Source: Pseudobdellovibrionaceae bacterium (GTDB lineage: Bacteria; Bdellovibrionota; Bdellovibrionia; Bdellovibrionales; JAMPXM01). Taken from it: 64,000 bases of DNA. The notes beneath the pieces were generated by a model. That model had not been told where the DNA came from, ran no database searches, and was given only the letters and a program-made list of their open reading frames with translations. The stretch lies in contig CANHQR010000014.1 of assembly GCA_947462815.1 (NCBI GenBank), positions 800 through 64,799 on the forward strand, in the 5' to 3' direction. Shown here piece after piece: positions 1 through 64,000 of the stretch. The position numbers and the translations under genes are program-made. The first letter of the stretch is position 1; each line of letters opens with the position of its first letter.

Positions 1-158
1 GGAGCAATCTGATCATCCGGACTCATTTCGTGACGTGTACAGGCGGCGCTGGTGATCATCATGGCCAGCGCGATGATCGAAATAGAGCGTCGCCAAGGTC
101 CGTAAGAGGATCTCTCGCCAATCGTCGTCTTCGTTGATCCAGTTGTAATCTTATTCAT
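1..158 (-). CDS. putative lipoprotein, N-terminal part only (gene continues past the left edge)
   Basis: Hand translation of the minus strand from ATG at 158-156 gives MNKITTGSTKTTIGERSSYGPWRRSISIIALAMMITSAACTRHEMSPDDQIA. It has a hydrophobic core followed by a lipobox-like ITSAAC and stays open to position 1. It is absent from the ORF track because it is under 60 aa within the window. Confidence 0.4.
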   Translation of the reverse strand, partial: MNKITTGSTKTTIGERSSYGPWRRSISIIALAMMITSAACTRHEMSPDDQIA

Positions 159-436
159 GACCGCAAACGTCCTTTCCAAATGATCCGCAATGAAGTTGTC
201 GAGCCTCGTGGAGAGCAAGGCTCGCGCCAATCATCAGGATCGTGAATTGCGCGAAAATTGATTTGAACTCCATTTTTAAGGACGCGATGGGCGCGCCAAG
301 AAAAAGCTTCAGTCGAGAGAGATATTTCTCCACGATGGCCAGCGCGCCGTTGGATTCGCCATCAAAATCATCGAGCGACCCATCGAAGCTCAGTGGCGGA
401 CGATCGACGAGCCTACAAGTTCACCGGAGGCGAATC

Positions 437-1285
437 TTAAAGTCGAGTGGTGCGAGGGCGAGGCGTCGACGTCGGGTCAGGCTGTCGAGAAAGCGGCGGA
501 GGTGGCGTGCTCGATGGTGGCAAGATGTGAAGCATGAGAGGCCGGCGAGCCTGATGCCGTGTGCGAACAAATTCGGCGATCTCTTGCATGTAAAGATCCG
601 AAGAAACGGCGAGACAACCCGCTGTCCAATTGAAGGCGACGTTCAAGAAGCCTGCGCAGCGAAACCACCGATCCGGACCGTGAATGCCAATGTCGCTTCC
701 GGTGTAGCCTTGGGTGCGCTGCTGAGCTGTGGGGTAGCCGACGTGCATGAAGAGACCATATTGAGCGCTCCGGCGTGCGGGAGTGAGCGGGTAGCTGCCG
801 AGCGGAGTCTTGCGATCGCCTTGAACACGCTTATCGAGTCCCTTTGAACCAAGGGACAAATCGTAGTTGGCCACACTGCGACCATTCTCGCATAAAAAGA
901 GAACTTGAATGTCGCTGAGGGCGACCAGAGATGTGCCGCGGTTTTCACAAGGATCTTGTGTGGGTAGTGATTTGATAAGGCGAAGCTGACGAGGCGGTGT
1001 GATCATCGGACAATTGTCCTCGTCATACTCAACGACTTCCTCGTCGTCGTCAGGTTGGGGTGTCGGGGAGACTCCAGGAGCCGCCGTGCTTGTCAGCTGA
1101 AGGCGGGCTCCGCTGGGCGCGAGCCCTGGACGATCAAAGCCTTGGGCGCGGAGGATTTCGCGGGTGGCCTCCGGTGAGAGAAATTCGGCGGGTGAAGGGC
1201 CGCTTGCAGCTTGTGCTTGAGGCACCACGAGACAAGCAGGAAGTGTCAAAAGAGCAGACAGTAAAAAACTCAGGCGTGAATTCAC
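437..1285 (-). CDS. L,D-transpeptidase (YkuD) domain protein, secreted
   Basis: The signal peptide is MNSRLSFLLSALLTLPACLVVPQAQA. The C-terminal region has the YkuD-like His...Gly-Cys active-site pattern (DIGIHGPDRWF...NWTAGCLAVSSD). A Pro-rich tail follows. Confidence 0.7.
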   Translation of the reverse strand: MNSRLSFLLSALLTLPACLVVPQAQAASGPSPAEFLSPEATREILRAQGFDRPGLAPSGARLQLTSTAAPGVSPTPQPDDDEEVVEYDEDNCPMITPPRQLRLIKSLPTQDPCENRGTSLVALSDIQVLFLCENGRSVANYDLSLGSKGLDKRVQGDRKTPLGSYPLTPARRSAQYGLFMHVGYPTAQQRTQGYTGSDIGIHGPDRWFRCAGFLNVAFNWTAGCLAVSSDLYMQEIAEFVRTRHQARRPLMLHILPPSSTPPPPLSRQPDPTSTPRPRTTRL

Positions 1286-1489
1286 AGGGGCCTCATTTCG
1301 TCGTGCGAAAGCGGGAGGGAGCTTGGCTCAGTCGAGTCATTCGGTCGGACCCTCCACGTCGATGCAAGTGGCTGACCGCGCAAGAACTCGTCCACGAAGG
1401 CCAGGAGTTGGCGACTTCGCTATGAATGAGAAGCATTTTCAAGCGGCCTGACAGGTTTTGTCGGCTCAGCTTGGCTGAGCCTGCTGAAA

Positions 1490-2956
1490 TCAGCGTTCGA
1501 TTTCAAACTCCACGCGCCGGTTGGCCTGTCGGCCTTGGTAGTTCGCATTGTCGGCAATCGGGCGAGCTTCGCCATAACCGATCGCCGCGATCTTATCTGC
1601 AGGAAGACCGAACTTCTCAACGAGGCGCACGCGAATTGCCGTCGCACGCCGAAGGCTGAGTCGTTGATTGTATTCATCGCGACCGACGCTGTCGGTGTGA
1701 CCTTCGATGACGAGTTTTTTAAAAGCACCTTTAATCGCCATCGCAAGTTCTGCAAGGACCGGATCATAGTTGCCAATCATCTTGTCGCTATCGAACTCGA
1801 AATGAATCGCCTGGGTGCGGAAGCGCTCAAGAACTTGCGCGGAGCTTTCGCCGTACACGCGTGTGAGATACTCACTGCGCTGAGTTTCTGATTCGGACGA
1901 CCAGATTGGACCGAAGGCATAGTTGAGTCCGGCGTAGAGACGCCAGTCGGGCGATGCAACACCTTGCTTGATTTCGGTACCGCCGCCGGCGTGCAAAGAT
2001 AAATTGGTGTTCCAATCATGCTTGGCACCGATGATCCACTCGAGCGAAGTGAGGCTCCGCTCGGCGAAGCTTGTGCTGCTCTCCGCGGGAGTTGCAGCGA
2101 AAATCTCCGTGACGACCTTCGTGCTCGACTGCGGAAGGTGGCGACTCGCCGCAACCGACGCGATCCACTGCGAGCCTAAAGGGTCGGCGATGGATCCCGG
2201 AATCTTCGTGCCTTTTTGTCGGCTGCGGTACCCGAGATTGCCGCCGTAGGACCAAAGCCCTCGGCGCGTATCGCCGGCCAATTCAAAGTTCATGGTGGGG
2301 CCGGCGTTTCGACCGGCGAAAGGCGAATCTTGAATTTGATTAAAGTTGGTCGAAAAGATCCCCGCGATCCCGCCATCGTCATCGCCCCAAAATCGGTACT
2401 TGGTGTTGAGTCGAACTTCCGTGACGCCGGTCGCAGCGAACTCGCCACGGCTACCGCTTTGGTCGCTCACGCTTTGGCGCAGAACCTGCGGAATGCTGAT
2501 ACCAAAATCCCAGTTCGGTGTGAGTCCTAGGCCGGCGTTAAGATCCATGGAAGTCAGTGTATCGTTGAACTTTAAGCGATTGCCGCTGGGCTGATCGTAA
2601 TCCGGCAGTGAGTTGACCGCGAGGTTGAAAAACAAACCGAGATTGACGATGCCGGGCTTCAGGGTTTCCGAACTCTGCACGGTGACGAAATCCAAGCCGC
2701 TGGTTGTAGGATTGAAGTTTTGTGTGTCGACGCCGACAACATTGGCGAGTGATGACGTGGAGGCGAGTGTGATCGTGAGCCCTGTCATCCAAGAGGTCGG
2801 CAGACGCTGGGCGTTTCTTCTGATCCAAGCTTGGAGCGTCGTTCTCGAGCGCGAGGTTGTTGGGAAGCCAGGCTTCGTCAACGCCTTTCTCGCTGAGTCG
2901 ATCTTAAGCTTTGTGATGCGATGCTTTAAGCTGATCATCGAAAGAGTAAACGACAT
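1490..2956 (-). CDS. OmpA-family outer membrane protein (beta-barrel N-terminus, OmpA/MotB peptidoglycan-binding C-terminus)
   Basis: The C-terminus HFEFDSDK...LVIEGHTDSVGRDEYNQRLSLRRATAIRVRLVEK...GYGEARPIADN...NRRVEFEI is a canonical OmpA_C domain. The start is uncertain: the ORF is open to 3052, and I chose ATG 2956 (MSFTLSMISLK...). Confidence 0.8.
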   Translation of the reverse strand: MSFTLSMISLKHRITKLKIDSARKALTKPGFPTTSRSRTTLQAWIRRNAQRLPTSWMTGLTITLASTSSLANVVGVDTQNFNPTTSGLDFVTVQSSETLKPGIVNLGLFFNLAVNSLPDYDQPSGNRLKFNDTLTSMDLNAGLGLTPNWDFGISIPQVLRQSVSDQSGSRGEFAATGVTEVRLNTKYRFWGDDDGGIAGIFSTNFNQIQDSPFAGRNAGPTMNFELAGDTRRGLWSYGGNLGYRSRQKGTKIPGSIADPLGSQWIASVAASRHLPQSSTKVVTEIFAATPAESSTSFAERSLTSLEWIIGAKHDWNTNLSLHAGGGTEIKQGVASPDWRLYAGLNYAFGPIWSSESETQRSEYLTRVYGESSAQVLERFRTQAIHFEFDSDKMIGNYDPVLAELAMAIKGAFKKLVIEGHTDSVGRDEYNQRLSLRRATAIRVRLVEKFGLPADKIAAIGYGEARPIADNANYQGRQANRRVEFEIER

Positions 2957-3112
2957 GCTCTTGATGAAAGCATGATTGACGGGCGCATCCAAGTCACTTT
3001 TGCTGGGCGGAGGGATTGGAAGAACCGTCCGCGCGAGCGGTGTTGTCAGCAAAATCCCGAGAATTTAACGGCCGAGGCCGTCGCGCTCGGCCGGTACAGC
3101 AAGGAGAATTTC

Positions 3113-3751
3113 ATGCTTCAAAAAAGTCAGCCCCGAGTTCACATGCCCGTTTCGATCCTTCATCGTGCCGCCCTTCGTGCGGTCAAAGTGGCAGCCAGTT
3201 TGGCGTTTGTGGGCGCGATGAGCCTGGCGGCATCTTCGGCGCAAGCTGCGACTCGATCGGATTCCACAAGTGGTATGAGCTTTGGCGCGATGGGCGGAAT
3301 GTTGGTGCCCAATAAAAGCGGCACGGCAGCGCGCCCGGGCTTCGGCGTTCATGTGGGTGCACAGCTGGGAACAGAGTTTGGAATTGGCGGCTATTACCTT
3401 TCTTCCAAGAAGGATGAAGGAGGGACAGTTGGGCAGTTTGATCTGGATCTCTTCGGCATCGAAGGCGTGTATCGCTTTGAGGGTGAGGCCAAGGGTGGCT
3501 ACTTCGGCGGCCGCTTGGGTATTTCGAAGATTAATGTCGGCTCGTCCGCCACCCAAGTGAACATGTCGCCCTATCATATCGGATTTATCGGTGGTTATGA
3601 CCGCTTTTTGACGGATTTCATTTCGATTGGCGGGGAGCTGGGATTCTACTCGATTGGCAAGGGTGAATCGACTCCGCAAAGTGGCGTGACGGTGACGGTC
3701 GATTCGTTTACGGCGCTGAGCTTCTTGGCGAGTGTAAAGTTTTGGCTCTGA
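3113..3751 (+). CDS. outer membrane beta-barrel protein (small porin/OmpW-like class)
   Basis: ATG 3113 is preceded by AAGGAGA at 3101-3107. The signal peptide ends ...AASSAQA. The sequence has alternating Gly/aromatic beta-strand character and an aromatic C-terminus, SVKFWL. Confidence 0.55.
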   Translation: MLQKSQPRVHMPVSILHRAALRAVKVAASLAFVGAMSLAASSAQAATRSDSTSGMSFGAMGGMLVPNKSGTAARPGFGVHVGAQLGTEFGIGGYYLSSKKDEGGTVGQFDLDLFGIEGVYRFEGEAKGGYFGGRLGISKINVGSSATQVNMSPYHIGFIGGYDRFLTDFISIGGELGFYSIGKGESTPQSGVTVTVDSFTALSFLASVKFWL

Positions 3752-3773
3752 TCGATTCGCTCAGAGCTGCAGG

Positions 3774-4202
3774 TCAGTGACTTCCGGTCGCGGCTCTGGT
3801 CACGGTTTTGGTCGCGGTTTTGTTGAGGGCTTTGGCCGGCCGCTGCTCGGTCAGCTTCGAAGCCGGGGCGCGTTCGATCTTTGACGTCATGACTGAAGTG
3901 TCGATGAAGGCCTTGGCGTCTTCGACAAGTAATGAGCGCGAGGCGCTCGTGTCTTGTTGAATCTGTTCCTGGCCGAGAGCGCGCTTCGACGCTTCGACTT
4001 TCGGTGGCGGCATCGGCGAGGCGGTGGGGGAGTTGAATTGGGAGCTGAAGTGGTTCGTGGGTTGGTTCAGCACCACAATTGTGTAGGCTACGGCCGCAGT
4101 TGTCAGTGAGAGAGCGCTCTTCCAGTAATACTTTAGCCAAAACCACGAGCCCATGCTGTCCTTCGCGTTGTTCTTGCTCGGTCGTCGTGAGTTGGTCTTC
4201 AT
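3774..4202 (-). CDS. hypothetical membrane-anchored protein
   Basis: This is a 142-aa ORF with one N-terminal TM segment (WKSALSLTTAAVAYTIVVL). I recognised no motif. Confidence 0.35.
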   Translation of the reverse strand: MKTNSRRPSKNNAKDSMGSWFWLKYYWKSALSLTTAAVAYTIVVLNQPTNHFSSQFNSPTASPMPPPKVEASKRALGQEQIQQDTSASRSLLVEDAKAFIDTSVMTSKIERAPASKLTEQRPAKALNKTATKTVTRAATGSH

Positions 4203-4467
4203 CAGTCGGCCAGCTTAAATGGCGACGATGTGATGAAATTGCCGAGCGTCGTCCTTTCATTGACGCGTAAAATCACGACGGGGTCAATCCTACCGAGACC
4301 TTTGTCGGACATTCGAAGCCGGGGGTGCTGAAGAGCCCTTGGCGAGGGGCCTTCGAGCGGAACTTCAGGTTTTCAGGCCACGGTGACTCGGCCGGTGATC
4401 TCCGAGTCGGCTTTCACCGATTTCTTGAGATGGGAAAGCCGATGCGTCGATATTCATCGAGCAAATC

Positions 4468-5730
4468 TCAAAGATCCGTCATCGCCTGCATGGGCGAGGA
4501 GAACGCTTTACCGTAAGTGTCGCTGATGGAGACAGCACGCAACTCATACAAGCTTTGAGCTTTGAGTCCTTTAACCATCACATTGTGCTGGGTGCGCAGG
4601 ACATTGTCGGCCTCGGTGAGTCCTTCGCTGCCATCAGCCCCGCGCCAGGCCACTTGAGAAGTGGCCGGAATGTCGGTGGACCAAGTGATCATGAAGCCGT
4701 CGTTGAACTTTTCCAGCACAGTGAAGTTGGAGATCTTGGGAGCAACGCCCTCTTTGCAGGGGTTCATCACGGCTTCGTTGGGGAGTGCGAAGTTTTCATG
4801 CGTGAGTGGAGACCAGCCGCGCGCCAAGAGATCTTTGTAGGCTTTTTGTGGCTCGGAGTTTTTGTCAGGATTGAACCAAGTGGAGTTACCCGTTAGACCG
4901 CAGGCGGAATCGCGTCCATTGACCAGATCTTTGCGCTCGGGGTTCCACTTGCGCATCAGCATCACCAATGAAATGTGATAGCGCGGGCCTTGGTAGTACT
5001 CCAGCACCATCGGCAGCTCGGTGGCCGAGTTCAGGCTTACGGGTGTCGCGCCGCAGGCCAGGCGTGTGGGGTGATCGCCATCGTTGTTGATGTGCGGCTC
5101 GTAGAGGCCTTCGGAGTTGCGGAGTTGGAGAACCGCGCCATCGTCGGAAAGCAGCGCAAACTCGTAGAGGCCTTCTTGTTGCTCGGGGGCGAGGCGAAGG
5201 ATGGATTTGAATCGCAAGCCAAAGAATTCGATCAAGGTGTTCTGGGCATCGTCTTGCACGGCTTGGCCGGTGGGGCTCAAAAAGCCCATATGAAAGAGTC
5301 GCGTGGGCACGTTCAGCTGCGAAAAAAAGAGGCTTCGATCTGAACGCTTGCCGGTACGAATGAGATCCGCGACTTTGTAGGTTCTCGGTTGATTCGCTTC
5401 GCGCCAAAAGAGTTCGGCCTTAAGGCCTAAGTTCGAGCGTGGATCGGGCTGACCAGGTCCCATCGGATCGCAAACCATTTTGTTGATGGGATAGAGATTC
5501 ACGTCGAGCTTCGACATGCGAATTTCGGCGGGTGCTACTTCGGACTGAGTTGAAGGACGTGTGCAACCCGCGCCCACACTGAGAGCTGCTGCCGTGAGCG
5601 CGAGGGCGAGGCCGCTTCGCCAGACCTGGTTGCGTTCTTCCGGGATCGCTCCGCCAGATCTTTGCATCAACCTGAGGAGACTTTGATCTCGGGTCTCTGT
5701 CGGTTGCGGGAACTGATTTCTGTTTCCCAT
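4468..5730 (-). CDS. lipoprotein with PA14 domain and C-terminal FN3-like domain
   Basis: ATG 5730 has GGAGGA 5 nt upstream. The lipobox is LTAAALSVGAGC. The PA14-like core is GLKAELFW...GLYEFALLSDDGAVLQL...LEYYQG. The C-terminal Ig/FN3-like segment is APKISNFTV...ITWSTDIPATSQVAW...YELRAVS. Confidence 0.6.
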   Translation of the reverse strand: MGNRNQFPQPTETRDQSLLRLMQRSGGAIPEERNQVWRSGLALALTAAALSVGAGCTRPSTQSEVAPAEIRMSKLDVNLYPINKMVCDPMGPGQPDPRSNLGLKAELFWREANQPRTYKVADLIRTGKRSDRSLFFSQLNVPTRLFHMGFLSPTGQAVQDDAQNTLIEFFGLRFKSILRLAPEQQEGLYEFALLSDDGAVLQLRNSEGLYEPHINNDGDHPTRLACGATPVSLNSATELPMVLEYYQGPRYHISLVMLMRKWNPERKDLVNGRDSACGLTGNSTWFNPDKNSEPQKAYKDLLARGWSPLTHENFALPNEAVMNPCKEGVAPKISNFTVLEKFNDGFMITWSTDIPATSQVAWRGADGSEGLTEADNVLRTQHNVMVKGLKAQSLYELRAVSISDTYGKAFSSPMQAMTDL

Positions 5731-6006
5731 CTTCGTCCTCCGTGAATCTTGTTTGCGTCTGTTTTTTTGGCCTGGCTTCAAGAAGCTCAGGCTGACTTCA
5801 CAAGTCTGCACGCGGGTGGGGATTGTGACGAGATGTAGAACTTTGTCGATTTTTGCTAACTTTCTGCGGCGGCAGCGGAATTTCCGTTTTATGCGACCTG
5901 AGTCGAGGCGGCCCCGGGTTTGGCTTCAATGTGTCGAAGACACTTGCGGTCCTTGTCGATGGAATCGACGCTTCTCCTTGAAATTCTTGTGAGATAGAAT
6001 CTCGAA

Positions 6007-6939
6007 ATGCGTCGCCTGTCTGACTATGAGCCATTCACATCGGGACTGTTGAGTCTCATTGCACGTGAGACACGTTTCAAATCGCGACCACGCTTGGATC
6101 AGATCTTGGCTGAGGAGCCGCGGCTGATCGTCGTCTTTTCGCATTCATCGCCGTTGAGTTGGTTACCAGCGCCTTGTCTTTTGACGGCTCACGCTTGTGC
6201 GCGTGGAGGTGGGGCGCGAACGCCCGTCGCAGTGATGGACAAGTTCTTTTACTCTGTGCCGCCGCTCAGGTGGTTGGCCGAGTGGATCTCGCAAAACGAA
6301 AAGCCGCTGAACTTCGATGAGTTGGTCGAAAGGTTTCAATCTCTGGATCGAGGTGATTTGGTGGTGTTTCCGGAGGGCTCGAACTGCTTTTTCGGACCGC
6401 CCGAGGAGATTCAAGAGTTTCGCTCGCCGCGCTTTATGGAGCTTGCGATTCGAACACGTACACCACTTCTGACGGTTGTGCATCGGGGTAGTGAGAATTG
6501 GGGATTGAAGCTCAAGGTCTCCGCCGAGCACTACGAGCAGATGGTCGAGCATTGGAAGCTGCCTGATTTTGCACAAAAGTTCCTTGGGGATCGACTCAAG
6601 CGCAGTGGTCTGTTGGTTCTGCCGTGGCTACCGAAGCCGATGCCGAGATTTGCGATGTTGGCGGACTTATATCGTCCTCGTGAAATAGAGCTCTCTGAAG
6701 ATCCAGTTCTTCGTCGATCCCAGGTGGCGGAAGAAGCCGAGCGCGTTCGGGCGCACATGCGCGAGCAGTTGCGCGAACTCGATACTTGGCTTGCGGAGTC
6801 GGCCGCCTCAGGGTCGAGTGCTCCGCCGAATGAAACGACCAGAGGCGCGGCCCGAGGCGCAGCGAGTGGCGCGACCAAAGGCGCGACGCAGGATTCTACG
6901 GCAAAAGATGTGGAACTCGGGGGAACGGGAAATGAGTGA
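6007..6939 (+). CDS. acyltransferase-like protein (PlsC/LPLAT superfamily, degenerate block I)
   Basis: Block III (VVFPEGSNCF) and block IV-like (TPLLTVVH) are present. The position of the HX4D block reads SHSSPLSW, with no Asp. Confidence 0.45.
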   Translation: MRRLSDYEPFTSGLLSLIARETRFKSRPRLDQILAEEPRLIVVFSHSSPLSWLPAPCLLTAHACARGGGARTPVAVMDKFFYSVPPLRWLAEWISQNEKPLNFDELVERFQSLDRGDLVVFPEGSNCFFGPPEEIQEFRSPRFMELAIRTRTPLLTVVHRGSENWGLKLKVSAEHYEQMVEHWKLPDFAQKFLGDRLKRSGLLVLPWLPKPMPRFAMLADLYRPREIELSEDPVLRRSQVAEEAERVRAHMREQLRELDTWLAESAASGSSAPPNETTRGAARGAASGATKGATQDSTAKDVELGGTGNE

Positions 6940-7426
6940 TGTGAAATCGAGATCTGAAGACACGGCGATGGTGGGGCCAACGGCCATTCATCGGCAGTTG
7001 GATTTGATTCGACGGGGCGAGCTCGATCGTTTCGTGGTTCGCCTTCGCTCGGGCGTTCTCGTCATGGGAGAAACGCAGCCGCTCCTTGGGTATTTTTTGC
7101 TGCTCGCTGATCCTGTGGTGCCGCACTTCAACGCTTTGGTCTCGGAAGCTCGAGCGCAATGGGCTCTCGACTTGGGCGCCATCGGCGATGCGCTGCTTGA
7201 GGAGTCTGGGATCTTGCGCGTGAACTACGAAACCTGGGGGAATTTAGATCCTGCATTGCACACGCATATTGTCCCGCGCTCTCGACATGAGGATCCCGCC
7301 AAAGCTCGTCTTCCGGCGCGTGAGGCCTATGACTACGCTCAGAGTCCGCGTTTCGATTTGCAGAATCTCGAACATCGAGCTGTGTTTGAACGATTGCGAG
7401 CCCGACTCAAGGCCCTATCGGTTTGA
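6932..7426 (+). CDS. HIT-superfamily-like protein
   Basis: ATG 6932 overlaps the upstream stop (6937-6939) by 8 nt. The sequence NYETWGNLDPALHTHIVPRSRHED resembles the HIT histidine-triad region, but the first His is Ala. Confidence 0.5.
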   Translation: MSDVKSRSEDTAMVGPTAIHRQLDLIRRGELDRFVVRLRSGVLVMGETQPLLGYFLLLADPVVPHFNALVSEARAQWALDLGAIGDALLEESGILRVNYETWGNLDPALHTHIVPRSRHEDPAKARLPAREAYDYAQSPRFDLQNLEHRAVFERLRARLKALSV

Positions 7427-8539
7427 ATCGTTTCGGTCGGGAAGTTGCGAGAGAATCGGAAAGTCCGCATCGCCGATTCGCCACTCTTGGCGTTCGTCTT
7501 GACCGCGCTTCTCAAAGTTTGTCGGCGCACTCGGCCACTCCAAAAGATCACCGCGTCGGCAGGTAGGTTCGGGGCTTTGTCGGCGATTGGGAAACCACGA
7601 CAAAAAGGCGCGATCGCCGTCGGAGCAAGTGAGGGTTCGCGACTTCCCCTTTTCGGCGAGCACATCGCCGACCACGCGAAGTAGGGGTCTTGAAGACGGC
7701 GCTGGAGGGGGAGTCTTGCGTGCCAGCAAATACGAAAACGTGAGTCGTTGATTCTTCATCGGCAGGTGGGCTTCGAGATCGAGCCACCACGGAGGGGCGG
7801 GGTATTCGATGGCGTCGTGACACCAGTCCCGTTCATCGCGAAGCAATGGGCAAGGCTTGGCATGCGGGCATGGTGCCCAGATGTGAAAACCCTGGGCCAT
7901 GAGAGTTTCTCGACGAGCCTGCAAGCGTCGTGCATCGTCGCGAGTTGAAGGTTCGAGGATCATCAGGGCTTCGAGCTCAAACACCCAACTTGGAATCTCG
8001 GTGTTCTCGGTCAGCACGTGGGCCAACACGGCGAGACTTCGGCGGGGATCGTCGAGGTTCTGGGGTCGTGTCTCGAGTCGAGCTGTCGTGTGTCGAGTGT
8101 GCGAAGGGAGTTCGGCCACCTGCAGAGCGAACTCGAGAATGGCTGATGACACATCGCGAAGCTCAAGGCTTGTCCAGCTCTGCTGAAGGGAAAGCGCTTG
8201 TGCCGCGGCTCCGCTGCCAGATCCCAAATCATAGAGATGGTGGAGGTCGTTCAAAAAACCGAGGTGTCGCCCGCGCTCGGCCGCAGCCCAGACGCGTGTC
8301 AGATTGAGGGGGTGATAGTAACTGAAGAGGGCATGGCGAGCCCAGGGCTCGTGCCAAGGCGAGACAGCGCTTGGGGAATGGATGTAGTAGTTCGAGAGCT
8401 GGCGAATCTGATCAGCGATTTGTTGTGGGGCGAGGCTTTGAGCGCTGGCCGGCAGACGAGAGGGCAGTCGGGCCAGCTGCGCTTGCAGTTCGAGCCATTT
8501 CGAATTCGATTTGTCAGATGCATGAAGCCCTTGGCTCAT
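7415..8539 (-). CDS. Rsm22-like SAM-dependent methyltransferase
   Basis: The SAM motif I is LYDLGSGSGAAAQAL. The C-terminal Cys/His cluster APCPHAKPCPLLRDERDWCH is typical of the Rsm22/COG5459 family. The start is ambiguous (8539 or 8617); 8617 would overlap the divergent bcp start. Confidence 0.55.
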   Translation of the reverse strand: MSQGLHASDKSNSKWLELQAQLARLPSRLPASAQSLAPQQIADQIRQLSNYYIHSPSAVSPWHEPWARHALFSYYHPLNLTRVWAAAERGRHLGFLNDLHHLYDLGSGSGAAAQALSLQQSWTSLELRDVSSAILEFALQVAELPSHTRHTTARLETRPQNLDDPRRSLAVLAHVLTENTEIPSWVFELEALMILEPSTRDDARRLQARRETLMAQGFHIWAPCPHAKPCPLLRDERDWCHDAIEYPAPPWWLDLEAHLPMKNQRLTFSYLLARKTPPPAPSSRPLLRVVGDVLAEKGKSRTLTCSDGDRAFLSWFPNRRQSPEPTCRRGDLLEWPSAPTNFEKRGQDERQEWRIGDADFPILSQLPDRNDSNR

Positions 8540-8602
8540 GGGAGAGTCTCGCGCAGAATGACGAGAACGAGCAACGTTTTGAGATCCTTTGAAGGAGGCA
8601 GC

Positions 8603-9370
8603 ATGGCTCAAAAGCATGTCACGAAATCCAAGCCTGCGAAATCGAAAAGCGCGAAATCCGTTTCGGCGAACTCGAAGAGCGCAAAAGCTGTGACTTCGAA
8701 GTTGCGCAAGTCCAAAGGAGCGGCGGCGGCTCAGTCCCCATCGGGAAAAAAGAAGCCGACCACACGAAAGTTCCCGGCCTCAACGGTGGGTCGAAGTTCG
8801 AAGAAGGTCCACGCTAAAAAAGTGAAGGTGGTAAAGGACAACGCGAAGAAAGCCACGCCAAAGAGCGGCGGGACGGTGAAACGCGTGATGGCCCACAAAA
8901 ATGTGCCGAGTCTTGTCGGGCACAGCGTGACGAACTTGCGTTTGGAGGCCACGGGTGGTCGTGAAGTCTCGCTGGCGGATTATTTGGGTCAACTCGTCGT
9001 GCTGTACTTTTATCCCAAAGACAACACGCCCGGTTGCACGATGGAGAGTCAGGACTTCTCGCGCCTCAGCCGGGAGTTTTCGGCAGCGGGAGCTGTGGTT
9101 TTGGGATGCTCGCGCGACTCAGTGAAGTCGCATGAGAGTTTTAAGGCCAAGTATAATCTCGGATTTGATTTGCTCTCGGATCCTTCCGAGAGTTTTTGTC
9201 GCAGCTTTCATGTGATTCAGATGAAGAGCCTGTATGGGCGCCAGTTTGAAGGCGTCGAGCGTTCCACCTTTGTGGTGAGTCGTGAAGGCGTGGTGCTGAA
9301 GGAGTGGCGCCAAGTGAAGGTTGCCGGGCACGCCGAAGAGGTCCTCAACTACATCCGAACCTCGACTTAA
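8603..9370 (+). CDS. bcp: thiol peroxidase Bcp (peroxiredoxin) with about 100-aa lysine-rich N-terminal extension
   Basis: ATG 8603 has GAAGGAGG at 8591-8598. The Prx core is VVLYFYPKDNTPGCTMESQDF...VVLGCSRDSVKSHESFKAKY...RSTFVV. The N-terminal 99 aa hold 26 Lys, 4 Arg and 1 acidic residue (my count). Confidence 0.85.
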   Translation: MAQKHVTKSKPAKSKSAKSVSANSKSAKAVTSKLRKSKGAAAAQSPSGKKKPTTRKFPASTVGRSSKKVHAKKVKVVKDNAKKATPKSGGTVKRVMAHKNVPSLVGHSVTNLRLEATGGREVSLADYLGQLVVLYFYPKDNTPGCTMESQDFSRLSREFSAAGAVVLGCSRDSVKSHESFKAKYNLGFDLLSDPSESFCRSFHVIQMKSLYGRQFEGVERSTFVVSREGVVLKEWRQVKVAGHAEEVLNYIRTST

Positions 9371-9398
9371 GTCCCGTAGCTAAAACGGAGAAGGCTGC

Positions 9399-10091
9399 AT
9401 GCGTGTTTATGACATTAGCCCGCTCATCAGCTCTCGCTTGGGAGTTTTCCCCGGGGATCAAAAATTTGAGCGCCACGTCGTCATGAGCTTTGCGGCGGGT
9501 CATCATCTGGAGCTCTCGCGGATCACCAGCACTTTGCATCTTGGCGCCCACGCGGATTCTCCGGGTCATTATTCCGCCGAAGGTGGGGGCATACATGCGG
9601 TTGACGTCCGCCGTTATCTCGGGCCATGCATGGTGGTGGATGCACTTCATGCGCGAGGCCGGCGCGTGGGGTGGCAGGATCTTGATGATGAAGCGCGAGA
9701 GATGTTGACCTCGCCAACACCAAGAGTCCTGGTTCGCACCCTGAGCTTTCCAGATCCCGAGAAATGGAATTCGGATTTTGCGAGTTTTGAGCCGGAGTTT
9801 TTGGAAGATTTGGCCTCTTCGGGTGTGCAGCTGGTCGGTATCGATACGCCATCCGTCGATCCCGAGACCTCGAAAGATCTTCCCGCCCATGCAATGCTGG
9901 CTCGCTACCAAATGAGTGTGTTGGAAGGGTTGATGTTGGGAAGTGTCGTGCAGGGAACTTATGTTCTTGTGGCGGCGCCGTTGAAAATTGAGGGTGCCGA
10001 TTCCGGACCTTGTCGCGCGCTCTTGTTGGAAAGCGAGATTTGGACGATGGATAATCTCGGCGAAATCAAAGAAGTCGTGAAACCCTCATGA
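9399..10091 (+). CDS. kynB: kynurenine formamidase (cyclase family)
   Basis: The cyclase/arylformamidase metal motif is STLHLGAHADSPGHY. The sequence LVGIDTPSVDP is also present, and the length of about 230 aa fits the family. Confidence 0.8.
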   Translation: MRVYDISPLISSRLGVFPGDQKFERHVVMSFAAGHHLELSRITSTLHLGAHADSPGHYSAEGGGIHAVDVRRYLGPCMVVDALHARGRRVGWQDLDDEAREMLTSPTPRVLVRTLSFPDPEKWNSDFASFEPEFLEDLASSGVQLVGIDTPSVDPETSKDLPAHAMLARYQMSVLEGLMLGSVVQGTYVLVAAPLKIEGADSGPCRALLLESEIWTMDNLGEIKEVVKPS

Positions 10092-10798
10092 GTCGGCTTT
10101 TGAAACGAGTCCTGGGTGCGATCGAGCACCACGGGGCCTTGCTCGTGTTTCCGCTCAATAATCGTCCCCAGCCTCTCGCCTTGTGGCATGTGTTGTTTCC
10201 GGATCAGCCTATGAATTGGGAGTGGTCAAACGACGGCGACGATCAAGTCGTTCAGATGTGGCATCTTCGCCGCGAACTGATGGAGAGCGGTCAGATTTAC
10301 TATGGGAAGTTGTTTCGTGGACGGGCCACGGTGTTGTCGCTGTCCGCCTTTGAAGCGGCTTGGAGGCTCACCCAATCGCATCGTGAATTGGGCTTAGTCG
10401 GTGAGGCGAGTGAGATCGCGGAGCTTCTCGACTTCGACTCGCCACTTTCTACGAAGCAACTGAAGTCCGGGACGGAGTTGATGGGTCGAGATAACGAGGC
10501 CCGATTCAACTCGGCCATGAAGAAACTTTGGAGTCATTTGTGGATTGCGGGAGTCGGCGAGGTCGACGAAGGTGCTTTCCCCAGCCTCTCGCACGCTTGG
10601 ACCGCGAGTGTATTGGAGGAGTCTTGCCGAAGAGGTGAGAGGTTGAGTGAAGATCTGTCCCGCGACCTGTGGGAAGATTTGGCCAACGGGCGTGAGCTGC
10701 TCTCTCGACTTTCTCCTTCCGGTGGGACGAAGATTGAGCAGTCGAAGCCCAGACTTCGGCAAGATCAAAGTCGAGTGAAGAAGAAGAGCCCGCGCTAG
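10088..10798 (+). CDS. hypothetical protein (possibly AlkZ/YcaQ-related winged-helix fold; weak)
   Basis: The ATG overlaps the kynB stop (ATGA at 10088-10091). It is a 236-aa soluble protein, and the resemblance to the AlkZ-related family is by recollection only. Confidence 0.45.
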   Translation: MSRLLKRVLGAIEHHGALLVFPLNNRPQPLALWHVLFPDQPMNWEWSNDGDDQVVQMWHLRRELMESGQIYYGKLFRGRATVLSLSAFEAAWRLTQSHRELGLVGEASEIAELLDFDSPLSTKQLKSGTELMGRDNEARFNSAMKKLWSHLWIAGVGEVDEGAFPSLSHAWTASVLEESCRRGERLSEDLSRDLWEDLANGRELLSRLSPSGGTKIEQSKPRLRQDQSRVKKKSPR

Positions 10799-10883
10799 GC
10801 CGAATGGAGTCAGTCAAGCCGAGCGAGGATTCGAATCTCGATCGCGATTCTCATCACTCAGCTGGACTCCGACGTGCATCAAT

Positions 10884-11924
10884 TTGAGCCGAAACGAAAA
10901 GGTGCGTTTCGGTGCAGCTCTGGTCCTTGTGGCCATCATCGTTATTTCTGCAAGTGTCATGGCGATCTGGGGTCGGCATCGATTGCGTGCGCAGTGGGAA
11001 GCTGACCAACAAGCGCAGTGGTTGTGCGAGGTCGCGACGGCTCTACGCAAAGAATACGATCACGAGTTTGAGATCTGGTCGAGCCTCGAGGAAGATCTAC
11101 TTCTTCGGCGTCTTTGGGAGCGCGAGCTGGAAGTGGTCCGATGGCCTCAGCTTGAGGTTTGGGTGGGTGTGCTCGATGATGATCGCCCTCGGTTGAACTT
11201 TGCACCACCGAGAGATCAGTATCATTCGAATCATTTTTCTCCAAATTTGGCGGCCTCAAATTTGGTTTCCTCAAATTTGGCGAAAAGCGACGACCATCGC
11301 ATTCCTGGACAAACTCATCGGCAGCCGACACAAGTCGAAGCCGAGAAGGATGCAGCGACTTCCGAAGTGTTTCGGGGACCTGCACCGACGCCTTGGACGC
11401 CATTGCCGATCGGGGATTTTGGCCGTCGCCTCAGGCTCTGGTCCCAAAATCTTACGACAAGTTTTCCTTGTCCAACTTGGGGTGTACCGCTTTGGCTATC
11501 GGCTTTCAAAGCACGTTGGTCAGTCGATCGTGATGCTTTGAGAGGTCCAGAGAGGGAAGTGCCCAAATTGGCGAGCCTCCAAGGGCCAGATCTCAAACAC
11601 CTGCACAGTCAACGCGAGCTCTTGGAGAAAACCTACCGCGAGGATGTCGAGTCGTACTGCCGAGTCGATCATTCGGTCGCTCGCGCGCGCGAGCGAGTTC
11701 GTTTGATTCAGGAGCGTTGTGCGGTCCGCGATCCGGCTTCGAAGCCGTTGGTGAAGATTCAAGGCTCGGAACGAAGGCCCGATCGCTGTGGACTGGCCCA
11801 GGCCCGAGCTCTCACCACGAAGCGTGAGCTCGAAAATCAGAGAATTGAATCGGAAAGAAAGTTCTTCGAGAAGTGGCAGGTTTGGCGCATGAAGACGCCT
11901 CCCACCTGTGCGACCGCTTCATAA
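10884..11924 (+). CDS. hypothetical membrane-anchored protein
   Basis: It has a TTG start and an N-terminal TM segment (FGAALVLVAIIVISASVMAIW). It contains the 3x15-bp repeat encoding SPNLAASNLVSSNLAKS. Confidence 0.4.
   Translation: MSRNEKVRFGAALVLVAIIVISASVMAIWGRHRLRAQWEADQQAQWLCEVATALRKEYDHEFEIWSSLEEDLLLRRLWERELEVVRWPQLEVWVGVLDDDRPRLNFAPPRDQYHSNHFSPNLAASNLVSSNLAKSDDHRIPGQTHRQPTQVEAEKDAATSEVFRGPAPTPWTPLPIGDFGRRLRLWSQNLTTSFPCPTWGVPLWLSAFKARWSVDRDALRGPEREVPKLASLQGPDLKHLHSQRELLEKTYREDVESYCRVDHSVARARERVRLIQERCAVRDPASKPLVKIQGSERRPDRCGLAQARALTTKRELENQRIESERKFFEKWQVWRMKTPPTCATAS
11239..11283. repeat. 3 tandem 15-bp units, each with palindromic core CAAATTTG, inside a CDS
   Basis: The units are CTCCAAATTTGGCGG, CCTCAAATTTGGTTT and CCTCAAATTTGGCGA, read directly from the sequence. 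Confidence 0.9.
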
Positions 11925-12008
11925 TTCGCGACCAAAAAAATGCTTAAGAAATCGCGCGAGCGCATTCGCGAGGCGGAGACACACTCACTCGCGTATTCGC
12001 CAAAGACT

Positions 12009-13058
12009 TCACGGTGTCGTAGGTCGAGTCGGGACCGACAAAGTCTCTTCACGTTGCTTCGATTCATACAAATTCACGCTGAGGCCGACCGCCCAAGTGG
12101 TGTTCGTCAAAGATCGAAAGAGTGGCGAGAGTTCGTTCGCCGAATTCTTAAACCAGCTCTGGCTGACGGCAAAAAAAAGATTCGCTTTGGGGAGAGTGTG
12201 AATGAATGCCAAACTGAGATTTGACCCTGAGTAGCCGCCTCGAGCTTCATAGGCGGGTCGTTCCGCAGTGGCGAATTGGGGCGCAACTGTATAGTAGTAA
12301 CCGGCCACTCCCGCATCGTAGACGTCCAAAGAGTATTCCAGGATCCACTTCCAAACTGCGGAACGTCGACGCTCCCATTGAATGGAGGGCTCTGTGGCCC
12401 AGCCACGTGCCGCCGCTCGACCAACTCCTCGCTCTGGATCTGCACTGAATACTCCTCGAACAGGGAGACTGAATCGCAGCCGATCGCGACCGTTGAAGAG
12501 GCGTAGCCGATAAGAAACGCGCGGTCCAAGTTCAGCGATCCACTCCAGCGGCGGCATGCCTCGACGAGTGACATTTTCATTGGCGCCGACCGGGAAGGCG
12601 CCTGAGCCTGAGAGGTCGACTTCCCAAGTTCCTGTCGCCCAAGATCCGACAGGAAGCAGGCGCTGGAGGAATCGAGCGCGAGTGCCCTCATCGTCCGCAC
12701 GCAGTATACGTCCTCGATAGCTGAAAGTGGGAATCACGAGAGCTCGCATCGAGACTTGATCAGCCGCCGGGTAATGCGGCACCACGCCGCCGCCGCCGCC
12801 AAGACCCAAAGACCAAATCGCTCGAGCTTCATCCTGGCTTGGAATTTGGGGCGAGGATTCCGGAATTGGTCTGGACGAATCTGGCGTGGATTCGGTGGTG
12901 TGAGCCGACGATGCCGAGGGCTCTTCGGAGTGTGCGGCGAACCCCACGGCGCCCAACATCAGCGAGAGAAAAATCCGGATCACCCAACTCAATCGCTGAA
13001 GTTGAGGGAGGAGTTCTCGCGAATCGGCTTCTTCGAAGTCATCGTGATTGCGAAACAT
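12009..13058 (-). CDS. MipA/OmpV-family outer membrane protein
   Basis: The signal-like N-terminus is LSWVIRIFLSLMLGAVGFAAHS. The stretch GLGGGGGVVPHYPAADQVSMRALVIPTFSYRGRILRADDEG resembles the MipA scaffold family, followed by beta-strand-rich sequence. Confidence 0.55.
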   Translation of the reverse strand: MFRNHDDFEEADSRELLPQLQRLSWVIRIFLSLMLGAVGFAAHSEEPSASSAHTTESTPDSSRPIPESSPQIPSQDEARAIWSLGLGGGGGVVPHYPAADQVSMRALVIPTFSYRGRILRADDEGTRARFLQRLLPVGSWATGTWEVDLSGSGAFPVGANENVTRRGMPPLEWIAELGPRVSYRLRLFNGRDRLRFSLPVRGVFSADPERGVGRAAARGWATEPSIQWERRRSAVWKWILEYSLDVYDAGVAGYYYTVAPQFATAERPAYEARGGYSGSNLSLAFIHTLPKANLFFAVSQSWFKNSANELSPLFRSLTNTTWAVGLSVNLYESKQREETLSVPTRPTTP

Positions 13059-13230
13059 AACACTTCCATCCCACCGACTTTTCAGAATGGACTCAAGCTT
13101 TATTCAGGTTTGAATTGCAGCCGCAATGAGAAATGACCCCAAAGCGCGTTGTCGAAGCTCGCGCTGGAGTTGGTCGAGTTCTGATTGTCGAGCTCGTGTC
13201 CCCCGGGCCGGAGCTATGTAAGATGGAGGC

Positions 13231-15096
13231 ATGCTTCGTCTTGTCGATCGAATTCTCGGGAGCTCTTGTCTGGCAAATCTGATGTCGCCCATTTTGATGC
13301 GGCCTATTTCGACACGGTCGCCTAGATCGTTACGATTGCCCAGATCGTTCCGATTCATTGACCTGCCTCTGATTGTTGCTCTGGCTTTGCTCCCGCTTTC
13401 GGCAGGAAAAGCGGCGAATGCGCCGACGCCGGGCAAATCGGTGCGAGAAAAGCCCGGTCGTTGTGACAAGCCCGGAGCGACGACCCTGCTTCGCGATGGT
13501 TATATGCTGCAAGCGGACGGTAATTCCGAAGACGCTCTGAAAACCTACCAAGCCTGTGTCAAAGCTGACCCCAATTGTGCTGACTGCTGGTATGAGATGG
13601 GTTGGTCCTATTGGAAGTTGGGGGATTGGTCGGAGGTTTTGCGGGTCTGGAAGCAGACTTTGATCTTAGATCCTCTGCATCCGGAAGTGCCGAGATTTCT
13701 CCCCACGGCGAAGGCGAATCAGTTGGCGATCGAACAAAAGGTTTTTCGCAAGGACCTCGCGCGTGGGGTGGAGCTGCAGAGTCAATCATCGCCGCCGGAT
13801 GCGCCCGTTAAGCTCACCTATGTGAGCCGCTGGCAAAGTTATAATAAAAATGCTGAGGATCCACTTGATCGCTTTGATCTGAATATTGATTCCCCCAAGT
13901 CGGTGAACTTTTCGCCGGATTCAAAAGTGGTCATGGTCAACTCGCTGGAAGGCGCTAAAACCGTCGTCTTCAATGCGTCAGGGACTGAAAAGCTCGGAGT
14001 TGTGGCGCATCGGTTTTCGGGACGCTCGCCCGATTTGAATTTGTTTTCCTCGATACCACCCTTTGATTACAAATTTCCCTTGCAACCCAAAAAGCTCCAA
14101 CAATTTGTCGGTAAGCCCGTCGAGGGACAGTTCACTCACGGCGGGAAATACTTTTGGGTGCCGTACTATCGGCGCAGTTGGGATCAAATGAGCCAATGGC
14201 CCTCCGCCATGGCGGTGATCGATGTGAGCACGCGTCGCATACGTCGAGTGTTTCACACGGGACCGATTGGCAAATATGTGCGAGTTTCTCCTGATGGCCG
14301 AAAGCTCGCGGTGTCTCATTGGGGAGATAACACCGTCGGAATTTGGAATATCGAGGGAGATGAGCCCTCGAGTTGGAAGGAAGAGCGCCTCTTGATTGTC
14401 GAAAGGCGCCTTGCGGGAAAAGAAATGCAGGGCGACCGGGACAAGAACTGTGGCTACTGTATTCGAGGCCTCGCCTTCACTCCCGACTCGCGCTTTCTGA
14501 TGGTTGGTCGGATGCGAAAAGGGGGCTTGAGTTTTTTTGATCTGACGCGTCCCGATCAGCGAGAGATTCTGACGGTTGATGGTCTGGCACCAGGGCCTCG
14601 AGATCTCCATGTGAGTCACGATGGCAAATATCTCTATATCTCTTGTAATCTGACAGGCTATGTGTGGCGCGTGCCGCTGAATTCGCTGATGAAGCTCGTG
14701 CATCAACAAGCCCAGCGATCTCCAGCGGAGAAGGCATCGGCCCCTCGCCATATCGAAATTGAGGCCAAAGATGTGGGGGCGAGCAAAGCCTTTGTGGGGT
14801 TAGGCGTTCGCAGCATAAAACTTTCGCCCCATGACGACTACGTCTTCGCAGCCGTCAATCAAACGAGTGAGGTCGTCGTTGTGCGCACCAAAGACATGAC
14901 GCTCGTATCGCGGATCACGGTGGACTCATATCCGGTCGGCTTAGATCTTTCGCCCGACGGAGCTCAGCTTTGGGTCACGGCGCAAGGTCGTGAGGCCAAG
15001 GGCGGCAACTCCGTTGGAATTCTCGAGGTCCGCTACGCTTATGCGGATGTTATCAAAAAAACTGATATTCGATCAGCCGAGCCTAAGGCGCCGTGA
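13231..15096 (+). CDS. secreted TPR plus beta-propeller (YncE/YVTN-like) repeat protein
   Basis: The TPR-like segment is ALKTYQACVKADPNCADCWYEMGWSYWKLGDWSEVLRVWKQTLILDP. Repeated propeller-blade motifs follow (VSPDGRKLAVSHWGDNTVGIW, FTPDSRFLMV, VSHDGKYLYIS, LSPDGAQLWVTAQG). Confidence 0.6.
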   Translation: MLRLVDRILGSSCLANLMSPILMRPISTRSPRSLRLPRSFRFIDLPLIVALALLPLSAGKAANAPTPGKSVREKPGRCDKPGATTLLRDGYMLQADGNSEDALKTYQACVKADPNCADCWYEMGWSYWKLGDWSEVLRVWKQTLILDPLHPEVPRFLPTAKANQLAIEQKVFRKDLARGVELQSQSSPPDAPVKLTYVSRWQSYNKNAEDPLDRFDLNIDSPKSVNFSPDSKVVMVNSLEGAKTVVFNASGTEKLGVVAHRFSGRSPDLNLFSSIPPFDYKFPLQPKKLQQFVGKPVEGQFTHGGKYFWVPYYRRSWDQMSQWPSAMAVIDVSTRRIRRVFHTGPIGKYVRVSPDGRKLAVSHWGDNTVGIWNIEGDEPSSWKEERLLIVERRLAGKEMQGDRDKNCGYCIRGLAFTPDSRFLMVGRMRKGGLSFFDLTRPDQREILTVDGLAPGPRDLHVSHDGKYLYISCNLTGYVWRVPLNSLMKLVHQQAQRSPAEKASAPRHIEIEAKDVGASKAFVGLGVRSIKLSPHDDYVFAAVNQTSEVVVVRTKDMTLVSRITVDSYPVGLDLSPDGAQLWVTAQGREAKGGNSVGILEVRYAYADVIKKTDIRSAEPKAP

Positions 15097-16171
15097 AGTT
15101 CATCCGCCGCGTCAGGCTTTCTGGAAGTCTTGGCAGCTTGGATCTGGGAATGAGGAAGGTGGCGAGATTGAAAAGATCAGCGAACACGCGATGCTTTTCT
15201 GTCGCGGCCTTCAGGTACTGAGCTCCACTCGAACCGCCGGTGCCGATCTTTGAGCCCAGCATCCGATGCGCCATCAACGAGTGGCGATACCGCCATTGAG
15301 TCATCAATTCGTCGAGATCTTGAAGTTTGGTGAGCAACTGGAAGGGCAAAGAGAAAATGGGTTGGTCGCGATACAGCAGAATCAACAGCGCAGCCTGCAA
15401 AGCCTCATGTGAGAGTCGGAAGTGACCTTGCGTTCTCAGTTCAGCATAAAGCTTGGCATCAAAGAGAGCGTTGAAGACCTTCTCCGTCTCATCAATGCTT
15501 TTGAGGTTACGCTCGCGATCCTCATCGGATTTGGCATGGCGGCGCACGGCCTCGCGGTCTTGTTGCAGGAGTTCGCGGACGGCTTTGCCATAGACTGTGG
15601 CAAAGTCGAAGTCTTGAGTTTTCAGAAATGGTGTTCGCGTTAGCCATTCGTCAACACGATCAAACAAGGACGGTTCAGCCTCGGCCTGCTTCATTCGCGT
15701 GGCCTCAGCCTCATTGACGTAAGCATGGTAGGGAACGGCATTATAGGTGAGGCGCTGATCGCGCTTGAGGCCCAGTTTGTTTTCCAAGAGACGCCACTGC
15801 GTCGACTGAAAGCCGCTTGCGGGATAAAGCATGTCGCGAAAGTCGAGGAAGTCCAAAGGTGTCATGGTCTCCATCACACTGACCTGATCAACCAAGAGCT
15901 TGTGAATCTCGACCATGCGACTGAGTCGGTGAACCGCCATCAGCATGGATTCTTCGGGGATGGGATTGGCCGCAAAAATCTGCAGAACAGAGTCGAGTTC
16001 GTGGAGCATTTGTTTGAACCAAAGCTCATAGGTTTGGTGGACGATGATGAAGAGCATCTCGTCGTGAGCTTTCTTTCCGAATTCTTCGCTGCGAAGCTTT
16101 TGTTGATTCAGCAGATCATTCGTTTTCAAATAGTCGGCATAGGAGATCGGTGGATAAGTGGTCGATGACAT
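15083..16171 (-). CDS. kynA: tryptophan 2,3-dioxygenase
   Basis: The N-terminus YADYLKTNDLLNQQKL...HDEMLFIIVHQTYELWFKQMLHELD and the C-terminal GTGGSSGAQYL are canonical TDO motifs. Confidence 0.9.
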   Translation of the reverse strand: MSSTTYPPISYADYLKTNDLLNQQKLRSEEFGKKAHDEMLFIIVHQTYELWFKQMLHELDSVLQIFAANPIPEESMLMAVHRLSRMVEIHKLLVDQVSVMETMTPLDFLDFRDMLYPASGFQSTQWRLLENKLGLKRDQRLTYNAVPYHAYVNEAEATRMKQAEAEPSLFDRVDEWLTRTPFLKTQDFDFATVYGKAVRELLQQDREAVRRHAKSDEDRERNLKSIDETEKVFNALFDAKLYAELRTQGHFRLSHEALQAALLILLYRDQPIFSLPFQLLTKLQDLDELMTQWRYRHSLMAHRMLGSKIGTGGSSGAQYLKAATEKHRVFADLFNLATFLIPRSKLPRLPESLTRRMNFTAP

Positions 16172-16307
16172 AAGTTTCCTCCTAGCGAATCGCTCTCGCT
16201 ACGAGCATGGACGAAGTCGCGATCGAGGTCACTAACGCGCCGCGATTCCCGAGAGCCGTCAAATTCAAAGCAACTCCATCGGAGGCCAATTCCGAACAGA
16301 GAGGTGA

Positions 16308-16571
16308 GTGATTGTGGCAAACTTAGAAGCTTTAACCTGGGCGGCCTCAATCTTTTGTGCCCTGGGCGCCATCGTCTTTGTGTTGAAGGAACGCGCGAGT
16401 CTGTTGCGCAGTCGATTGTTTCTTCCGATCTATTCGGCGGGCATTCTGCAATGGGTGCTGTTTGGATTTTATGACAAAAATTGGGGTTTAGTTTTGCCCA
16501 GTCTTCTGCAGTTGATCGTGTTGATGACGGCTTTTCCCGGGTGGGTTCGGGAGCAAAGGAGGCGCTCATGA
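16308..16571 (+). CDS. small 3-TM membrane protein (SemiSWEET/PQ-loop-like architecture), paralog A
   Basis: GTG 16308 follows GAGAGG. It is 87 aa with three predicted TM helices and shares AxIFC, W..G and SLLQL motifs with the next gene. Confidence 0.5.
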   Translation: MIVANLEALTWAASIFCALGAIVFVLKERASLLRSRLFLPIYSAGILQWVLFGFYDKNWGLVLPSLLQLIVLMTAFPGWVREQRRRS

Positions 16572-16822
16572 TCCATTCCTTCTTTGCGGCCATCTTTTGT
16601 ACCATGGCGCTTTTGGCTCTGGTTCGGGATGTAGCGAAAGGCGAACTTGTAGGGGTTCAGCCGCCCAAGCTGTTTGCTGCCCTCTATGGCTTTGGCGTGG
16701 TGATTTGGCTCGTGATCGGGATTCGGGAGGAGGAGTATCCTCTCATCGGCATTTCGCTTCTGCAGTTGGTTGCTCCTGGGGTGATCTTAATGCTGCGTTC
16801 GCGTCCGCGAGGTGAAACATGA
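16568..16822 (+). CDS. small 3-TM membrane protein, paralog B
   Basis: ATG 16568 overlaps the upstream stop (ATGA). The 84-aa product is MIHSFFAAIFCTMALLALV...LYGFGVVIWLVIGI...ISLLQLVAPGVILML. Confidence 0.5.
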   Translation: MIHSFFAAIFCTMALLALVRDVAKGELVGVQPPKLFAALYGFGVVIWLVIGIREEEYPLIGISLLQLVAPGVILMLRSRPRGET

Positions 16823-17358
16823 AGTTTCAGCCAGCCAAAGGCAGTGAGAGGTTTGCAGCTTGGTTACTCGATTTCGTGTTTTGTTTATCCGTGATCACGA
16901 CTTTGCATCGACTCACGATGTGGCTGTGGCCGATCTATGGTGAAGTTCATCTCGCCCCCATGCAGCTCTACACTGCTCGGGATTGGGACGCCTTCGTGTT
17001 TTTTTCTTCGATCTCGCTCGCCTTCTTGCCGATCTACCATATGGTCTTGCCGCTGACTCGACTACGCGCCACTTTGGGACCCTGGTGTGTGGGGCTTCGG
17101 CTCTGTCGCCCAAATGGCGAAGCTTTGACCTGGCCGTCGAGTTTGTTGCGCACCCTCGGAGCCTTGGTGAAGTTTACTTTGGTGGTCTTTGTAGGTCCCT
17201 TGTTCGCGCTTTTTGATTGGCCGATCGTGGGATCGATCGCTGGATTAGGCGTGGCGATCTACGTCTTTGTGGTCTTACCGATCACGGCATGGATGCAACC
17301 GGATGGAGCAGGCATTTGGGAGAGATGGCTTCGCTACCGAGTCGCCCGGGTGGAATGA
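16819..17358 (+). CDS. RDD-family membrane protein
   Basis: ATG 16819 overlaps the upstream stop (ATGA). The N-terminal RFAAWLLDFVF and the central ATLGPWCVGLRLCRPNGEALTWPSSLLRTLG match the RDD domain pattern. Confidence 0.65.
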   Translation: MKFQPAKGSERFAAWLLDFVFCLSVITTLHRLTMWLWPIYGEVHLAPMQLYTARDWDAFVFFSSISLAFLPIYHMVLPLTRLRATLGPWCVGLRLCRPNGEALTWPSSLLRTLGALVKFTLVVFVGPLFALFDWPIVGSIAGLGVAIYVFVVLPITAWMQPDGAGIWERWLRYRVARVE

Positions 17359-17369
17359 AGCGCGAAGCC

Positions 17370-18452
17370 TTAGCCTTCGTTGTTGGTCTCCGCAAGACGG
17401 CGCACGGTATCGAGAAACTCGTCAATGTGCTGGCTTTGGGTGCTCCATGAACACATGAGACGACACTCAAAGCTGCTCTCATCCCATACGTAGAAGAACG
17501 TGTGATCTCGCAGTGCCTTGATCCAGGCTCTCGGAAAAACGGCGAAGACCGAGTTCGCTTGTGTCTTCTGGGTGATCCGGACGGCGTTGATTTTTTCGAG
17601 GCCCTCGCGGAGTCGATCCGCCATCGAGCAAGCTTGACCGGCCCAGGTCGTCCAATTGGGACGCGAGAGGGGCTGTCCGAGCAAATCCTTGTCATCGAGT
17701 AACGCCAGAAATTGCGCGGCGATGAATCGGGTTTTGCTAGGAAGTTGCATGAGTTGCTTGCGAACGAAGGCGAATTCGTTGGCCGCTTGTCGTGAAGTAG
17801 GGGATAGAAACAGCACGGCCTCGCCAAACACCAACGCGTTTTTGGTGCCGCCAAAACTCAACACATCGACGCCCTCGGTGAGTTCACGAAAGTTCTCCGT
17901 TCCCCATCGATGAGCGGCCACGACGAGTCGGGCGCCGTCCATGTGCAACCAAAGTCCTTCACTTTGGCAGAACTCAGCGAGCTCCCGAAGCTCTGCACGC
18001 GAGTAAAGAGTTCCGACTTCAGTCGGTTGGGTGATCGATACGGCCTTCACTTGGGAATGATGCTGGTCCCCCTTGCGAATGAGATGCGGTCGAAGATCGT
18101 CGACTCGTAACTTTCCGTCGAGCGCCTCAATCGCCAAAAGCTTACCGCCCCACACGCGCTCGGGGGCTCCGCATTCATCGACATGGAGATGTGACATTGA
18201 ACTGACCAAAACCGAGTGATGCGACCGTAGGAGCGCAGCGAGCGAGAGGACATTCGCTGCGGTGCCATTGAATACAAAGTAAGCTTTGGTCTCTGGACCA
18301 AAGAGCTTCCGCCACATTTCATCACAACGTTGGGTGAGCTGGTCAGTGCCATAGGCCGGTGCAAACCCCGAGTTGGCGCATTGCAGAGCCTGCCATACGG
18401 CGTCGGGGACTCCAGAATGATTATCGCTACCGAAACCTCTTGATGCGAACAT
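17370..18452 (-). CDS. ltaE: low-specificity L-threonine aldolase (beta-eliminating lyase family)
   Basis: The motifs are FGSDNHSGVPDAVWQAL, FNGTAANVLSL, HMDGARL and SFGGTKNALVFGEAVLF (PLP-Lys region). Confidence 0.8.
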   Translation of the reverse strand: MFASRGFGSDNHSGVPDAVWQALQCANSGFAPAYGTDQLTQRCDEMWRKLFGPETKAYFVFNGTAANVLSLAALLRSHHSVLVSSMSHLHVDECGAPERVWGGKLLAIEALDGKLRVDDLRPHLIRKGDQHHSQVKAVSITQPTEVGTLYSRAELRELAEFCQSEGLWLHMDGARLVVAAHRWGTENFRELTEGVDVLSFGGTKNALVFGEAVLFLSPTSRQAANEFAFVRKQLMQLPSKTRFIAAQFLALLDDKDLLGQPLSRPNWTTWAGQACSMADRLREGLEKINAVRITQKTQANSVFAVFPRAWIKALRDHTFFYVWDESSFECRLMCSWSTQSQHIDEFLDTVRRLAETNNEG

Positions 18453-18467
18453 GAGTCGCGTCCCCTT

Positions 18468-19448
18468 TTAACTGTAGAGATAGCGATGCGCGATAACGGC
18501 CGCAAGCTTCGAGGTGCGCGCATCGAGATCCAGGCGCGGTGAGACCTCATAGATTCCAATGCCGCGAACGTCGAGGCGAGCCAAACACCACTCGAAGCAA
18601 GGAAAGAAGTCCTCGGGCTCAAAGCCGGTCGGCCAGCTGGCGCTGGCTCCCGGAGCGTATGAAGATGAAAACGCATCGATGTCGATCGATAAGAAAGTCG
18701 GTCGACGACTCGGCAGATTTTCGCCGAGGAGGCGTTGAAGACTGGCGAGTAAGGACTCCCGGCGCGTGCGACGATCTTCCTCAAAGATCACGCGACCACC
18801 GGCACTTTCAAGCCAGGAGCGATGCGCTCTTGAGTTGCAATGGGCTTGAAGGCCCAGTTCAACGAGCTCCGTGTCGGGTTCAGCCTCAAGAAGTCGTCGA
18901 AACGGCGTCCCGCTATGGAAGTGGGATTCAACGGGGCGCACGTCCAAATGCGCATCGAAGTTCACAACCAGCGGGCGTCGACCTTGAGATTTCGCCCAAC
19001 GCACTAAAGCGACCGAGTCCGGAAAGCCGTAGTCATGACCGCCGCCCAAACTCAGTGTGCGATGGCCCTGGTCCAGGGCGACCCGCACCAGCTGTTCAGC
19101 GCGAGCGTGGCGTTCCGGAAGATCTGCACCCTCAATGTTGAGATCGCCTAATTCGTAAAGAGTGGGGGAGTTGGGACTCCAACAAGAAGGCGTCATCTTA
19201 TAGAACGCGCGCCGAATCTCGCGGGGGGCCTCGGCCGCACCGAGGCGTCCGCCATTGAGTCGAATACCTTCTTCGTCGGGATAGCCCAAGACAGCGATTC
19301 CCGGAGAAAGCTCGCCGAGGGAGTCTCGCAGGTCTTCAGCAGAATCTGCCGCCGGCAGCACCTGCACCATCGATGCGAGTCGAGGGTCTTCGGACTTTGT
19401 CGTCGAGGATAACAATTCAGATGGGATTGCACGCAGCCAAGCTGTCAT
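18468..19448 (-). CDS. arginase-family hydrolase (formimidoylglutamase/agmatinase-like)
   Basis: The ureohydrolase Mn-binding motifs are LSLGGGHDYGF, VNFDAHLDVRP and LSIDIDAF. Confidence 0.7.
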   Translation of the reverse strand: MTAWLRAIPSELLSSTTKSEDPRLASMVQVLPAADSAEDLRDSLGELSPGIAVLGYPDEEGIRLNGGRLGAAEAPREIRRAFYKMTPSCWSPNSPTLYELGDLNIEGADLPERHARAEQLVRVALDQGHRTLSLGGGHDYGFPDSVALVRWAKSQGRRPLVVNFDAHLDVRPVESHFHSGTPFRRLLEAEPDTELVELGLQAHCNSRAHRSWLESAGGRVIFEEDRRTRRESLLASLQRLLGENLPSRRPTFLSIDIDAFSSSYAPGASASWPTGFEPEDFFPCFEWCLARLDVRGIGIYEVSPRLDLDARTSKLAAVIAHRYLYS

Positions 19449-19457
19449 GCCTCGAGC

Positions 19458-20249
19458 TTATTCGGCCACTTGCAAAAGGGAAAGCACTTCGGAAACTCCG
19501 CCGGTCTTCGAGTCGATGAGACTCAGTTGGAGGACGGGTGTGTTGCCTTGGGTTTGAAGCTCAAGACTGCCAACGAACACCTGACCGGCGCGTCCGAGCT
19601 GGGGGTGAGGTGCTTCGACCATAAAGATCGAATAGACCGATCCTCGATCCGGCGAAAGCGAGTAACTCATGTCCTTCAGGTGAGATAGTCGCATTTCGCG
19701 CGCTGAGCGCCCTGTCCGATGATATTTGTAGAGCGTCAACTTCTCGAAACTCTCAAAATTGAAAACATCCCAGTTCGCTGTTCGCCAAACTCCCAGCAGG
19801 CGCTGGAGACCGACGGACTCGATACCTTGCACGCGAATATGGTCGGGTTTCTTGTTGCGGTTGAGATCCAACAGCTCGCCGGAAATGATGACAAAGTCTC
19901 CCGAGTTGAGTTCGTTCAGCGCTTGGCGAAGCGCGAAGGTGGTCTCAACCGGCAAACCTTTCCGACTGAGAGCTCGGCCTTTGACGATCGGATTGAGTCG
20001 GGTCTCTGATCGGGTATCTGATCCGGTATTTGATGCAGATTTCACCACCAGCGCGCGAACGGACTCAGCTTGTGCGCGCGGCAGCGAAACCAAAAGTCCA
20101 AGGATCACGATGAACCCCAAGCCGAGGCGACGAGGATCGAGACGACGATGGACGACTGACGATTGGCCTTGGGTGCGCTTGGGCCATGATCTGGGCCATG
20201 AAACGACCGTGAATTCAGGGGATGACTTCTGAGAGTGCAAGACCGACAT
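19458..20249 (-). CDS. hypothetical secreted protein
   Basis: The signal/TM segment is LGLGFIVILGLLVSLPRAQA. It lies 9 nt upstream of the arginase-family gene on the same strand, and I recognised no motif. Confidence 0.4.
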   Translation of the reverse strand: MSVLHSQKSSPEFTVVSWPRSWPKRTQGQSSVVHRRLDPRRLGLGFIVILGLLVSLPRAQAESVRALVVKSASNTGSDTRSETRLNPIVKGRALSRKGLPVETTFALRQALNELNSGDFVIISGELLDLNRNKKPDHIRVQGIESVGLQRLLGVWRTANWDVFNFESFEKLTLYKYHRTGRSAREMRLSHLKDMSYSLSPDRGSVYSIFMVEAPHPQLGRAGQVFVGSLELQTQGNTPVLQLSLIDSKTGGVSEVLSLLQVAE

Positions 20250-20401
20250 GAGTTGACCTCGAAAATCGACGACCGTTCGGAGGAACCGAGCGAGGCCGTG
20301 TTAGGCGTCACCTCCTCCAGCGTCAAGTTCGGCGCGGCGCACAATAGAGCTTGGTGAAGAGCTCGAGACAAGAGTCGATTCTCAGCTCACACTGGTTGGG
20401 T

Positions 20402-21436
20402 ATGGCTGACCTACAAACTTTTTCTTTTTTGTCTTCGCCAGAAAAGTGGCCAGAAAAATGGGCTGAAAGATCGGGCGCCGAATCGTCTGGCTTTGCTGAA
20501 AGTTTAAACATCGCAATGGATTGGATGGTTGCGGTGGGCGGGCCGTTGCGCGCTTTGTGGCAAGCGCGTTTGCTCGAAGCCAAATCGCAGTCGGGGATTT
20601 CATTGAGTTTGTATCGGACTCGCGCCGGGGATCCGATTTACGATCATGAAGTGCAGGCTTTGCTTCGTGAGATGAGTCTTCTCTCCATCAAACCCCACGA
20701 GCTGCGTGTGGGACCGCAATCCAAGGTGGGGGATGGAATTTGGCCCTTTCGTTTTCCTCCGGCTCACGATGTTGAGTGGGGTCGTGGTTTCTTTGCGGAT
20801 CTGAAGTTTGTCCACACGGCGGATCGAATTTCTCTCAGCTCAATCGCGCTTGAAAAGCAAAACGAAGTCTTGGGTCGTTTTGCGTGGGATTTGGCTAAGC
20901 GAACTCATGCGGGAGAGCCGCCGTGGACGCTGTGGTCACAGTTTCCGCTTTGGCTCAAACGCTCCGGGGATCCGAATTTGGTGTGGCATGAAGTGGATCT
21001 ACGTGTCGCTGAAATGCAGGCTGTCGCTTCAACCCATGATGAAGTCGCTGAGGCCGCAGGCCTCGACGTTGGCGAAGTGAAGCTGAATCCGACGCTTGTG
21101 ACGTCCATTCAGCCCGTGTCTCTTTCCGAGTCTCAAAGCAAGTCTCAAAGTAAGTCTCATGTCAGCGGCAGTCCGATTCATTTTCGCGTGCGTTGGGGGC
21201 GACAGCTTCGACGAGGGCAGATCAGCATGGTCGAGGCCGCGCTGATCGATGAGACTCGAGAAAATTTTCGTACGACAGTCGGGGCTTTACGAAGGGCCGT
21301 GGGTCAGGTTCTCGCACAGAGCCCAGGTGGCCAAGACGAGTTTGAGGCGGCTCTACACAGCCTCAAAGAGCGTCGAATCTTACTGACCAACGAGGCTAAA
21401 GCTTCGCAAACCGTCCGTGAACCGATGGATCATTGA
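20402..21436 (+). CDS. hypothetical protein
   Basis: This is a long ORF with no recognised motifs. The start is uncertain (TTG 20351 or ATG 20402). It contains a short SQSKSQSKS low-complexity stretch. Confidence 0.4.
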   Translation: MADLQTFSFLSSPEKWPEKWAERSGAESSGFAESLNIAMDWMVAVGGPLRALWQARLLEAKSQSGISLSLYRTRAGDPIYDHEVQALLREMSLLSIKPHELRVGPQSKVGDGIWPFRFPPAHDVEWGRGFFADLKFVHTADRISLSSIALEKQNEVLGRFAWDLAKRTHAGEPPWTLWSQFPLWLKRSGDPNLVWHEVDLRVAEMQAVASTHDEVAEAAGLDVGEVKLNPTLVTSIQPVSLSESQSKSQSKSHVSGSPIHFRVRWGRQLRRGQISMVEAALIDETRENFRTTVGALRRAVGQVLAQSPGGQDEFEAALHSLKERRILLTNEAKASQTVREPMDH

Positions 21437-21467
21437 GTCATCCCCGGAGTGATGCTGCCCGTGGAGG

Positions 21468-22538
21468 TCATATTGAGGAGGCCAATTCACGGAGAACATC
21501 ACTCGCGAGCTGAGCGAGTTCGCCGAGGGAGCTGTCGGCACTTAAGGCTTGCACCTCAGGGGTGAGCTCGTGAAGTTGCAAGTTACTGATCACGTAAAGA
21601 GCGTTTCTTTTGAGACCCCAAGCACCACTCCGTTGGAGGGGGGTTCCTCGATAGCGGCGATTCACTTGCGATTTGGAAAGACCCAGGAGTTCGCGAAGCT
21701 CGCCAATTAAGTTTTGTCGATCTTCACCCGTGAGCGACGGAGAGGTGAGCGACCGCATGGGCTCTTGACCGAAGACCTTTTCGTTCCACGGACAGACGGT
21801 TTGACAGAGGTCGCAACCGAAGAACCAGCCTTGAAACTGATCTCGCAAATTCTTGGGAGCGATGCTCTTGGATTCGATGGTCCAGTACGAGATACAGCGA
21901 CGGGCGTCCAACACTCTCGGTTCGATGAGAGCCTGCGTCGGGCAGATCTCGATACAGCGCCTGCAGGTGCCACAGAAGTCTTTTGGAACTTGCAGCTCAG
22001 CTCTGGCGATCGCTTCCGGTGCTTCAAGTGAAGCGAGAATCTCAACGATGAAAAAGAGGCTTCCGCCCTCTCGATCGAGTACGCAGGTGTTCTTTCCAAT
22101 CCAGCCCAAACCCGCGCGCACGGCGAGATCTCGCTCCATGAGCGGACTCGAATCGACACAAACTCGAAACGACTCTTGGGGAAATCGGGCGCGAAGAGCC
22201 TCGACGAGCGAAGACAGGCGACGGGGTAGGCTCTGATGGTAATCGACGCCTTGAGGCTCAGAACGCGCATAAAGCGCGGTGCGAAGTGCCGTTTGATTTT
22301 TGGCGGGAAAATACGGAAAGGCGAAGACGAAGGCGGATTTCGCCAAGGGGGCATAGCTTTGTGGGTTGGCTTTGAGATCGCGATGCTCAGCCAAGTAATG
22401 CATTTCGCCGTGGTGGCCCGCAGCCAGCCACGCATCATAATGTTTCAGGCTGAATGGCTCTTTCAAGCTCACCCAACCCCAGCGCAGATCAGCTGAGAGT
22501 TTTTCCTCGATGAGTGATTGGATTTCTGACCGATTCAT
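21468..22538 (-). CDS. queG: tRNA epoxyqueuosine(34) reductase
   Basis: Two 4Fe-4S ferredoxin motifs are present (CGTCRRCIEICPTQA, CDLCQTVCPWN). The cobalamin-domain N-terminus and the C-terminal HEAT-like tail also fit, and the length of 356 aa is typical. Confidence 0.9.
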   Translation of the reverse strand: MNRSEIQSLIEEKLSADLRWGWVSLKEPFSLKHYDAWLAAGHHGEMHYLAEHRDLKANPQSYAPLAKSAFVFAFPYFPAKNQTALRTALYARSEPQGVDYHQSLPRRLSSLVEALRARFPQESFRVCVDSSPLMERDLAVRAGLGWIGKNTCVLDREGGSLFFIVEILASLEAPEAIARAELQVPKDFCGTCRRCIEICPTQALIEPRVLDARRCISYWTIESKSIAPKNLRDQFQGWFFGCDLCQTVCPWNEKVFGQEPMRSLTSPSLTGEDRQNLIGELRELLGLSKSQVNRRYRGTPLQRSGAWGLKRNALYVISNLQLHELTPEVQALSADSSLGELAQLASDVLRELASSI

Positions 22539-22696
22539 CGAGCCTCCAGATCTCGCTTCATGGCTAGCATGCTTCGCGGTGGAAGGTGAACGGGGAATGT
22601 GTACGACGGTTCTCCGATGAGGTGGCGGCCCTCGAGATCGGTAAGAAAGCTAAAATCGACTTTGTCTTTGAAGGAAGGTCTTGAAATCATAATCCG

Positions 22697-24001
22697 ATGA
22701 GTCTTTCCGAGCGCGCCACTGCCGAGCAGGTTCTTCGCCGATTCGCCCAGCATGCGGATTGGCCCGCAGTTCGTGATATTCTCACGAAGTTGCATCAAGG
22801 TGGATTTGAAGCTGTTATCGCGGGCGGTTCTGTTCGGGATGCGATTCTCGATCGCGATCTCAAGGACTTTGATGTCGCGACGTCCGCAACTCCCGATCAG
22901 GTCGAGCAGCTCTTTCCGAACTCGGTGGGTGTCGGCAAGGCCTTTGGCGTGATTCTGGTTCCCTTGGGGCCAGGACGGAGTGTGGAGATCGCCACGTTTC
23001 GCGAAGACTCCGACTATAGCGACGGCCGGCGACCTGATTCGATTCGCTTCGCGGATGCGGCAGCTGATGCCGCTCGACGAGATTTCACGGTGAATGCTTT
23101 GTTCTTCGATCCGTCGGGAATGCGAATTCTCGATTTTGTCCAAGGCCTTGCTGATTTGCAGCGAGGTCTGTTGCGCGCCGTGGGCGAGCCAGCCCGTCGT
23201 TTCAGCGAAGATCGACTGCGAACCTTACGCGCCGTCCGATTCGTTTCTCAACTGGGCTTTCAACTCGAGCCGGCCACCGCACAGGCAATTCGCGACCATC
23301 AAGACCCTCTGGGCGGCGTGAGCCGTGAGCGAGTGAAGGAAGAATTGGATCGATGGTTATCGGGTGAGTACTTTCGTCAGGGGCTCGCTTGCATGCAGGA
23401 TCTGGGATTGTTGCAAGTGAGCTTGGGTGCGGCGGCTTCGCATCTTCATCCTCTGCATGATGAATTGGCCCGATGGATTCTCGCGACTCGAGGTGATCGG
23501 GACGTGCAGCGAGCGATCCTTTACTGGCCTTGGGCGAAGCGACAGTCGTCGCGTGAGATTGAGCTGCAGGGACGGGAATGGCGTTGGGGACGAGAGTTCA
23601 TCGAAAAGCTGCAGTGGATGCGTAGGAACGAAGACCTGTTTCGAACTCGCGAGGCTCTGGATCCTCATCCCCCAACTGCGGACCACAAGACGGGACAAAA
23701 AAATTGGCCAAAAACCTGGGAAGAAGTTTTGGGAGCAGATCTTCGCGCCCCAGCGACCTGGGGAGAACGATTGGAGCTATGGACCTCGCTCGAGGCCGAG
23801 TTCGCCGCAAAGGTTTGGGACACGAAGGAGGGACGAGATGCCCTTCGTGACGAGATGTTGTTGCGTCGAGGGCTGCATCTGGGACAGCGCCCGGCACGTC
23901 TGCCGCGCGCTGCTGATTTTCCGAATTTGAAGGGCGCGATTCTCGGCGCGCAGCTCAAAGAAACCACGCGCGCCGTTTTGTACTGGACGCAGAATCCTTA
24001 G
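22697..24001 (+). CDS. CCA tRNA nucleotidyltransferase / poly(A) polymerase family protein
   Basis: The class II nucleotidyltransferase head is AVIAGGSVRDAILDRDLKDFDVATSATPDQV, with RRDFTVNALFFD. Confidence 0.8.
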   Translation: MSLSERATAEQVLRRFAQHADWPAVRDILTKLHQGGFEAVIAGGSVRDAILDRDLKDFDVATSATPDQVEQLFPNSVGVGKAFGVILVPLGPGRSVEIATFREDSDYSDGRRPDSIRFADAAADAARRDFTVNALFFDPSGMRILDFVQGLADLQRGLLRAVGEPARRFSEDRLRTLRAVRFVSQLGFQLEPATAQAIRDHQDPLGGVSRERVKEELDRWLSGEYFRQGLACMQDLGLLQVSLGAAASHLHPLHDELARWILATRGDRDVQRAILYWPWAKRQSSREIELQGREWRWGREFIEKLQWMRRNEDLFRTREALDPHPPTADHKTGQKNWPKTWEEVLGADLRAPATWGERLELWTSLEAEFAAKVWDTKEGRDALRDEMLLRRGLHLGQRPARLPRAADFPNLKGAILGAQLKETTRAVLYWTQNP

Positions 24002-24028
24002 GCGAAACTCGCAACCGTCTGTTTCAAC

Positions 24029-24505
24029 TCACTTCAAATGCTGCAAGATCAACTCTCGAAGCGCGGCCGGCTCAGTGGTCGGCGGAATATTTTTGATCTT
24101 CTGGCCATCGGGGCCGATGAGAAACTTGTGAAAGTTCCATTTGATCTCGCCGCCCTCAGGGTCTGTCGAAGTCAGCCAATTGTAGAGAGGGTGCTGATCC
24201 GATCCTTTAACAGAAATCTTTGAAAACATCGGGAAGCTCACTTTGTAATTGGTCGAGCAGAACTCGGCGATTTGCGCATCCGTGCCGGGCTCCTGAGCCA
24301 AAAAGTTGTTGGCGGGAAAACCCAAAACGGTGAAACCGCGACCAGCAAACTCCTCTTGCAGCTTCTGCAGGCCTTCGTACTGAGGTGTGAGCCCGCACTT
24401 ACTCGCCACGTTGACCGCCAAAACCAATTGGCCTTTGTATGCCGAAAGAGATTGCGTCTCACCTTTGATCGTTCTCATCGAAAAGTCATGAAAGCTCTGC
24501 GCCAT
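24029..24505 (-). CDS. glutathione peroxidase (Cys-type)
   Basis: The motifs are LVLAVNVASKCGLTPQYEGLQ, LGFPANNFLAQEPG and KWNFHKFLI. Confidence 0.9.
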   Translation of the reverse strand: MAQSFHDFSMRTIKGETQSLSAYKGQLVLAVNVASKCGLTPQYEGLQKLQEEFAGRGFTVLGFPANNFLAQEPGTDAQIAEFCSTNYKVSFPMFSKISVKGSDQHPLYNWLTSTDPEGGEIKWNFHKFLIGPDGQKIKNIPPTTEPAALRELILQHLK

Positions 24506-24569
24506 GCGATTATCCGCCCTTTAAGTTCGTACTGAATTTTAAAACGAGATCGAGCGCCAAGTCTCGATT

Positions 24570-25661
24570 TCAAGGCTCAACTTCGCCGCACTTTGCGATG
24601 GGGCGCAAGCTCTCGGCGCGAAGGTTCTGATGATCCTGAACAGGCATAGAGGTGGCACTCGCCGGGCACTTATTGGCAGCGAGCGCTTGTTGAATCGCCG
24701 CCGCTTCTTCGGCAGGGTACTCAAGTCCCCAGACGGCTTTGACCTTCATCCAAATATGCAAATACTTGCAGGTGAACCTGGTATCCGGTGGCAAATAACG
24801 CTCAGGTCCGGCATCGCCCTTGGACATGTTCTCGTGTCCGCTGACGGAGAGGAGGTGCGTGGGGTCATCCATGAAGTTCGCGTAGCGGCAACGGCGATTC
24901 TGGTTCCACGCATGAGCGCCTGAAAGGTAAGCGGCCTTTAAGGGAACGATGTGATCAACTTGAATCGCATTGGCGAGTTTAAACTGAGCACCCGAGAACG
25001 GGTCGATCCACTTTGCTTTGTAGACCATGCACTTGTTTCGAGAAGTGAATTGCACGGATTCATTGGGATCAGCATCGCGAAGCAAGACTTCAGCGCGTGT
25101 ATTGTAGCAGTCAGCAGGGCTATCCTCGTTAATCCATCCACCAAACAATTCAACGCGATCATACTTAGGGAGCGCGCTGAGCAGATCCTCTCGGCTTCGC
25201 GGCGAAGTGTTTTGCTGCATATACTGGAGCAAGTCGAACAGGCCCTGAGTAGCTCGCAGACCCGTTTCGATCCACGCGTCCAACCAATCGAGGGGAGTGA
25301 AGAAAGCCGCGGTCGGTGGCGAGACAGCTGCTTCGCGGCTCACCTCATTGAGCGAGGAGGTCGTCCGATGGAACTCATGAGCTGATTCTTCAATTGTTGA
25401 ATAAGACCATGCGTCCTGCGCATAAACCGAAGGACTTGCCAGGAGCAGTCCGAAGATGGCGACCAGAGGCCCGCTCTGGCGTCCGATCTGGCGGAAAACC
25501 TCAAAGCATTTCGCCACTTGTGATCGACTGATTTTTCGCAATCCGTGCGGAGTCGTCATGTTTGCGAGGGCCTTTTTGATGAAGTCGTTGAGGGGCTTCT
25601 TGAAAAACCAGTTCCGTTTCGGAACCAAGCCCACTCTCCCTAAGCGCCGGGCGAACTGCAA
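24570..25661 (-). CDS. secreted HNH/His-Me finger nuclease (DUF1524-like C-terminal domain)
   Basis: The signal-like segment is PLVAIFGLLLASPSVYA. The C-terminal QVDHIVPLKAAYLSGAHAW...NFMDDPTHLLSVSGHENMSKGD matches the DUF1524/GmrSD-C nuclease motif. The start is uncertain (25661 or 25559). Confidence 0.6.
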   Translation of the reverse strand: MQFARRLGRVGLVPKRNWFFKKPLNDFIKKALANMTTPHGLRKISRSQVAKCFEVFRQIGRQSGPLVAIFGLLLASPSVYAQDAWSYSTIEESAHEFHRTTSSLNEVSREAAVSPPTAAFFTPLDWLDAWIETGLRATQGLFDLLQYMQQNTSPRSREDLLSALPKYDRVELFGGWINEDSPADCYNTRAEVLLRDADPNESVQFTSRNKCMVYKAKWIDPFSGAQFKLANAIQVDHIVPLKAAYLSGAHAWNQNRRCRYANFMDDPTHLLSVSGHENMSKGDAGPERYLPPDTRFTCKYLHIWMKVKAVWGLEYPAEEAAAIQQALAANKCPASATSMPVQDHQNLRAESLRPIAKCGEVEP

Positions 25662-25779
25662 ATTCAGACGCGCACGGCCACTGTAAGGCTTTCATTTGGA
25701 CTAAGAGCGTCATCTGCCCAAGCCAAACAAAAGCGCTGAAGCCATCAGCATGCCGCGTCACGCCGGGAGTGATACTGCC

Positions 25780-26448
25780 TCACTGAGGTGCAGGCATGGC
25801 GTGAGGGACTCGGCGGAGCCTGACCCAGAATTGGATCCCACGCAGAATCCAGAGTGCGACCACTGCAGCTCCCCACGTGCCAAAAAACAAGAGATCAGCT
25901 TTCTCTATCAAAAGGGTGTGGGCCAATCCCAATGAGAAGGCCGGGTAGGACAAGCGATGCAGGCGACGCCAGCTTTTTCCCAAGCGCCTTTGCGCTAAAT
26001 TATTGGAACTCAACGCCAGAGTCGCAAGGCACAGCCATCCCGCAAGTGCGAGTTGCAAGTAGAGAGCTTGAGCAAGGGCTTGTCCGGCCTCAATCCAACC
26101 CGCCTCCAAGACGATCAAGAGCATCGCGTGTGCTGTCAGCCAAAAGAAGCTGATGACACCGCTGTGACGACGAAGTTTTAGAAACTGCGGCCCGATCCCG
26201 TTCCAACCGCGAGCTTGTGTCAGCCGACGTAGACCCAACTCCCAAAGACTTCCCGCGATCAGATTGCCACACAAAATCAAGAAGCCGGCTTGTCCCCAAT
26301 CGTGAAGCAGAAACTTGGCGGGCTCGGCCTGAGACTTGAGTTCAAGCAAAGTGAGAAGCGGATAGAGCATGCCGAGGATCAGTAGGACTCGAATCGCGCT
26401 TGCGAGTTGAGCCATTGTCGGGCCAGGTGAATTGTGTTGCGATGTCAT
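25780..26448 (-). CDS. msrQ: protein-methionine-sulfoxide reductase heme-binding subunit MsrQ
   Basis: It is a multi-TM protein. RRHSGVISFFWLTAHAML and SSNNLAQRRLGKSWRRLHRLSY match the YedZ/MsrQ ferric-reductase-like family. Confidence 0.75.
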   Translation of the reverse strand: MTSQHNSPGPTMAQLASAIRVLLILGMLYPLLTLLELKSQAEPAKFLLHDWGQAGFLILCGNLIAGSLWELGLRRLTQARGWNGIGPQFLKLRRHSGVISFFWLTAHAMLLIVLEAGWIEAGQALAQALYLQLALAGWLCLATLALSSNNLAQRRLGKSWRRLHRLSYPAFSLGLAHTLLIEKADLLFFGTWGAAVVALWILRGIQFWVRLRRVPHAMPAPQ

Positions 26449-26472
26449 AGCTGACCTTCAGCATGATGGGGG

Positions 26473-27516
26473 ATGGAAATGAAGTCGAGACCCAGTTGGT
26501 GGATTTCGGAATCTGAAGTGACGCCCGAAGACACTTATGTGCATCGGCGTGAATTATTGCGCGGACTGGGGTTCATCGGGGCGAGCCAGCTTCTCAAGGA
26601 GATCGCCAACGAATCGGCTTGGGCCCAAGCGAAGGGCCCGAAAACTGGGCCAACTTCTGGGCCAGCGTCAGGGGCCTCTTCTCCATCGGCATCGGGGGGA
26701 GCTGCAATCTACCCGCGCGCCAAAAAATTCGACTTCAAAGATCCGGATCGCCCCGTGACGGAAGAGCGCTTGGTGACTTCGCATAATAATTTCTATGAAT
26801 TCTCTCTGCAAAAGTCCGAAGTGGCACCGCTGGCCAAGAAGTGGACGCCGCCGAACCCTTGGAAAATTCAAGTGGCGGGACTTGTGGAGAAGCCGCTTGA
26901 GCTGGATCTCGACGACATCATGAAGCGTGTGAAGCTCGAAGAGCGTGTGTACCGCTTTCGTTGTGTGGAAGCCTGGTCCATGGTGGTGCCTTGGGGAGGT
27001 TTTGCGCTGAGGGATTTTTTGGCATTGTGTCGGCCCAAGGCCAATGCGAAGTACGTGAAGTTCGTGACTTACCAAGATGAGATCGCCATGCCCAATATCA
27101 AGGGCATGCCTCACTATCCTTGGCCTTACACGGAGGGCTTGAGCTTGGCAGAGGCCCAACACGAGCTGAGCTTTCTGGCGACCGCCATCTATGGAAAGCC
27201 CCTGCCTCAGCAAAACGGTGCTCCACTTCGATTGGTGGTGCCCTGGAAGTATGGTTTTAAGAGTATCAAGTCCATTCATCGGATTGAGTTCACCGACATC
27301 CAACCCAAGACACTCTGGGTTCAGCTTGCGCCTCAAGAGTACGGTTTTTTGGCGAATGTAAATCCCGATGTGGATCATCCACGCTGGACGCAAAAGCGAG
27401 AAACTCGCCTCGATGGAAGCTTCTTTCCAAAGAAAATTCCCACCCTCATGTTCAACGGCTACGCGAATGAGGTGGCAAATCTGTACAAGGGCGTTGATCT
27501 CAAAAAAAACTTTTGA
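26473..27516 (+). CDS. msrP: protein-methionine-sulfoxide reductase catalytic subunit MsrP (molybdopterin)
   Basis: The Tat-like leader is HRRELLRGLGFIGA. The motifs are HNNFYEFS, VYRFRCVEAWSMVVPWGGF and LRLVVPWKYGFKSIKSI. Confidence 0.9.
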   Translation: MEMKSRPSWWISESEVTPEDTYVHRRELLRGLGFIGASQLLKEIANESAWAQAKGPKTGPTSGPASGASSPSASGGAAIYPRAKKFDFKDPDRPVTEERLVTSHNNFYEFSLQKSEVAPLAKKWTPPNPWKIQVAGLVEKPLELDLDDIMKRVKLEERVYRFRCVEAWSMVVPWGGFALRDFLALCRPKANAKYVKFVTYQDEIAMPNIKGMPHYPWPYTEGLSLAEAQHELSFLATAIYGKPLPQQNGAPLRLVVPWKYGFKSIKSIHRIEFTDIQPKTLWVQLAPQEYGFLANVNPDVDHPRWTQKRETRLDGSFFPKKIPTLMFNGYANEVANLYKGVDLKKNF

Positions 27517-27531
27517 GGCTCGGGCCGCCGC

Positions 27532-27888
27532 TTATTTTTTCGAATTTTGGCTTTGGCCTTCGACGATTTCTTGGCCCGAGTGTTTGCGCCAATCGTAGTC
27601 TTTGCTCGCTCGGAGACGATCGTCCCAAGCTTTCCACTTCTGCTCGCTGAACTTATGCAGCACACGGCCTTGGGCATCGAAGATCGCCGGGTCCTTGCCA
27701 AACAAGAAGTCGAATAAAAAGGCAAGCGGCCCGCCCACGCGTCGCCGGAACATGGCTCCCGAAAAGCCGACTCGCGAGTAAGTTCGGCTCTGCGCCGCCA
27801 ACTGCGCGGCACCAAGTGGTGTTGCAGCCGTCGAACGGCCGTCGCCCAAAGGTTGATTCAACAAGTCGGGTCGATCATTGCGATCCAT
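27532..27888 (-). CDS. hypothetical protein
   Basis: ATG 27888 is preceded by GAGGGAG. It is a 118-aa protein with no recognised motif. Confidence 0.35.
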   Translation of the reverse strand: MDRNDRPDLLNQPLGDGRSTAATPLGAAQLAAQSRTYSRVGFSGAMFRRRVGGPLAFLFDFLFGKDPAIFDAQGRVLHKFSEQKWKAWDDRLRASKDYDWRKHSGQEIVEGQSQNSKK

Positions 27889-27935
27889 GTTCACTCCCTC
27901 TAAAGCTCTCGCAAACGCTAACATGGAGTCGATCG

Positions 27936-28619
27936 ATGGAGAAGGGCTTTGGCGCGGGACAAATTGAGCTTAAACACTACGCAGAGTCAGTTTTCCGTCC
28001 CGTGGATTCGGCGCTGGAACGTATCGGGCAAAGTATTGCGAGCTCGGGACTTCCTCAAATTCAGGTCGGACCTATGGACGGGCGGCATTTAGAAGTCTTG
28101 TCCCGGGCCTTAGCGCCCTCGACGATTGTGGAGATCGGGACCCTGGGCGGCTACTCCGGCCTTTGTCTTATGCGCGGCATTCGGCCCGGGGGCGAGTTTC
28201 ATGGCTACGAGAAGTCAGCGGCTCATGCCGAGCTGACAAGGCGGAATCTGCAGATCGCCAAAGAGCAAGAGGGACTTCAGGTCTCCATCCACATTCAAGA
28301 AGGCGAAGCCCTCAAGGCCCTAGCGCAATGGCCGAGAGACCGACGCGTCGATTTGGTGTTTATTGACGCGGACAAAGTCAGCTACTCCGCTTATCTCGAT
28401 TGGGCGGCTCAGCATTTACGCGTGGGCGGGGTGGTCTTGGGTGATAACACGTTTGGGTGGGGTGACGTGGTTCGCGTGCCGGAGTTGATCGGCCAGGCTC
28501 GAGATACGGTCGGGGCCCTGGATCAGTTCAATAGAAAGTTGGCGGCTGATTCTCGATTTCTCAGCACAATCTGGCCCACGGCTGAGGGCCTCACGATGGG
28601 TGTTAAGGTTCGCGATTGA
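27936..28619 (+). CDS. class I SAM-dependent O-methyltransferase (caffeoyl-CoA OMT/YrrM-like)
   Basis: The motifs are IVEIGTLGGYSGLCL, DLVFIDADKVSY and LRVGGVVLGDNTF. Confidence 0.8.
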   Translation: MEKGFGAGQIELKHYAESVFRPVDSALERIGQSIASSGLPQIQVGPMDGRHLEVLSRALAPSTIVEIGTLGGYSGLCLMRGIRPGGEFHGYEKSAAHAELTRRNLQIAKEQEGLQVSIHIQEGEALKALAQWPRDRRVDLVFIDADKVSYSAYLDWAAQHLRVGGVVLGDNTFGWGDVVRVPELIGQARDTVGALDQFNRKLAADSRFLSTIWPTAEGLTMGVKVRD

Positions 28620-28782
28620 ACGCTCACAAGGTGGGCCACTTGATTGTGCTCACGCGAACTCACTTCATGGCCCCAGTAGGTCCGGCGCTGTTTCGAGTCT
28701 CAAAAAAAGTAGTTTAAGTAAATAAAATCATTTGTGATTTAAACTTCCCAAGCACAATCAAAGGGCCCAGTTCGCAAAGGCC

Positions 28783-29007
28783 CTAGCGCAAATCGGTGTC
28801 GAGGCCGAAGACGGCGTAGAACATCCGCAGCGCAAAACCCAGAGAGGCAAGCCCGAATATAGCTCCGGCCATTTTCAGATCGGCGGCGACTTCACTGGCG
28901 AGACCAAGTTGTACTTGCATGTCGAAAGCACTGCCGAGGCCGATCAGTCCTGCGATCATGAGGGCGCAAGCGCCTATAAAAAAAGTGATTCGGCTAATGA
29001 GGTTCAT
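28783..29007 (-). CDS. small 2-TM membrane protein (74 aa)
   Basis: ATG 29007 has GGGAG 8 nt upstream. There are two hydrophobic helices (ITFFIGACALMIAGLIGLG and GAIFGLASLGFALRMFYAVFG). Confidence 0.45.
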   Translation of the reverse strand: MNLISRITFFIGACALMIAGLIGLGSAFDMQVQLGLASEVAADLKMAGAIFGLASLGFALRMFYAVFGLDTDLR

Positions 29008-29023
29008 GTCTGTACTCCCGGTT

Positions 29024-29077
29024 TGAATCTTGAATCTTGAATCTTGAGTCTTGAGTCTTGAATCTTGAGTCTTGAAG
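29024..29077. repeat. tandem heptamer array (TGARTCT)x7 plus a partial unit
   Basis: Read directly: TGAATCT x3, TGAGTCT x2, TGAATCT, TGAGTCT, then TGAAG. The array lies 17-70 nt upstream of the 74-aa gene start on the minus strand. Confidence 0.95.
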
Positions 29078-29120
29078 CGGAAGCTGAGCGTCTTTTTAAG
29101 TGAGGGTCTTGTTAATAGAG

Positions 29121-29134
29121 AGACTCAGGACTCA
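29121..29134. repeat. two inverted heptamer units (AGACTCA GGACTCA) complementary to the array
   Basis: The reverse complement TGAGTCCTGAGTCT matches array positions 29045-29058 at 13 of 14 positions. It overlaps the stop codon (29125-29127) of the upstream small gene. Confidence 0.8.
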
Positions 29135-29430
29135 CAACGTAAATTGGCGCAGGTGTCGATGATGTCGAGGCCCGAGGACTCGTCCGGAGATCGGCCTGTT
29201 TTGGATTGATGAAGACGTGAGTGGCGTTCGAAGCACTGTGTCGCGGCGTCTTCAAAAGCCGCATCCGCGGATCGGCCTTTACCGATGATTACGCCGACAT
29301 CTGTCGTTTCAACGCGACAAGTGCTTTTGCCTCGCGCCGCTTGTGCGGGCGAAGCGCCCATCAGAATGACGGCCGTGCTGAAGAGAAGAGCGCCCAAAAC
29401 CAAGGCTTTTGAGCTTGAAGTCTTGTTCAT
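29125..29430 (-). CDS. small secreted 4-Cys protein (101 aa precursor)
   Basis: ATG 29430 is preceded by GAGGA. The Sec signal is MNKTSSSKALVLGALLFSTAVILMGASPAQA. The mature part, about 70 aa, has 4 Cys. Confidence 0.45.
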   Translation of the reverse strand: MNKTSSSKALVLGALLFSTAVILMGASPAQAARGKSTCRVETTDVGVIIGKGRSADAAFEDAATQCFERHSRLHQSKTGRSPDESSGLDIIDTCANLRCES

Positions 29431-29607
29431 AGATTCATCCTCGCTTTTCAATGGGACATGGCGATCTATGCCTTTGAGCCCCTCATGTTGAGCCCATGAT
29501 GTTGAGCTCATGCCCTTGAAACAGAGCAGGGCTCAGGCCATCCGAGAACGAAGTATTGCGATTTGACCGGGGCTTGGTTGAGGATGTGAACAAAGGAGGC
29601 CTAACAG

Positions 29608-30333
29608 GTGTCAAAGGCTTCGACAGTGGAGCATCGCGAACGTCCTCTGGAATTGGCTGAGGCCTATGGCGCTTACCCCCAGCTCTGGGCGCAGCGTCCG
29701 CATTGGCCTGAGGCCCTCAGTGATGATTTGAACCTGAACTGCAGCCATTGCCGCATGACGAAAGTTGCCGAGAGCCGGCAAGCGAGCCTCTCGGTTTGGC
29801 CGAGACGTGATTGGGGCCCCTTTCTGAACTCCGTCAAGTGCTGCGCGCATCAGCCTCACTGGCCGAATTTCCTGATCGGCGCTGCCATCGAAAGCTCGGC
29901 GGGCGAGGCTGCGATTCTTATTGAAAATCTACTCATCCGTTCTCAATTGTTCGTGTGGGGGGCTCGACCCTCCAGGGAACGTCGTTTAGCGGAAGCTCGG
30001 TCCGGGCAATGCGGTTATGGGCGTGCGGCGGCTTTGGCTTGCCCACTTCTGAGCTCAAGCGGGCAGTGTTCGGTATGGCAGTTTCGGCCAGGGACTTGTG
30101 TGACTTATGTGTGTCAGTCGGCGCGTGGCGCTCAGGGTTTGTCGGCTTGGCGCGAATACGAATTGAAGCTTGTGGCTTGGGAGTCGGAGCTGGCTCATCA
30201 ACTCGCTTGGCAATTGGGTTACACCAACGATGACTTGGCTATGAAACTGACGTTCACCGAGGCCAGGGACTTCTATTTGAAGTGTCACGGACTTTTGAGC
30301 TCGGGTTGGCGGCCTGAGTTTGAAGTTGTATGA
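29608..30333 (+). CDS. YkgJ-family-like cysteine-cluster protein
   Basis: The Cys pattern is CSHC...KCC followed by ACPLLSSSGQCSVWQFRPGTCVTYVC. This resembles the CxxCxxCC / C-x-IY-x-RP-x-C zinc/iron-chelating family (PF03692-like). It has a GTG start. Confidence 0.5.
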   Translation: MSKASTVEHRERPLELAEAYGAYPQLWAQRPHWPEALSDDLNLNCSHCRMTKVAESRQASLSVWPRRDWGPFLNSVKCCAHQPHWPNFLIGAAIESSAGEAAILIENLLIRSQLFVWGARPSRERRLAEARSGQCGYGRAAALACPLLSSSGQCSVWQFRPGTCVTYVCQSARGAQGLSAWREYELKLVAWESELAHQLAWQLGYTNDDLAMKLTFTEARDFYLKCHGLLSSGWRPEFEVV

Positions 30334-30398
30334 GCTTAAAGCGGAGTTGAACACTCGCACTGTCCCTTTGACCCATCAGGCTCAATCGTGAAACTCTC

Positions 30399-30878
30399 AT
30401 GGCCATGAATAGTTCGGAGACCTCGGATTCTTCTCATCGGTCGGTGGCGGATCGCATGCGTGCGATGGTCGCTGAGTTCAGTCAGGACTCGGAATGGGAA
30501 GCGAAATACGCGCGAGTGATTCAAAAGGGAAAGGCCTTAGCCGAGCTCCCGGCCGCCTACCGAGACGAGAAATTCAAAGTTAAAGGTTGTCAGAGCCAGG
30601 TTTGGTTGCATGCCGAGCTTTCGCCTGAAGGGCGACTTCTTCTGCATGGCGATTCCGATGCCGTGATTGTTCGCGGTCTGGTGGCTTGCTTGATCGAAGT
30701 CTATAACCTGGCCACACCCAGTGAAGTACTGGCAAGCTCGCCGAATTTTTTAAAGGATGTTGGATTTGATTCGCACCTGAGTCCGAGTCGAGCCAACGGA
30801 CTCCATGCGATGGTCAAACAGATCTATCTTTATGCGACGGCCTTTGATGCGATGGCTCGACTCAAGTCGCCGCGCTGA
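30399..30878 (+). CDS. sufE: SufE-family sulfur acceptor protein
   Basis: The motifs are KVKGCQSQVWLHAEL (active-site Cys), DSDAVIVRGL and HLSPSRANGL. Confidence 0.85.
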   Translation: MAMNSSETSDSSHRSVADRMRAMVAEFSQDSEWEAKYARVIQKGKALAELPAAYRDEKFKVKGCQSQVWLHAELSPEGRLLLHGDSDAVIVRGLVACLIEVYNLATPSEVLASSPNFLKDVGFDSHLSPSRANGLHAMVKQIYLYATAFDAMARLKSPR

Positions 30879-30946
30879 TTTTCTGTTCCGCTCGGAGCCG
30901 AGCGTATTCAATCGCTCAAGCGCACTCGGCCCAAGTCAGCCTGTGA

Positions 30947-31807
30947 TCAGATATCCCAGATGGAAGGTGTCGTCGGTCGAAACTCTTCGTTGGTGAGATT
31001 GAAACCACGCAGGTTGGGACAGAACGGCATCGAAAGGTGAATGTGCCGACGATGATTTCGATCTTCCCAAGCGATGCTTCCTACGGGTCGACCACTTCGG
31101 CGACGCGGACAGCCACGCTGTTTATGGAGCTGATCAAAACACTGTCGAAGACCTGAGTAGAATTTTCTCTCCCGACTAGATGAGGAGTTCACAGCCTTCA
31201 GGTAATCGAGTTGTACAGGTCGACCGCCAGCAGGGAACACCGTGAACTTCGCAATGTCGATGGCTCGACCCACAGCATGTAGGGATTCGCTGCCGTGGTT
31301 GGAGTCGGCCATCACGCCGCGGTGGATGAGACTCAGTTTGCTTGTGGAGCCAACGCCAATTCTTTGCAGACCTTGATTCACACAGCGAATGAGATTTCTC
31401 TGAAGAAAAGCGAGGAAATCAGCATTCATTCCTCGTGAGCTCACGCAATTCGCGCCTTCGTAGTTACCGCGGATTGTTCCGCTGCACTCGTTCCAGGACG
31501 TCGACATCACGGGCTCGCCTGAGGGTGTGGTGCCATAGGGCTGGAGTTGTTGGTAGGCCTCGGCTTCGGTCCTTTCACGATCTACGAATTCGACACTGAT
31601 GACGTCCTGACCAATTTTAATCAACGGAATGTTTTCGATGAGTTGAATTTCTTCTTCGATCCCTTCCGCTTCGCGGTTCATCTCGTTTGAGAGGGGAGTC
31701 GAGGTGCCGGGAAAGGATCGGCCCGATGCCTCAATGGACACCATTGCCGCTTGGAAAATCGATACGAGCAGGGTGACCGTACAGAACTTATTAGTGAGGT
31801 TTTTCAT
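30947..31807 (-). CDS. secreted LAS-superfamily (M15/extensin-like) zinc peptidase domain protein
   Basis: ATG 31807 lies downstream of GGAGAG. The signal peptide is MKNLTNKFCTVTLLVSIFQAAMVSIEA. The H-x6-D motif is SLHAVGRAIDI and the HxH motif is NHRRHIHLS. Confidence 0.55.
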   Translation of the reverse strand: MKNLTNKFCTVTLLVSIFQAAMVSIEASGRSFPGTSTPLSNEMNREAEGIEEEIQLIENIPLIKIGQDVISVEFVDRERTEAEAYQQLQPYGTTPSGEPVMSTSWNECSGTIRGNYEGANCVSSRGMNADFLAFLQRNLIRCVNQGLQRIGVGSTSKLSLIHRGVMADSNHGSESLHAVGRAIDIAKFTVFPAGGRPVQLDYLKAVNSSSSRERKFYSGLRQCFDQLHKQRGCPRRRSGRPVGSIAWEDRNHRRHIHLSMPFCPNLRGFNLTNEEFRPTTPSIWDI

Positions 31808-31937
31808 GACTTCCACTCTCCATCAATTGGCTTCGAGTTTTTTGTTGCGCGATTGAGCTCGTTCGCAAGCCCGATCCGTTCTTTCCATTGAAACTTCGCT
31901 TCGCAGGATTTGAAAATCGGGCGAGGTTTTCGGCGAT

Positions 31938-31982
31938 CAGAATCCGGCCAATTAGAATCCGGCCAATTAGAATCCGGGCGGA
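31938..31982. repeat. 3 tandem 15-bp units spanning the stop codon of the 335-aa gene
   Basis: On the plus strand the units are CAGAATCCGGCCAAT, TAGAATCCGGCCAAT and TAGAATCCGGGCGGA. On the coding strand this reads GGA TTC TAA / TTG GCC GGA TTC TAA / TTG GCC GGA TTC TGA, giving three in-frame stops 15 nt apart. Confidence 0.9.
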
Positions 31983-32974
31983 ACGACCATGATTCCGGAT
32001 CGGTACAATTCGATGTTTGTCCAACGGGGCGCGTAGCCGTGTTGGTTGGCCATGAGCGGGTTGAATTCACCCATCTCAATATTGTCGAAGCCGCCAAGGC
32101 GCCGCATGGAGTGCGCCTCAACCACGCGGCCGAAGCTTCCGGGAAACACATGGTAACCGAGATGGGCGATCGCCACGAAGAAGGGGATGTTCCTGAAACT
32201 TTGCGGCGGACGCGTTCCGAAGCCGACCAGAGTTTGTCGATCGTGAACAGGCACTGTGTAATACAAACCGCGCCGTACGACAGAGTTGTAAGTGGCCACG
32301 TGTTGGCCGCGTTTGGGATCATGGGGTTTCTCGGGCACGGTGCGCTGCCAGATCTCGTTTTCCTCGGCGTCCCACTGCGCATTCTGTCTTGGGTCGGGAT
32401 TCCAATACAGGCTGCGCCAACCCAGATCGATGAGAGCGAGTTGGAGCTCGTGACCAAACCAGTTCACACTTCCGCCTGTGCGGGGATTCTTTCTTCCCAC
32501 CCACGACTTGAGTTTGCTCCAGGTGCCCGCTTGACCCGTTTGTTGAAACGACTGCTCGAGACAACCGAGGACCATGGTGATGCAGGCTGTGCTCTCCATT
32601 TGAGGCGCGCCTTCATTTATCGCGCGCTGACTCAATTGAGGAAAGTTTTGTCGGAGAGTGGCTTTGCGAACATCGACGAGGTGATAGTTTTTCCCCGCAT
32701 GTCGATTGCCGTAATACTTACTGAAGCCATAGCGGCGATGAAAGTTCACGTGTGTGGACCAAATGTTGTTGATGCATTGAGCGGTCAGCTGGGCTACTTG
32801 AGGTGCGGTTTGCTGGTGATATTGAATCTCTGCCTCGGTGAAATTGGCGCCGCTGACGGCCGCTTGGGCCGAGTTTGCGAATAAAGCTGCGATCCCGGTC
32901 ATCGACCCAATTTTGAGCGCTTTGATCATGAGCCGAAACTCGCCGTGAAGTGATACTAAATTTTGAACTTTCAT
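31967..32974 (-). CDS. hypothetical secreted protein (possible papain-fold Cys/His hydrolase)
   Basis: The signal peptide is MIKALKIGSMTGIAALFANSAQA. It is rich in W, Y, N and Q. The candidate Cys (ESTACITMVLGC) and His (LGYHVFPGSFGRVVEAH) spacing is compatible with an NlpC/P60-type fold, but I recognised no firm family. Confidence 0.5.
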   Translation of the reverse strand: MKVQNLVSLHGEFRLMIKALKIGSMTGIAALFANSAQAAVSGANFTEAEIQYHQQTAPQVAQLTAQCINNIWSTHVNFHRRYGFSKYYGNRHAGKNYHLVDVRKATLRQNFPQLSQRAINEGAPQMESTACITMVLGCLEQSFQQTGQAGTWSKLKSWVGRKNPRTGGSVNWFGHELQLALIDLGWRSLYWNPDPRQNAQWDAEENEIWQRTVPEKPHDPKRGQHVATYNSVVRRGLYYTVPVHDRQTLVGFGTRPPQSFRNIPFFVAIAHLGYHVFPGSFGRVVEAHSMRRLGGFDNIEMGEFNPLMANQHGYAPRWTNIELYRSGIMVVPPGF

Positions 32975-33408
32975 TGCCTCGCGCCTTTCGCAATCGGAAT
33001 TCTTTCTTTAACTTCAACTCGTCAGTTTAATTTTGGAGTTCCTCGGCAGAGAGCGAAGTTCGCACCACGTTGAGAATTGCCTCAATTCGATTTGATCGAC
33101 CTTGATTGGTAAATCGCGATTTGCTGAGCGGCCTTTTGTCGCAGGATTCGCATTTGCGAAACTTGAGCAAAAGACAAATATGAGGAGCGAGGAGGGTGGT
33201 CTGGGTCGATCGGCAGGACGTCTTGGTCTTCGACTCTTGGACAGGTCGAAACCCCGACGGGTGTCGAGGCGAGTTGGGTCAATTTCAGGCTCGTTCGTGA
33301 GGTGCTTTGACAAGAGCTCCTGGCATTTTAATTCTAGAAGGAGAGCAGATTCGAGGCCTCCACGCCTTGCGTTTGTCCGTCAACAAAACCCGTTGAGAAG
33401 CGAAACAC

Positions 33409-34332
33409 ATGAACTCTCGTCGACCTCAGTCAGAGAAGGAGACTTCGCAGGACAAGGTCGGGTCGCATTTGAAGCTCTCTGCGACGGGTTTCGAAAGTCT
33501 GCTGAATTCCAAAGATGAGATCGCTTTTCTCAAGTTCTACCTTGAAGTGGGTCGCGCTCAAGATGAGTCGGCTTCGGCGCTCGCCGCACGCGCGGGTTTT
33601 AAGTCGTCTGGGCATATCAGCGATTTGTTGGCGGGCCGGAGACAATTGACCTTAAAGAGCCTTGAACCTCTCTCACGCTCGCTCAGGCTTCCGGATTTGT
33701 ACCAACAGTATTTCGTCATGCTGGCTCGTAAAACTCGTCCTCAGGTCCTCGGCGGCGGAGCAGAGATTTCCATTCTTGAGGCGGAACATCGGCGCTTACG
33801 CTCGCGACTTCGCGAGGATCTCGATGCGCCTCGAAAGGCCGAAGAGGGCGAGCAAATCGTATCCTCATTGGCGACCTTTGTTCTCTTTGCCGCGCTTGAG
33901 CCCAATCGGGGTCTGAGCCGAGATGAGCTACGGGGGCGCACGGGGCTGGAAGCCCGCATCCTCGAGAGCGAACTGAAGAAGCTGATGGATCTCAAGTTGA
34001 CCTATGAGTTCGACGGCAAAGTGTTCTGTCAGCAAGAGCGCTTTCAGTTTATGGGCGAAAGCTTTTCTCGCTCCTTCAAAGCCTGTTTTGTCGAGGCGGG
34101 CGAATTGATGCTCAAAAGGGCCAAGGTGATGGAAGAGCATCCAACTGACTTGTTTATGTACACCTCGTTTTTGGTGCCCGGAAATATACGGAGGTCCCTG
34201 CAGAGCAAGATCCAGTCCCTCATTCTTGCAGAGTTGGACCGGGAGCAGCCAGATTCGGGTGATGAAGTGGCACATTTGATCTTTTCCGTCATGACCGCGA
34301 GGTCTCCCGAAAACGAGCCGAAGGAGAGCTGA
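33409..34332 (+). CDS. TIGR02147-family protein (HTH-containing, DUF4423-like)
   Basis: The N-terminal region LKFYLEVGRAQDESASALAARAGFKSSGHISDLLAGRRQLTLKSLEPLSRSLRLPDLYQQYFVMLAR matches my recollection of the TIGR02147 pattern (aGf.S.sy.s.vl.GkR.Lt...YF..Lv). Confidence 0.55.
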   Translation: MNSRRPQSEKETSQDKVGSHLKLSATGFESLLNSKDEIAFLKFYLEVGRAQDESASALAARAGFKSSGHISDLLAGRRQLTLKSLEPLSRSLRLPDLYQQYFVMLARKTRPQVLGGGAEISILEAEHRRLRSRLREDLDAPRKAEEGEQIVSSLATFVLFAALEPNRGLSRDELRGRTGLEARILESELKKLMDLKLTYEFDGKVFCQQERFQFMGESFSRSFKACFVEAGELMLKRAKVMEEHPTDLFMYTSFLVPGNIRRSLQSKIQSLILAELDREQPDSGDEVAHLIFSVMTARSPENEPKES

Positions 34333-34335
34333 TTC

Positions 34336-34917
34336 ATGAGCCAGAGTTCAAAAGCGCGTTCGCAAATCAAAGCGATTCCTCGAGTTCTTGTCTCCCTAGT
34401 TATACTCCTTTTGACGTTGGCAACCGCGAGCTTGCTGGGGGCACCTTCCGCCTCAGCGCGCAATCCCGAGGTGGTTTCCGGACCCGAGCGTAATCACCTG
34501 GTGCCGACGAGCCCTAGAGTTTCGCAATTTCCTCGGGAAGGGGAAATCCGCAGGGATGATCTTTTTCAAATCGTGAGGAACCTCGAGACTGTTACGGAGG
34601 CCGATCACCTTGGGAAATGTTCGAACTTCCTTATCCTCGAGCTTCGCGAGCGCATGGGTGAGTTTGAGCTGCAGCGCCAAGTTTTGAGAGACATTGAAGG
34701 CGTACTTCGTCAGCGCCAGAAAACGTATCGTTCTGAACAGTTTGTTCAGGAACGACATGTTCTGCTTGAGTTCAATAATGAGTTTACGCCTCAGCAGCGA
34801 GTCGAGGTCTTCGAGTTAATGCGAAAGAGGTATCGCAACTCGGTGACTCTAAAAAAGTGTGAGCCGCCACCGGATACAGTCAATCGCGGGACAGGATCGA
34901 ATCAGCCGCCACCTTGA
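34336..34917 (+). CDS. hypothetical exported protein (possible Spy/CpxP-like LTXXQ motif)
   Basis: It starts 4 nt after the upstream stop. The TM/signal segment is VLVSLVILLLTLATASLLGAPSASA. The helical C-terminus contains FTPQQRVEVFELMRKR. Confidence 0.4.
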   Translation: MSQSSKARSQIKAIPRVLVSLVILLLTLATASLLGAPSASARNPEVVSGPERNHLVPTSPRVSQFPREGEIRRDDLFQIVRNLETVTEADHLGKCSNFLILELRERMGEFELQRQVLRDIEGVLRQRQKTYRSEQFVQERHVLLEFNNEFTPQQRVEVFELMRKRYRNSVTLKKCEPPPDTVNRGTGSNQPPP

Positions 34918-34937
34918 TCCTGATCATCATTGAAAAT

Positions 34938-34975
34938 GAAGAACCCAGCCACTTCGGCTGGGTTCTTCGTTTTGT
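34938..34975. terminator. bidirectional rho-independent terminator between convergent genes
   Basis: A perfect 13-bp stem (GAAGAACCCAGCC, loop ACTTC, GGCTGGGTTCTTC) is followed by GTTTTG and preceded by AAAATG. Confidence 0.8.
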
Positions 34976-35055
34976 CGTGGTCCACTTGTCTTCAAGATGT
35001 CTCGTCGGGTTCCGTCTCAAAGGTCCATCTCACAGATCCACCTTAAAGATCCGAC

Positions 35056-35763
35056 TTAAAGATCTACAGTGACGTGAATTCGATGTGTGTCATCGTTGTC
35101 GTCGAGCAGAGCAATGAATTCCATGACTTCCTTTTTTTGCGCGTCCGAGAGTTCCGTATAATTCTTCGGTTTGTAGCTGAGTTCAGCCGTCGAAACTTTG
35201 AAGCCACGGGCGACCAAAGCGGTCTCGATGGTCTTCAAATCTTCGGGAGCACCGTAGAATCCGTACTTATCCTCACCCAAATTTTGAACGTCGCTGGCGC
35301 CAGCCTCAATTGCTTCTTCCTCGGGATCCTTGACGCCCGGCTTTGTACCTTCCAACAAGCAAACGCGATCAAACATCCAAGCCACGGAACCTTCGGCCCC
35401 GAGTGCGCCGCCATTTTTGTTGAATACATTTCGAATTTCGCTGGCGGTTCGATTGCGATTGTCGGTTTGGCACTCGACGATCACGCCCACCTTGTGGGGG
35501 CCATAGCCCTCATAGGCCAACTCTTCGATTTGCGAGGCGTCGTCCAAAAGGCCCGCGCCCTTTTTTATAGCGCGCTCAATGGTGTCCTTGGGGCAGGCCT
35601 TTTCTCGGGCCGCTTCAACGGCCATGCGAAGCCGAGAGTTGGCCGCGGGGTCAGGTCCGCCCAATTTGGCGGCGACCTGAATCTCGCGCGCGAGTTTTGT
35701 GAAGATGGCACCTTTTTTTGCGGCATTCGCCGCCATCATTGGATTCTTCCAGCTTTTACCCAT
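35056..35763 (-). CDS. YebC/PmpR-family transcriptional regulator
   Basis: From ATG 35763 the sequence is MGKSWKNPMMAANAAKKGAIFTKLAREIQVAAKLGGPDPAANSRLRMAVEAAREKACPKDTIERAIKKG...YEGYGPHKVGVIVECQTDNRNRT. Confidence 0.9.
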   Translation of the reverse strand: MGKSWKNPMMAANAAKKGAIFTKLAREIQVAAKLGGPDPAANSRLRMAVEAAREKACPKDTIERAIKKGAGLLDDASQIEELAYEGYGPHKVGVIVECQTDNRNRTASEIRNVFNKNGGALGAEGSVAWMFDRVCLLEGTKPGVKDPEEEAIEAGASDVQNLGEDKYGFYGAPEDLKTIETALVARGFKVSTAELSYKPKNYTELSDAQKKEVMEFIALLDDNDDTHRIHVTVDL

Positions 35764-35809
35764 GACCGCATCTTGACCTGAGGCCGCGAATCGAGCAACG
35801 AGGTAGGCG

Positions 35810-36673
35810 ATGCTCAACACAACGCAAAACAACAGGGTTATGGTGGCCTCGCTCCAAGAGGATTCATCCGGTGCGTCGGCGACGGACCTCAGTTGGCCGG
35901 CGTGGTGGAGTCTGCCACCTGTCGAGAAGGCTCGGCGCCTCGCCGAGGTTCTCAAGGTCGAAGATCCTCGGGCACCGGAAGTTTGGCCACCAAGTTGGCC
36001 TCGTGGCTGCGAGGTCATGTCCACCAAAGACTTGGGCGCGAAGCCCGGCCTCCAGTCGCCTGAGGGGCAGGCCCGCCTGCTTCATGATCTGGGAAACATC
36101 GAACTTCAGGCCATGGAACTGGCGGTGCGGACTTTGGCGGAATACCCGGATGCGCCTCAAGACTTTCGCTCGGAGCTGATGAGCGTGGCCATCGAAGAGA
36201 GTCAGCACTTTTTGTTGTGTGTGAATCGTTTGGTGGAGCTTGGCTTTCATTGGGGTTTTCGACCCGTTCACCAGGCGCTTTGGGAAGCCGTCGGCGAACA
36301 AAGTTTGCTTGAGCGCGTGATGCTCGTGCATCGGCACATGGAGGCGACGGGGCTCGATGCCGGCGCATCAATTTTGAATCGCCTCACCGGGCTTCGGCAG
36401 CCGCCGGCGCGGGAGATCGTGGAGCGCATCGTGCGGGATGAAGTTGGGCATGTACAGTTTGGCTCGCGGTGGTTTCGGCGTTTGGCCTTGGCCTCAGGTC
36501 AAGATCCCGATGCCTGTTTCGCGGAACTCTTTCCGAACATGCTTCGTCGCGTGCCTCGCACCGAGAAACCGAAGCTTGAACTGCGGGCTCAGGCCGGCTT
36601 CAACGACTTTGAATTGCGGGTTATCGACGAAGTTTGGAGTGCGACGAACTTTAAAATTCCGCGGACCAATTGA
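35810..36673 (+). CDS. ferritin-like DUF455 family protein
   Basis: The motifs are LLHDLGNIELQAMEL, IEESQHFLLC, HRHMEATGLD and DEVGHVQFGSRWF (di-iron-type E/H ligand pattern). The start is uncertain. Confidence 0.6.
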   Translation: MLNTTQNNRVMVASLQEDSSGASATDLSWPAWWSLPPVEKARRLAEVLKVEDPRAPEVWPPSWPRGCEVMSTKDLGAKPGLQSPEGQARLLHDLGNIELQAMELAVRTLAEYPDAPQDFRSELMSVAIEESQHFLLCVNRLVELGFHWGFRPVHQALWEAVGEQSLLERVMLVHRHMEATGLDAGASILNRLTGLRQPPAREIVERIVRDEVGHVQFGSRWFRRLALASGQDPDACFAELFPNMLRRVPRTEKPKLELRAQAGFNDFELRVIDEVWSATNFKIPRTN

Positions 36674-36688
36674 CTCCCGAGAGCCAGT

Positions 36689-37474
36689 CTAGATCGTCTC
36701 CTCGGGTCGCAAAAAACGCCAGCGGCCTTCCGGGAGATCGCCGAGCCGCAGTTTGCCAATTCGCACGCGCTTGAGTCCCACAACTTTCAATTCGACGAGC
36801 TCACACATGCGGCGAATTTGTCGCTTCTTGCCTTCTTGGAGAATCATTTTGAGCTGGGCTTCGTTGATGCGTTCGACGCGTGCGGGTTTCAAAGCTTGGC
36901 CGTCGAGTTCGAGTCCAAAGCGCAGTTGTTTGAGTTTGGTCTCCGTGATCTCGCCCGCGACGCGAACCAAATACTCTTTTTCGATCTCAGAATCCTCGCC
37001 GATCACTTGGCGAGCAATGCGTCCGTCTTGCGTAAAAAGAAGCAGTCCTTTGGAGTCAATATCGAGGCGTCCTGCGGGTGCGAGTCCATCGAAGTGCTGG
37101 GGTTTGAGCTGCGGCTCGCGTGTGGAGCTGCGATGCTGGTTGGCTGGGGTAATCAAGCGCACGGCCGGCTCATAGCCCGGCTCCGGTTGGCCCGAGACAT
37201 AACCAATCGGTTTATTGAGAATGATGCTGACGAGCTCGGAGCGCTCGCGCCGGGCATCGGGTGAGATTTCAATGCGACAATCGGATCGGGCGCGTTGCCC
37301 GAGGCTTGCGATCTCGCCATCGACTTTGACCCATCCCTTTTCCAGCCACGCATCGGCCTCACGGCGCGAGCAAATTCCCCGCTGGGCCATGATTTTGGAG
37401 ATACGATCTTCACGTGGCTCAGAGCCAGAGGGGGTTGGTTGATCAGATTTTGTGCTTCGCATGCTCAACGTCAT
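36689..37474 (-). CDS. rRNA pseudouridine synthase (RsuA/RluB/RluF family)
   Basis: The S4 domain is [31 protein letters not shown]. The catalytic motif is [17 protein letters not shown], and [10 protein letters not shown] is also present. Confidence 0.85.
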
Positions 37475-37617
37475 AGCATGAGGTGTGCGGTGCGTCCACG
37501 TCCCGAGGTGAAAATGCGGGCCTTGAGCTTCGATCGCAATCCCCTGGGCTGTCGAGATCTGTTGCAGTTCGAATCGGTTCGTGCAGGACTGTAGCTCTTG
37601 ATTTGGAGGACTTCAAA

Positions 37618-38442
37618 GTGACCCGACAATACGGCTTTCATATTGGTGCACGAAATTCCGCAGGATCTTTCCTTCTACGAGGCTTGGGTCGAAGCCTGCG
37701 TCTCCTTTTAGGCGGGACTTTGTTTATCGCGAGCTTCCTCGGTGAAGTGCAGCTGGTTCAGGCTCAGTCCTTGATCCCGAATTTCACAGCCAAAATCTCA
37801 TCCTTAAAAAAGCGCGACCAGATGCTCTTCAGCATGAAGAATGAATACAGCATATCGGGCGATGAGAAAGTGTACGTGAGTACGTATTTGAGTCCCGAAG
37901 GGCACGAGCTCGTTCGCGAAACTTCGACGTTTCAGCTGAAGGAAGGCCGAGAAATCTTAAAAAAGTTTCGTGTTGAGCAGTTGCAGCTCAAAACGGACGG
38001 ACACGTTGAGATTAAAGACGGCAAAGCTCACTTCCATCTGCTCAAAGATGGCAAAACTCAATCGGCCGAAGAAAAAGTCGGTGAGGACTTTATTGTGTCC
38101 TCAACTTTGATTGCCCATCTGCGCCAGCCCAAGAATTGGGAAAACCTCTTAAAAGGCGAGCGCGTCCGTGTGCGATTTGCAGTCATTGATCGTCGAGAAA
38201 CTGTGGGCTTTGAGTTCTTCAAGGTGAAAGACATTGAAGTTCAGGGTCGCAAGGCCATTGCCGTGAAAATGAAGCCTTCGAGCCTGCTCATTTCGGCCAT
38301 TGTTGACCCGCTCTATTTCTATATCGATCTTGAGAATGGGTTGTTGCTGGAGATGGAAGGCCGGAGCGCGGTCAAGACGGGTGAGGTCGGTCAGTGGAAG
38401 GACTTTGACGGCTATACGGTTTACACGCACACGGCAAAGTGA
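37618..38442 (+). CDS. hypothetical exported protein
   Basis: GTG 37618 has GGAGGA 7 nt upstream. The TM/signal segment is LRLLLGGTLFIASFLGEVQLVQA. It is Lys/Glu-rich, has lower GC than its neighbours by eye, and shows no motif. Confidence 0.45.
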   Translation: MTRQYGFHIGARNSAGSFLLRGLGRSLRLLLGGTLFIASFLGEVQLVQAQSLIPNFTAKISSLKKRDQMLFSMKNEYSISGDEKVYVSTYLSPEGHELVRETSTFQLKEGREILKKFRVEQLQLKTDGHVEIKDGKAHFHLLKDGKTQSAEEKVGEDFIVSSTLIAHLRQPKNWENLLKGERVRVRFAVIDRRETVGFEFFKVKDIEVQGRKAIAVKMKPSSLLISAIVDPLYFYIDLENGLLLEMEGRSAVKTGEVGQWKDFDGYTVYTHTAK

Positions 38443-39107
38443 CGACCGCTGGCATCGCTCAGAGAAAGCGGGGCTTTCCATCGCCCCGCGAGGCGCAGGG
38501 CGAGTTCTCCAGGAGACTCGCAATCTGCAGCGAGGACTTCGATCGCGGCATCCGCCACTTGTTCGTAAGACGCATTGGTTTCAATTTCGAGCGTGAGCTC
38601 GCGAGGTGAGGCCTCGGGGGCGAGTTGGACGTCGTAAATCCCTCGCTCAATGCGCTTTGCGTCCCAGGGCCGTAGACCAATCTCCACGCTTAAATCTGAC
38701 ATTTCATCAAGTCGCAAGAAGTGGGCATCTTGACCGTAAGCCTGGCGAAAAGCTTGCGCGAGGAAGGACGCGATGTTCTCCGTTGTCGGGATCCGGTCGC
38801 GAAAAGCCGGCGCATCAAGGGGTAGATGCTTGTAGTTGAGAAGAGCTGCGACTTGCTGGACCGCTGACTGAAACTTTGACCAGTCGGAGTCTTGCTGGGC
38901 ATTCACCCAGATTTCGATGCGGTAGTTGTGACCGTGGCCATGTCGAGCTGTGAAACATGGGCCGAAGGCTTTCTCGTTCTGCTCATCGGTCCACTCCGTT
39001 CTATGGTAGTGGTGGGCGGCGGTGAACTCGCGTGAGAGACCCCAGTAAAGTTTGAATTCAGGGGAAAGGCTTTCGTCTTGGACACTAGACAAGATGAATT
39101 CCTCCAT
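38421..39107 (-). CDS. 6-pyruvoyl-tetrahydropterin synthase / QueD-family protein with about 90-aa C-terminal extension
   Basis: The motifs are FTAAHHYH...PCFTARHGHGHNYRIEIWV...LNYKHLPLDAPAF...PTTENIASFL. The start is ambiguous (39107 or 39161), and both overlap the upstream SDR gene end. Confidence 0.7.
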   Translation of the reverse strand: MEEFILSSVQDESLSPEFKLYWGLSREFTAAHHYHRTEWTDEQNEKAFGPCFTARHGHGHNYRIEIWVNAQQDSDWSKFQSAVQQVAALLNYKHLPLDAPAFRDRIPTTENIASFLAQAFRQAYGQDAHFLRLDEMSDLSVEIGLRPWDAKRIERGIYDVQLAPEASPRELTLEIETNASYEQVADAAIEVLAADCESPGELALRLAGRWKAPLSLSDASGRHFAVCV

Positions 39108-39861
39108 CGATGTTGAGCATCGCACCCGTCGTCCACTCTGAGCCTGAAGCGCAGAGGGCATAGGCGAGACTTGTCAGGTCTTCGGGGCGCCCCACGCGTC
39201 CTAAGGGCTGCAAATGACGCAGTTGTTCCAGCGTTTTCTCTTTGTCAGCAGCCTCGTGAAAACTATGAATAGGAGTATCGACGAGCCCGGGGCAGATGGT
39301 ATTGACGCGCACGCCATCGCGGGCGGCTTGCACCGCAAAGGCTTGCGCCCAGTTGTTGAGAGCGGCTTTAGAAGCCGAGTAGGCCACTGTGTCCGCCGTG
39401 CCTTTGAGTCCCAGTGTCGACGAAATATTGAGAATGGCGCCTCGGCTCTGTCGCAGCAAAGGATAAAAGGCGCGTGTGAGGCGAAGCGGACCGAGAACAT
39501 TCACTTCATAGAGGCGAGTCCAGTCCGCCAGATCTGCAGACAGAGTTTCGCCACGAACAAACTGACCCGCGTTATTGATCAGGGCATCGAGACTCTTGAG
39601 GTTGGTTTGATGAATCCAAGCCTCCGCTTTCGCTTGCGCGTCCTGAGTGCTCAAGTCGAGGGGACACATCATAATCGCACGTGAAGGGGCCTGATCTCGG
39701 CAGAGAGCCTCGGTCGCCTGCAAGGCGGAGGGCCGCCGGCCGATCAGCACCACCTGCCAGTTCTGTTTCGCAAAGTGCACGGCGAGGGCCTGGCCAATTC
39801 CTGAACCCGCCCCTGATATGGCCACTGTCTGGTGTGAAGTTGTGGTCTTTGCAGCCTGCAT
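39085..39861 (-). CDS. SDR-family oxidoreductase
   Basis: The NAD(P) motif is VAISGAGSGIGQALA. NNAG, the Y-x3-K motif (YSASKAALN) and PGLVDTP are also present. Confidence 0.85.
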   Translation of the reverse strand: MQAAKTTTSHQTVAISGAGSGIGQALAVHFAKQNWQVVLIGRRPSALQATEALCRDQAPSRAIMMCPLDLSTQDAQAKAEAWIHQTNLKSLDALINNAGQFVRGETLSADLADWTRLYEVNVLGPLRLTRAFYPLLRQSRGAILNISSTLGLKGTADTVAYSASKAALNNWAQAFAVQAARDGVRVNTICPGLVDTPIHSFHEAADKEKTLEQLRHLQPLGRVGRPEDLTSLAYALCASGSEWTTGAMLNIDGGIHLV

Positions 39862-39962
39862 GTTTGGTGCTCCGATCGGGAGCGGGAGGCCCCTGAAGGT
39901 GAATCTGCTCAAGGCGCGGATCGTGACGGTGAAGTGAATGAAAGGGATTGAGTCGGGAAGAG

Positions 39963-39983
39963 AATCGGGCGCTTGGCGCCCGA
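39963..39983 (-). terminator. hairpin terminator downstream of the histone-fold gene
   Basis: A perfect 9-bp stem (ATCGGGCGC, loop TTG, GCGCCCGAT) starts 16 nt after the stop. On the minus strand it is followed by TCTCTTCC. Confidence 0.6.
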
Positions 39984-39998
39984 TCTTTCAGACTTCAA

Positions 39999-40202
39999 TT
40001 AGAAGTCGTAGCCACGGACCGTCTTGCGACCGTTGTCCTTGCAACGACCCACAGCGGCCTTGATCATCTCGTGAATCTTGCCGCTCAGTGCGTCGACAAC
40101 ATCCGAAGAGACGTTGCAGCCCTGGCTGCGAATGGCGTCTTTCATCTTCGATGCGATCACCAAAACTTCACCTTTTTTTCCGCCTTTGGACTTCTTGGCC
40201 AT
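39999..40202 (-). CDS. bacterial histone-fold DNA-binding protein with Lys-rich N-terminal tail
   Basis: ATG 40202 has AAGGAG 6 nt upstream. The 67-aa product is MAKKSKGGKKGEVLVIASKMKDAIRSQGCNVSSDVVDALSGKIHEMIKAAVGRCKDNGRKTVRGYDF. It has alpha1-L1-long alpha2-L2(GRKTV)-alpha3 spacing like archaeal HMf-type histones. Confidence 0.7.
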   Translation of the reverse strand: MAKKSKGGKKGEVLVIASKMKDAIRSQGCNVSSDVVDALSGKIHEMIKAAVGRCKDNGRKTVRGYDF

Positions 40203-40332
40203 AAACAACTCCTTTTCGAGATCAAACTCGTTGGGGAGATTTCAAAAGGAGGACCGACGCAAGTCAATAGCTGAGTTCGGGACATGCCCGAGGTGGCCCA
40301 CGGCTCGGAAAGTCGGAACTTCGGAATCAGGC

Positions 40333-42045
40333 TCAAGCCGCCTGTTGTCCCTTCATGCCCAGTGCGACGCGCCAGACTTCGGCATCGCGGAAGATTTTGA
40401 TCAGATCCAGATCGAGTTTTCCCGCGCGACCTTCCATGTGCAGAATTTCAAGCGCTCGCTCGGGAGAAATCGCGGGCTTGTAGGGGCGATCCATGGATGT
40501 CAGCGCATCGTAGATGTCGGCGATTGTCATCAGTTTGGATTGAAGGGGAATGTAGTCACTGAGCAGACCGCGCGGGTAACCGCTTCCGTCCATCTTTTCG
40601 TGATGAGAGTAGGCGATGTCGGGAACCCCACCCAAGTCCTCCGTCCAAGCGATTTGTCGGAGGAAGTGATAGGTGTGAGTGACATGTGACTCGATCTCCT
40701 TGCGTTCGGTATCGGTGAGGGAGCCCTTCGGCATTGAGAGCTTGACGATCTCCTCGGGCGTGAGCATCGCATGATCGATCTCTTGCGAAATCTGATTGAT
40801 CCAAGTCATCAAGCCAATAATGTCAAAATCTCCGGCAACGACTTGCGGCGTATTAGCTTTGATGATGCTGACTCGAACTTGTTGGAGTCGTTTGGCGAAG
40901 TCGTCGATCCGATTCATGACTTTGTCGATATACTGCCGTGGAGAATCGGCCAGGCTTCGGCCCTTTTCGAGTGTTTCGAGGAGCTCGCTGGTGGCATGTT
41001 TCCATGTCAGCATTTCTTGCTTCGCGCTGGCGGCTTCCAGACGGCTCATGATGGTGTCGATTTCGTGAGGATACAGCTTCAGCTGCTTGGAGAGCACAGA
41101 TTCGCGAACGCCGATCTTTCCGAAGTCATGCAAAAGAGCGGCGTAACGAAGTTCGCGCATCTGGGCGTCGTTGAACTCGACATCTTTATAAATGCCATCG
41201 CCGCACAGGTGCACGGCGCGGGCGAATTCGACAGTGTAGACCGCCACGCGATCTGAGTGACCAGAGGTGGAGGGGTCTCGCGATTCGATGGCGGTCACTG
41301 AAGCGCGGATGAAACTTTCAAAGAGATTTTCGATGTCATTGTTGAGCTTCGCGTTTTCGATTGCCACCGACGCTTGTGACGCGAAGGCTTGCATTAAGTC
41401 GACATCTTCTTCAGAGAAAGGCTCGACATCGTCGGTCGTCAGTGCGCGGTGGTGATCGAGGTCACCCGGGCTTCCGGGCTTGAGTTTGTTGATGATTTGC
41501 AGAACGCCGCGGACCTTGGAATTGGCACTGGTCATCGGTACAGCCAACATCGAAACCGTTCGATATCCTGTTTCATGATCGATCTGCGGATTGAATTTGT
41601 AGTCGAGGTTCTCCGGCATGTTGTAGCAATCGTCGATACGAAGGGGTTTGCCTTCAATCGCGACCCAGCCGGCGATGGAGCTTTTGTCGAGTTCCAAAAT
41701 CTTGTTTTGATAGGTCATGCCCGTCCGTCGATTGGTCGATCGGTGGAACCTGAGCACGGTAATGTATTTAGCCTGTTTGTTGGCGATCGAGTCGATCTTG
41801 ATGTTTTCAGTTAAGAAAATAGAAGCGGCATCGGCCTGTGTCGCATCGAGAGCTCGATCGATAATCAAATCCAAAATTCGCGAAATATCTTTCTCGGCAG
41901 TCAGGGCGACACCGGTTTCAACCAGTGAGCGATATCGGTTCATGGAGCGGCGATCGTGGAAGTGAGAATCCGACGAGGCCTTCGAGCGCGGGCGCGCTTT
42001 TTTCTTTCCGTTCCCGCGCGATGCTCCGTGACCTGACATGCCCAT
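40333..42045 (-). CDS. GAF domain / HD-GYP domain c-di-GMP phosphodiesterase-type protein
   Basis: The HD-GYP motifs are AALLHDFGKIG and HHEKMDGSGYPRGL. The N-terminal GAF-like region is DAASIFL...GWVAIEGKPLRIDD. The start is uncertain (42045 or the internal MNRYRSL). Confidence 0.85.
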   Translation of the reverse strand: MGMSGHGASRGNGKKKARPRSKASSDSHFHDRRSMNRYRSLVETGVALTAEKDISRILDLIIDRALDATQADAASIFLTENIKIDSIANKQAKYITVLRFHRSTNRRTGMTYQNKILELDKSSIAGWVAIEGKPLRIDDCYNMPENLDYKFNPQIDHETGYRTVSMLAVPMTSANSKVRGVLQIINKLKPGSPGDLDHHRALTTDDVEPFSEEDVDLMQAFASQASVAIENAKLNNDIENLFESFIRASVTAIESRDPSTSGHSDRVAVYTVEFARAVHLCGDGIYKDVEFNDAQMRELRYAALLHDFGKIGVRESVLSKQLKLYPHEIDTIMSRLEAASAKQEMLTWKHATSELLETLEKGRSLADSPRQYIDKVMNRIDDFAKRLQQVRVSIIKANTPQVVAGDFDIIGLMTWINQISQEIDHAMLTPEEIVKLSMPKGSLTDTERKEIESHVTHTYHFLRQIAWTEDLGGVPDIAYSHHEKMDGSGYPRGLLSDYIPLQSKLMTIADIYDALTSMDRPYKPAISPERALEILHMEGRAGKLDLDLIKIFRDAEVWRVALGMKGQQAA

Positions 42046-42193
42046 GCCTCCTCAGCGAGTTCTTTCAGCTTCGATCCTTGAGTGTGATTCGTTCAGCGTC
42101 GAAATCGCGAGCGACTTCACGCAACGATGGGGATCGACCTGCTGGATGCTTATCGACAGCTTGGCGAATTCGTTTGAGAAAATCCCACTCAGC

Positions 42194-43957
42194 TCAGGGG
42201 TTACCCGCTTCGGCCGACTTGGATGTGGACTCTGGTCGGGAGGGAATCTTCGACGGCGACCATCTCAGTCGACTGAGGTCGAGTTGATTGAGTGGATTCA
42301 AAGTCCAGCCCGTCCACTCAGGCTGCACGAGAATTGTGAAGTGGATGCGTCCCATCGGGATGATGGCGTAGTCGTTCATCAGGTGCTGGATGCCCTCGCT
42401 GCAAAGCTGACGCGCTTTTTGGCTGGCGCGCGTTCGGGAAGAAGGTGGATTGTCCTTCATGAATTCGAGAGCCGTCAGCTTCAGAGTGGCCAGTGCTCTT
42501 TCTGACTTGGGATTGTCATATCCAATGAAGTTTTCAGGATCTTGGGGCGAAAAAATCTCGAGGGCGGCGGAACAAGTCGCGCGATCTGGTCCCACGCCTT
42601 TGCGAAACAGCGCGGGCGTTTTATCGCGAAGTTGTTGCAAGTAAACTCCTTGCTCAACCGGTTGAAGATCAATTTTGACATTGAGGTGACGTTTCCACTG
42701 GGCCTGCATCCACTCCATGCCTTTTTGAATATCGTCGCCGCCGAGTTTCGAAAAGTGCAGCGTCCATCGGCGCTCTTTCAATTCAACAGGGACCTTTTTC
42801 CACGCCGCCTGAGCTTTCGTCAGGTCGAAGGCATGGCAATGAACATCCGTCTGCCATTCGAGCGGAAGGCCTGGGCAGCCGGGGCGGCCAAGGGCATCAT
42901 AAATAACTCGCAATTCTTCATAATTGAGCGAGTGAGCGAGGGCGCGCCGAAATTCAGGATGAGCTTTGAGTTCGGGTCCGAAGCCGATGTAATCGAATCT
43001 GAAGACAGGAATTTGATGGAAGTCCGGACGACCTTTGTAGCGAGGAATATAGGAGGTGGGAAGTCGGCGTAGAAAACTGAGCTCCCCGCTTCGGTAGAGA
43101 TTCAGGGCGGTCTCATCGTCGTCAATGAACAGCACCTCGACGAAAGGAGCGCTCCCCGCTGTGCCAGGTTTCGAAGCGGACTGCGATGCGGGTGAGGATC
43201 GTGGCGCTAAGCGAAGGCGTTGTCCGGGAATCCAGGCTTGCACGGTGTACGCGCCTGAAGTGGCGGCGCCGACCGCATGGGCTCGATCCAAGCGGACCGT
43301 CGATTTTGTGATCGACAGAGCGGGGTGCGTGAGTCGAGAGAGGAACTCAGGGTCCGCAGCCGGCGGAGCTTCGAAGAGAATTTCGAGTTCACGATCGCTG
43401 CGAGACTTGAGTCCGAGGGCCTCGACGCTGAGATCACCACGGTGTACGGCGCGCGCGTTTTTAACTCCGTATAGCAGACTCGCACCTAGACCTTTGGAGT
43501 TCTTGGCAAATAGTCGACGCCAGCTTTCGATCACATCTTGGCTGCGAATCTTTGTGCCGTCCGTGAAGCTGGCACTCGCTCGAATTCGACAGCGCAGAGC
43601 GGGCTGTGTCGACTGTGGCGAGCTGTGCCAGCGACAGGACTCGGCGATTCGCGGCTCAGGTCGCCCCTCGGCATTGAGTCGGTAGAGTCCGTCAAAGAGA
43701 CTCAAAAGAAGATAGGCGGATTCGCTATTGGTCACCTGTGCCGGGTCAATTCCACTGGGCTCGCTGAAGAGGTGATAGCGGAAACGAGGTACAGATTCCG
43801 AGAGATCACCTGCTGCGGCCTCGCCCAAAGGCCAAGCTACCAATACGTGTGAGACCACAAACCAAAGAGCTGCGACGCAGTGGCGGATCGGGCGAGTTGG
43901 ACCTAAAACTTGACTCATCTTGAGACACTTGTCCCATATCGATACGGATCTGGACAA
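42194..43957 (-). CDS. ABC transporter substrate-binding protein, family 5 (peptide/nickel, OppA-like)
   Basis: PRFRYHLFSEPSGIDPAQVTNSESAYLLLSLFDGLYRLNAEGRPEP is typical of the SBP_bac_5 N-terminus. The length is about 580 aa. Confidence 0.8.
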   Translation of the reverse strand: MSRSVSIWDKCLKMSQVLGPTRPIRHCVAALWFVVSHVLVAWPLGEAAAGDLSESVPRFRYHLFSEPSGIDPAQVTNSESAYLLLSLFDGLYRLNAEGRPEPRIAESCRWHSSPQSTQPALRCRIRASASFTDGTKIRSQDVIESWRRLFAKNSKGLGASLLYGVKNARAVHRGDLSVEALGLKSRSDRELEILFEAPPAADPEFLSRLTHPALSITKSTVRLDRAHAVGAATSGAYTVQAWIPGQRLRLAPRSSPASQSASKPGTAGSAPFVEVLFIDDDETALNLYRSGELSFLRRLPTSYIPRYKGRPDFHQIPVFRFDYIGFGPELKAHPEFRRALAHSLNYEELRVIYDALGRPGCPGLPLEWQTDVHCHAFDLTKAQAAWKKVPVELKERRWTLHFSKLGGDDIQKGMEWMQAQWKRHLNVKIDLQPVEQGVYLQQLRDKTPALFRKGVGPDRATCSAALEIFSPQDPENFIGYDNPKSERALATLKLTALEFMKDNPPSSRTRASQKARQLCSEGIQHLMNDYAIIPMGRIHFTILVQPEWTGWTLNPLNQLDLSRLRWSPSKIPSRPESTSKSAEAGNP

Positions 43958-44002
43958 GTCTTGCGCAAAATCTCCCCAAATCTCGGAGGTTTATTCTAAA
44001 CT

Positions 44003-44686
44003 GTGAGAAAGGGCGGGGCGCTTTTGATGAGCAGTCATCCATCTCAAGACAAGTCGCTGGAACGGACGAAAGTTTCCGACGATCAATCGGTGACGCCGCT
44101 CGTTTGTCCCGCGGCTCAGAAGCTCTCCGTGCGTGAGGCTGATCAACGGCGCTTATCCGGCCAGGTTCGAAGTTTGCCGATTTGGCTGACCGGCCTCTTG
44201 GTTGGCGTTCTCGTCTTTGCGTTTCAAAACTGTGGTGGCTACCAAGCCATGACCAACCCTCTTTATGATCGAGAAATTCTCGCGAGTTGTTTGGGTCCAA
44301 GCTGTGGTCGCGACGCCAACTACATCATGATCTTCGTCGCCAATAATGACCCGATTTCTGTGCCATCCAAGACAGCTCCCGAAACCAACACAATTGACCT
44401 GGGTGGCTATTGCGATACAGGTGGTTTCCCGGATTCCGCGATTTATTTGGAAGTGAAACAGGGAGCGACGACGATCGTGCCGATGTTTCGATCGACGGCA
44501 AAGTGCGATGAGTTGGGTCGCTTCCGAGCGCAAGTGACATTGCCGAGCGCGGGAGCGACCGCGTACAATTACGCTTTGGCGGGCGAGGTCGTCGTCATCT
44601 TACGGGCTGTGGATGAGAATTTTGTCGAACACAATCATCCCTTCGAGAACAACATCCGCCGCCTGGCGATTACAACGATGCCCTAA
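44003..44686 (+). CDS. hypothetical lipoprotein
   Basis: A TM/signal segment is followed by FAFQNCGG (lipobox-like). I recognised no motif, and the start is uncertain. Confidence 0.4.
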   Translation: MRKGGALLMSSHPSQDKSLERTKVSDDQSVTPLVCPAAQKLSVREADQRRLSGQVRSLPIWLTGLLVGVLVFAFQNCGGYQAMTNPLYDREILASCLGPSCGRDANYIMIFVANNDPISVPSKTAPETNTIDLGGYCDTGGFPDSAIYLEVKQGATTIVPMFRSTAKCDELGRFRAQVTLPSAGATAYNYALAGEVVVILRAVDENFVEHNHPFENNIRRLAITTMP

Positions 44687-44700
44687 GCTTCGAACTCTTT

Positions 44701-45702
44701 TTATTCCGCATGATCTTCGTGTGTGTGGCCCTCGTGCTCGTGAGAGGGTTCACTGCTTTCAGGCGATGCGCTTCGATTTGTTTTGGATGGATCTCGGTTT
44801 TCATCGAAAGCTTGCAAGACCTCATCACTCGGCATCTCAAGTTCGAGGAGCGAAACGCTGCGAAACGCTGCTGGATCAAAGTCCTTGTTCCACTTCTCGA
44901 GATCTTCAATTTCTCGTTTCTTGTCTTCGCTCCACCTGAAAGTGCTACGGCCAGGTGAGGCTTGAACGAGCGCAACGAGCAGCGAAGGGCTTTCATCCAC
45001 GAGCGCCTTGGTGAGCTTGCGAACACCCTCCCATTGCCCGCCCTCAAGCGCGACAAGCGAAAGGACCCATAGAGTCCTCTTTTGGTCTTTGAGGTTGGTT
45101 ATGGAAGTTGATGATAGGGCTTTCGACAGGGATGTGGCCCAAAGGGGTACGGGGGCCGCACTCTGGACTTCGAGGAAACCCCAAAACAGTGGTAAACCTG
45201 TCCGCAGATCTCGGCCGTCGGGAAGAATGCGAAAATCGGGGGCGATAACGATCGGAGAACGGGCCAGTCCTGTGCGCTGCTGTCCTGATGCCGAAGGGCC
45301 AGCAAATAGAGGGTCGAGACGCCTTTCGTGGCGGAGTGGCCGAAGCTGATAGTGAAAGAGGAGTGCAGCATCGTAAGTGCCGGGCGCGGACCGCAGCGCC
45401 TTCAACAGAAGTTGCAGATTAGTCTCTGCTGACTCGATTTGGAGATCGAGCCCCACCTCGCTCCGAATTCGAGTTTTGAAGTTATAAAAGGCGGGGCCAT
45501 TGAGATCCAAGAACTGCGGAGGCGCGATGATTTTGAGTTGGGTTTCAACAGGCCTGCGTCCCAATTCAGCTTCGCGCTTTTGGACAAGATAAATGCCGTA
45601 ACCTGATCCGAAAAGGAAAGAAGCCCCGATCACCAGGATCAAGGGCCACTTCCAGAAATTCCCCTTTGAGGTTGTTGGGACGCTGCGGATCTCTTGGCTC
45701 AT
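44701..45702 (-). CDS. membrane-anchored protein, weakly periplasmic-binding-protein-like, with His-rich C-terminal tail
   Basis: The N-terminal TM segment is WKWPLILVIGASFLFGSGYGIYLV. The C-terminus is EPSHEHEGHTHEDHAE. The PLFWGF-type segment is reminiscent of PotD-like binding proteins, but only weakly. Confidence 0.4.
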   Translation of the reverse strand: MSQEIRSVPTTSKGNFWKWPLILVIGASFLFGSGYGIYLVQKREAELGRRPVETQLKIIAPPQFLDLNGPAFYNFKTRIRSEVGLDLQIESAETNLQLLLKALRSAPGTYDAALLFHYQLRPLRHERRLDPLFAGPSASGQQRTGLARSPIVIAPDFRILPDGRDLRTGLPLFWGFLEVQSAAPVPLWATSLSKALSSTSITNLKDQKRTLWVLSLVALEGGQWEGVRKLTKALVDESPSLLVALVQASPGRSTFRWSEDKKREIEDLEKWNKDFDPAAFRSVSLLELEMPSDEVLQAFDENRDPSKTNRSASPESSEPSHEHEGHTHEDHAE

Positions 45703-45726
45703 GCTCCTTCGTATTCTAGCGATGGA

Positions 45727-46848
45727 TTAGCGAAGAGCAATAGGATCATAAGTGACGCGAATCTGAGCGCCTGCGGGCGGCACGGCCGTTCCATGGAAGG
45801 TCACGGAGTTTGTGTTGGCGTTGTAAGAGTACCCGTTGTTGGCATCTTCAATGATCTCCACGTTATTGACGAAGATCCGTAGTGTGGCCGGAGCCGGCGC
45901 ACGATTTAAGTAGAACTGCGTAGAAAGTTCGATGATTTTATTGGAGATCGAAGCGAGGGTTGTTCCGAAGTTGTCACATAAACTTCCGAGGCGACCATTT
46001 GTGAGTTCCGTTAGAGCGCGATATCGATTGGCCACCGGGCGACCGCCGAGCGCGTTCCCGCAGGTCGAGTCGATCACGGCAATGCTGCTCACGTTGTAAC
46101 GTCGATTCTGGGCTGTCGAGCCTGTTTTCCCATCGAGGTAAGTAACATAAGACTCGGGAGTGTGAAGCCGGGGGTCATTCGTCGTGTACCCAATCGCCGC
46201 TGACCCATCCCAAGAGCTATCATCTTCATCCGAAACTACAATGATGGCGAGGAAGGCATCCCTGCGCGGAAAACCGCCGTTGAACGGGTTGTTGAGTGCG
46301 CTTCGAATACTTTGAAACGCACGTTCGTCGCCTGACCCATTGATCCCTTGTTTGGCATTCATCACGAAGACATTCTGTTTGTCGGGCGTTGCAGGCGTGA
46401 TGATTTTGTATCCCGAATCGCTTGTTCCGGGAACACCGGAGCGGAACTCACTCAAGTTGGTCGAATTGAATTCGTCTTTGTAGCCGTCCGTCACGGTGAC
46501 GGCGATTTGGTAGTCAAAACCATTTGCATCGAAACGATTGATGAAGCTTTGAAAGTTGTCGACCAGAGCCTGCTGGCTTGTGGCCATCGAACCCGAATTG
46601 TCGATGACCCAAAGGACGTCGATTTTGCCGTTCACTTCCGCAGCACTCTGACTGAAGGTCGCATCTTCGGCGAGCAAGTCGAAACTTGCGCTCTTGCTAC
46701 CACAGGCCATGAGCAGGGAAGTGAGGCCCACCAGGCTCATGCTCAAGAGTGACTTCGATTTCGATCGGGTCATTTGCACGTTGGACTGGACAGAGTGCAT
46801 CGTGCAAGCTGTGCGAGTCTTGAACTGAGGGAGCTTCGCGGTTCTCAT
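45727..46848 (-). CDS. vWA-domain lipoprotein
   Basis: ATG 46848 has AAGGAGG 7 nt upstream. The lipobox is LTSLLMACGS. The MIDAS-type motif is IDVLWVIDNSGSMATSQ. Confidence 0.65.
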   Translation of the reverse strand: MRTAKLPQFKTRTACTMHSVQSNVQMTRSKSKSLLSMSLVGLTSLLMACGSKSASFDLLAEDATFSQSAAEVNGKIDVLWVIDNSGSMATSQQALVDNFQSFINRFDANGFDYQIAVTVTDGYKDEFNSTNLSEFRSGVPGTSDSGYKIITPATPDKQNVFVMNAKQGINGSGDERAFQSIRSALNNPFNGGFPRRDAFLAIIVVSDEDDSSWDGSAAIGYTTNDPRLHTPESYVTYLDGKTGSTAQNRRYNVSSIAVIDSTCGNALGGRPVANRYRALTELTNGRLGSLCDNFGTTLASISNKIIELSTQFYLNRAPAPATLRIFVNNVEIIEDANNGYSYNANTNSVTFHGTAVPPAGAQIRVTYDPIALR

Positions 46849-46862
46849 AACAGGTCCTCCTT

Positions 46863-46887
46863 GTCGAACTGCGGGGTCGAACTGCGG
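46863..46887. repeat. direct repeat GTCGAACTGCGG x2 (1-nt spacer) abutting the vWA gene RBS
   Basis: Read directly from the sequence. On the coding strand it is CCGCAGTTCGAC C CCGCAGTTCGAC AAGGAGG. Confidence 0.85.
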
Positions 46888-47192
46888 TCTGAGACGCCGA
46901 TCGAGCGACGATCTCAAGACCTTCATCGGGTTCGCAAAGGGTTGCGGTGAGATAAAAATGTGAAGCAAAACTCATGTTTCAAATTGAGAAATCGTCTTTA
47001 ACATACTGAAATTCAATGCGAATTTCTTGCTTGGATCTTCGTAGGGCGTCATCGAGTTCGACACTTCATTCGACATTGATCGACAGGATTTGAGATTTGA
47101 ATTTAACAGGCGGCCCTAAGGTGGCGAAGTCTTTGACAGGCCGTGGAGTGGGCTCGACTTGTGGTTCAGTTGGAAACATCCGAACAGACCAC

Positions 47193-48506
47193 ATGCTGCA
47201 AATTCATGGCGAACGAGAGAGTCGGCAAGCGAAGAGAACCAAGGACTTGGGACGCGGTGGGCGAGAGAGCCTTCGGCTTCTTCAATTGATCGGCGGCGCT
47301 GCCTTTCTCTTTTCGGTAGGCTGTGCGAGCACAAACCCGGCGCCACAGTCGACGGCTTGTCTGTCGTCATCGACCGTGGCGCTTGGAACAGCGGGCGAGC
47401 CGAGCCCTGAGCGATCACCCGCGGCTGTCTTGACCTGCGAGAGATTGTTTGAAGCTCATGGGCCGCGCGTTGTGGTTCCCAACCGCTCAACCGTGGGGTC
47501 GCGAGCGAATATCATGAGAATTGCCAATTACAATGTACTGAACTTGGCGATTCAGGTTGGTAAATTCGAAAGAGATTCGCGAGGTCAGATGCGTCCCGTC
47601 GCAGATCCTAACGCGACAGGGCCGCATCTGAAATCAGATTGGGCGCTGGCGGAGATTCGGCGACAAGTGAATGATGAAAGTCCGGATGTGTTGGTTCTCC
47701 AAGAAGTTGAAAGTCGAGCGGCGCTCGAAATCTTCAGTAATAACTTGCTCACGAAATACGAAATTATTCAGGTGCCAGGAAATGACACCCGCGGCATTGA
47801 TGTCGCGGTACTCGTCAAAGATGGCTTGGCTTTTGAAGTGCGAGCTCAAAGTCATCGGGCGCATCGACATGAGTATATGGGCGAACCCAGCCTTCTCTAT
47901 TCTCGGGATCTTCTCACTTTGACCTTTCATGAGTACGGGCGACAAGAACCTCTATTTGTCTTGGCCGCGACCCACAATAAGTCCCAAAGATCAACGGACC
48001 TTGACCCTGACTCGAACATGAAGCGCGGCGCTCAAGTTGAGGGTGCCTTGCGACTCTTGGAGCAATCTCATCAGCCTCGAGCGCGAATCTACATGGGAGA
48101 CCTCAACGCGGATGTACGTTCGGCTCCAGAATTCCAACCGCTCAAGCAGGCGGGATACCGAGAGGGCATGGAGATTTTGGGTGTTCCCGAGGCCGAGCGC
48201 GTCACACATCACTTCTTTAGAGGTGCAAGCTCGCCACCGAAGTCATCACAACTGGATGCGATTTTCTTTTCTCCCGTCTGGAGCGAAGCCAGGGCTCTTC
48301 GGCGAAGTCGCGTTGTGCCGCATCGGGACCGCCTCGGGAACTTATTGAAGGCTCCCAAGACCAAGGAGGAGCGAAAGCGTCAGGCCTCAGATCACAACAT
48401 GTATTGGGTGGAAGTTAACCTCGAGGCGCTTCGTCAGTACTTGGATGAATCAACGACCCCGAGTCCACAGACACAGCCTCCGCCACCTCGTCCGTCAGGA
48501 CCCTAA
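47193..48506 (+). CDS. endonuclease/exonuclease/phosphatase (EEP) family lipoprotein
   Basis: The lipobox is FLFSVGCAS. The motifs are IANYNVLNL, DVLVLQEVES, GDLNAD and SDHNMYWVEV. The start was chosen at ATG 47193 (the ORF is open from 47097). Confidence 0.75.
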   Translation: MLQIHGERESRQAKRTKDLGRGGRESLRLLQLIGGAAFLFSVGCASTNPAPQSTACLSSSTVALGTAGEPSPERSPAAVLTCERLFEAHGPRVVVPNRSTVGSRANIMRIANYNVLNLAIQVGKFERDSRGQMRPVADPNATGPHLKSDWALAEIRRQVNDESPDVLVLQEVESRAALEIFSNNLLTKYEIIQVPGNDTRGIDVAVLVKDGLAFEVRAQSHRAHRHEYMGEPSLLYSRDLLTLTFHEYGRQEPLFVLAATHNKSQRSTDLDPDSNMKRGAQVEGALRLLEQSHQPRARIYMGDLNADVRSAPEFQPLKQAGYREGMEILGVPEAERVTHHFFRGASSPPKSSQLDAIFFSPVWSEARALRRSRVVPHRDRLGNLLKAPKTKEERKRQASDHNMYWVEVNLEALRQYLDESTTPSPQTQPPPPRPSGP

Positions 48507-49638
48507 GGTCATCCTGCATGGCGAGGGGGATCGCAAGATCGTCAAGTCCCCAGGCCACTCGTCGCTGACGAAAGGGCGCTAGCGTTGTCTCAAAGCTCTG
48601 GCGTAACTCGAGCTGGTCTTGAAGCCAAAGTTGTCGCGACCATCGGTCCTCGTTGTCGCTTGGAAACGGAAACTCTGGCCAGTTTTCAACTCCACTCAAA
48701 AAAGCCCAAGTCAATTCGCGAAGCCCTGAGTTGAAGGCTCGGCGCTCTTCATCCTGCTCGCCCGCAAGGGTCTCTGAAACATCGCGATCCTCAAAGAGGC
48801 CGAGCATGGATGAGGGGCCTTTGAGTAGGGAAACGGGGAGTTTGGAGATTTGAAACTCGCCCGAAGTTAAACCGATGACTTGCCTCAAAAGTGCACCGTG
48901 CACTTTCATGCAGCGACCTACATTTCGGAAAGCGCCGACCTCGTGACGGCGTTGCTCGTAATCACTGTCTGTGCTCTTGGAAGAAGTTGTGTCCGACGAG
49001 TTGACTTCGGGCAGTTGAAAAACGAGTTCCAAACGCCACGATCTCGGCATTTCGCGAATGATCCAGGACGCGCTTTTGTGGGTTTGCGTTCCCACTCGAT
49101 TGCAAGGTGGCTTAAGAATTCGCAGAAGCTCGTTCTCGCAGATCAGCGCGGACTTTTCGTTCGGCGTTTCGCGGTAGCGGATTTCGGCCGTGGCGAGAAG
49201 AACGCGCATGAGGCGGTTGGAGACATCTTGGACCTTCGCGGATCGGTAAGAGCTCAGACGCGCCTTCAGATCCTTCCCTTTGCCGACGTAAAGCAACTGA
49301 CCTTTATCATCGAGCATCCAATAGACACCCGGCGAACGAGGGATTCCTCTGAGAAACTCGCGATCCAATCGACGTTTAAGCGGGTTTTCAACTTGAAAGA
49401 GTCGCAGTTGCTCTCCGGACTTTTCCATCTCGGATTCCAACTCGGGCTGGATTTGATTTTCTGTCTCAGATCGCGCGGGTTCGGAAGAGGCCTTTAGAGG
49501 TGCTTGATTCGCCTGACCGACGGGTAGCGCCATGAATTCAATTTCTGCCGTTGGCTCATGCAATGAGGCTGTTCTTGCCACGGCTTCTACCCCTTGGGTG
49601 TTGGAGCTTGAGAGCGAACGGTCAGGTTGGCGTTCCAT
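48415..49638 (-). CDS. GIY-YIG nuclease domain protein with uncharacterised about 230-aa C-terminal region
   Basis: PGVYWMLDDKGQLLYVGKGKDLKARLSSY...EIRYRETPNEKSALICENELLRILKPPCN is a UvrC-N-type GIY-YIG module. The 3' end overlaps the convergent EEP gene by 92 nt. Confidence 0.6.
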   Translation of the reverse strand: MERQPDRSLSSSNTQGVEAVARTASLHEPTAEIEFMALPVGQANQAPLKASSEPARSETENQIQPELESEMEKSGEQLRLFQVENPLKRRLDREFLRGIPRSPGVYWMLDDKGQLLYVGKGKDLKARLSSYRSAKVQDVSNRLMRVLLATAEIRYRETPNEKSALICENELLRILKPPCNRVGTQTHKSASWIIREMPRSWRLELVFQLPEVNSSDTTSSKSTDSDYEQRRHEVGAFRNVGRCMKVHGALLRQVIGLTSGEFQISKLPVSLLKGPSSMLGLFEDRDVSETLAGEQDEERRAFNSGLRELTWAFLSGVENWPEFPFPSDNEDRWSRQLWLQDQLELRQSFETTLAPFRQRRVAWGLDDLAIPLAMQDDLRVLTDEVAEAVSVDSGSLIHPSTDEAPRG

Positions 49639-49667
49639 TTCTAGAAGAAGCGTGGCACGAATACATT

Positions 49668-51101
49668 ATGCAGTCTATTTTGAATCTCATAGGTGGCGAG
49701 TGGAAGCCGTCCCAAGACGGCCTAACTTTCGTGCAGCGGTCCCTCGGTGAGTCTACGGACGAGGCTTTGGTGTCTGACTCGAAGCTTCTCGATGTTGTCC
49801 AAGCGATTGCGTCGATCAATCGCAGCAATGTCAGTTGGCTCAAGGAACCCGAAGAAGCTCGGCGCGAAAGATGGCTGCGCAGTTTTCAGGTGTTTGTGGA
49901 GTGGATGGATCGCCATCGCGTGCTCATCATGGAGGCTCAGCGAGCCGATACCGGTCAGAGCCAGCGAAGCGCGGAAATTTCATTTTTGTCGACGATCATT
50001 TGTCTCAAGCAAATCGAACCCCTGCTTCACCGCGCGAGCTTACCCGTCGGCACAGTCGGCGTCATTCTTGGCGCCACGGACCCTATGTTTCATCTGTGTC
50101 GACGCGTTTGGGTAGCCTTGGCTGCCGGGAATGCGGTCGTCGTAAAGCCCAGCTCACAAACGCCCCGAATTGCCCGAGTTTTAGCTGAAGGATTTCAGCA
50201 TTGTCTGCAAGCCGGTGGAGTTCCGCCCGCCTTGGTCGCCGTCCTCTTTGGTCGAGGCCAGGCTCCCACCGGCGATGCTGTCGGCGAAAGCATGGTCCGA
50301 CATCCCGGTATCAACACGATTGTCTTTATTGGTTCCACAGAAGTCGCCATGCGTATATCTCCTTTGGTCGCGGAATCGGGAAAGCGTTTTCATTTCTCGG
50401 GGAGTGGTCGAAATCCGTTGGTGATTTTTGATGGCTTCGATGCGCAGGAGTTGGCGAAGAAGTTGTCGCCCCTCTTGCTCGATTTCCAAAACCTCGGCCC
50501 CTTCCGGCCCTCGAGACTTTTTATTCAAGAGACATCTTACAAGCCACTCTTAGATGCTCTGGCGAAGTGCTTTGAAGAGGATCGCGAAGTTCGAGTGATG
50601 CGTCCCCGCCTACGCGAGCAATTTTATCTTCAGCTTCATATGGCTCTTTCGGAAACGGGCAGATTGGTGACGGGGACCGGAGATCGTCAGATCGCTGTCC
50701 AGCCGACGCTGATTCGCGATCTTACGAATTGCTCGACTCTTCAACAGGAAGAGCTCGCCGGCCCTTGGGTCACGGCCGCTTCGTTTAAGTATCAGCACGA
50801 GGCCTTGAAGTATGCGAATACATCGCCCTTAGCTTTGGCGGGATATGTCCTGCATCCTGATCTCTCACGGGCTCGTCGGGTGGCAGAAAAAATCGAGGCC
50901 GCGCGGTGGGTGAGTTGGTCTCATCCTTCACAGATTGAGCATCGCAGTGTTTGGCCCGCTCTTGCCTTGATGGAGGCCCCTGGACTGAAGCAGAGCGGGC
51001 ATGCGGGCGATGGAATCGAACAAGTTTGGCGAGCGCTTTCAAGAAGTGGAGTGCATTTGTCGACGCACTCGGCAGAATCCATCAGCGCCAACCCTCGTTA
51101 G
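49668..51101 (+). CDS. aldehyde dehydrogenase superfamily protein lacking the canonical catalytic residues
   Basis: The ALDH scaffold is clear (LIGGEWKPS, ALAAGNAVVVKPSSQTP, VFIGSTEVAMRI, SRLFIQE). However, the ELGG position reads FSGSG, the GQxC position reads LGPF with Pro in the Cys slot, and the PWNFP position reads ATDPM. Confidence 0.75.
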   Translation: MQSILNLIGGEWKPSQDGLTFVQRSLGESTDEALVSDSKLLDVVQAIASINRSNVSWLKEPEEARRERWLRSFQVFVEWMDRHRVLIMEAQRADTGQSQRSAEISFLSTIICLKQIEPLLHRASLPVGTVGVILGATDPMFHLCRRVWVALAAGNAVVVKPSSQTPRIARVLAEGFQHCLQAGGVPPALVAVLFGRGQAPTGDAVGESMVRHPGINTIVFIGSTEVAMRISPLVAESGKRFHFSGSGRNPLVIFDGFDAQELAKKLSPLLLDFQNLGPFRPSRLFIQETSYKPLLDALAKCFEEDREVRVMRPRLREQFYLQLHMALSETGRLVTGTGDRQIAVQPTLIRDLTNCSTLQQEELAGPWVTAASFKYQHEALKYANTSPLALAGYVLHPDLSRARRVAEKIEAARWVSWSHPSQIEHRSVWPALALMEAPGLKQSGHAGDGIEQVWRALSRSGVHLSTHSAESISANPR

Positions 51102-51191
51102 AGCCGGTCTGCTCAGGCTATATGGCGCGAGCTGTCGGTCCGAAGCTTCACTCGGGTGAACAGGGGGCCTCAATCTCGGCCGAATCCACCA

Positions 51192-52042
51192 TCATGAGTC
51201 TGACCAGATCCGACTGATGCGGCTGGCGACATTGAAGAGATGCTCGTCCATTCCGGGTGCGGCCGTCAGCATGATCCCGCATCCTAAAGCGTAGGTTTTG
51301 GGTGCAGGGATCACCAGACTGGGTGCTTGAAGAATAGGTGAAATGATATGCAGAGCTCTAAGTCGGTCCGCATAATCTCGCATTTGCAAGGAAGCGGCGA
51401 GCTTCGGTGTCTGAAAGGGGAGGGCGGGCTGGATGAGAATTCGGCCGTCACGGAGTCGGTCCGGATGCAGCGAGGATAGAAAGTTCGTCGCGAGCTTTTC
51501 TCGGTGGAGTCGGTGCTTTTCAAACCAAGCGAGCCAGGCTGATCGATCGGGAAGATCGAGCTTCAGCTCCTTCTTGAACTGCTGGAGCCCGGTATCAGCG
51601 CACCGTCTAAAGAAATGCGCCCTCGAGATGGTCGATAGCCGTAAAGGCCGCACATTGCCGCGGGAATCCGAATTGACCCGCCTGTGTCGGTCGCCAATCC
51701 AATCGGACAAATGCCGGCCGCCACCGAAGCCGCCGCGCCTCCGCTTGACCCACCGAGAGCCAATTTCAGATTCAATGGATGCCTGGTCCAGCCCAAATTC
51801 GCTGACTCCGTATGGTAGCCCAGCGCAAGCTCTGTCATGTTGGTGAATGGTAAAGGAATGCCGCCGGCGATTTTCAGGCGCGAGACCGCCCAACTGTCCT
51901 GAGTGCGAATCTTTCGCTGAAAGTGCATTTCACCCAACCGAGTCCCAGCTGATTTGGCAAAGCCAATCACGTCCAGATTATCCTTAACGCTGAAGGGACT
52001 CGGAGTTAGCGGAACTCGGGGGTTGAGCCCGCGTTTGGGCTG
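51192..52042 (-). pseudogene. amidase (amidase-signature family) remnant, N-terminally truncated and frameshifted
   Basis: Frame 1 (51563-52042) reads PFSVKDNLDVIGFAKSAGT...GGSSGGAAASVAAGICPIGLATDTGGSIRIPAAMCGLYGYRPSRGRIS. Frame 2 (51192 to about 51650) carries the C-terminal LVIPAPKTYALGCGIMLTAAPGMDEHLF. An in-frame TAG at 52043-52045 and the lack of an ATG remove about 60-70 N-terminal residues. Confidence 0.7.
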
Positions 52043-52056
52043 CTAGTTTGAGTGGC

Positions 52057-52356
52057 TTACCAGGAGGCGTTGGATAGGTGCCGACGAAGTTGATCCTCTG
52101 GAATATCGACGAAGATTTCAAGGGCCTGTCGATGGCTTCGCATGAGGCGCAGGATTTCATGAATGAAGGACGACTCGTCGAGTTCAGCTGAGTCTTTTAT
52201 GAAATTCTCAACTGAGTGATGGGCGAGCGGACCATCGACAAGAAAGCTGACACCCGACTCACGGAGTTTAGTTTTGTAAATCCAAGCGCCCCCGCCGATC
52301 ACGGCGGCAGTTCCCAGGGCATAAGTCAAAAGATCGCGAAGGCTGATTTGCGACAC
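52057..52356 (-). CDS. hypothetical small membrane-anchored protein
   Basis: This is a 99-aa ORF with one N-terminal TM segment (LLTYALGTAAVIGGGAWIY) and no recognised motif. Confidence 0.35.
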   Translation of the reverse strand: MSQISLRDLLTYALGTAAVIGGGAWIYKTKLRESGVSFLVDGPLAHHSVENFIKDSAELDESSFIHEILRLMRSHRQALEIFVDIPEDQLRRHLSNASW

Positions 52357-52632
52357 AACTCAGATTGCAATGCATTGGTTCCAGAAGCGCAAGCCGCGGG
52401 TGATGGGGGTGCATGGAAAAACCTTCGCGAATCGGAAAGAAGGGCCCAACACGATGAGATGCCGGTGACCAAGGATTTCAAGGCAACCCTGAAGTTCGCG
52501 CCAATTTATGGGAACTTCGCTAGGTCCTCCCGAAGCGACGCGAAGGCGCATAAGGATTCCGGGGATTCCCCCATTGAATCTTTGTTCGCTGTAGGTCGTT
52601 TGCTCAACATGACCCCATCGAGGAGCCCAAGA

Positions 52633-53919
52633 ATGTTTCACTTTTTAACGAGCGCTCGAATCCCAAGAACCAAGATGCGCTCTTCCCGACCGGCCGTTAG
52701 AGATCGAGCGAAAGCCCTCTTGACCCTCATCGCCATGTGTTTTGCTGAGACGAGCCAGGCGGCCGTCTGGGATGCCACTGAACAGTGGAGTTCCGCTTGG
52801 GAGACAAGATTTCAACAGTGGGTGGAGTCAGACTGGAACAAGGACATCTTCGTCGGTCCTGGCCCCTTGCAGGGCGTGAAGCTGGATTGTGCCGACGCCG
52901 TGTACATGATGCGAATGTACTTCTCCTACCTCCATAAGCTGCCCTTTGCCATGAAGGACTCCACAAGTTCACGAGGTCAACTGGTGACGCAGTCGATGAC
53001 TCGTTGGGATCACTTACCTGAGGCCCAACGAGTTCGACAGTTTGCATTTTTAATTTTCAATATTGGCAGCACGGCTTCGCTGCCTCAAGACACCTATCCC
53101 GTAGCGGTCAACCGGCAAGCCTTGGCGTCGGGAAGCTTGCTCTTAACGGATCGAAGCAGTCACCATTCGTGGACGATCAAGTACTTCTCGAACACCGGAA
53201 TCCCATTCCTCGTCTTCGCTTCTCGTCCGGCTCGTACTCTGATGTACGAGCGATTCGAGTACCCGACCTTTGGCTTTACCTTCCCCAATGGCCTACGTCC
53301 TGAGACCAACGCAGGCTTCCGAGCCTTCCGACAGCCGAGTGACATTCTTAAACCTGTGCATCAGGTTCCGGGATTTTCACTCGAGCAATACTCAATCGCA
53401 CCAGCGACTTGGGCTCGAACGCTCCAGCGGCGCATGCAGACGACTCAAGAAACGGCCGAGCAAAAAGTGACGCGTATTTATAATGAAGCTTGTCGAGCTG
53501 CGCGCGAGCGAGTGGAGGCCGTGCGCGATGGCGTGGCCTACAATGCGAGAATTGGTTCTCGCTGCATGAACTCCACGGAGTATGATGATTATTCGACGCC
53601 CAGCCGTGATAAGCGATTGCAAGGGACTTTTGACGATCTGATGCAGGCATTTCAAGAGGCCGGTGCGGCTCAACCAGGTTCAGGCCTCAGCCAGAGGCTT
53701 CGCGATCAGTTCGCTCTCATGCAGAATTCGCTTCAACCCAATCTAGGAACCGATGCCTGCCCAGTCGAAATTCGCCCCGGACAAAGCCTGACTTTGGGTC
53801 AAGTCTACCGATCCAGTGTCGCTCAGCGCTTGAGCAATAACCCTCACGATACCTTGGAAATGCGTTGGGGAATACAAGCAGGCCCTTCAGCAAAAGCGGC
53901 GAATTGTCCGGTGTATTAA
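52633..53919 (+). CDS. hypothetical secreted protein (possible papain-like/NlpC-P60-type hydrolase)
   Basis: ATG 52633 has AGGAG 7 nt upstream. The signal peptide is ...AKALLTLIAMCFAETSQA. The candidate Cys motif is VKLDCADAVYMMRMYF and the downstream His segment is GSLLLTDRSSHHSWTIKY. Confidence 0.45.
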   Translation: MFHFLTSARIPRTKMRSSRPAVRDRAKALLTLIAMCFAETSQAAVWDATEQWSSAWETRFQQWVESDWNKDIFVGPGPLQGVKLDCADAVYMMRMYFSYLHKLPFAMKDSTSSRGQLVTQSMTRWDHLPEAQRVRQFAFLIFNIGSTASLPQDTYPVAVNRQALASGSLLLTDRSSHHSWTIKYFSNTGIPFLVFASRPARTLMYERFEYPTFGFTFPNGLRPETNAGFRAFRQPSDILKPVHQVPGFSLEQYSIAPATWARTLQRRMQTTQETAEQKVTRIYNEACRAARERVEAVRDGVAYNARIGSRCMNSTEYDDYSTPSRDKRLQGTFDDLMQAFQEAGAAQPGSGLSQRLRDQFALMQNSLQPNLGTDACPVEIRPGQSLTLGQVYRSSVAQRLSNNPHDTLEMRWGIQAGPSAKAANCPVY

Positions 53920-54068
53920 TTCGATTCTGGCGATCTGATTCTTGTTCGCTTGTTTGATTGTAGGCTGGCGCGTTTCATCGGTACCAAATTCGAGAAGGGA
54001 CGCCCGCCCGTGCCCATCTCAGAAGGTAAAGTGCGACCACGCCAGACGTCTCGCCAGATGTTCGAGGC

Positions 54069-55040
54069 GTGGGACTCGACACCTCCCCAACATCGTCGCA
54101 CAATGATGAAAACCCGACCCGGCGTGAGGGGAGGGATCGACGGTGCGTCGAGGAGACGAAATTGGCGGACGAAGAGGATATTCGCAATCGCGAGAAGATT
54201 GAAGAGTTCAAGCGCATGCGCATGGAGAAACGCGAAATGCGCCGCCTGCGACGCCTTCAAAACGATTGGCCACTCCTGCGCCGAATTCTCGGGATGTTGG
54301 TGATTGTTGGCGTGCTGCTTTACGGGTGGAAGAGCCTCGATCGCCGAGCCGAACAAGAGCGAAAGCGACTGGCTGAACTCGGGCTTCTCAGTTCACCTCA
54401 GCCTACGCCGATCCCCGGCGAAGATGACTGGACCCAACCGCCTCTGGAGCTTCGCGATCGAATCCCTGAGCAGGTTGCGGAAGTGCCGATATCAAAAGAG
54501 GCTCGACAGATTATTTCTCAGTGTACGCAAGGCGATGATGCCTTCCGCTTGTTGGATTTGAAGTCCGAGCTTGTGACGATGGAGTCGGCCTGGGCGGCGG
54601 TTCTACCTCTTGAGTTGGCTCAGCAAAAAGCGTCGCGGATCCGTCGTCAGCTCAGTCTCGTCAACGTTTCGATTCGACGATCTGGAGAAGAATGGCGCCT
54701 GCAAGCGGCTCCCGAAGGCGAGCGGGGAGTTCTAAAACCCAAGCTCTTTAAGGTTAATCCACGAGATCGCTTGCCCGAGGTGATGCCCTTTCCGAAGGGT
54801 CTTCAGTCTTTAGAGGGAGTCGAAATCACCGCGGAGGGATTGGAGCTGTTCCAGTCTCAAGGCGAGATGATCGAAGAAGAACTCCATGAGCGTTGGAGTT
54901 TTGCCTCAGGGGCTGGAGTTCAAATCTTGCGCCGAAATGGACTCATCTTTGACTTACAAGCTTATCCTAAAGGATCTTTTCTGGCTTGCTCTCGTCGAGA
55001 TTCTGGAGAGATCCAGTGCACCTGCTTGGCGCGTCCCTGA
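54069..55040 (+). CDS. hypothetical membrane-anchored protein
   Basis: A highly charged N-terminus precedes a TM segment (LLRRILGMLVIVGVLLYGW). The start is uncertain (54069, 54216 or 54222). Confidence 0.35.
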   Translation: MGLDTSPTSSHNDENPTRREGRDRRCVEETKLADEEDIRNREKIEEFKRMRMEKREMRRLRRLQNDWPLLRRILGMLVIVGVLLYGWKSLDRRAEQERKRLAELGLLSSPQPTPIPGEDDWTQPPLELRDRIPEQVAEVPISKEARQIISQCTQGDDAFRLLDLKSELVTMESAWAAVLPLELAQQKASRIRRQLSLVNVSIRRSGEEWRLQAAPEGERGVLKPKLFKVNPRDRLPEVMPFPKGLQSLEGVEITAEGLELFQSQGEMIEEELHERWSFASGAGVQILRRNGLIFDLQAYPKGSFLACSRRDSGEIQCTCLARP

Positions 55041-55295
55041 CCGCAAACCTCGGATCGGGGGTCGCCTCAGATCCCTAGCGATTTTTCCAATCGAGGTAAA
55101 ATTCACCCTCATGCATCCCATGAGTTCGCACCACGTCGATTTGAGCTGAGCGCGAACTTTGAATGGCGAGGCGTCGGTCACATAACAACCACGAATCTGT
55201 GGGTGCCGCTCTCGAAGCTGATTGTCCCACCTCATGGTGCGCGTGGGCACAAGCATTCGCGGGATCGATCTTGGGGTCGATCTCTTGGAGATGTC

Positions 55296-56645
55296 ATGTT
55301 TTTGCGAGAAGTGTCTTTACAAAACAGATCCCGGGAAAGTGCGGTTCGGCCTTCGGTTCGTCGACCCCTTCGCGGATGGATGTCTGGTATCATCCTTGGA
55401 GCAGTCTTGGTTGGTCCAAGCCTGACTTCAGCACAAACCCCCAAACGAGCGGTTCGCCCAGCAACACCGACCGCACGACCGATCTTTCAAGGCACACTTG
55501 GCTCACCCGTTCAGTCGTTCGCCACCCCAGGTGCGTTCTCAACCGCCTGCGACTCACGTGACTCGGTGATTTTGAGTTTTGTCGGTGATGTGCTCTTGCA
55601 CGAGCCGCTCCTGCGGCAAGGTTTTTCCGAACCTTCGGGTTTCCGCTCGCTATGGAGAGATATCGAAGAGGCGATTACCGGTCCGGAGATTGATATCTCC
55701 TATGCAAATCTCGAAGGACCCATTGCTCCCGGTGTGACACGATCCGGACAGGTGCAACGCCAGTTTCGTCAAGAGTATGATGGCGAAGTGTTTTCTGACT
55801 TCCCATTGTTTAACTACCCATCACGTCTTGCCGATGACTTAAAAGACTCGGGCTTCGATATCGTATCGACATCCAACAACCACTCTTTAGATCGAAGTGC
55901 CATCGGTGCAGATTTGACAATTCGCGAGTTGGACCGCGTGGGACTGCCGTTCACAGGTACGCGAGAATCTGTGGGCGCAACGCGCCCTTGGCATCGCATC
56001 GTAACATCGAAGGGCTTACGCATCGCCTATGTGGGTTGCGCTGAGATGACCAACGGTGTCCCTAATCGACGCTCTCAGGTTTTGCATTGCTTTAGTCGAG
56101 GGGGACAATTGAGCGGGGAATTGAGCCGTGAGCTTCAAACTCTGCGTGCAGACTCGAGCGTTGATCTGATCGTCGTGACTCCACATTGGGGCGAGGAATA
56201 CGAACACTCGCCGCGAGCACATCAAGTCATGGGCGCGCGACGTATGGTCGATGCGGGCGCCGATGTGGTCGTCGGCGCACATCCACATGTCGTTCAGCCT
56301 TGGCAAAAGTTGACGGCTGCTGATGGGCGCGAAGCGCTTGTTTTGTATTCGCTCGGAAACTTTGTAAGCGGCCAAGGAATTCTTGAACGTCGAGCGAGTA
56401 TTTCGCTCCACGTCGCTGTAGGTCGAGGTGCAAGTGGTCGAGCTGTGGTTCAAGCGGTTTCTGCAACACCTTTGGCGATGCGAACGCGCTGGGAGCGAGG
56501 CCTGCGAGGCTTGAGTTTTGTTGAGGCAGCCCAAACACCCCGAGCCAAGCACCGCGATGTGGGTGAGGTGTTGGAATCTGTGTTCGATCGAAGCGGACTT
56601 CGATATCCGGGTCAAAGTGTGCGCCAGTCTTTGGGTTGTCGCTGA
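55296..56645 (+). CDS. CapA-family protein (PGA_cap metallophosphatase-like)
   Basis: ATG 55296 follows GGAG. The motifs are LSFVGDVLLHEP, YANLEGPIA, STSNNHSLDRS, PHWGEEYEHSP, VVVGAHPHVVQPW and YSLGNFVSGQ. Confidence 0.8.
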   Translation: MFLREVSLQNRSRESAVRPSVRRPLRGWMSGIILGAVLVGPSLTSAQTPKRAVRPATPTARPIFQGTLGSPVQSFATPGAFSTACDSRDSVILSFVGDVLLHEPLLRQGFSEPSGFRSLWRDIEEAITGPEIDISYANLEGPIAPGVTRSGQVQRQFRQEYDGEVFSDFPLFNYPSRLADDLKDSGFDIVSTSNNHSLDRSAIGADLTIRELDRVGLPFTGTRESVGATRPWHRIVTSKGLRIAYVGCAEMTNGVPNRRSQVLHCFSRGGQLSGELSRELQTLRADSSVDLIVVTPHWGEEYEHSPRAHQVMGARRMVDAGADVVVGAHPHVVQPWQKLTAADGREALVLYSLGNFVSGQGILERRASISLHVAVGRGASGRAVVQAVSATPLAMRTRWERGLRGLSFVEAAQTPRAKHRDVGEVLESVFDRSGLRYPGQSVRQSLGCR

Positions 56646-56796
56646 ACTTTGTCGCGAGCGTGTTGGGGTGAAATGGTCAGATTCGAACTCAGATTAATGA
56701 GGTTCGATCTGACCGATCTTCTCCAAGAAAGACCCAGCAAATAACAACATAATATTACTTATCAGCAGGCATCGAAAGCCGATCTGAATTTGCCTC

Positions 56797-57300
56797 TCAG
56801 AGCTTCAAATAGAGCCAGCTTCGAACACCACCCTCGGGAAATCCTGGCAGCTGGCCGAGCATTTGAAATCCGAGTTTGAGATAAAACTCTTGGGCATCAA
56901 AAGTGTCGACATAGATTCCCGCCAAATTCTCTTCTCGAGCTCGGGAGATGAGTTCTTGAATGAGTCTTTGTGCGAACCCCTGTTTCCGAGCCTCAGGTGC
57001 AGTCCAAAGATGGGTCAAGTAAAACCAATTCCAGTGCCGAACTCCTTTGAGTCCAGCCAAAAATTTTCCTGAAGCTTTATCTGTGCCGGAATTTTTGTCT
57101 TTGGTTGAGGTCTGATTTTGTTCGACCGTCATAACCCATGTTTCGAGTGTCGAATCCGGCCAACGCTCAAGAATCTCGGCTCTTAAGAGATTATGAAGCA
57201 ATTCAGCTCGTGAAAGCCCCTCGCTGGGGGCGGATTCAATCGCAGCACGAGTTGGAGATTTGATTTTTTCCCAATGTATCGAATGCGAATCTCTCACCAT
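56797..57300 (-). CDS. GNAT-family N-acetyltransferase
   Basis: The acetyl-CoA binding motif A is LWTAPEARKQGFAQRLIQELISRA, with FYLKLGFQ also present. Confidence 0.8.
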   Translation of the reverse strand: MVRDSHSIHWEKIKSPTRAAIESAPSEGLSRAELLHNLLRAEILERWPDSTLETWVMTVEQNQTSTKDKNSGTDKASGKFLAGLKGVRHWNWFYLTHLWTAPEARKQGFAQRLIQELISRAREENLAGIYVDTFDAQEFYLKLGFQMLGQLPGFPEGGVRSWLYLKL

Positions 57301-57403
57301 GGACTTAAGTGTTGGTGAAGTTATTGGGAATGTCGAGCAACTGCCGGCGCGCCTCGACCTGAGATCTCTCGAACAAATGGTAAGGGTGAGATAATCTGTC
57401 GGT

Positions 57404-58666
57404 ATGAGCTGGGGTTTTCTTAAAGTGTTGGCATTTGTTTTATGGATTTTGATTTTGCCTGCGCAACTCGTCTTGGCACAGAGTGAAGACTCGAGCTCTC
57501 ACCAACCTAGCCAACTGACACAAGGTCGACAAAATCCAATCCAAAGTAGACTTCCTTCGACTTCTCATCTGGCGACAAATTCTTCGCCTACAGATGCTTC
57601 GATGTTTCCTAGGTTGAATCCTCCGCATGCGAATTCGCATTTTGGTTTGTTGCCGCAAGCCCATGGGCACGGAGGTGAACGACTCAGCCAACCTCATCGG
57701 CGCTCTATCGCCACGACGGAATCCATAAGGGGGCAAGAACAAGCTTCCTGCTTCGGCCCCTTCCCGCCTTCCCTCCCTGGACGTCTGGAGTCGTATCGAG
57801 GTGTATCGGCGATTTGCGAAGGAGCTGATCATGTTCGACGAATTGCGCTGCGAAGTTTAGAGACGCAAGGACGGCGGTATCTGCTCACTGTTCACCCGGT
57901 AACTTTGACGACTCAATTTGAGTTGGAAGCTTGTTTGCGGTGCCAATCGGCGATGCGGAACATGTGGCGCAATACTCCCTATGGACAGGCACTTGAAACT
58001 TCGCTGTCGGTCGGTGATCGACATCAGGGGCGATTAAATCTCGGTTTGACACGAAGTCTGGTTGCGGTACGCGGAAGTTTCTTAACAGCGGATCTTTGTC
58101 CCTCACGAGCACCTTTCGATCGAGAAGCTATTCAACGCATCATCAACGAGGCAGGTCAGCTGCCCATCAGAATGGGATTGGCTTACTCAGGCTTATGGTT
58201 GCAAAGACATCCAAATGAGTTCCGATGGCTTCGTCTGTTGGAGCTACAGGGACGCTTGCAAATCGAATGGATCAATCATTCCTATTCACATCCCTATCGC
58301 CGTGGCGTGGATCTTAGGGAAAACTTCTTACTCACTGAGGGTGTGGATCTTTATCGAGAAATCTTTCTTGCCGAGAAGCAGTTGATCGAAATGGGTGGAA
58401 GACCCTCGGTGTTTTTCCGTTTTCCAGGTTTGGTCGGCGATGCCCAACTTCTTCAGCGGATCGGGGACTACGGGTTGATCGCGTTGGGGAGCGAGGCTTG
58501 GCTTGCAAAAGGACAGCGACCACGTGACGGCAGTTTGATCTTATTGCATGCCAACGGGAACGAACCCGCGGGCTGGAGGGCCTTTGATCGACTCTGGCGA
58601 GCCCAAGCGATCCCGCTCCCCTTTCGAGACCTACGCGAGCTCGTTCACCCGTCACACAACGAATGA
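57404..58666 (+). CDS. polysaccharide deacetylase (NodB-homology)-like secreted protein
   Basis: The signal peptide is MSWGFLKVLAFVLWILILPAQLVLA. The NodB motifs are INHSYSHPY, FRFPGL and ILLHANG. Motif 1 is atypical (LTADL instead of TFDDG). Confidence 0.6.
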   Translation: MSWGFLKVLAFVLWILILPAQLVLAQSEDSSSHQPSQLTQGRQNPIQSRLPSTSHLATNSSPTDASMFPRLNPPHANSHFGLLPQAHGHGGERLSQPHRRSIATTESIRGQEQASCFGPFPPSLPGRLESYRGVSAICEGADHVRRIALRSLETQGRRYLLTVHPVTLTTQFELEACLRCQSAMRNMWRNTPYGQALETSLSVGDRHQGRLNLGLTRSLVAVRGSFLTADLCPSRAPFDREAIQRIINEAGQLPIRMGLAYSGLWLQRHPNEFRWLRLLELQGRLQIEWINHSYSHPYRRGVDLRENFLLTEGVDLYREIFLAEKQLIEMGGRPSVFFRFPGLVGDAQLLQRIGDYGLIALGSEAWLAKGQRPRDGSLILLHANGNEPAGWRAFDRLWRAQAIPLPFRDLRELVHPSHNE

Positions 58667-58761
58667 GACCGAAGACGTTTATCTGAATCCTCGATTGTGG
58701 AGTTGCTGCTTCGATCGATGTTTTGTCTTAAGTGGAGACGTTTCCCGACCGATAAGACTTT

Positions 58762-60729
58762 GTGCTGGTTTCCATCAACTATCTCAATTTGAGACAGTGG
58801 AGGGCCTGGGCCTTTTGGCGTTTCACGCGGGCCTGGCTCGTGTTCTGGCTTGTTTGCAGCTCATCACTCACTATGTTCGCCAACGCGAATCCCGTCGCTT
58901 CGGTCCCAGATCCCACGCTTCTCACCTACTCGGAGCTATCACGCCTCTCGCCGCAGCGTCAGGTTGAGTATATCGAGGGTGTTCGCTCACTACTCCTTGA
59001 GCTTTCGCAGATGAAAGATTCACGTCTCAGCGATTTAGGCACAGGCCAGGATCGCGAATCTCGAATCACTATGATGGCGCGCCTTGAGCAGTGGCTGAAA
59101 CAGGTCTCACGTTTTCCTGAGGCATATGCCAGCGAAAACTTGAACAGAGCCCTTCAAACGATCGAGAGATGTGTGCCGAGCTCCGGACCAGCACGAGTCG
59201 CTGAATTCGTGCCTCACGTCGGAAACTTTTCGTGCACTCTATCGATCGAGGTTCGGAGTGAAGAAGAGCGTCAAACCCTCCGTAATTTTCAAAGGAATCG
59301 AATCATCGACTACTATCGCAACATTGAGACTCTTCAGCGAGACGTGGTCGAGGGCCGACGAACAGAAGACGTCGTCGTCGATTACAGCACTCGCTTTGAA
59401 GGAAGCTTCTTTAGAACTCAGCGTCGGCTGACCAATCCAGGCACGGATCGAACAGCTCAAGCAAATGGCGATCTGACAGCTGAGGAAGGCCGAGCACGCG
59501 CTTGGCGACAGCTCGCCTTGGAGGCCGGAACTAGAGCGCAACCTGCTGCACAACCTACAACGGCGCTTGGCCTTCCCCCCGTATCTCTTGTAGCTCCGCG
59601 CGTGGCGGTTCCAGCTACAATGCCGCCTCCGCCACAACCTGCGCCAGCCTCGGCACCTCCGCCAATTGCTGCTGCAACTCTGCAGCCACCAGTCGCGGCA
59701 GTTTCAACTTCTCCGCCTCGAGAACCCGCACCCGTTGCTCCTCCTGCGCCGATTATCACGGCCCCTGTGCCACAGCCTGTGGTCGAGGTGGCGCCGATCC
59801 CTCCACCTGCTCGCCCTGCTTCTCTTGCAACTGCGACGATTGCTCAAGGGCCATCTGCTGTGACCGCTGTGCCCACCGACGTCAATCGACCACTCACCGA
59901 GGCCGAGCGTGCGCGACGCCAACGAGCTTGGCCAGAGGGCGTTTTTGGTCCGTTCTCAAGCATGGAAATTCAGCGCGGCGCTTGCGGAGAGAATGGTCGC
60001 TTGGCCCACCACGATGAGGCCAGTGGTGTTTGGTTTTGTTTGACGGAGGATGCGCAAAGAAAAGTGCAGACGGGAGAGATTGAGCTCCCTCAGCTTCGCT
60101 CGAGTCAATTACCTGTGGATCGCTGTGCGCCTGTGCCCATGGTTTGTGAACCCAAGGCGGAACTCCGACGGCAATTCTGGGGTACGCAGGGCGTGAAGTG
60201 CTTGATTGCCGGCGTGGTCAGTGAACTCGAACCTGTTCCAGGCCGACCAGACGATAAACGATGCCGTGTGCCCGGAGAATTCTCTGTCGGAGAAAGACGA
60301 TTCCGTTGTGGACCTCATCAGAGCATTTGCAATCCTCTCCTCTTCGGTTCTGTGAATGAACAGACCCCGGTCTGTATGGGACGCGGAAGCGATGTGACGG
60401 CTCGCTGTGCTCGAGTCTCTACAGCCCATGACGCTCATCGCTTCTTGAGTCGTCATACGCCGGGGATTCAAGAAACGTGGGACCAATTACGCAACGGACT
60501 TCGCGAAGTTTGTGCGCCGAGTTCCGTCTCGGGGCGCTTTCATTGTGAGGAGTGCAATCTCATTCGGCAGCGACTCTTTGAGTTGAATGCAAAAATTGTC
60601 GGTCGCGAGCGCGCTTGCGAAAATGCGGATCACCTTGATCGCATTCGCGAAAATTTACCGCTGAATGCGACAACTCGACAGGCGCCGCCGCGAAGTGCTC
60701 CGGCTCGAGCTCCACGCACGAGCCAATAA
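58762..60729 (+). CDS. hypothetical exported protein with Pro/Ala-rich linker and Cys-rich C-terminal domain
   Basis: It has a GTG start and a hydrophobic N-terminus. The central PPPQPAPASAPPPIAAATLQPPVAAVSTSPPREPAPVAPPAPIITAPVPQP is followed by a C-terminal region of about 250 aa with many Cys. Confidence 0.45.
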   Translation: MLVSINYLNLRQWRAWAFWRFTRAWLVFWLVCSSSLTMFANANPVASVPDPTLLTYSELSRLSPQRQVEYIEGVRSLLLELSQMKDSRLSDLGTGQDRESRITMMARLEQWLKQVSRFPEAYASENLNRALQTIERCVPSSGPARVAEFVPHVGNFSCTLSIEVRSEEERQTLRNFQRNRIIDYYRNIETLQRDVVEGRRTEDVVVDYSTRFEGSFFRTQRRLTNPGTDRTAQANGDLTAEEGRARAWRQLALEAGTRAQPAAQPTTALGLPPVSLVAPRVAVPATMPPPPQPAPASAPPPIAAATLQPPVAAVSTSPPREPAPVAPPAPIITAPVPQPVVEVAPIPPPARPASLATATIAQGPSAVTAVPTDVNRPLTEAERARRQRAWPEGVFGPFSSMEIQRGACGENGRLAHHDEASGVWFCLTEDAQRKVQTGEIELPQLRSSQLPVDRCAPVPMVCEPKAELRRQFWGTQGVKCLIAGVVSELEPVPGRPDDKRCRVPGEFSVGERRFRCGPHQSICNPLLFGSVNEQTPVCMGRGSDVTARCARVSTAHDAHRFLSRHTPGIQETWDQLRNGLREVCAPSSVSGRFHCEECNLIRQRLFELNAKIVGRERACENADHLDRIRENLPLNATTRQAPPRSAPARAPRTSQ

Positions 60730-60747
60730 AAATCTGAATTTGAGTGG

Positions 60748-61308
60748 TCACTCGTTTTCGACGAGTAAAGCTTGGTCTCTTTCGACCCCCATCAATTGAT
60801 AGCGTCGGCCCTTGTATTCAAAGGTAGCGCTCATATGCTGAGTGGCTTCATCAGTTTCTGTTGTGTCAAACATCAGGCGAGCCTGGCCGCGATCATCCTC
60901 AGGGAAGTGACCGGTCAGTAAGCCCGAGTTGACCTCGGCTCGCGATTTAGTCAGCACAACGGAAGTGATCCGACCTTGGCCAAAATCCACAGCGAAACTT
61001 TTGGTTTCCCCGGGTTTGAGAGCATAAAGCTCAGACCAATTGATACGCACTTTCTGAGCTGAGCGAACACGGATGCCCACTTGCTTTTGCGCAAGTGTCG
61101 ACGAGATCGGCGCTTCAACGAGAAACAAGGGCGAAGAACGAATTGCGCCGCCTCCTGAGAGGCCAGCAGGTGTCCGGGCAGGATCTCGACGCATGGGCGA
61201 CGAGGCGAACATCGCCAAAGCCACAACCAGCATAGTTCCAATCACCATGCCGATGACTCGGGCTGGATTTGCGGGCGGGCGTCCAGGGGCGTGCGGCGTC
61301 TCTCTCAT
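60748..61308 (-). CDS. hypothetical membrane-anchored protein
   Basis: The N-terminal TM segment is VIGMVIGTMLVVALAMFA. I recognised no motif. Confidence 0.4.
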   Translation of the reverse strand: MRETPHAPGRPPANPARVIGMVIGTMLVVALAMFASSPMRRDPARTPAGLSGGGAIRSSPLFLVEAPISSTLAQKQVGIRVRSAQKVRINWSELYALKPGETKSFAVDFGQGRITSVVLTKSRAEVNSGLLTGHFPEDDRGQARLMFDTTETDEATQHMSATFEYKGRRYQLMGVERDQALLVENE

Positions 61309-61434
61309 ACAACTTCAGTTTAGACCGATTGGTCGACTTCGAGAGCAGAAATTTTTGAAAGAAGCCGAATCTTCAGGTCAAGCCGAGTCACCCGTGGACC
61401 AGTTCGCCCATCGGCGAGATGGTTGTGCGAATGC

Positions 61435-62502
61435 TTAACCCTTTTTCTGCTCCTGCTTGGCTTTCGTAATGGCCGAAGCTCTAGATCGCATACGATCAAA
61501 CTGCGTTGTCGACGTCACCGACTTCGGTCCAGCCTGAGTCGAGCCTGCCATTTCATTCATTTGTGCGACACGTTCGCGGCTTGGCGGGTGTGTCGACAGA
61601 GCGTCAGCGAAAGATCCCAAGATACTTTGGCCACCCTTCTGTCGCTCCTCTTCCATCTTTTGGAGTTTGTTGTAGAAGGCGCCAACGGCGGCTGGGTTAT
61701 ATCCAGCTTGCACCGCTGTCTTAAAGCCTATGCGATCGGCCTCCATCTCATCTTCCCGAGAGTTGGCCATGAACTTATATTTTTGCACCAGCAAGCCGCC
61801 GCCGGCACCTGCAACCGCACCGAGTTGCGCGGCTTTGGTGATGCAATCGTTGTCTTTAGGTGGGCACAACAACTTGCCCAAACCGAATCCCGCAGCCCCC
61901 CCGAGTAAGCCTCCGCCAACGGCGTACATCCAGCTGGTCTTATCCTTCTGCTGGGCATCGATTCGTTCAGCTGCATGTCGAGCCTTCACATGGCCAATCT
62001 CATGGCCGATGACGCCCACGAGCTCCGCTTCGGTGTCCGCCATAGCGATCAGAGGTGTCGTCACAAAGATCGTTCCCGCAGGAAGCGCAAAGGCGTTGAC
62101 GTAGGCCACATCGACGACGGTGAAGTTGTAATTGTAGGGACGACCTTCGAGTTGATTGGCCGCCACCACCTTCTGCCCAAGACCCGCAACATAGGCTTGA
62201 AGGTCCGGATCTTTGACGGGCGGATAGTCTTTGCGCATTTCGACCAGCGCCTCTTGGGTCATGCGCTTTTCCTCTTCGACGGAAATTGAAATCTGCTGAT
62301 CGGCATTGCTGCCCTCGCGGTAGCGAGTCTTCTCACCTGTTGCGCAAGCCGATATCAAAAGTGGCAGAGCCGCTAAGAAGTGTCGACGCCCGACGGGAGT
62401 GGCCGTCAACTGCTGTAAAAGGCGATCGAGCTCCAGCATGGCCTGATGAGAATCGGTCAAGTTGTGACCCTGCGAACTGTCCATTTTTTGATCCAGCTTC
62501 AT
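61435..62502 (-). CDS. M48-family zinc metallopeptidase lipoprotein
   Basis: ATG 62502 follows GGAG. The lipobox is LPLLISACA. The HExxH motif is VIGHEIGHVKARH, with a downstream E (SREDEMEADRIG). Confidence 0.85.
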   Translation of the reverse strand: MKLDQKMDSSQGHNLTDSHQAMLELDRLLQQLTATPVGRRHFLAALPLLISACATGEKTRYREGSNADQQISISVEEEKRMTQEALVEMRKDYPPVKDPDLQAYVAGLGQKVVAANQLEGRPYNYNFTVVDVAYVNAFALPAGTIFVTTPLIAMADTEAELVGVIGHEIGHVKARHAAERIDAQQKDKTSWMYAVGGGLLGGAAGFGLGKLLCPPKDNDCITKAAQLGAVAGAGGGLLVQKYKFMANSREDEMEADRIGFKTAVQAGYNPAAVGAFYNKLQKMEEERQKGGQSILGSFADALSTHPPSRERVAQMNEMAGSTQAGPKSVTSTTQFDRMRSRASAITKAKQEQKKG

Positions 62503-62505
62503 GAT

Positions 62506-62973
62506 TCACTCCTCCAGTCGACGAAAGCCCCGCTCTTCAGCTTGCTTGAGGGCCTGACGGTCGATTTCATAGACGTTGATCATTCCCGAAGGTGAGCCAC
62601 AGAGTTGAATGCGGGCTAGGCCATCGGGCTTCTTTTCCTGATTGTAAACGCTAATCCCCGCGAGTTCGCGCTGCATGACCTCGACACTCATGCCGGGCTT
62701 ACGGTCGCACTGACGGCTTCCGTCCGCCTTAAAGACACGTACGCGAGCCGGCAGGTGACTGAGATCATCCGTCGAGGGCGCCACGACGGCCACCGTCGAG
62801 GCTTCTCCAGGACGTTTGGTTTGATCGAGCTCTGGGGCACGAGGTTCACGACACGGGCGCTGCACGCAGGCCACACTCGCCGTGAAAACGAAAAGCAAAG
62901 CCAAACCGAGATGCCAAGATCTGGCTTGGAAGTTTCGGGGTTCGAAATTTAGGGCTTGCGAGTTCGCGACCAT
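62506..62973 (-). CDS. hypothetical lipoprotein
   Basis: ATG 62973 has GGAGAGG 6 nt upstream and overlaps the bamB 3' end by 25 nt. The signal and lipobox-like segment is LGLALLFVFTASVAC. Confidence 0.45.
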   Translation of the reverse strand: MVANSQALNFEPRNFQARSWHLGLALLFVFTASVACVQRPCREPRAPELDQTKRPGEASTVAVVAPSTDDLSHLPARVRVFKADGSRQCDRKPGMSVEVMQRELAGISVYNQEKKPDGLARIQLCGSPSGMINVYEIDRQALKQAEERGFRRLEE

Positions 62974-64000
62974 GGAAACCTCTCCGCGACTTTCTTGTGG
63001 TTCAGCTTGAGAGCAAGAAGATTCCCACCAAGGCTCATCACCCAAATCTGCTGTCGTTGACGATCAAACACAGGCTCCCCGACCACGCCCTCACCCGTCG
63101 CGTAGCTGGCGACGCCCTGAAAGTTCTCAAGATTCACCAGCTGAATCCGCCCTTCACTTTCGCCAAACACCATCAAGTTGCCTGTCGGCGAAATGGCCGG
63201 ACGTGTTGCCATTCCGCGCTTCAGTTTGAGTTCGCGCAAGACTTTGCCGGAGGACTCGTCGAGCTCAACCAATCGCCCATCATGCGTTGAGAAGTAGAGC
63301 TTGCTTTCGGCCTCATGCAATCGAACCGGCGTGTAGCCCCCCAGATCCACCTGCCAAGAGACCTCACCACTTTCGAGGTTGAGCGCGACGAGACTGCCGT
63401 CGAAGCTTGCGGTGAAGAGGCGTTGGCCTCGAATCACGGGCGTGGCATCGACGTCGCGAAAGCGTGAGGCTTTGCCAAGCTTTCTTTCCCACTGCATGGC
63501 CCCATCTCGTGCGCGCAGCGAGACCACAAAGCCGTCAGCAAAGCCCGCATAGACGCGATCTTGATGGACGGTCGGCTGCGAGGTCGAACGAATCGAAAGG
63601 TTGCCGGTCATCTGACGATTGTAAAGCCACGCCAACTTACCCGACTCGCGCTCCAGCGCCACGACCACATCGGCGCCTGTCTGCAAATAGACGCGATCGC
63701 CGGAGACACTCGGCGCGGAGAGAATATCCGCACGAGCTGCGAAACGCCACAGCTCTTTGCCTGTCCTTAGATCTACAGCCAAGACATTGCCATCGCCGCC
63801 GCCAAAGTAGACTCTCTCCTCGGCCACGCTGACGCCGCCTTCGACGCCACCATCCACTTTGAATCGCCAGATTTCTCTTCCCGTGTTGGCGTCGTATTTC
63901 ACGACGCCATCGATGGCATTGGCGATGATCACGGCATCTCCGACAAGCCAAGGCGTCGCGCGATGCATACGACGATAGCCAAAGAACTCTTGTTCGCCTG
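62949..64000 (-). CDS. bamB: outer membrane protein assembly factor BamB (PQQ-like beta-propeller), N-terminus beyond the right edge
   Basis: Repeated propeller blades are present (GVVKYDANTGREIWRF, GNVLAVDLRTGKELWRF, VVALERESGKLAWLY, VVSLRARDGAMQWE, LVALNLESGEVSWQV). The reading frame stays open upstream of Met 63968 to position 64000. Confidence 0.75.
   Translation of the reverse strand, partial: GEQEFFGYRRMHRATPWLVGDAVIIANAIDGVVKYDANTGREIWRFKVDGGVEGGVSVAEERVYFGGGDGNVLAVDLRTGKELWRFAARADILSAPSVSGDRVYLQTGADVVVALERESGKLAWLYNRQMTGNLSIRSTSQPTVHQDRVYAGFADGFVVSLRARDGAMQWERKLGKASRFRDVDATPVIRGQRLFTASFDGSLVALNLESGEVSWQVDLGGYTPVRLHEAESKLYFSTHDGRLVELDESSGKVLRELKLKRGMATRPAISPTGNLMVFGESEGRIQLVNLENFQGVASYATGEGVVGEPVFDRQRQQIWVMSLGGNLLALKLNHKKVAERFPWSRTRKP

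What the first reader, a model, noticed from the sequence alone, without database searches (positions are those of the whole stretch)
8603..8905. Peroxiredoxin Bcp fused to an H1-like lysine-rich N-terminal extension
**Seen in sequence:** The only strong RBS (GAAGGAGG, 8591-8598) sits in front of ATG 8603. No stop codon separates it from the canonical Bcp core, which begins near residue 100. The first 99 residues contain 26 Lys, 4 Arg and 1 acidic residue (my count). They form KSK/AKK/KKV-type repeats (KSKPAKSKSAKSVSANSKSAKAV...KKVHAKKVKVVKDNAKKATPK).

**Inference:** This composition resembles linker-histone or nucleoid-protein tails. Together with the histone-fold gene in the same window, it suggests a nucleoid-tethered peroxidase, that is, local protection of DNA from peroxide. 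Bcp proteins I know of are about 155-160 aa and lack such tails.
Basis: partly seen in the sequence, partly recalled or inferred. Interest (0 to 1): 0.55.

Follow-up and report, generated by a model that had tools for sequence, protein, structure and literature searches.

The report
Peroxidase with a lysine-rich disordered tail
A peroxide-removing enzyme (PrxQ/Bcp type) from a Bdellovibrio-group bacterium carries a real, conserved 100-residue lysine-rich floppy tail that probably holds it on DNA or another negatively charged polymer, a design shared by at least 160 distinct relatives but apparently never described.

Summary
ORF 8603-9370 (+) encodes 255 aa, and GAAGGAGG lies 4 nt upstream of the ATG. 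Residues 1-99 hold 26 K, 4 R and 1 D, giving pI about 12 and net +29 over residues 1-102. Residues about 103-255 are a complete PrxQ/BCP peroxiredoxin with an invariant P138/T142/C145/R220 active site.

The tail is translated. Four orthologs (71-77% identity) keep the same N-terminus and Shine-Dalgarno site, all indels are in frame, and tail dN/dS is 0.12-0.26.

The design is not a one-off. In a profile search, 119 of the 120 best hits carry K/A/T/S-rich tails of about 14-165 aa. Every tailed hit that has an organism name is from Bdellovibrionota, and the named tailless neighbours are Proteobacteria.

AlphaFold2 predicts a disordered tail with no signal-peptide features and no family match. 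It is H1-like in composition only.

The most likely role is an electrostatic tether to a polyanion, DNA first, that keeps a thiol peroxidase on the nucleoid. This parallels Dps tails and the chromatin-bound Plasmodium PfnPrx. Binding itself is inferred and was not tested.

The histone-fold gene exists (40002-40205, -) but lies 31 kb away. It marks the lineage and is not a linked partner.

Verdict: a new variant of a known kind, of moderate interest.

The parts
8591..8598 (+). Shine-Dalgarno site GAAGGAGG, 4 nt upstream of the start codon
   Evidence: Read directly from the sequence. Duplex energy with the anti-SD is -11.7 kcal/mol, in the top 0.2% of window positions. An equivalent GGAGG site precedes the long start in orthologs L013, L015 and L017 and in distant homologs L018-L021.
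8603..9370 (+). Complete CDS: 255-aa tailed PrxQ/BCP peroxiredoxin, stop codon included
   Evidence: The identical protein (P0001) is called on independent ENA and Logan assemblies.
8603..8908 (+). Coding region for the lysine-rich disordered N-terminal tail (residues 1-102; net charge +29)
   Evidence: Composition. AlphaFold2 gives pLDDT 48-62 and no secondary structure. dN/dS is 0.12-0.26 and all indels are in frame in four orthologs. No Pfam, NCBIfam or phmmer match to the tail.
8873..8899 (+). Conserved tail motif TVKRVMAHK (residues 91-99) just upstream of the core; it reads VKRTSAQK in more distant relatives
   Evidence: 32 family members match VKR[TKV][SM]A at this place. Its function is unexplained.
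8888..8890 (+). Internal ATG (Met96), a possible minor alternative start
   Evidence: Its SD-like site is moderate in the window (-7.8 kcal/mol, top 3.4%) and weak in orthologs (-4.0 to -5.6). The residue is Ser in the VKRTSAQK relatives. Only 38 of 160 tailed proteins have any Met within -10..+2 of the core start.
8909..9367 (+). PrxQ/BCP peroxiredoxin core (residues 103-255); the peroxidatic Cys145 codon is at 9035-9037
   Evidence: Pfam AhpC-TSA E 9e-33. Xanthomonas PrxQ 5iph E 3e-46. Foldseek target-normalised TM 0.88-0.94 to BCP/PrxQ structures. pLDDT 88-98. P138, T142, C145 and R220 are invariant in 51 sequences.
7415..8539 (-). Divergently transcribed Rsm22-like methyltransferase gene; the 63-nt intergenic region is shared with bcp
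   Evidence: Pfam Rsm22 E 1.5e-19. The same arrangement occurs in L001, L013, L015, L017 and L018.
9399..10091 (+). Downstream gene, Cyclase family (kynurenine-formamidase-like), 28 nt after the bcp stop; probably co-transcribed
   Evidence: Pfam Cyclase E 1.1e-16. Synteny is conserved in five related loci, and in L018 a Trp_dioxygenase gene follows.
10088..10798 (+). AlkZ-related gene that overlaps the cyclase gene by 4 nt
   Evidence: Pfam AlkZ-rel E 3.9e-14. Synteny is conserved.
40002..40205 (-). Bacterial histone-fold gene (67 aa; context only, a lineage marker)
   Evidence: Found by an SD-guided ORF scan. PDB matches: 9qt0 E 1.7e-8 and B. bacteriovorus HBb 8cmp/8fvx E 1.5e-6 to 3e-6. Pfam CBFD_NFYB_HMF E 0.0066, below the gathering cut-off.

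Best explanation
The gene encodes a single polypeptide with two parts.

**Core.** The C-terminal 153 residues form a catalytically complete PrxQ/BCP-type thiol peroxidase. It has no resolving Cys at the canonical positions, so it is presumably recycled by thioredoxin or another thiol.

**Tail.** The N-terminal ~102 residues are an intrinsically disordered polycation (net +29, lysine-based). The tail is translated, is under purifying selection, and is inherited throughout a large Bdellovibrionota clade of these enzymes.

**Proposed mechanism (inferred).** The tail binds a polyanion through non-specific, dynamic electrostatic contacts. Chromosomal DNA in the very compact nucleoid of these bacteria is the most likely partner. 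Peroxidase activity would then be concentrated next to the genome, removing H2O2 and organic hydroperoxides before Fenton chemistry or lipid-peroxide products can damage DNA.

**Shown here:** the gene structure, translation of the long form, tail conservation, predicted disorder, an intact active site, and the lineage distribution.

**Inferred:** polyanion binding, DNA as the partner, and the protective benefit.
For: **The long form is real.**
- A strong Shine-Dalgarno site precedes 8603 and the equivalent starts in eight related loci.
- The N-terminus M-x-x-KHVTKSK is conserved, and all indels are in frame.
- Tail dN/dS is 0.12-0.26. This includes the unsaturated pair L013/L015, with dS 0.42 and dN/dS 0.19.
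- 122 of 160 tailed relatives have no Met near the tail/core junction.

**The trait is inherited and specific to this enzyme.**
- 72 of the 120 best hits to the single sequence, and 119 of the 120 best hits to the profile, are tailed.
- A protein's tail state matches that of its nearest core-sequence neighbour in 97% of 207 proteins.
- Tailed proteins with organism names (Pseudobdellovibrionaceae, Bdellovibrionota, Bdellovibrionales x2, Bdellovibrionaceae UBA2339) occur in both tailed clusters.
- In the 64-kb window, and in about 80 kb around four distant tailed genes, Bcp is essentially the only K-rich ORF.
- The tail persists although synteny differs between loci.

**The physical properties fit a polyanion tether.**
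- Pooled over 158 tails: K 33.6%, A 18.8%, T+S 19.5%, D+E 1.6%.
- The tail uses lysine although the local proteome prefers arginine (K 4.0%, R 8.3%).
- AlphaFold2 predicts disorder.
- There is no hydrophobic segment and no RR motif.

**The enzyme looks active.** The active-site residues are invariant, and the best solved matches are PrxQ/BCP structures.

**Precedents.**
- PfnPrx pairs an AhpC-TSA domain with a Lys-rich tail and associates with chromatin genome-wide (PMC3064226).
- Lys-rich N-terminal extensions of Deinococcus Dps1 and HU are implicated in DNA association (PMC6300522).
- The H1-like AlgP tail binds DNA (PMC9239181).
Against: - No binding or localisation data exist for any member. 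I found no paper on it.
- A polycationic tail would also bind rRNA, polyphosphate (as AlgP does) or anionic lipids. Nothing computed here discriminates among these partners.
- The tail matches no DNA-binding family. SPKK-type minor-groove motifs are rare: 4 [ST]P[KR][KR] in 7,624 tail residues.
- Gene neighbourhood gives only weak DNA-related context. An AlkZ-related gene is nearby but is mixed with kynurenine-pathway genes, and other tailed bcp genes sit beside the dcw cluster.
- A minor short isoform starting at Met96 cannot be excluded in this subclade.
Confidence: 0.5

Rival explanations
1. The tail tethers the peroxidase to a polyanion other than DNA. Candidates are ribosomes or RNA, or polyphosphate granules. 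The enzyme would then protect the translation machinery or sit on granules rather than on the chromosome.
For: The same physical properties apply: net +29, disordered, almost no acidic residues. The H1-like AlgP tail localises to polyphosphate granules and also binds DNA (PMC9239181). RNA is the most abundant cellular polyanion (general knowledge).
Against: The tail uses lysine, not arginine, in a proteome that prefers arginine. K/A-rich tails of this type are documented mainly on DNA-binding proteins: Dps1 and HU, AlgP and PfnPrx. There is no RGG or arginine-rich patch. No ribosomal or polyP genes lie nearby, except one Ribosomal_S30AE gene at the edge of L021.
Confidence: 0.2
2. The polybasic tail holds the enzyme on the anionic inner membrane (phosphatidylglycerol, cardiolipin), so that a lipid-hydroperoxide-preferring PrxQ works at the membrane surface.
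For: BCP/PrxQ enzymes reduce organic and fatty-acid hydroperoxides; this rests on general knowledge of E. coli Bcp and on the Xanthomonas 'alkyl peroxide reduction' structures listed. Polybasic segments can bind acidic lipids.
Against: The tail has no amphipathic helix, no hydrophobic or aromatic anchor (1 Phe, 0 Trp/Tyr in 102 residues; maximum hydropathy -0.05) and no lipidation motif. Purely electrostatic membrane binding is usually weak.
Confidence: 0.1
3. The tail does not localise the enzyme. It acts as a solubility or 'entropic bristle' element, controls oligomerisation or chaperone activity, docks a reductant, or is a regulated site (for example phosphorylation of its many Ser/Thr residues or of the conserved KR-T-S motif).
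For: Conserved sequence islands lie within an otherwise variable tail, including VKR[TKV][SM]A in 32 proteins. D. radiodurans PrxQ has reported chaperone activity (PMC6590489 abstract).
Against: Across the family, charge and composition are conserved but sequence is not, and tail length varies from 14 to 165 residues. This pattern fits bulk electrostatics better than a specific docking site. The motif is confined to one subclade.
Confidence: 0.12
4. The tail is not made. Translation starts at the internal Met96 (ATG 8888), and the upstream K-rich frame is an annotation artefact.
For: Some pipelines call short forms: P0210 (160 aa, equal to a Met96 start) and P0211 (150 aa; HAG90512.1, MAV91757.1). 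A moderate SD-like site lies upstream of ATG 8888 (-7.8 kcal/mol).
Against: Tail dN/dS is 0.12-0.26 and all indels are in frame. GC3 of the tail equals that of the core. The strong SD site lies at the long start in every locus examined. Most relatives have no junction Met. A chance 26% Lys frame has P of about 1e-14.
Confidence: 0.04
5. The extension is an export or targeting signal (Sec, Tat or lipoprotein), or a signal for delivery into prey.
For: The extension is N-terminal and the lineage is predatory (context only).
Against: There is no hydrophobic h-region (maximum 12-aa hydropathy -0.05), no twin-arginine motif and no lipobox Cys. A length of 100 residues and a charge of +29 are incompatible with known signal peptides.
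Confidence: 0.02

Closest known systems
Bacterial PrxQ/BCP peroxiredoxins (Xanthomonas campestris PrxQ 5iph/3gkk, Xylella PrxQ 3ixr, Burkholderia 5enu, E. coli Bcp)
   Same: The catalytic core matches: about 52% identity to Xanthomonas PrxQ, E 3e-46, target-normalised TM 0.88-0.94. The PxxxTxxC motif and the catalytic Arg are present.
   Different: The solved proteins are 160-179 aa and have no polycationic tail. The window protein lacks a resolving Cys at both the alpha2 (+5) and alpha3 positions (Gln150, Lys181).
Plasmodium falciparum nuclear peroxiredoxin PfnPrx (formerly MCP1)
   Same: An AhpC-TSA peroxidase domain is joined to a highly basic lysine-rich region. The protein associates with chromatin genome-wide. 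Its authors proposed the same logic of keeping the enzyme on DNA (PMC3064226).
   Different: It is eukaryotic. The Lys-rich region is C-terminal and is preceded by an acidic Glu-rich region. The origin is presumably independent; sequence relatedness of the tails was not tested.
Yeast nuclear thiol peroxidase nTPx/Dot5 (PDB 2a4v)
   Same: It has a BCP-type fold (target-normalised TM 0.82). From my own knowledge, it is a nuclear BCP-family enzyme with an N-terminal extension; the crystal structure is of a truncated form.
   Different: Its extension works through nuclear import, not as a long polycationic tether. Identity is only 26%.
Dps (E. coli Dps, Deinococcus Dps1) and Deinococcus HU, which have lysine-rich N-terminal extensions
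   Same: The design principle matches: an oxidative-stress or nucleoid protein with a flexible Lys-rich N-terminal extension proposed to mediate DNA association (PMC6300522).
   Different: The folds and chemistry differ (ferritin-like ferroxidase dodecamer; HU dimer). Their tails are much shorter than 100 residues.
Linker histone H1 C-terminal domain and bacterial H1-like proteins (Pseudomonas AlgP)
   Same: They share K/A-rich, acid-poor, disordered composition. The AlgP tail binds DNA and polyP granules.
   Different: The window protein has no globular H1 domain and no detectable homology. Its tail has less Pro (about 5%) and more Ser/Thr. It is attached to an enzyme, whereas H1 and AlgP are architectural proteins.

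Membership tests
Peroxiredoxin superfamily, PrxQ/BCP subfamily | AhpC-TSA domain scoring above Pfam's gathering threshold | tested here: met
   PF00578 scores 113.2 bits against a cut-off of 26, covering residues 105-231.
Peroxiredoxin superfamily, PrxQ/BCP subfamily | Active-site PxxxTxxC motif with the peroxidatic Cys, plus the conserved catalytic Arg | tested here: met
   P138, T142, C145 and R220 are present and invariant in 51 aligned family members.
Peroxiredoxin superfamily, PrxQ/BCP subfamily | Closest solved structures by sequence and by fold are PrxQ/BCP, not AhpC, Tpx or Prx5/6 | tested here: met
   The top PDB sequence hits are all BCP/PrxQ (E 3e-46 to 3e-44). The top 20 Foldseek hits are BCP/PrxQ-type, with target-normalised TM up to 0.94.
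NCBIfam equivalogs PrxQ (NF053650) and thioredoxin-dependent thiol peroxidase Bcp (NF006960) | Score above the curated equivalog cut-off | tested here: not met
   145.9 bits against a cut-off of 260, and 109.5 against 140. These are the best-matching families, but the protein does not qualify as an equivalog of either.
Atypical 2-Cys PrxQ | Resolving Cys in helix alpha2 (CP+5) or alpha3 | tested here: not met
   The residues are Gln150 and Lys181. About one third of PrxQ members lack a resolving Cys (PMC4749874), so this does not exclude PrxQ membership; it makes this a 1-Cys-type member. Cys169 and Cys199 are present, but their roles are unknown.
Peroxiredoxin superfamily, PrxQ/BCP subfamily | Thiol-dependent peroxidase activity | not testable with these tools
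   Needs an enzyme assay with Trx/TrxR and H2O2 or an organic hydroperoxide.
Linker histone H1 / bacterial Hc1-type histone-like proteins | Homologous domain (globular winged-helix H1 domain, or an Hc1/Hc2 family match) | tested here: not met
   No Pfam or NCBIfam hit in residues 1-101, even at relaxed E-value thresholds of 1 and 0.1. phmmer of the tail against 1.84 billion representatives gave 0 hits.
H1-C-terminal-domain-like polycationic tails (a compositional class, not a homology family) | Disordered segment rich in Lys and Ala, with almost no acidic residues | tested here: met
   Of the first 99 residues, 26 are K, 15 A and 15 S, with only 1 D/E. pLDDT is 48-62 with no secondary structure. 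Pro is only 5%, lower than in H1 tails (that comparison is from my own knowledge).
Nucleoid-associated proteins | Binds DNA and co-localises or co-fractionates with the nucleoid | not testable with these tools
   No experimental data were found. The Hocher 2023 supplements as stored name peroxiredoxins only for Leptospira.
Sec/Tat/lipoprotein signal peptides | Hydrophobic h-region, twin-arginine motif or lipobox | tested here: not met
   Maximum 12-aa hydropathy is -0.05, there is no RR motif, and there is no Cys in the tail.
Bdellovibrionota tailed-Bcp clade (defined here) | PrxQ core clustering with tailed relatives, plus an N-terminal tail of at least 12 aa with at least 20% Lys | tested here: met
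   The window protein falls in tailed cluster 3 together with named Pseudobdellovibrionaceae and Bdellovibrionota proteins.

The most novel reading that the evidence does not exclude
The tailed Bcp is a true chromatin component of histone-bearing Bdellovibrionota. Its H1-like tail would bind and help condense or bridge DNA alongside the HBb histone, while the attached PrxQ domain removes peroxides in place. That would make it a bacterial, convergently evolved counterpart of the chromatin-bound PfnPrx of Plasmodium, inherited across much of a phylum.
Probability: 0.15. Interest if true: 0.75.

Novelty: new variant of a known kind. Interest (0 to 1): 0.48.

Why it matters
**A recurrent design.** If the tail does tether the enzyme to the nucleoid, bacteria would use the same solution seen in Dps and in the malaria parasite's nuclear peroxiredoxin: antioxidant chemistry placed directly on the genome by a cheap disordered polycation. 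Here the solution would be fixed across a large clade of predatory, histone-bearing bacteria whose nucleoid is unusually compact.

**An easy experimental handle.** One small soluble protein, with or without its tail, can test how bacterial disordered polycationic tails choose between DNA, RNA, polyphosphate and membrane.

**A practical annotation point.** Public gene calls for this family are inconsistent: some pipelines cut the tail off. Domain-architecture surveys that rely on those calls will therefore under-count it.

Tried and rejected
- **Tail-only homology search.** phmmer of residues 1-101 against 1.84 billion representatives gave 0 hits at E <= 0.001. Pfam and NCBIfam also found nothing on the tail. 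The tail therefore cannot be traced as a mobile module. Composition-bias correction probably also hides true orthologs.
- **Tandem DNA repeats.** None were found in 8500-9000. The tail is not a recent microsatellite-like expansion, although orthologs differ by in-frame indels of 10-15 codons.
- **Internal promoter.** No sigma70-like site lies on the + strand within the tail-coding region. The scan is weak for this lineage.
- **Second K-rich hit.** The hit at 27531-27620 (-) lies in an alternative frame of another gene, so I rejected it as non-coding.
- **Histone-fold gene search.** tblastn with HMfB and with a recalled HBb sequence, a regex, and Pfam on 30 small ORFs all missed it. An SD-guided ORF scan found it.
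- **Longer N-terminus.** A start at an upstream in-frame ATG (8522 or 8558) was rejected. Those codons are antisense to the Rsm22 start, lack an SD site, and are absent in L018.
- **Family-wide dual isoforms.** Rejected, because only 38 of 160 tailed proteins have a Met near the tail/core junction.
- **Literature.** Searches for Bdellovibrio plus Bcp, peroxiredoxin or lysine-rich found nothing relevant. The Hocher 2023 nucleoid-proteome supplements as stored name peroxiredoxins only for Leptospira.
- **Tree building.** A Biopython NJ tree timed out. I used UPGMA on identity instead, which is a clustering and not a phylogeny.
- **Taxonomy of unnamed relatives.** The single genome-contig scan returned only one close relative with an organism name. 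I could not establish the taxonomy of most unnamed tailed relatives.
Full report
**1. What is in the sequence**

The + strand ORF from ATG 8603 to TAA 9368-9370 encodes 255 residues. GAAGGAGG lies at 8591-8598, 4 nt upstream of the ATG. Its predicted pairing with the anti-Shine-Dalgarno sequence is -11.7 kcal/mol, stronger than at 99.8% of positions sampled in the window.

Over residues 1-102:
- Net charge is +29.
- The most hydrophobic 12-residue stretch scores -0.05.
- There is no twin-arginine motif and no Cys.

This composition is far from chance:
- Lysine is 4.0% of residues in 42 other long ORFs of the window, against 8.3% for arginine.
- The richest 99-residue stretch in any of those ORFs has 14 Lys.
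- The binomial probability of at least 26 Lys is about 1e-14.
- Third-position GC is the same in tail and core (0.667 and 0.656).

From about residue 103 onward the protein is an ordinary peroxiredoxin:
- Pfam AhpC-TSA covers residues 105-231 (E 9e-33).
- The best solved relatives are Xanthomonas PrxQ/Bcp (E 3e-46, about 52% identity), Burkholderia 5enu and Xylella PrxQ.
- The AlphaFold2 model of the core (pLDDT 88-98) superposes on those structures with target-normalised TM 0.88-0.94.

**2. Is the tail translated?**

Four close orthologs were recovered from independent assemblies: L013/L003, L015 and L017, at 71-77% identity.
- All keep the N-terminus M-(A/S)-(Q/K)-KHVTKS(K/R), preceded by a GGAGG-type site. 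In L017 this requires moving the public gene codons upstream.
- All length differences in the tail are whole codons.
- Nei-Gojobori dN/dS for the tail is 0.12-0.26, against 0.015-0.08 for the core. This includes the unsaturated pair L013/L015, with dS 0.42 and dN/dS 0.19.
- The tail therefore evolves faster than the enzyme but is clearly under purifying selection as protein.

The internal Met96 (ATG 8888) has only a moderate SD-like site in the window (-7.8 kcal/mol) and weak ones in the orthologs (-4.0 to -5.6). In more distant relatives the corresponding residue is Ser (VKRTSAQK). Among 160 tailed family members, only 38 have any Met within -10 to +2 of the core start. A tailless isoform is therefore not a general property of the family, though a minor one in this subclade cannot be excluded.

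In-frame ATGs further upstream (8522, 8558) are antisense to the start of the divergent Rsm22-like gene. They lack an SD site and are absent in L018, so I rejected them.

**3. A family, not a curiosity**

- With the window protein as query, 72 of the 120 best database hits carry an N-terminal Lys-rich extension.
- With a profile of 51 tailed sequences, 119 of the 120 best hits do.
- Tails run from 14 to 165 residues, with a median of 48.
- Pooled composition over 158 tails is K 33.6%, A 18.8%, T 10.8%, S 8.7%, V 6.4%, P 4.5%, R 3.3% and D+E 1.6%.
- Clustering on the core alone places tailed proteins in two large groups (64 and 93 members) apart from tailless ones. A protein's tail state equals that of its nearest core neighbour in 97% of cases. 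This is a UPGMA clustering, not a phylogeny.

Every tailed protein that has an organism name is from Bdellovibrionota, and these fall in both tailed clusters:
- Pseudobdellovibrionaceae HRK07304.1
- Bdellovibrionota MES2854594.1
- Bdellovibrionales MGE4131527.1 and MGE0528379.1
- Bdellovibrionaceae UBA2339

The named tailless neighbours are Gamma- and Betaproteobacteria.

The tail is specific to this enzyme. In the 64-kb window, and in about 80 kb around four distant tailed genes, Bcp is essentially the only ORF with such a segment. A glutathione peroxidase and a SufE in the window have none.

Gene context varies between loci:
- Rsm22 | bcp | cyclase | AlkZ-related in the window's subclade. 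This holds out to a 53%-identical homolog, where tryptophan dioxygenase follows.
- Beside the dcw cluster in others.

So the tail travels with the enzyme, not with a neighbourhood.

**4. Nature of the tail**

AlphaFold2 gives pLDDT 48-62 and no secondary structure for residues 1-100. No Pfam or NCBIfam model matches the tail. An exhaustive phmmer search with the tail alone found nothing. There are no tandem DNA repeats.

The tail is therefore 'H1-like' only in composition and disorder. It has no H1 globular domain and no homology to Hc1-type proteins.

Within the variable tail there are conserved islands: MxxKHVTKSK, TSKLRK, RKFxASxxGRSSKKVHAK and GGTVKRVMAHK. The last of these recurs as VKR[TKV][SM]A in 32 proteins whose cores are only about 55% identical. 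I cannot explain this motif.

**5. The enzyme**

P138, T142, C145 and R220 are invariant across 51 family members. The canonical resolving-Cys positions are Gln150 (alpha2) and Lys181 (alpha3). This is a 1-Cys-type PrxQ, like about a third of that subfamily (PMC4749874).

It scores best against the NCBIfam PrxQ and Bcp equivalog models but below their cut-offs. It is a PrxQ/BCP-subfamily member, but not an equivalog of the characterised enzymes.

**6. Mechanism**

*Shown here:* one polypeptide that joins an intact thiol peroxidase to a conserved, disordered, +29 lysine tail.

*Inferred:* the tail binds a polyanion non-specifically and so fixes where the peroxidase works.

DNA is the favoured partner for three reasons:
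- Documented K/A-rich tails of this type mostly sit on DNA-associated proteins: Deinococcus Dps1 and HU (PMC6300522), AlgP (PMC9239181) and PfnPrx (PMC3064226).
- Lysine is used against the proteome's arginine preference.
- In this lineage the nucleoid is very compact. This last point comes from the Bdellovibrio literature listed, not from anything computed here.

RNA or ribosomes, polyphosphate (which AlgP also binds) and anionic membrane remain open alternatives. Nothing computed here separates them. I put about 0.93 on the long form being real, about 0.6 on a polyanion tether, and about 0.4-0.45 on DNA specifically.

**7. The histone-fold gene**

The gene exists at 40002-40205 (-). It encodes 67 aa, has a strong SD site, and matches bacterial histones 9qt0 (E 1.7e-8) and B. 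bacteriovorus HBb 8cmp/8fvx (about 1e-6). It lies 31 kb from bcp with no conserved linkage. It supports the lineage assignment to Bdellovibrionota. It does not by itself support a functional pairing with the peroxidase.

**8. Comparison with what is known, and novelty**

- The core is a standard PrxQ/BCP.
- The closest functional precedent is Plasmodium PfnPrx: an AhpC-TSA domain plus a Lys-rich tail, chromatin-bound. There the tail is C-terminal and the protein is eukaryotic.
- Yeast nuclear nTPx/Dot5 is a BCP-fold enzyme (2a4v, target-normalised TM 0.82) that reaches DNA by nuclear import (own knowledge).
- Dps shares the logic but has a different fold.
- Ten literature searches found no description of a bacterial tailed Bcp/PrxQ. 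The library does not cover subscription journals.
- Public annotation calls these proteins simply 'peroxiredoxin' and sometimes trims the tail (P0210, P0211).

I therefore rate this a new variant of a known kind. It is real, conserved and easily testable, but its proposed function rests on analogy.

Noticed in passing
window 40002-40205 (-): Bacterial histone-fold gene (67 aa, strong SD site) related to B. bacteriovorus HBb/Bd0055 and to PDB 9qt0. It has about 8 extra N-terminal residues (MAKKSKGG) compared with HBb, a miniature Lys-rich tail of its own.
   Followed up: partly
P0210, P0211 (HAG90512.1, MAV91757.1), and P0004 at L017 1766-1813: Public gene calls for tailed Bcp genes are inconsistent. 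Some start at a Met near the tail/core junction (150-160 aa), while mates in the same 90%-identity cluster are 220-255 aa. The P0004 call is 16 codons too short. Surveys that rely on deposited annotations will under-count the tail.
   Followed up: partly
window 8873-8899; same place in P0005-P0028, P0035 and P0121-P0123: A short conserved motif, VKR[TKV][SM]A(Q/H)K, lies at the end of the otherwise variable tail. It is kept in 32 proteins whose cores are only about 55% identical. Its role is unknown; it could be a phospho-site or a docking motif.
   Followed up: no
window 7415-10798; L001, L013, L015, L017, L018: The block Rsm22-like methyltransferase (-) | bcp | Cyclase-family (kynurenine-formamidase-like) | AlkZ-related is conserved. 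In L018 a tryptophan 2,3-dioxygenase gene follows. An AlkZ-related (DNA-repair-like) gene embedded in a kynurenine-pathway context is unexplained.
   Followed up: partly
window positions 169 and 184 of the protein (codons 9107-9109, 9152-9154): 29 of 51 tailed family members have a Cys at the position of Tyr184 (helix alpha3, one turn after the Xanthomonas resolving Cys). The window's subclade lacks it and instead has Cys169, which is Val or Ile in most others. This may be a shifted or alternative resolving Cys.
   Followed up: no
window 24029-24505 (-): A glutathione-peroxidase-family gene (GSHPx, E 7.7e-39) and, elsewhere among the small ORFs, a SufE gene. Neither has a Lys-rich extension.
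   Followed up: no
window, 42 long ORFs: The local proteome is Arg-rich and Lys-poor (R 8.3%, K 4.0%). This makes the lysine-only tail stand out compositionally.
   Followed up: yes
window 27459-27815 (-): A second K-rich stretch (8 K in 30 aa) lies in an alternative frame overlapping ORF 27532-27924 (-). I judged it a non-coding-frame artefact.
   Followed up: partly

Follow-up and report, generated by a model that had tools for sequence, protein, structure and literature searches.

Heptameric simple-sequence repeats (SSRs) are over-represented in the intergenic DNA of bacteria, where their lengths and sequences differ between close relatives and some lie between genes of one operon; described cases include GGGAATC in Xanthomonas, GGGGAYT in Nostoc and the STRR heptamers of Calothrix, whose origin has been put down to polymerase slippage (PMC4692102). 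In the 5'-UTR of H. influenzae hmw1A, an (ATCTTTC)n repeat forms a hairpin that RNase III cleaves, and the level of expression follows the number of repeats (PMC12721329). The heptamer array considered here is found in a 64,000-nucleotide stretch of DNA (the window), and is probably a lineage-specific heptanucleotide SSR (VNTR) grown by slippage in an intercistronic spacer of one uncultured Bdellovibrionota species. An earlier note on this DNA knew of no described element with this heptamer, which holds for the exact unit within the search made, but not for the class, heptameric intergenic SSRs having been described (PMC4692102, PMC4679880, PMC12721329).

The layout read by that note, namely a 101-aa Sec-type precursor with four cysteines (ORF1), a 117-nt spacer and a 74-aa two-helix protein (ORF2), all on the minus strand, agrees with the ORF listing and with AF2 models (Table 1). 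Its seven-unit array, ending 16 nt before the ORF2 start codon with GGGAG between array and ATG, was likewise recovered by Tandem Repeats Finder (period 7, 7.7 copies, 91% matches, score 87) and is the highest-scoring tandem repeat within the window. Head-to-tail copies exceeded chance, with 10 matches to a two-unit pattern in the window versus 2.28 expected and none of 100 shuffles reaching 10. Along the array the Y position reads C, T, C, C, T, T, T. Upstream of the array lies a 16-nt tandem duplication, each copy of which has an AAGACnnTCA core related to the heptamer; this duplication is part of an 83-nt species-specific insertion that is missing from the 28-34-nt spacers of relatives.

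Table 1. Features of the locus, with positions counted along the window.
Feature	Position	Strand	Description and source
ORF1	29430..29125	minus	101 aa, 4 Cys, N-terminal signal-like segment ending AQA/AR (ORF listing)
ORF2	29007..28783	minus	74 aa, small membrane protein, two hydrophobic helices (ORF listing)
ORF2 Shine-Dalgarno GGGAG	29015..29019	minus	7 nt upstream of ATG; AGGAG at the same place in relatives (sequence and spacer alignment)
Heptanucleotide simple-sequence repeat (TCAAGAY)x7.7	29023..29076	minus (coding)	Tandem Repeats Finder
16-nt tandem duplication, 1.9 copies	29085..29115	minus	CTTAACAAGACCCTCA / CTTAAAAAGACGCTCA; Tandem Repeats Finder
Inverse copy of two heptamer units	29121..29134	minus	UGAGUCCUGAGUCU; inverted-repeat pairs I2, I4 and I5 at 93/86/86%
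14-nt tandem repeat, 2.8 copies	29474..29512	minus	ORF1 upstream region; Tandem Repeats Finder
163-nt species-specific insert	28620..28782		Between convergent ORF2 and O-methyltransferase genes; 5-13 nt in relatives

No second array of the heptamer was identified in the window, where the remaining 14-mer matches were at chance level. Searches of Rfam retrieved nothing at the gathering threshold across the window, nor at E<=1 over 28550-29650, and a consensus scan of both strands revealed no promoter-like or terminator-like site in the spacer; by eye, neither of the array hexamers TTGAAT and TTCAAG has a suitably spaced -10 element. The array is not spanned by any ORF of at least 30 aa, and no in-frame ATG, GTG or TTG extends ORF2 upstream.

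Orthologous loci have a common synteny of SufE, a CxxC protein, ORF1, ORF2, an O-methyltransferase and MsrP/Q. The spacer between ORF1 and ORF2 is 34 nt long in L003-5, L008 and L131 and 28 nt in L006/7, and in none of these five orthologous species-level loci was a heptamer array present. A search of relatives for such arrays had been proposed in the earlier note, which had named their absence from orthologous loci as evidence against its reading. Such non-conservation at the orthologous position is as expected of the SSR/VNTR class. The 3' end of the array aligns to ancestral GATTTCAAACCAGGAG, and the Shine-Dalgarno sequence likewise aligns to ancestral sequence. Its absence from related species makes it most likely that the array is a common type of slippage-prone repeat and neither a novel regulatory element nor a toxin-immunity switch.

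In a 2891-nt contig from sample 3300059473, identical 101-aa and 74-aa products are encoded on either side of a spacer of 110 rather than 117 nt, shorter by exactly 7 nt, or one unit, a difference that may lie in the array or elsewhere in the spacer. Aimed at this 110-nt variant, a search of JGI metagenome contigs for exact matches to the 5' flank of the array found none. The array was identical in three assemblies (that of the window, SRR6754087 and ERR3761225) and is thus not wildly unstable, though these are effectively one clone, given that the stretches are 100% identical throughout. Arrays of the TCAAGAY unit with at least four copies were also found in at least 120 unrelated metagenome contigs ranging in GC from 0.29 to 0.71, none of which had flanks or genes in common with this locus, which suggests that the unit arises independently by slippage. 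Of the readings offered in the earlier note, that of a slippage-prone repeat is supported, the array being a perfect-period SSR that is missing from orthologous loci, with a spacer 7 nt shorter in one contig.

Four of the six local intergenic spacers are enlarged relative to those of related species; three of them carry tandem repeats with units of 7, 14, 15 and 16 nt, and in the fourth there is an insert with inverted repeats. Another array, built of 13-mers, is likewise intergenic and lies in a different part of the window. The 14-nt repeat upstream of ORF1, which partly overlaps a 36-nt insertion relative to relatives (about 29454-29489 in the upstream-region alignment), has the same mutational style as the heptamer array. 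The 163-nt insert downstream of ORF2 is neighbouring context, separate from the array; within it a 100-nt AT-rich loop is enclosed by inverted arms of 19 nt (28632-28650 and 28751-28769; pair I1, 89%), and the RNA of the insert is predicted to fold at -56.4 kcal/mol versus -43.8 for shuffles (z = -3.4). The cassette had been described as adjoining the most AT-rich stretch of the window; when 80-nt windows were compared, 28687-28766 (GC 0.325) ranked second to 46949-47028 (0.288). A mobile element (MITE) was also considered and set aside, as neither the 48 nt on the upstream side of the spacer, nor the 163-nt downstream insert, nor the upstream insert recurred elsewhere in the window or in the related loci.

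Growth of the spacer would have started from an ancestral sequence of about 34 nt (GTCCGAGATTTGATTTCAAACCAGGAG...), to which this species would have added 83 nt through nested tandem duplications, first of a 16-mer (x2) and then of the 7-mer (x7.7), with growth of the same kind in neighbouring intergenic regions. The locus accordingly offers a clean before and after view of an intercistronic spacer, from 34 to 117 nt. We infer slippage as the mechanism, the co-transcription of ORF1 and ORF2, and any effect on expression.

The two proteins had been viewed in the earlier note as having the layout of a secreted toxin or bacteriocin with an immunity-type membrane protein, the stoichiometry of which could be controlled by the array. 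A small Sec-exported, cysteine-containing protein is indeed followed on the same strand by a small two-helix membrane protein, and both reading frames are conserved, with dN/dS values (0.01-0.1 overall; 0.013-0.051 for ORF1 and 0.043-0.095 for ORF2) indicating strong purifying selection. The 101-aa start of ORF1 was preferred to an alternative reading of 128 aa from the ATG at 29511 on the basis of its GAGGA Shine-Dalgarno sequence and its homologues. The product is predicted to be a small secreted or periplasmic protein with a Sec-type signal peptide, putatively cleaved after AQA, and with a domain of ~65 aa; its four cysteines (C38, C66, C94 and C99) are all conserved. Homologues were 40-88% identical, and a profile search retrieved at least 110 clusters at E<=1e-3 that have in common the motif GxGx5AFEDAAxxCF...IDxCANxxC; all genome matches were Bdellovibrionota MAGs. 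No family was assigned to ORF1 by Pfam or NCBIfam. Structure prediction, which the note had called for on both proteins, yielded for ORF1 a beta-hairpin and two helices (pLDDT 85 overall, >96 in the core) without a fold match in the PDB by Foldseek (best E 0.6) or a sequence match there below E 0.1. Faint matches to double-stranded RNA-binding domains (PDB profile E 0.1-1; Pfam dsrm in 5 of 84 family members, best E 0.011; Foldseek to the Dicer dsRBD over 40 residues, E 3.5) are taken as local beta-beta-alpha resemblance and not as homology. ORF1 thus appears to be a conserved, disulfide-stabilised small protein of the periplasm or secretome, belonging to an unnamed family; its disulfides are predicted to join C38 to C99 and C66 to C94.

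The AF2 model of ORF2 consists of two long helices (3-34 and 39-73; pLDDT 68). Single-sequence and profile searches of 5.8 billion proteins matched it to only two 90%-identity clusters, the profile search revealing no distant relatives, and the protein appears limited to one small clade. In L009 and L132-L137, which are more distant ORF1 loci, the flanking DNA examined encodes no homologue of ORF2. ORF1 belongs to a broad family found in Bdellovibrionota MAGs in a housekeeping synteny (with SufE, a CxxCxxCC-domain protein, an O-methyltransferase and MsrP/MsrQ), usually without ORF2, and a bacteriocin/immunity pair is therefore unsupported. The adjacent genes include none for export, maturation or mobility, nor any transporter or protease of the kind that accompanies a variable bacteriocin locus, and the low dN/dS of ORF1, together with near-identical mature sequences, is unlike the diversifying evolution of toxin and immunity genes. 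A weak match to PF25184 (YxzE-like bacteriocin; E = 0.0039) in one of the 84 ORF1 family members is expected by chance over 84 scans, and neither Pfam, NCBIfam, the PDB nor Foldseek revealed significant kinship in sequence or fold to a known bacteriocin or toxin family. We hence regard a toxin with its immunity protein as extremely doubtful. As a by-product of this analysis, ORF1 defines a family of secreted 4-Cys domains that is well conserved, is confidently modelled and has no solved structural relative, and which may be of interest for work on the periplasm of predatory bacteria.

Two inverted units over the ORF1 stop codon, able to pair with the array at 13 of 14 positions and in several registers, had been reported in the earlier note and were confirmed by inverted-repeat searches. 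This inverse copy covers the last two sense codons (Glu, Ser) and the TGA stop of ORF1 along with the next 4 nt, and matches the array at 13 of 14 positions at 29045-29058 and at 12 of 14 in two more registers; directly after it follows GUCUCUC, which is complementary to the ORF2 Shine-Dalgarno sequence. Partition function calculations gave a mean probability of 0.79 for pairing between stop-codon segment and array (0.77, 0.13 and 0.05 for the three registers), compared with 0.008 for the shuffled segment, and none of 94 other 16-mers of ORF1 reached the observed value; a chance origin of the 14-nt complement is considered unlikely on these models. Relatives have GAGTCCTAAGTCC at this site, with an L003-like stop context pairing at only 0.02, and the complementarity is not ancestral. 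The complement has improved in this lineage (TGA GTCTC versus TAA GTCCG in relatives), which could reflect selection for structure, not neutral growth.

The unpaired probability of the ORF2 Shine-Dalgarno sequence was predicted to be ~0 at 0-2 units and ~0.3 from 4-5 units up, remaining flat to 12 units; without the array, the post-stop GUCUCUC sequesters this sequence in silico. These predictions bear on an hmw-like rheostat, in which array and stop-codon complement would form an intercistronic helix in shifting registers and unit number would set the ratio of ORF2 to ORF1 output, the helix being either processed (e.g. by RNase III) or titrating the anti-Shine-Dalgarno GUCUCUC. The strongly predicted helix, far above shuffled controls, its better complement in this lineage, the gain in accessibility at 4-5 or more units and the precedent of the H. 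influenzae hmw1A 5'-UTR (PMC12721329) all argue for such a device. However, the only helix spans just 13-14 bp over two units with a mismatch, in place of a long hairpin of many repeats with a complementary arm, whereas the hmw hairpin involves ~10 repeats, and the RNA of the whole spacer folds less stably than its shuffles (z = +1.16). As predicted accessibility does not vary between about 4-5 and 12 units, going from 7 to 6 units would have no effect. Moreover, the element is missing from all orthologous loci, ORF2 has a strong Shine-Dalgarno sequence of its own, and the helix would in any case be melted by ribosomes that terminate translation of ORF1. Of the register-shifting RNA proposed in the earlier note, then, the pairing is supported in silico but several observations speak against a function, and a rheostat of this type is an unlikely explanation of the array.

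A further reading, which we hold to be quite improbable, is that array, 14-nt complement and anti-Shine-Dalgarno GUCUCUC constitute a recently evolved three-part switch with the array as decoy. By pairing with the stop-codon segment in one of several possible registers, the array would free the ORF2 ribosome-binding site, slippage loss below about four units would shut ORF2 off, and melting coupled to ORF1 termination would modulate the effect. If true, this would be a case of SSR-tuned intercistronic translational control, related to the hmw mechanism and arisen de novo in a lineage of predatory bacteria.

The array could alternatively bind a protein in the leader, which is A-rich and unstructured and in which the array ends 16 nt ahead of the start codon, and heptamers directly upstream of start codons have been described as a possible translational network (PMC4679880). 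Against this, there is a single array in 64 kb with other 14-mer matches at chance level, and none in the loci of relatives; a canonical Shine-Dalgarno sequence intervenes between array and ATG, whereas BOGUAY repeats overlap or replace theirs. The unit is without the GGA motif for CsrA, and a 7-bp period would be out of phase with the DNA helix were the ligand to bind DNA. A protein-binding array is thus very unlikely.

Under the preferred reading of a slippage-grown SSR, gain or loss of units cannot cause a frameshift, since the array is non-coding and lies upstream of ORF2's own Shine-Dalgarno sequence. Unit number would alter only how long the A-rich and largely unstructured leader is and in how many registers the array can pair with the stop-codon segment, and any effect on the translation of ORF2 or on mRNA processing relative to ORF1 would be mild and graded at most. 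The array is most probably nearly neutral, although it may tune ORF2 expression. Whether the repeat created the stop-codon complementarity or was seeded by it, the two together would be raw material for hmw-type RNA switches.

Compared with described systems, the array resembles the GGTGCCC repeat of Pseudomonas fluorescens pflu0185 in having a 7-nt unit, there duplicated and lost at a high rate, and an origin in a single lineage, but that unit lies in coding sequence and acts as a frameshift switch (bioRxiv 10.1101/2024.05.01.592015), whilst the array here is non-coding. Like the TAACTGA repeats of marine Beggiatoaceae, Cyanobacteria and Bacteroidetes, it consists of forward heptamers just upstream of a start codon with low predicted structure; unlike those repeats, which recur at 169 sites in each genome, overlapping the ribosome-binding site (PMC4679880), it occupies a single locus with a normal Shine-Dalgarno sequence downstream. 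The recurrence at many loci that marks genome-wide leader repeats of the TAACTGA or STRR type was not seen within the 64-kb window, and the array neither abuts nor replaces the ribosome-binding site, as GGGAG intervenes here and AGGAG is present in relatives. With hmw1A and hmw2A it has in common a 7-nt SSR that is transcribed, precedes a start codon and can pair with a complementary stretch elsewhere in its own transcript, and in which unit changes cannot frameshift and would act on expression level. The hmw hairpin, however, a substrate of RNase III, comprises ~10 repeats and an arm rich in G, and it is conserved among strains that have 11 or more repeats (PMC12721329), whereas the complement here covers two units (13 of 14 positions) and the array lies between two cistrons and is not conserved. 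From the heptamers of Xanthomonas, Nostoc and Calothrix it differs in that TCAAGAY is an A-rich unit without the capacity to form a G-quadruplex, and in that one array is found in 64 kb rather than dozens per genome (PMC4692102). It resembles them in its head-to-tail 7-nt units and intergenic location, which in the published cases can be between genes of one operon (pecE-pecF), and would add one more example of heptameric intergenic SSRs, in a lineage with several spacers grown by tandem duplication.

The genes flanking the heptamer array, ORF1 (a signal-peptide protein with four cysteines) and ORF2 (a two-helix protein), have relatives encoded in a Pseudobdellovibrionaceae MAG and annotated at NCBI as hypothetical proteins (HRK07328.1 and HRK07327.1), and all seven genome matches of ORF1 were to Bdellovibrionota MAGs. 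Comparisons with four orthologues, at saturated synonymous divergence (dS 1-2), placed dN/dS between 0.013 and 0.051 in mature ORF1 and between 0.043 and 0.095 in ORF2; the possibility raised in the earlier note that these reading frames are unconserved was not borne out, and, judged from these sequence comparisons, both genes are real and under selection. The array is not an assembly artefact, since SRR6754087, ERR3761225 and the source of the window, three independent assemblies, agree at 100% identity over 2.4-8.3 kb that include it.

Neither Pfam nor NCBIfam yielded a family for ORF1. When 1.84 billion representatives were searched with a profile, 110 clusters (50% identity) were retrieved, 58 of these at E<=1e-10. 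Almost all comprise proteins of 85-120 aa that carry a signal peptide and share the motif C-x(7-9)-G-x-G-x5-AFEDAA-x2-CF…ID-x-CAN-x2-C, in which C66 and C94 never vary and C38 and C99 hardly do. The AF2 model was confident (core pLDDT >96), consisting of a beta-hairpin followed by two helices, and Foldseek found no match among solved structures (best E 0.6). A local likeness of 40 residues to the beta-beta-alpha part of the dsRNA-binding domain was not taken as homology. ORF1 and its relatives (P0011-P0119) constitute an unnamed family of secreted small proteins with four conserved cysteines, one of the two most useful by-products of this work; our best guess is that ORF1 acts in the periplasm as a binding or structural protein stabilised by disulfides.

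In close relatives (loci L003-L008 and L131) the gene order is SufE, a CxxCxxCC-domain protein, ORF1, (ORF2), an O-methyltransferase, a small ‘FLFGKDP’ protein, MsrP and MsrQ. The core of SufE, CxxC protein, ORF1 and methyltransferase was kept in L132, L133 and L135 and in part in L134, L136 and L137, and the ORF1 locus of L009 was rearranged. No ORF2 lay beside ORF1 in L009 or L132-L137, single-sequence and profile searches of 5.8 billion proteins confined ORF2 to the nearest clade (two 90%-identity clusters), and no transporter, protease or mobility gene adjoined either gene. The suggestion that the pair encodes a secreted toxin or bacteriocin with its immunity protein is thus disfavoured by the conserved housekeeping context, the highly conserved mature ORF1 sequence and the fact that the presumed immunity partner is often missing; ORF2 is, at best guess, a young accessory membrane protein. 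Divergent from ORF1 is a gene for a 241-aa Cys-rich protein with a sub-threshold match (E 0.03) to PF03692 (CxxCxxCC putative zinc/iron-chelating domain), kept beside SufE and ORF1 in L003-L008, L131, L132, L133 and L135. Most Bdellovibrionota loci fetched encode, near ORF1, a conserved small protein that was assigned to no family and carries the motif GDFLFGKDPxIFDxxGRVxHxFxxxKWKxWxDR; in L009 and L134 it directly follows ORF1, in the place of ORF2 in the window.

Tandem Repeats Finder gave the array a period of 7, 7.7 copies, 91% matches and a score of 87, the highest among the 37 tandem repeats of the window, in which a two-unit heptamer pattern had 10 matches against 2.28 expected (0/100 shuffles reached >=10). 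On the coding strand the units begin with TCAAGAC and then carry T, C, C, T, T and T at the Y position, no other position varying; TCAAACC follows, then GGGAG (29019-29015), 7 nt and the ORF2 ATG. Two reverse-complemented units, covering the last two sense codons of ORF1, its TGA stop and 4 nt beyond, match the array at 13/14 positions, with 12/14 in two more registers. This anatomy agrees with the earlier note in all structural claims but one: the AT-rich stretch beside the cassette, at 28687-28766, ranked second and not first in AT content among 80-nt windows.

In L003-5, L008 and L131 the orthologous spacers measure 34 nt (GTCCGAGATTTGATTTCAAACCAGGAGAGTCACA-ATG), and in L006/7 they measure 28 nt. 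The window spacer matches these at both ends (5' …GTC, 3' GATTCAAACCGGGAG…ATG), with 83 additional nt between, made up of a 16-mer repeat, each copy including AAGACnnTCA, and then the heptamers. The ancestral GATTTGATTTCAA, already a small stutter, is a plausible seed. No period-7 array was found in 11 related loci. The absence from orthologous loci that the earlier note had named as counting against its idea is therefore what was observed for the array, which on this comparison is species-specific.

A 2891-nt contig (JGI sample 3300059473) encodes ORF1 and ORF2 products of equal length and identical sequence, with ORF1 ending at 737 and ORF2 starting at 848, such that its spacer is 110 rather than 117 nt, exactly one unit less; we infer that the gap lies in the array. 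A scan of JGI metagenome contigs for the flank of the array, aimed at this variant, gave no match. Arrays of TCAAGAY, of 4-13 units, occurred in at least 120 metagenome contigs (L010-L129; GC 0.29-0.71), none with genes or flanks common to the ORF1-ORF2 locus. A 28-nt pattern would be expected far less than once by chance, so the unit has undergone many independent expansions, and it is a microsatellite that recurs across many organisms. Ga0115001, a single Arctic marine sample series, supplied many of these contigs, and the arrays often adjoined arrays of related units (TCAGGAC, TTAAGAT, CCAAGAC). [quoted passage not shown] The spacer variant, the independent arrays and these surveys support a slippage-prone repeat, the only interpretation in the earlier note to have gained ground overall.

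Growth was not confined to this spacer, with 4/6 intergenic regions around the locus larger in this species than in relatives. The 14-mer repeat upstream of ORF1 partly overlaps a 36-nt insertion (~29454-29489) missing from L003, L008 and L131. The ORF2-methyltransferase insert has inverted arms (89%) around a 100-nt AT-rich loop and a predicted strong RNA hairpin (-56.4 vs -43.8 kcal/mol in shuffles, z = -3.4); it had no second copy in the window and no Rfam match, and may have arisen as a MITE-like insertion or serve as a bidirectional terminator. Enlarged neighbouring spacers with varied tandem repeats speak more for mutation than for an element designed for this locus, and suggest tandem duplication as a general route of intergenic growth in this species. 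The other most useful by-product is this clear view of a spacer growing by nested tandem duplications.

Features of the ORF1-ORF2 locus and its surroundings (window coordinates unless a related locus is named)
Feature	Position (strand)	Length, window vs relatives	Remarks
ORF1	29430..29125 (-)		101 aa; Sec-like N-terminus (…LMGASPAQA|ARGK…); four Cys
ORF2	29007..28783 (-)		74 aa; two hydrophobic helices (3-34 and 39-73 in AF2 model)
ORF1-ORF2 spacer		117 vs 28-34 nt	
Heptamer array	29023-29076		
Inverted partial copy	29121-29134		
16-mer repeat	29085-29115		x1.9
241-aa Cys-rich gene	29608-30333 (+)		
GDFLFGKDP-motif protein	27532-27924 (-)		L009 4387-4587; L133 4022-4243; L134 442-639
ORF1 upstream region		177 vs 139-141 nt (L003, L008, L131); L006 169 nt	
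14-nt tandem repeat	29474-29512		x2.8 (CATGRGCTCAACAT…); upstream of ORF1
ORF2-methyltransferase spacer	28620-28782	163 vs 5-13 nt	convergent genes
19-nt inverted arms	28632-28650 / 28751-28769		
Spacer upstream of 286-aa gene		159 vs 69 nt (L003)	
15-mer repeat in that spacer	31939-31977		perfect, x2.6 (AGAATCCGGCCAATT)
13-mer repeat	35011-35064		x4.2; intergenic

The idea of a register-shifting RNA fared unevenly. The 156-nt spacer region folded less stably than its shuffles (-22.8 vs -27.0 kcal/mol, z = +1.16), with an almost unpaired centroid structure; what nevertheless stood was the predicted pairing of the stop-codon segment with the array, at a mean ensemble probability of 0.79, split 0.77/0.13/0.05 across three registers. 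Given far lower values for shuffled forms of the segment (0.008), 94 other ORF1 16-mers (<=0.22) and the ancestral-type sequence GAGUCCUAAGUCCGAG (0.02), the complementarity is real and lineage-specific. It could be under selection; another possibility is that a template switch on the stop-codon region gave rise to the C-type units. In models of 0-12 units, post-stop GUCUCUC paired with the ORF2 Shine-Dalgarno at 0-2 units (unpaired probability about 0-0.05), and a plateau of ~0.3 was reached from ~4-5 units. Loss of one unit at the present copy number is predicted to leave Shine-Dalgarno accessibility unaffected, and we consider a tuning role like that of the H. influenzae hmw1A repeat unlikely.

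The array is, in our estimation, rather likely to be a lineage-specific heptanucleotide SSR of a known class in an intercistronic spacer, and probably near-neutral. The closest class is that of heptameric intergenic SSRs, including Xanthomonas GGGAATC, Nostoc GGGGAYT and Calothrix STRR (PMC4692102). If the array had a function, the nearest mechanism would be the RNase III-processed hairpin of the hmw1A 5'-UTR (ATCTTTC)n (PMC12721329), which involves ~10 repeats and is conserved, whereas the TCAAGAY array of the window pairs through two units and shows no conservation. The TAACTGA leader repeats of Beggiatoaceae are genome-wide and overlap the ribosome-binding site (PMC4679880); the window, in contrast, has one TCAAGAY array, and the ORF2 Shine-Dalgarno is intact.

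Follow-up and report, generated by a model that had tools for sequence, protein, structure and literature searches.

A gene of 67 codons and a TAA stop at positions 39999..40202 on the reverse strand of the 64-kb stretch of DNA analysed here (the window) raises two linked questions: which kind of bacterial histone it encodes, and what the lysine-rich segment ahead of its fold might do. It was only in 2023-2025 that bacterial histones came to be seen as major chromatin proteins, and standard annotation (Pfam, NCBIfam, PGAP) still overlooks such proteins. An earlier note, made from the sequence of the window, had described the product as a histone-fold protein with a eukaryote-like basic tail, implying a protein of the Bdellovibrio type (HBb) to which a tail had been added. 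[quoted passage not shown]

The 67-aa product of the gene, MAKKSKGGKKGEVLVIASKMKDAIRSQGCNVSSDVVDALSGKIHEMIKAAVGRCKDNGRKTVRGYDF, was also called by other gene callers on contigs from several other public metagenome samples. The translation agrees with the stand-alone unit described previously, with a Shine-Dalgarno sequence AAGGAG (40209..40214, reverse strand) separated by a 6-nt spacer from the ATG and with equivalents at orthologous loci. Further upstream on the same strand, a putative promoter (40239..40267) consists of a -35 box TTGACT (40262..40267), a 17-nt spacer and a -10-like box TGAAAT (40239..40244). A strict sigma-70 promoter scan of 39700..40500 returned no match, this element being missed because position 2 of its -10 box is G, and it was recognised only through the alignment of 15 orthologous upstream regions, nearly all of which present a TTGAC[A/T] box followed by a T[G/C]AAAT-like box. 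On the other side of the gene, 14 nt past the stop, lies a GC-rich hairpin (39964..39984, reverse strand) with a 9-bp stem and a 3-nt loop, AUCGGGCGC-CAA-GCGCCCGAU; the 57-nt segment that encloses it (39945..40001) folds with -24.7 kcal/mol (z = -5.6 against shuffled sequences). The hairpin itself, previously taken for the gene's own terminator, is therefore real, but the run that follows it is only UCUCUUCC, a weak U-tract, so that a strict intrinsic terminator scan of 39700..40500, which demands a T-run, gave no match; we consider it a probable terminator. Similar hairpins are found 3' of the histone gene in L001, L004, L011 and L014, though not at every locus. Taken together, the promoter-like element, the Shine-Dalgarno sequence and the hairpin suggest a monocistronic, strongly expressed gene.

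No second histone was found in the window, since hmmsearch with the family profile over every six-frame ORF recovered the 39999..40202 gene alone. Screening of the whole window with Rfam at gathering thresholds identified no family, and thus no riboswitch or other catalogued RNA, and several large ORFs had no Pfam match, e.g. 52216..53919, 57404..58666, 58762..60729 and 45727..46968. A GmrSD_C-like nuclease domain was observed at 24570..25661.

The order of the surrounding genes, SBP5 / HD-GYP-GAF / histone / SDR / PTPS / unknown / pseudouridine synthase, was retained in 12 species-level genomes labelled Bdellovibrionales, across which the identity of the histone drops to 59%. Conservation of gene order in spite of falling identity points to a core gene that has been inherited vertically. 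The MAGs that encode identical or near-identical proteins are labelled Pseudobdellovibrionaceae and Bdellovibrionales, and the value of the gene as a taxonomic clue, proposed in the earlier note, was thereby borne out. Immediately upstream of the histone, a 570-aa protein with GAF and HD-GYP (HD_5) domains is encoded at 40333..42045 on the reverse strand; this gene, whose product is 63-95% identical between species, adjoins the histone at every Bdellovibrionales-type locus with upstream sequence (L001-L015), and the two genes seem to have signals of their own. On the opposite side, the mechanical ORF list gives a PTPS-like ORF (38421..39161, reverse strand) and an SDR ORF (39085..39912, reverse strand) that overlap by 77 nt, the latter beginning at a TTG whose distance to the histone stop is just 87 nt. 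Contig L026, which is nearly identical, has a shorter SDR call (258 aa) that leaves 137 nt, hairpin included, between SDR and histone, and the true starts of both genes probably lie downstream of the longest-ORF starts. The HBb-family gene P0123, at the only HBb-type locus compared (L023), has TatA/TatC on one side and LiaF-like/LigA/GatCAB genes on the other. Positional orthology with HBb was consequently rejected, within the scope of that one locus, as the neighbourhoods differ.

Searches by sequence, profile and fold all lead to histones. With the window protein as query, phmmer against the PDB retrieved HLp (9QT0, E = 1.7e-8) and HBb of Bdellovibrio (8CMP, 1.5e-6), and a profile built from 52 homologues of 49-90% identity retrieved HLp at 7.6e-18 (67.5 bits), HBb at 8.4e-12 (48.2 bits) and archaeal HTkC at 6.8e-9 (38.8 bits), followed by Asgard and archaeal histones and NF-YB. 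An AlphaFold2 model computed from the alignment of homologues (mean pLDDT 81) reproduced the layout read earlier from the sequence, a helix, a loop, a longer helix, a GRKTV loop and a short helix, with helices at residues 17-25 and 35-56 and a helical turn at 64-66. Its best Foldseek match was 9qt0, i.e. HLp (TM 0.95, rmsd 0.9 A over 56 residues), ahead of HTkC (TM 0.86-0.88), HBb (0.79-0.84) and then eukaryotic and archaeal histones and NF-Y. Codons 12-67 (40002..40169, reverse strand) thus encode an alpha1-L1-alpha2-L2-alpha3 histone fold with a truncated alpha3, ending in GRKTVRGYDF, in which R59, T61 and D66 (RxTxxxxD, the RD clamp and the L2 threonine) are invariant in the 52 homologues. 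Curated models miss the window protein, which scores 17.1 bits with Pfam PF00808 (cut-off 21.4) and 13.8 bits with the NCBIfam archaea_histone model NF043032 (cut-off 50), hence its NCBI label 'hypothetical protein'. Since solved relatives match strongly, we regard these misses as a limit of model sensitivity; PF00808 is matched at E < 0.01 by 29/52 family members.

Which class of histone this fold represents depends on the contacts between dimers. FtF histones were defined as toroidal tetramers with conserved R48, N52, R54, T56 and D61, bacterial dimer histones being described as devoid of R48 and N52 (Schwab et al., Nat Commun 2024, PMC11390915). In HLp (PDB 9QT0/9QT1/9QT2; Hu et al., Nat Commun 2025, PMC12701072) the two dimers are linked through R49, S52 and N53 of one chain, which meet F63, T61 and R55 of the other. 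In the window protein R53, N57, R59, D66 and the C-terminal F67 align with R49, N53, R55, D62 and F63 of HLp, which make up its dimer-dimer hydrogen-bond network, while D56 and Y65 stand at the positions of S52 and T61. R53 and N57 are conserved in at least 90% of the 52 homologues, R59 and D66 in all of them, and HBb carries S and D where the window protein has R53 and N57. In HTkC, the variant of the equivalent arginine, R45A, is described as resembling dimeric HBb in bending DNA instead of wrapping it (discussion of a 2025 preprint, 10.64898/2025.12.06.692711). The C-terminus, ...YDF, is flush with the ...TDF of HLp and ends at the single-turn alpha3, whereas HBb-family proteins, 64 aa in length, have a longer one.

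The profile likewise favours HLp over HBb by 19 bits, and a neighbour-joining tree, for which only 55 columns were available, left all 26 HBb-family sequences outside the clade that unites the window protein with HLp and HTkC. The raw pairwise distance of the fold is much the same to either reference (0.617 to HLp, 0.606 to HBb), so the assignment hinges on the interface residues together with the profile scores and the 55-column split. On these grounds the window protein is best placed with the FtF/HLp type, and the implied reading as an HBb-type protein with an added tail gives way in view of the R..N signature, the HLp-like C-terminus and the different neighbourhood. Residue conservation and homology suggest that it would form tetramers. 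The idea that the window family is the closest FtF relative of HBb, or an evolutionary intermediate, found no support: its median identity to HBb-family sequences is 0.40, a value exceeded by many other FtF-signature representatives (0.42-0.49).

The segment that precedes the fold, MAKKSKGGKKG (codons 1-11, 40170..40202, reverse strand), carries five lysines among its 11 residues and a net charge of +5, and its residues 1-8 are predicted to be disordered (pLDDT < 50). In 52/52 homologues the protein opens with a tail of the MAKK type in which K, G, A and S abound, with lengths that differ by in-frame insertions and deletions; indels are frequent, the only conserved columns are M1, A2, K3 and K9, and MAKK is the best-conserved part. 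Translation from a later codon, the outcome that would have removed the tail from the protein, is not supported by the orthologs. A start codon and a Shine-Dalgarno sequence stand ahead of the MAKK-type tail in 20/22 GTDB species-level loci, the remaining two being one locus cut at a contig end and one tail-less doublet. At all 20 tailed singlet loci the start is ATG, or GTG in L017 and L022, with a GGAGG/AAGGAG-type site upstream. An AAGGTG-like site does precede an internal TTG (L14) and GTG (V15) in the window; a miscalled start there was rejected, as those codons are absent from many orthologous loci. The tail is thus translated and conserved as a feature, with 6-15 residues and a net charge of +3 to +6 in 21 sequences (the window protein and the 20 tailed loci). 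Its sequence and length drift freely beyond MAKK, which points to selection on charge and not on a recognisable modification motif. The likeness to eukaryotic tails drawn in the earlier note is accordingly confined to composition.

Nor is a basic tail of this kind new. Most bacterial FtF histones were reported to have positively charged tails without any conserved tail sequence, and FtF histones were listed in Spirochaetota, Planctomycetota, Bdellovibrionota and Myxococcota (Schwab et al., PMC11390915); the supplement of that study holds no further text on tails, and papers on Bacteriovorax chromatin do not discuss the tails of bacterial histones. Our own survey of 1.84 billion proteins with the family profile, which identified 1,813 cluster representatives at E <= 0.001, is in line with this. 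The best 150 of these included 99 singlets, 93 of them with the R..N signature, and among those 93 the tail charge is at least +3 in 65%, with a median tail length of 14 residues and a maximum of 42 residues (+19). A tail of 11 residues and +5 is average for such singlets. Proteins of the family, and the positive charge of their tails, were already on record in 2024-2025, so that the window gene is a further member.

The survey also disclosed architectures beyond that of the window protein. Natural doublets, with two FtF-like folds per chain of ~120-130 aa and usually no basic tail, made up 51 of the best 150 representatives, so that a covalent pseudodimer of the FtF-like fold is common in the family; an example is found at L020 5989..6375 in a Myxococcales MAG, the product of which is identical to P0194 and starts MSDTETLIVGNQ.... 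The singlet FtF-type proteins P0302, P0339, P0231, P0234, P0329 and P0288 bear H1-like Lys/Ala/Thr tails of 30-42 residues and up to +19. Acidic tails were observed in three of the six singlets that have no R..N signature (P0298, P0337 and P0338), those most similar to the HBb family. In P0323, P0254 and P0235, a hydrophobic, signal-peptide-like N-terminus is followed by Pfam RRM_1 (54, 36 and 27 bits, respectively; cut-off 20.7) and then by an FtF-signature histone fold (...KPKEIVVVGSKVKEVIREAGLRSDG...NGRSTVRPYDL), and signal-like N-terminal segments recur in the related P0225, P0193, P0205, P0221, P0213 and P0273. These proteins could be exported or RNA-associated histone-fold proteins; neither RRM-histone fusions nor signal peptides are mentioned in the main text of Schwab et al. 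(PMC11390915).

The reading that we consider probable, by analogy with HLp, is that of an FtF tetramer that wraps about 60 bp of DNA and whose flexible basic tails add non-specific DNA contacts. HLp forms stable tetramers and wraps ~60 bp non-specifically, its residues S14, K15, K17, K21 and R59 supplying 52% of the DNA-binding energy; the corresponding residues of the window protein, S18, K19, K21, R25 and R63, are invariant or nearly so. Two handshake dimers would meet at the end of alpha2, at loop L2 and at the C-terminal turn and so close into a tetramer, with R53, N57 and R59 set against the Y65-D66-F67 C-terminus of the opposite dimer. Some 60 bp of DNA would be wrapped around such a tetramer irrespective of sequence, and the DNA would be contacted by the start of alpha1 (S18, K19, K21, R25) and by the L1 and L2 loops (K60, T61, R63). 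The disordered 11-residue tail, +5 per chain and +20 per tetramer, directly precedes the 'paired ends of helices' contact of alpha1. In HLp, the N-terminal 6-7 residues are invisible in all three crystal forms and stand directly before the DNA-contacting A13-S14-K15, so that four +5 tails would emerge at the DNA-binding rim, where they would most likely add non-specific electrostatic contacts with the DNA backbone and thereby raise affinity or compaction. What the analyses establish is the fold, the family, the conserved residues, a tail that is translated and conserved, and a vertically inherited locus; tetramerisation, DNA wrapping, high abundance and the action of the tail are inferred.

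Other explanations can be weighed against this one. The protein might act as HBb does, bending or coating DNA in the form of a stable dimer, R53 and N57 being kept for another reason such as DNA contact. Its distance to HBb, no greater than that to HLp, would agree with such a role, as would the EVLV(I/V)xSK start and the GRKTV loop that it has in common with HBb, and the labels of the source MAGs, which fall in the NCBI class Bdellovibrionia, where Schwab et al. placed the dimer types. We nevertheless hold it to be unlikely, given that the equivalents of R48 and N52, missing from dimer histones, are retained in at least 90% of the family, and that the C-terminus, the profile score, the tree and, at the one HBb-type locus compared, the genomic context depart from HBb. 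A role as a specific regulator instead of a general nucleoid protein, for instance one tied to the HD-GYP/GAF signalling gene upstream, could draw on the constant adjacency of the two genes. This appears very improbable: the histone is preceded by a conserved promoter-like element of its own and, at several loci, followed by its own hairpin, every HLp residue that mediates non-specific backbone contact is conserved, and distant relatives in Myxococcota and Bacteriovoracaceae genomes occur outside the HD-GYP/GAF-SDR neighbourhood.

The tail in particular admits two further explanations. It might be mainly an expression device, whose lysine codons keep the initiation region A-rich and unstructured while the peptide itself has little role on DNA. 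The tail of the window gene is indeed AT-richer than the fold (GC 0.45 vs 0.55, with similar values at other loci), and MAKK is its most conserved part. Lysine codons, however, are used alike in both regions (AAA:AAG 75:31 in the tail, 83:35 in the fold; odds ratio 1.02, p = 1.0), and therefore no extra pressure for A-rich codons is apparent in the tail; the net charge is moreover held while sequence and length drift, and the 30-42-residue tails of relatives far exceed any effect on the initiation region. We thus give little credence to this explanation. About as little can be given to a regulatory platform on which reversible acetylation or another modification of lysines tunes DNA affinity, as in eukaryotic chromatin. 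The five lysines, lying flexible and exposed beside the DNA surface, would suit it, but the lack of positional conservation beyond MAKK and the frequent indels are unlike an enzyme-read motif, no conserved tail sequence was seen by Schwab et al. either (PMC11390915), and Pfam searches of the genes on either side and of 20 more large ORFs of the window detected no acetyltransferase, deacetylase or reader-like gene. A bolder proposal, which we rate as a long shot, is that a lineage labelled Bdellovibrionales uses, instead of or beside HBb, a tetrameric FtF histone that wraps DNA and whose short lysine tails are reversibly acetylated to tune the compaction of the nucleoid. If it were true, compaction might be tuned e.g. 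between stages of the predatory life cycle, the family series of tails from 0 to 42 residues would represent graded versions of one device, and bacteria would have evolved, on their own, an equivalent of chromatin regulation through histone tails.

The window gene leaves the current picture of bacterial histones unchanged and adds to it an FtF-type histone from a lineage labelled Bdellovibrionales, one that is well conserved, has been inherited vertically and bears a compact tail of +5. It bears on the distribution of FtF and dimer types within Bdellovibrionota. HLp is the only functionally characterised bacterial FtF histone (10.64898/2025.12.06.692711), and the visible part of its tail is non-basic; the window histone is a candidate for learning what such tails do on a wrapping bacterial histone.

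Among known systems, HLp is the closest by sequence, profile and fold, with 43% identity in the Foldseek alignment, the same fold length, the same ...DF end and a short disordered N-terminal extension in common. All of its tetramer residues named above (R49, N53, R55, D62, F63) and its DNA-contact residues (S14, K15, K17, K21, R59) are present in the window protein, K21 as R25. The two differ in the L2 loop, KRTTV in HLp and GRKTV in the window protein as in HBb and archaeal histones; at T61 of the HLp interface, which is Y65 here; and in the visible part of the HLp extension, AQNAEK, which is non-basic. The HLp gene reportedly lies beside SMC, methionine aminopeptidase and DUF350, and the window gene beside HD-GYP/GAF on one side and SDR/PTPS on the other. 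HBb (Bd0055 of B. bacteriovorus; PDB 8CMP, 8FVX), a 'bacterial dimer' histone from the same phylum, shares 40% identity, the truncated alpha3, the EVLVV..SK start of alpha1 and the GRKTV loop, but begins directly with MAEVLVV, as the earlier note had correctly stated, and has no tail.

With the catalogued FtF histones that have charged tails (PMC11390915) the window protein shares every sequence feature by which they were recognised. It departs from that catalogue in class: there, FtF histones of Bdellovibrionota were placed in Bacteriovoracia and dimer histones in Bdellovibrionia, whereas genomes of the window type are labelled Bdellovibrionales or Pseudobdellovibrionaceae, NCBI class Bdellovibrionia, the labels of these MAGs being coarse. 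The tails of eukaryotic core and Asgard histones are comparable in being disordered, rich in Lys and Gly and N-terminal to alpha1, and the KGGKKG of the window protein's tail is similar to the GKGGKG repeats of the H4 tail. Unlike those tails, that of the window protein is only 11 residues long and shows no positional conservation beyond MAKK, and the phyletic pattern points to its independent acquisition within the bacterial FtF histones.
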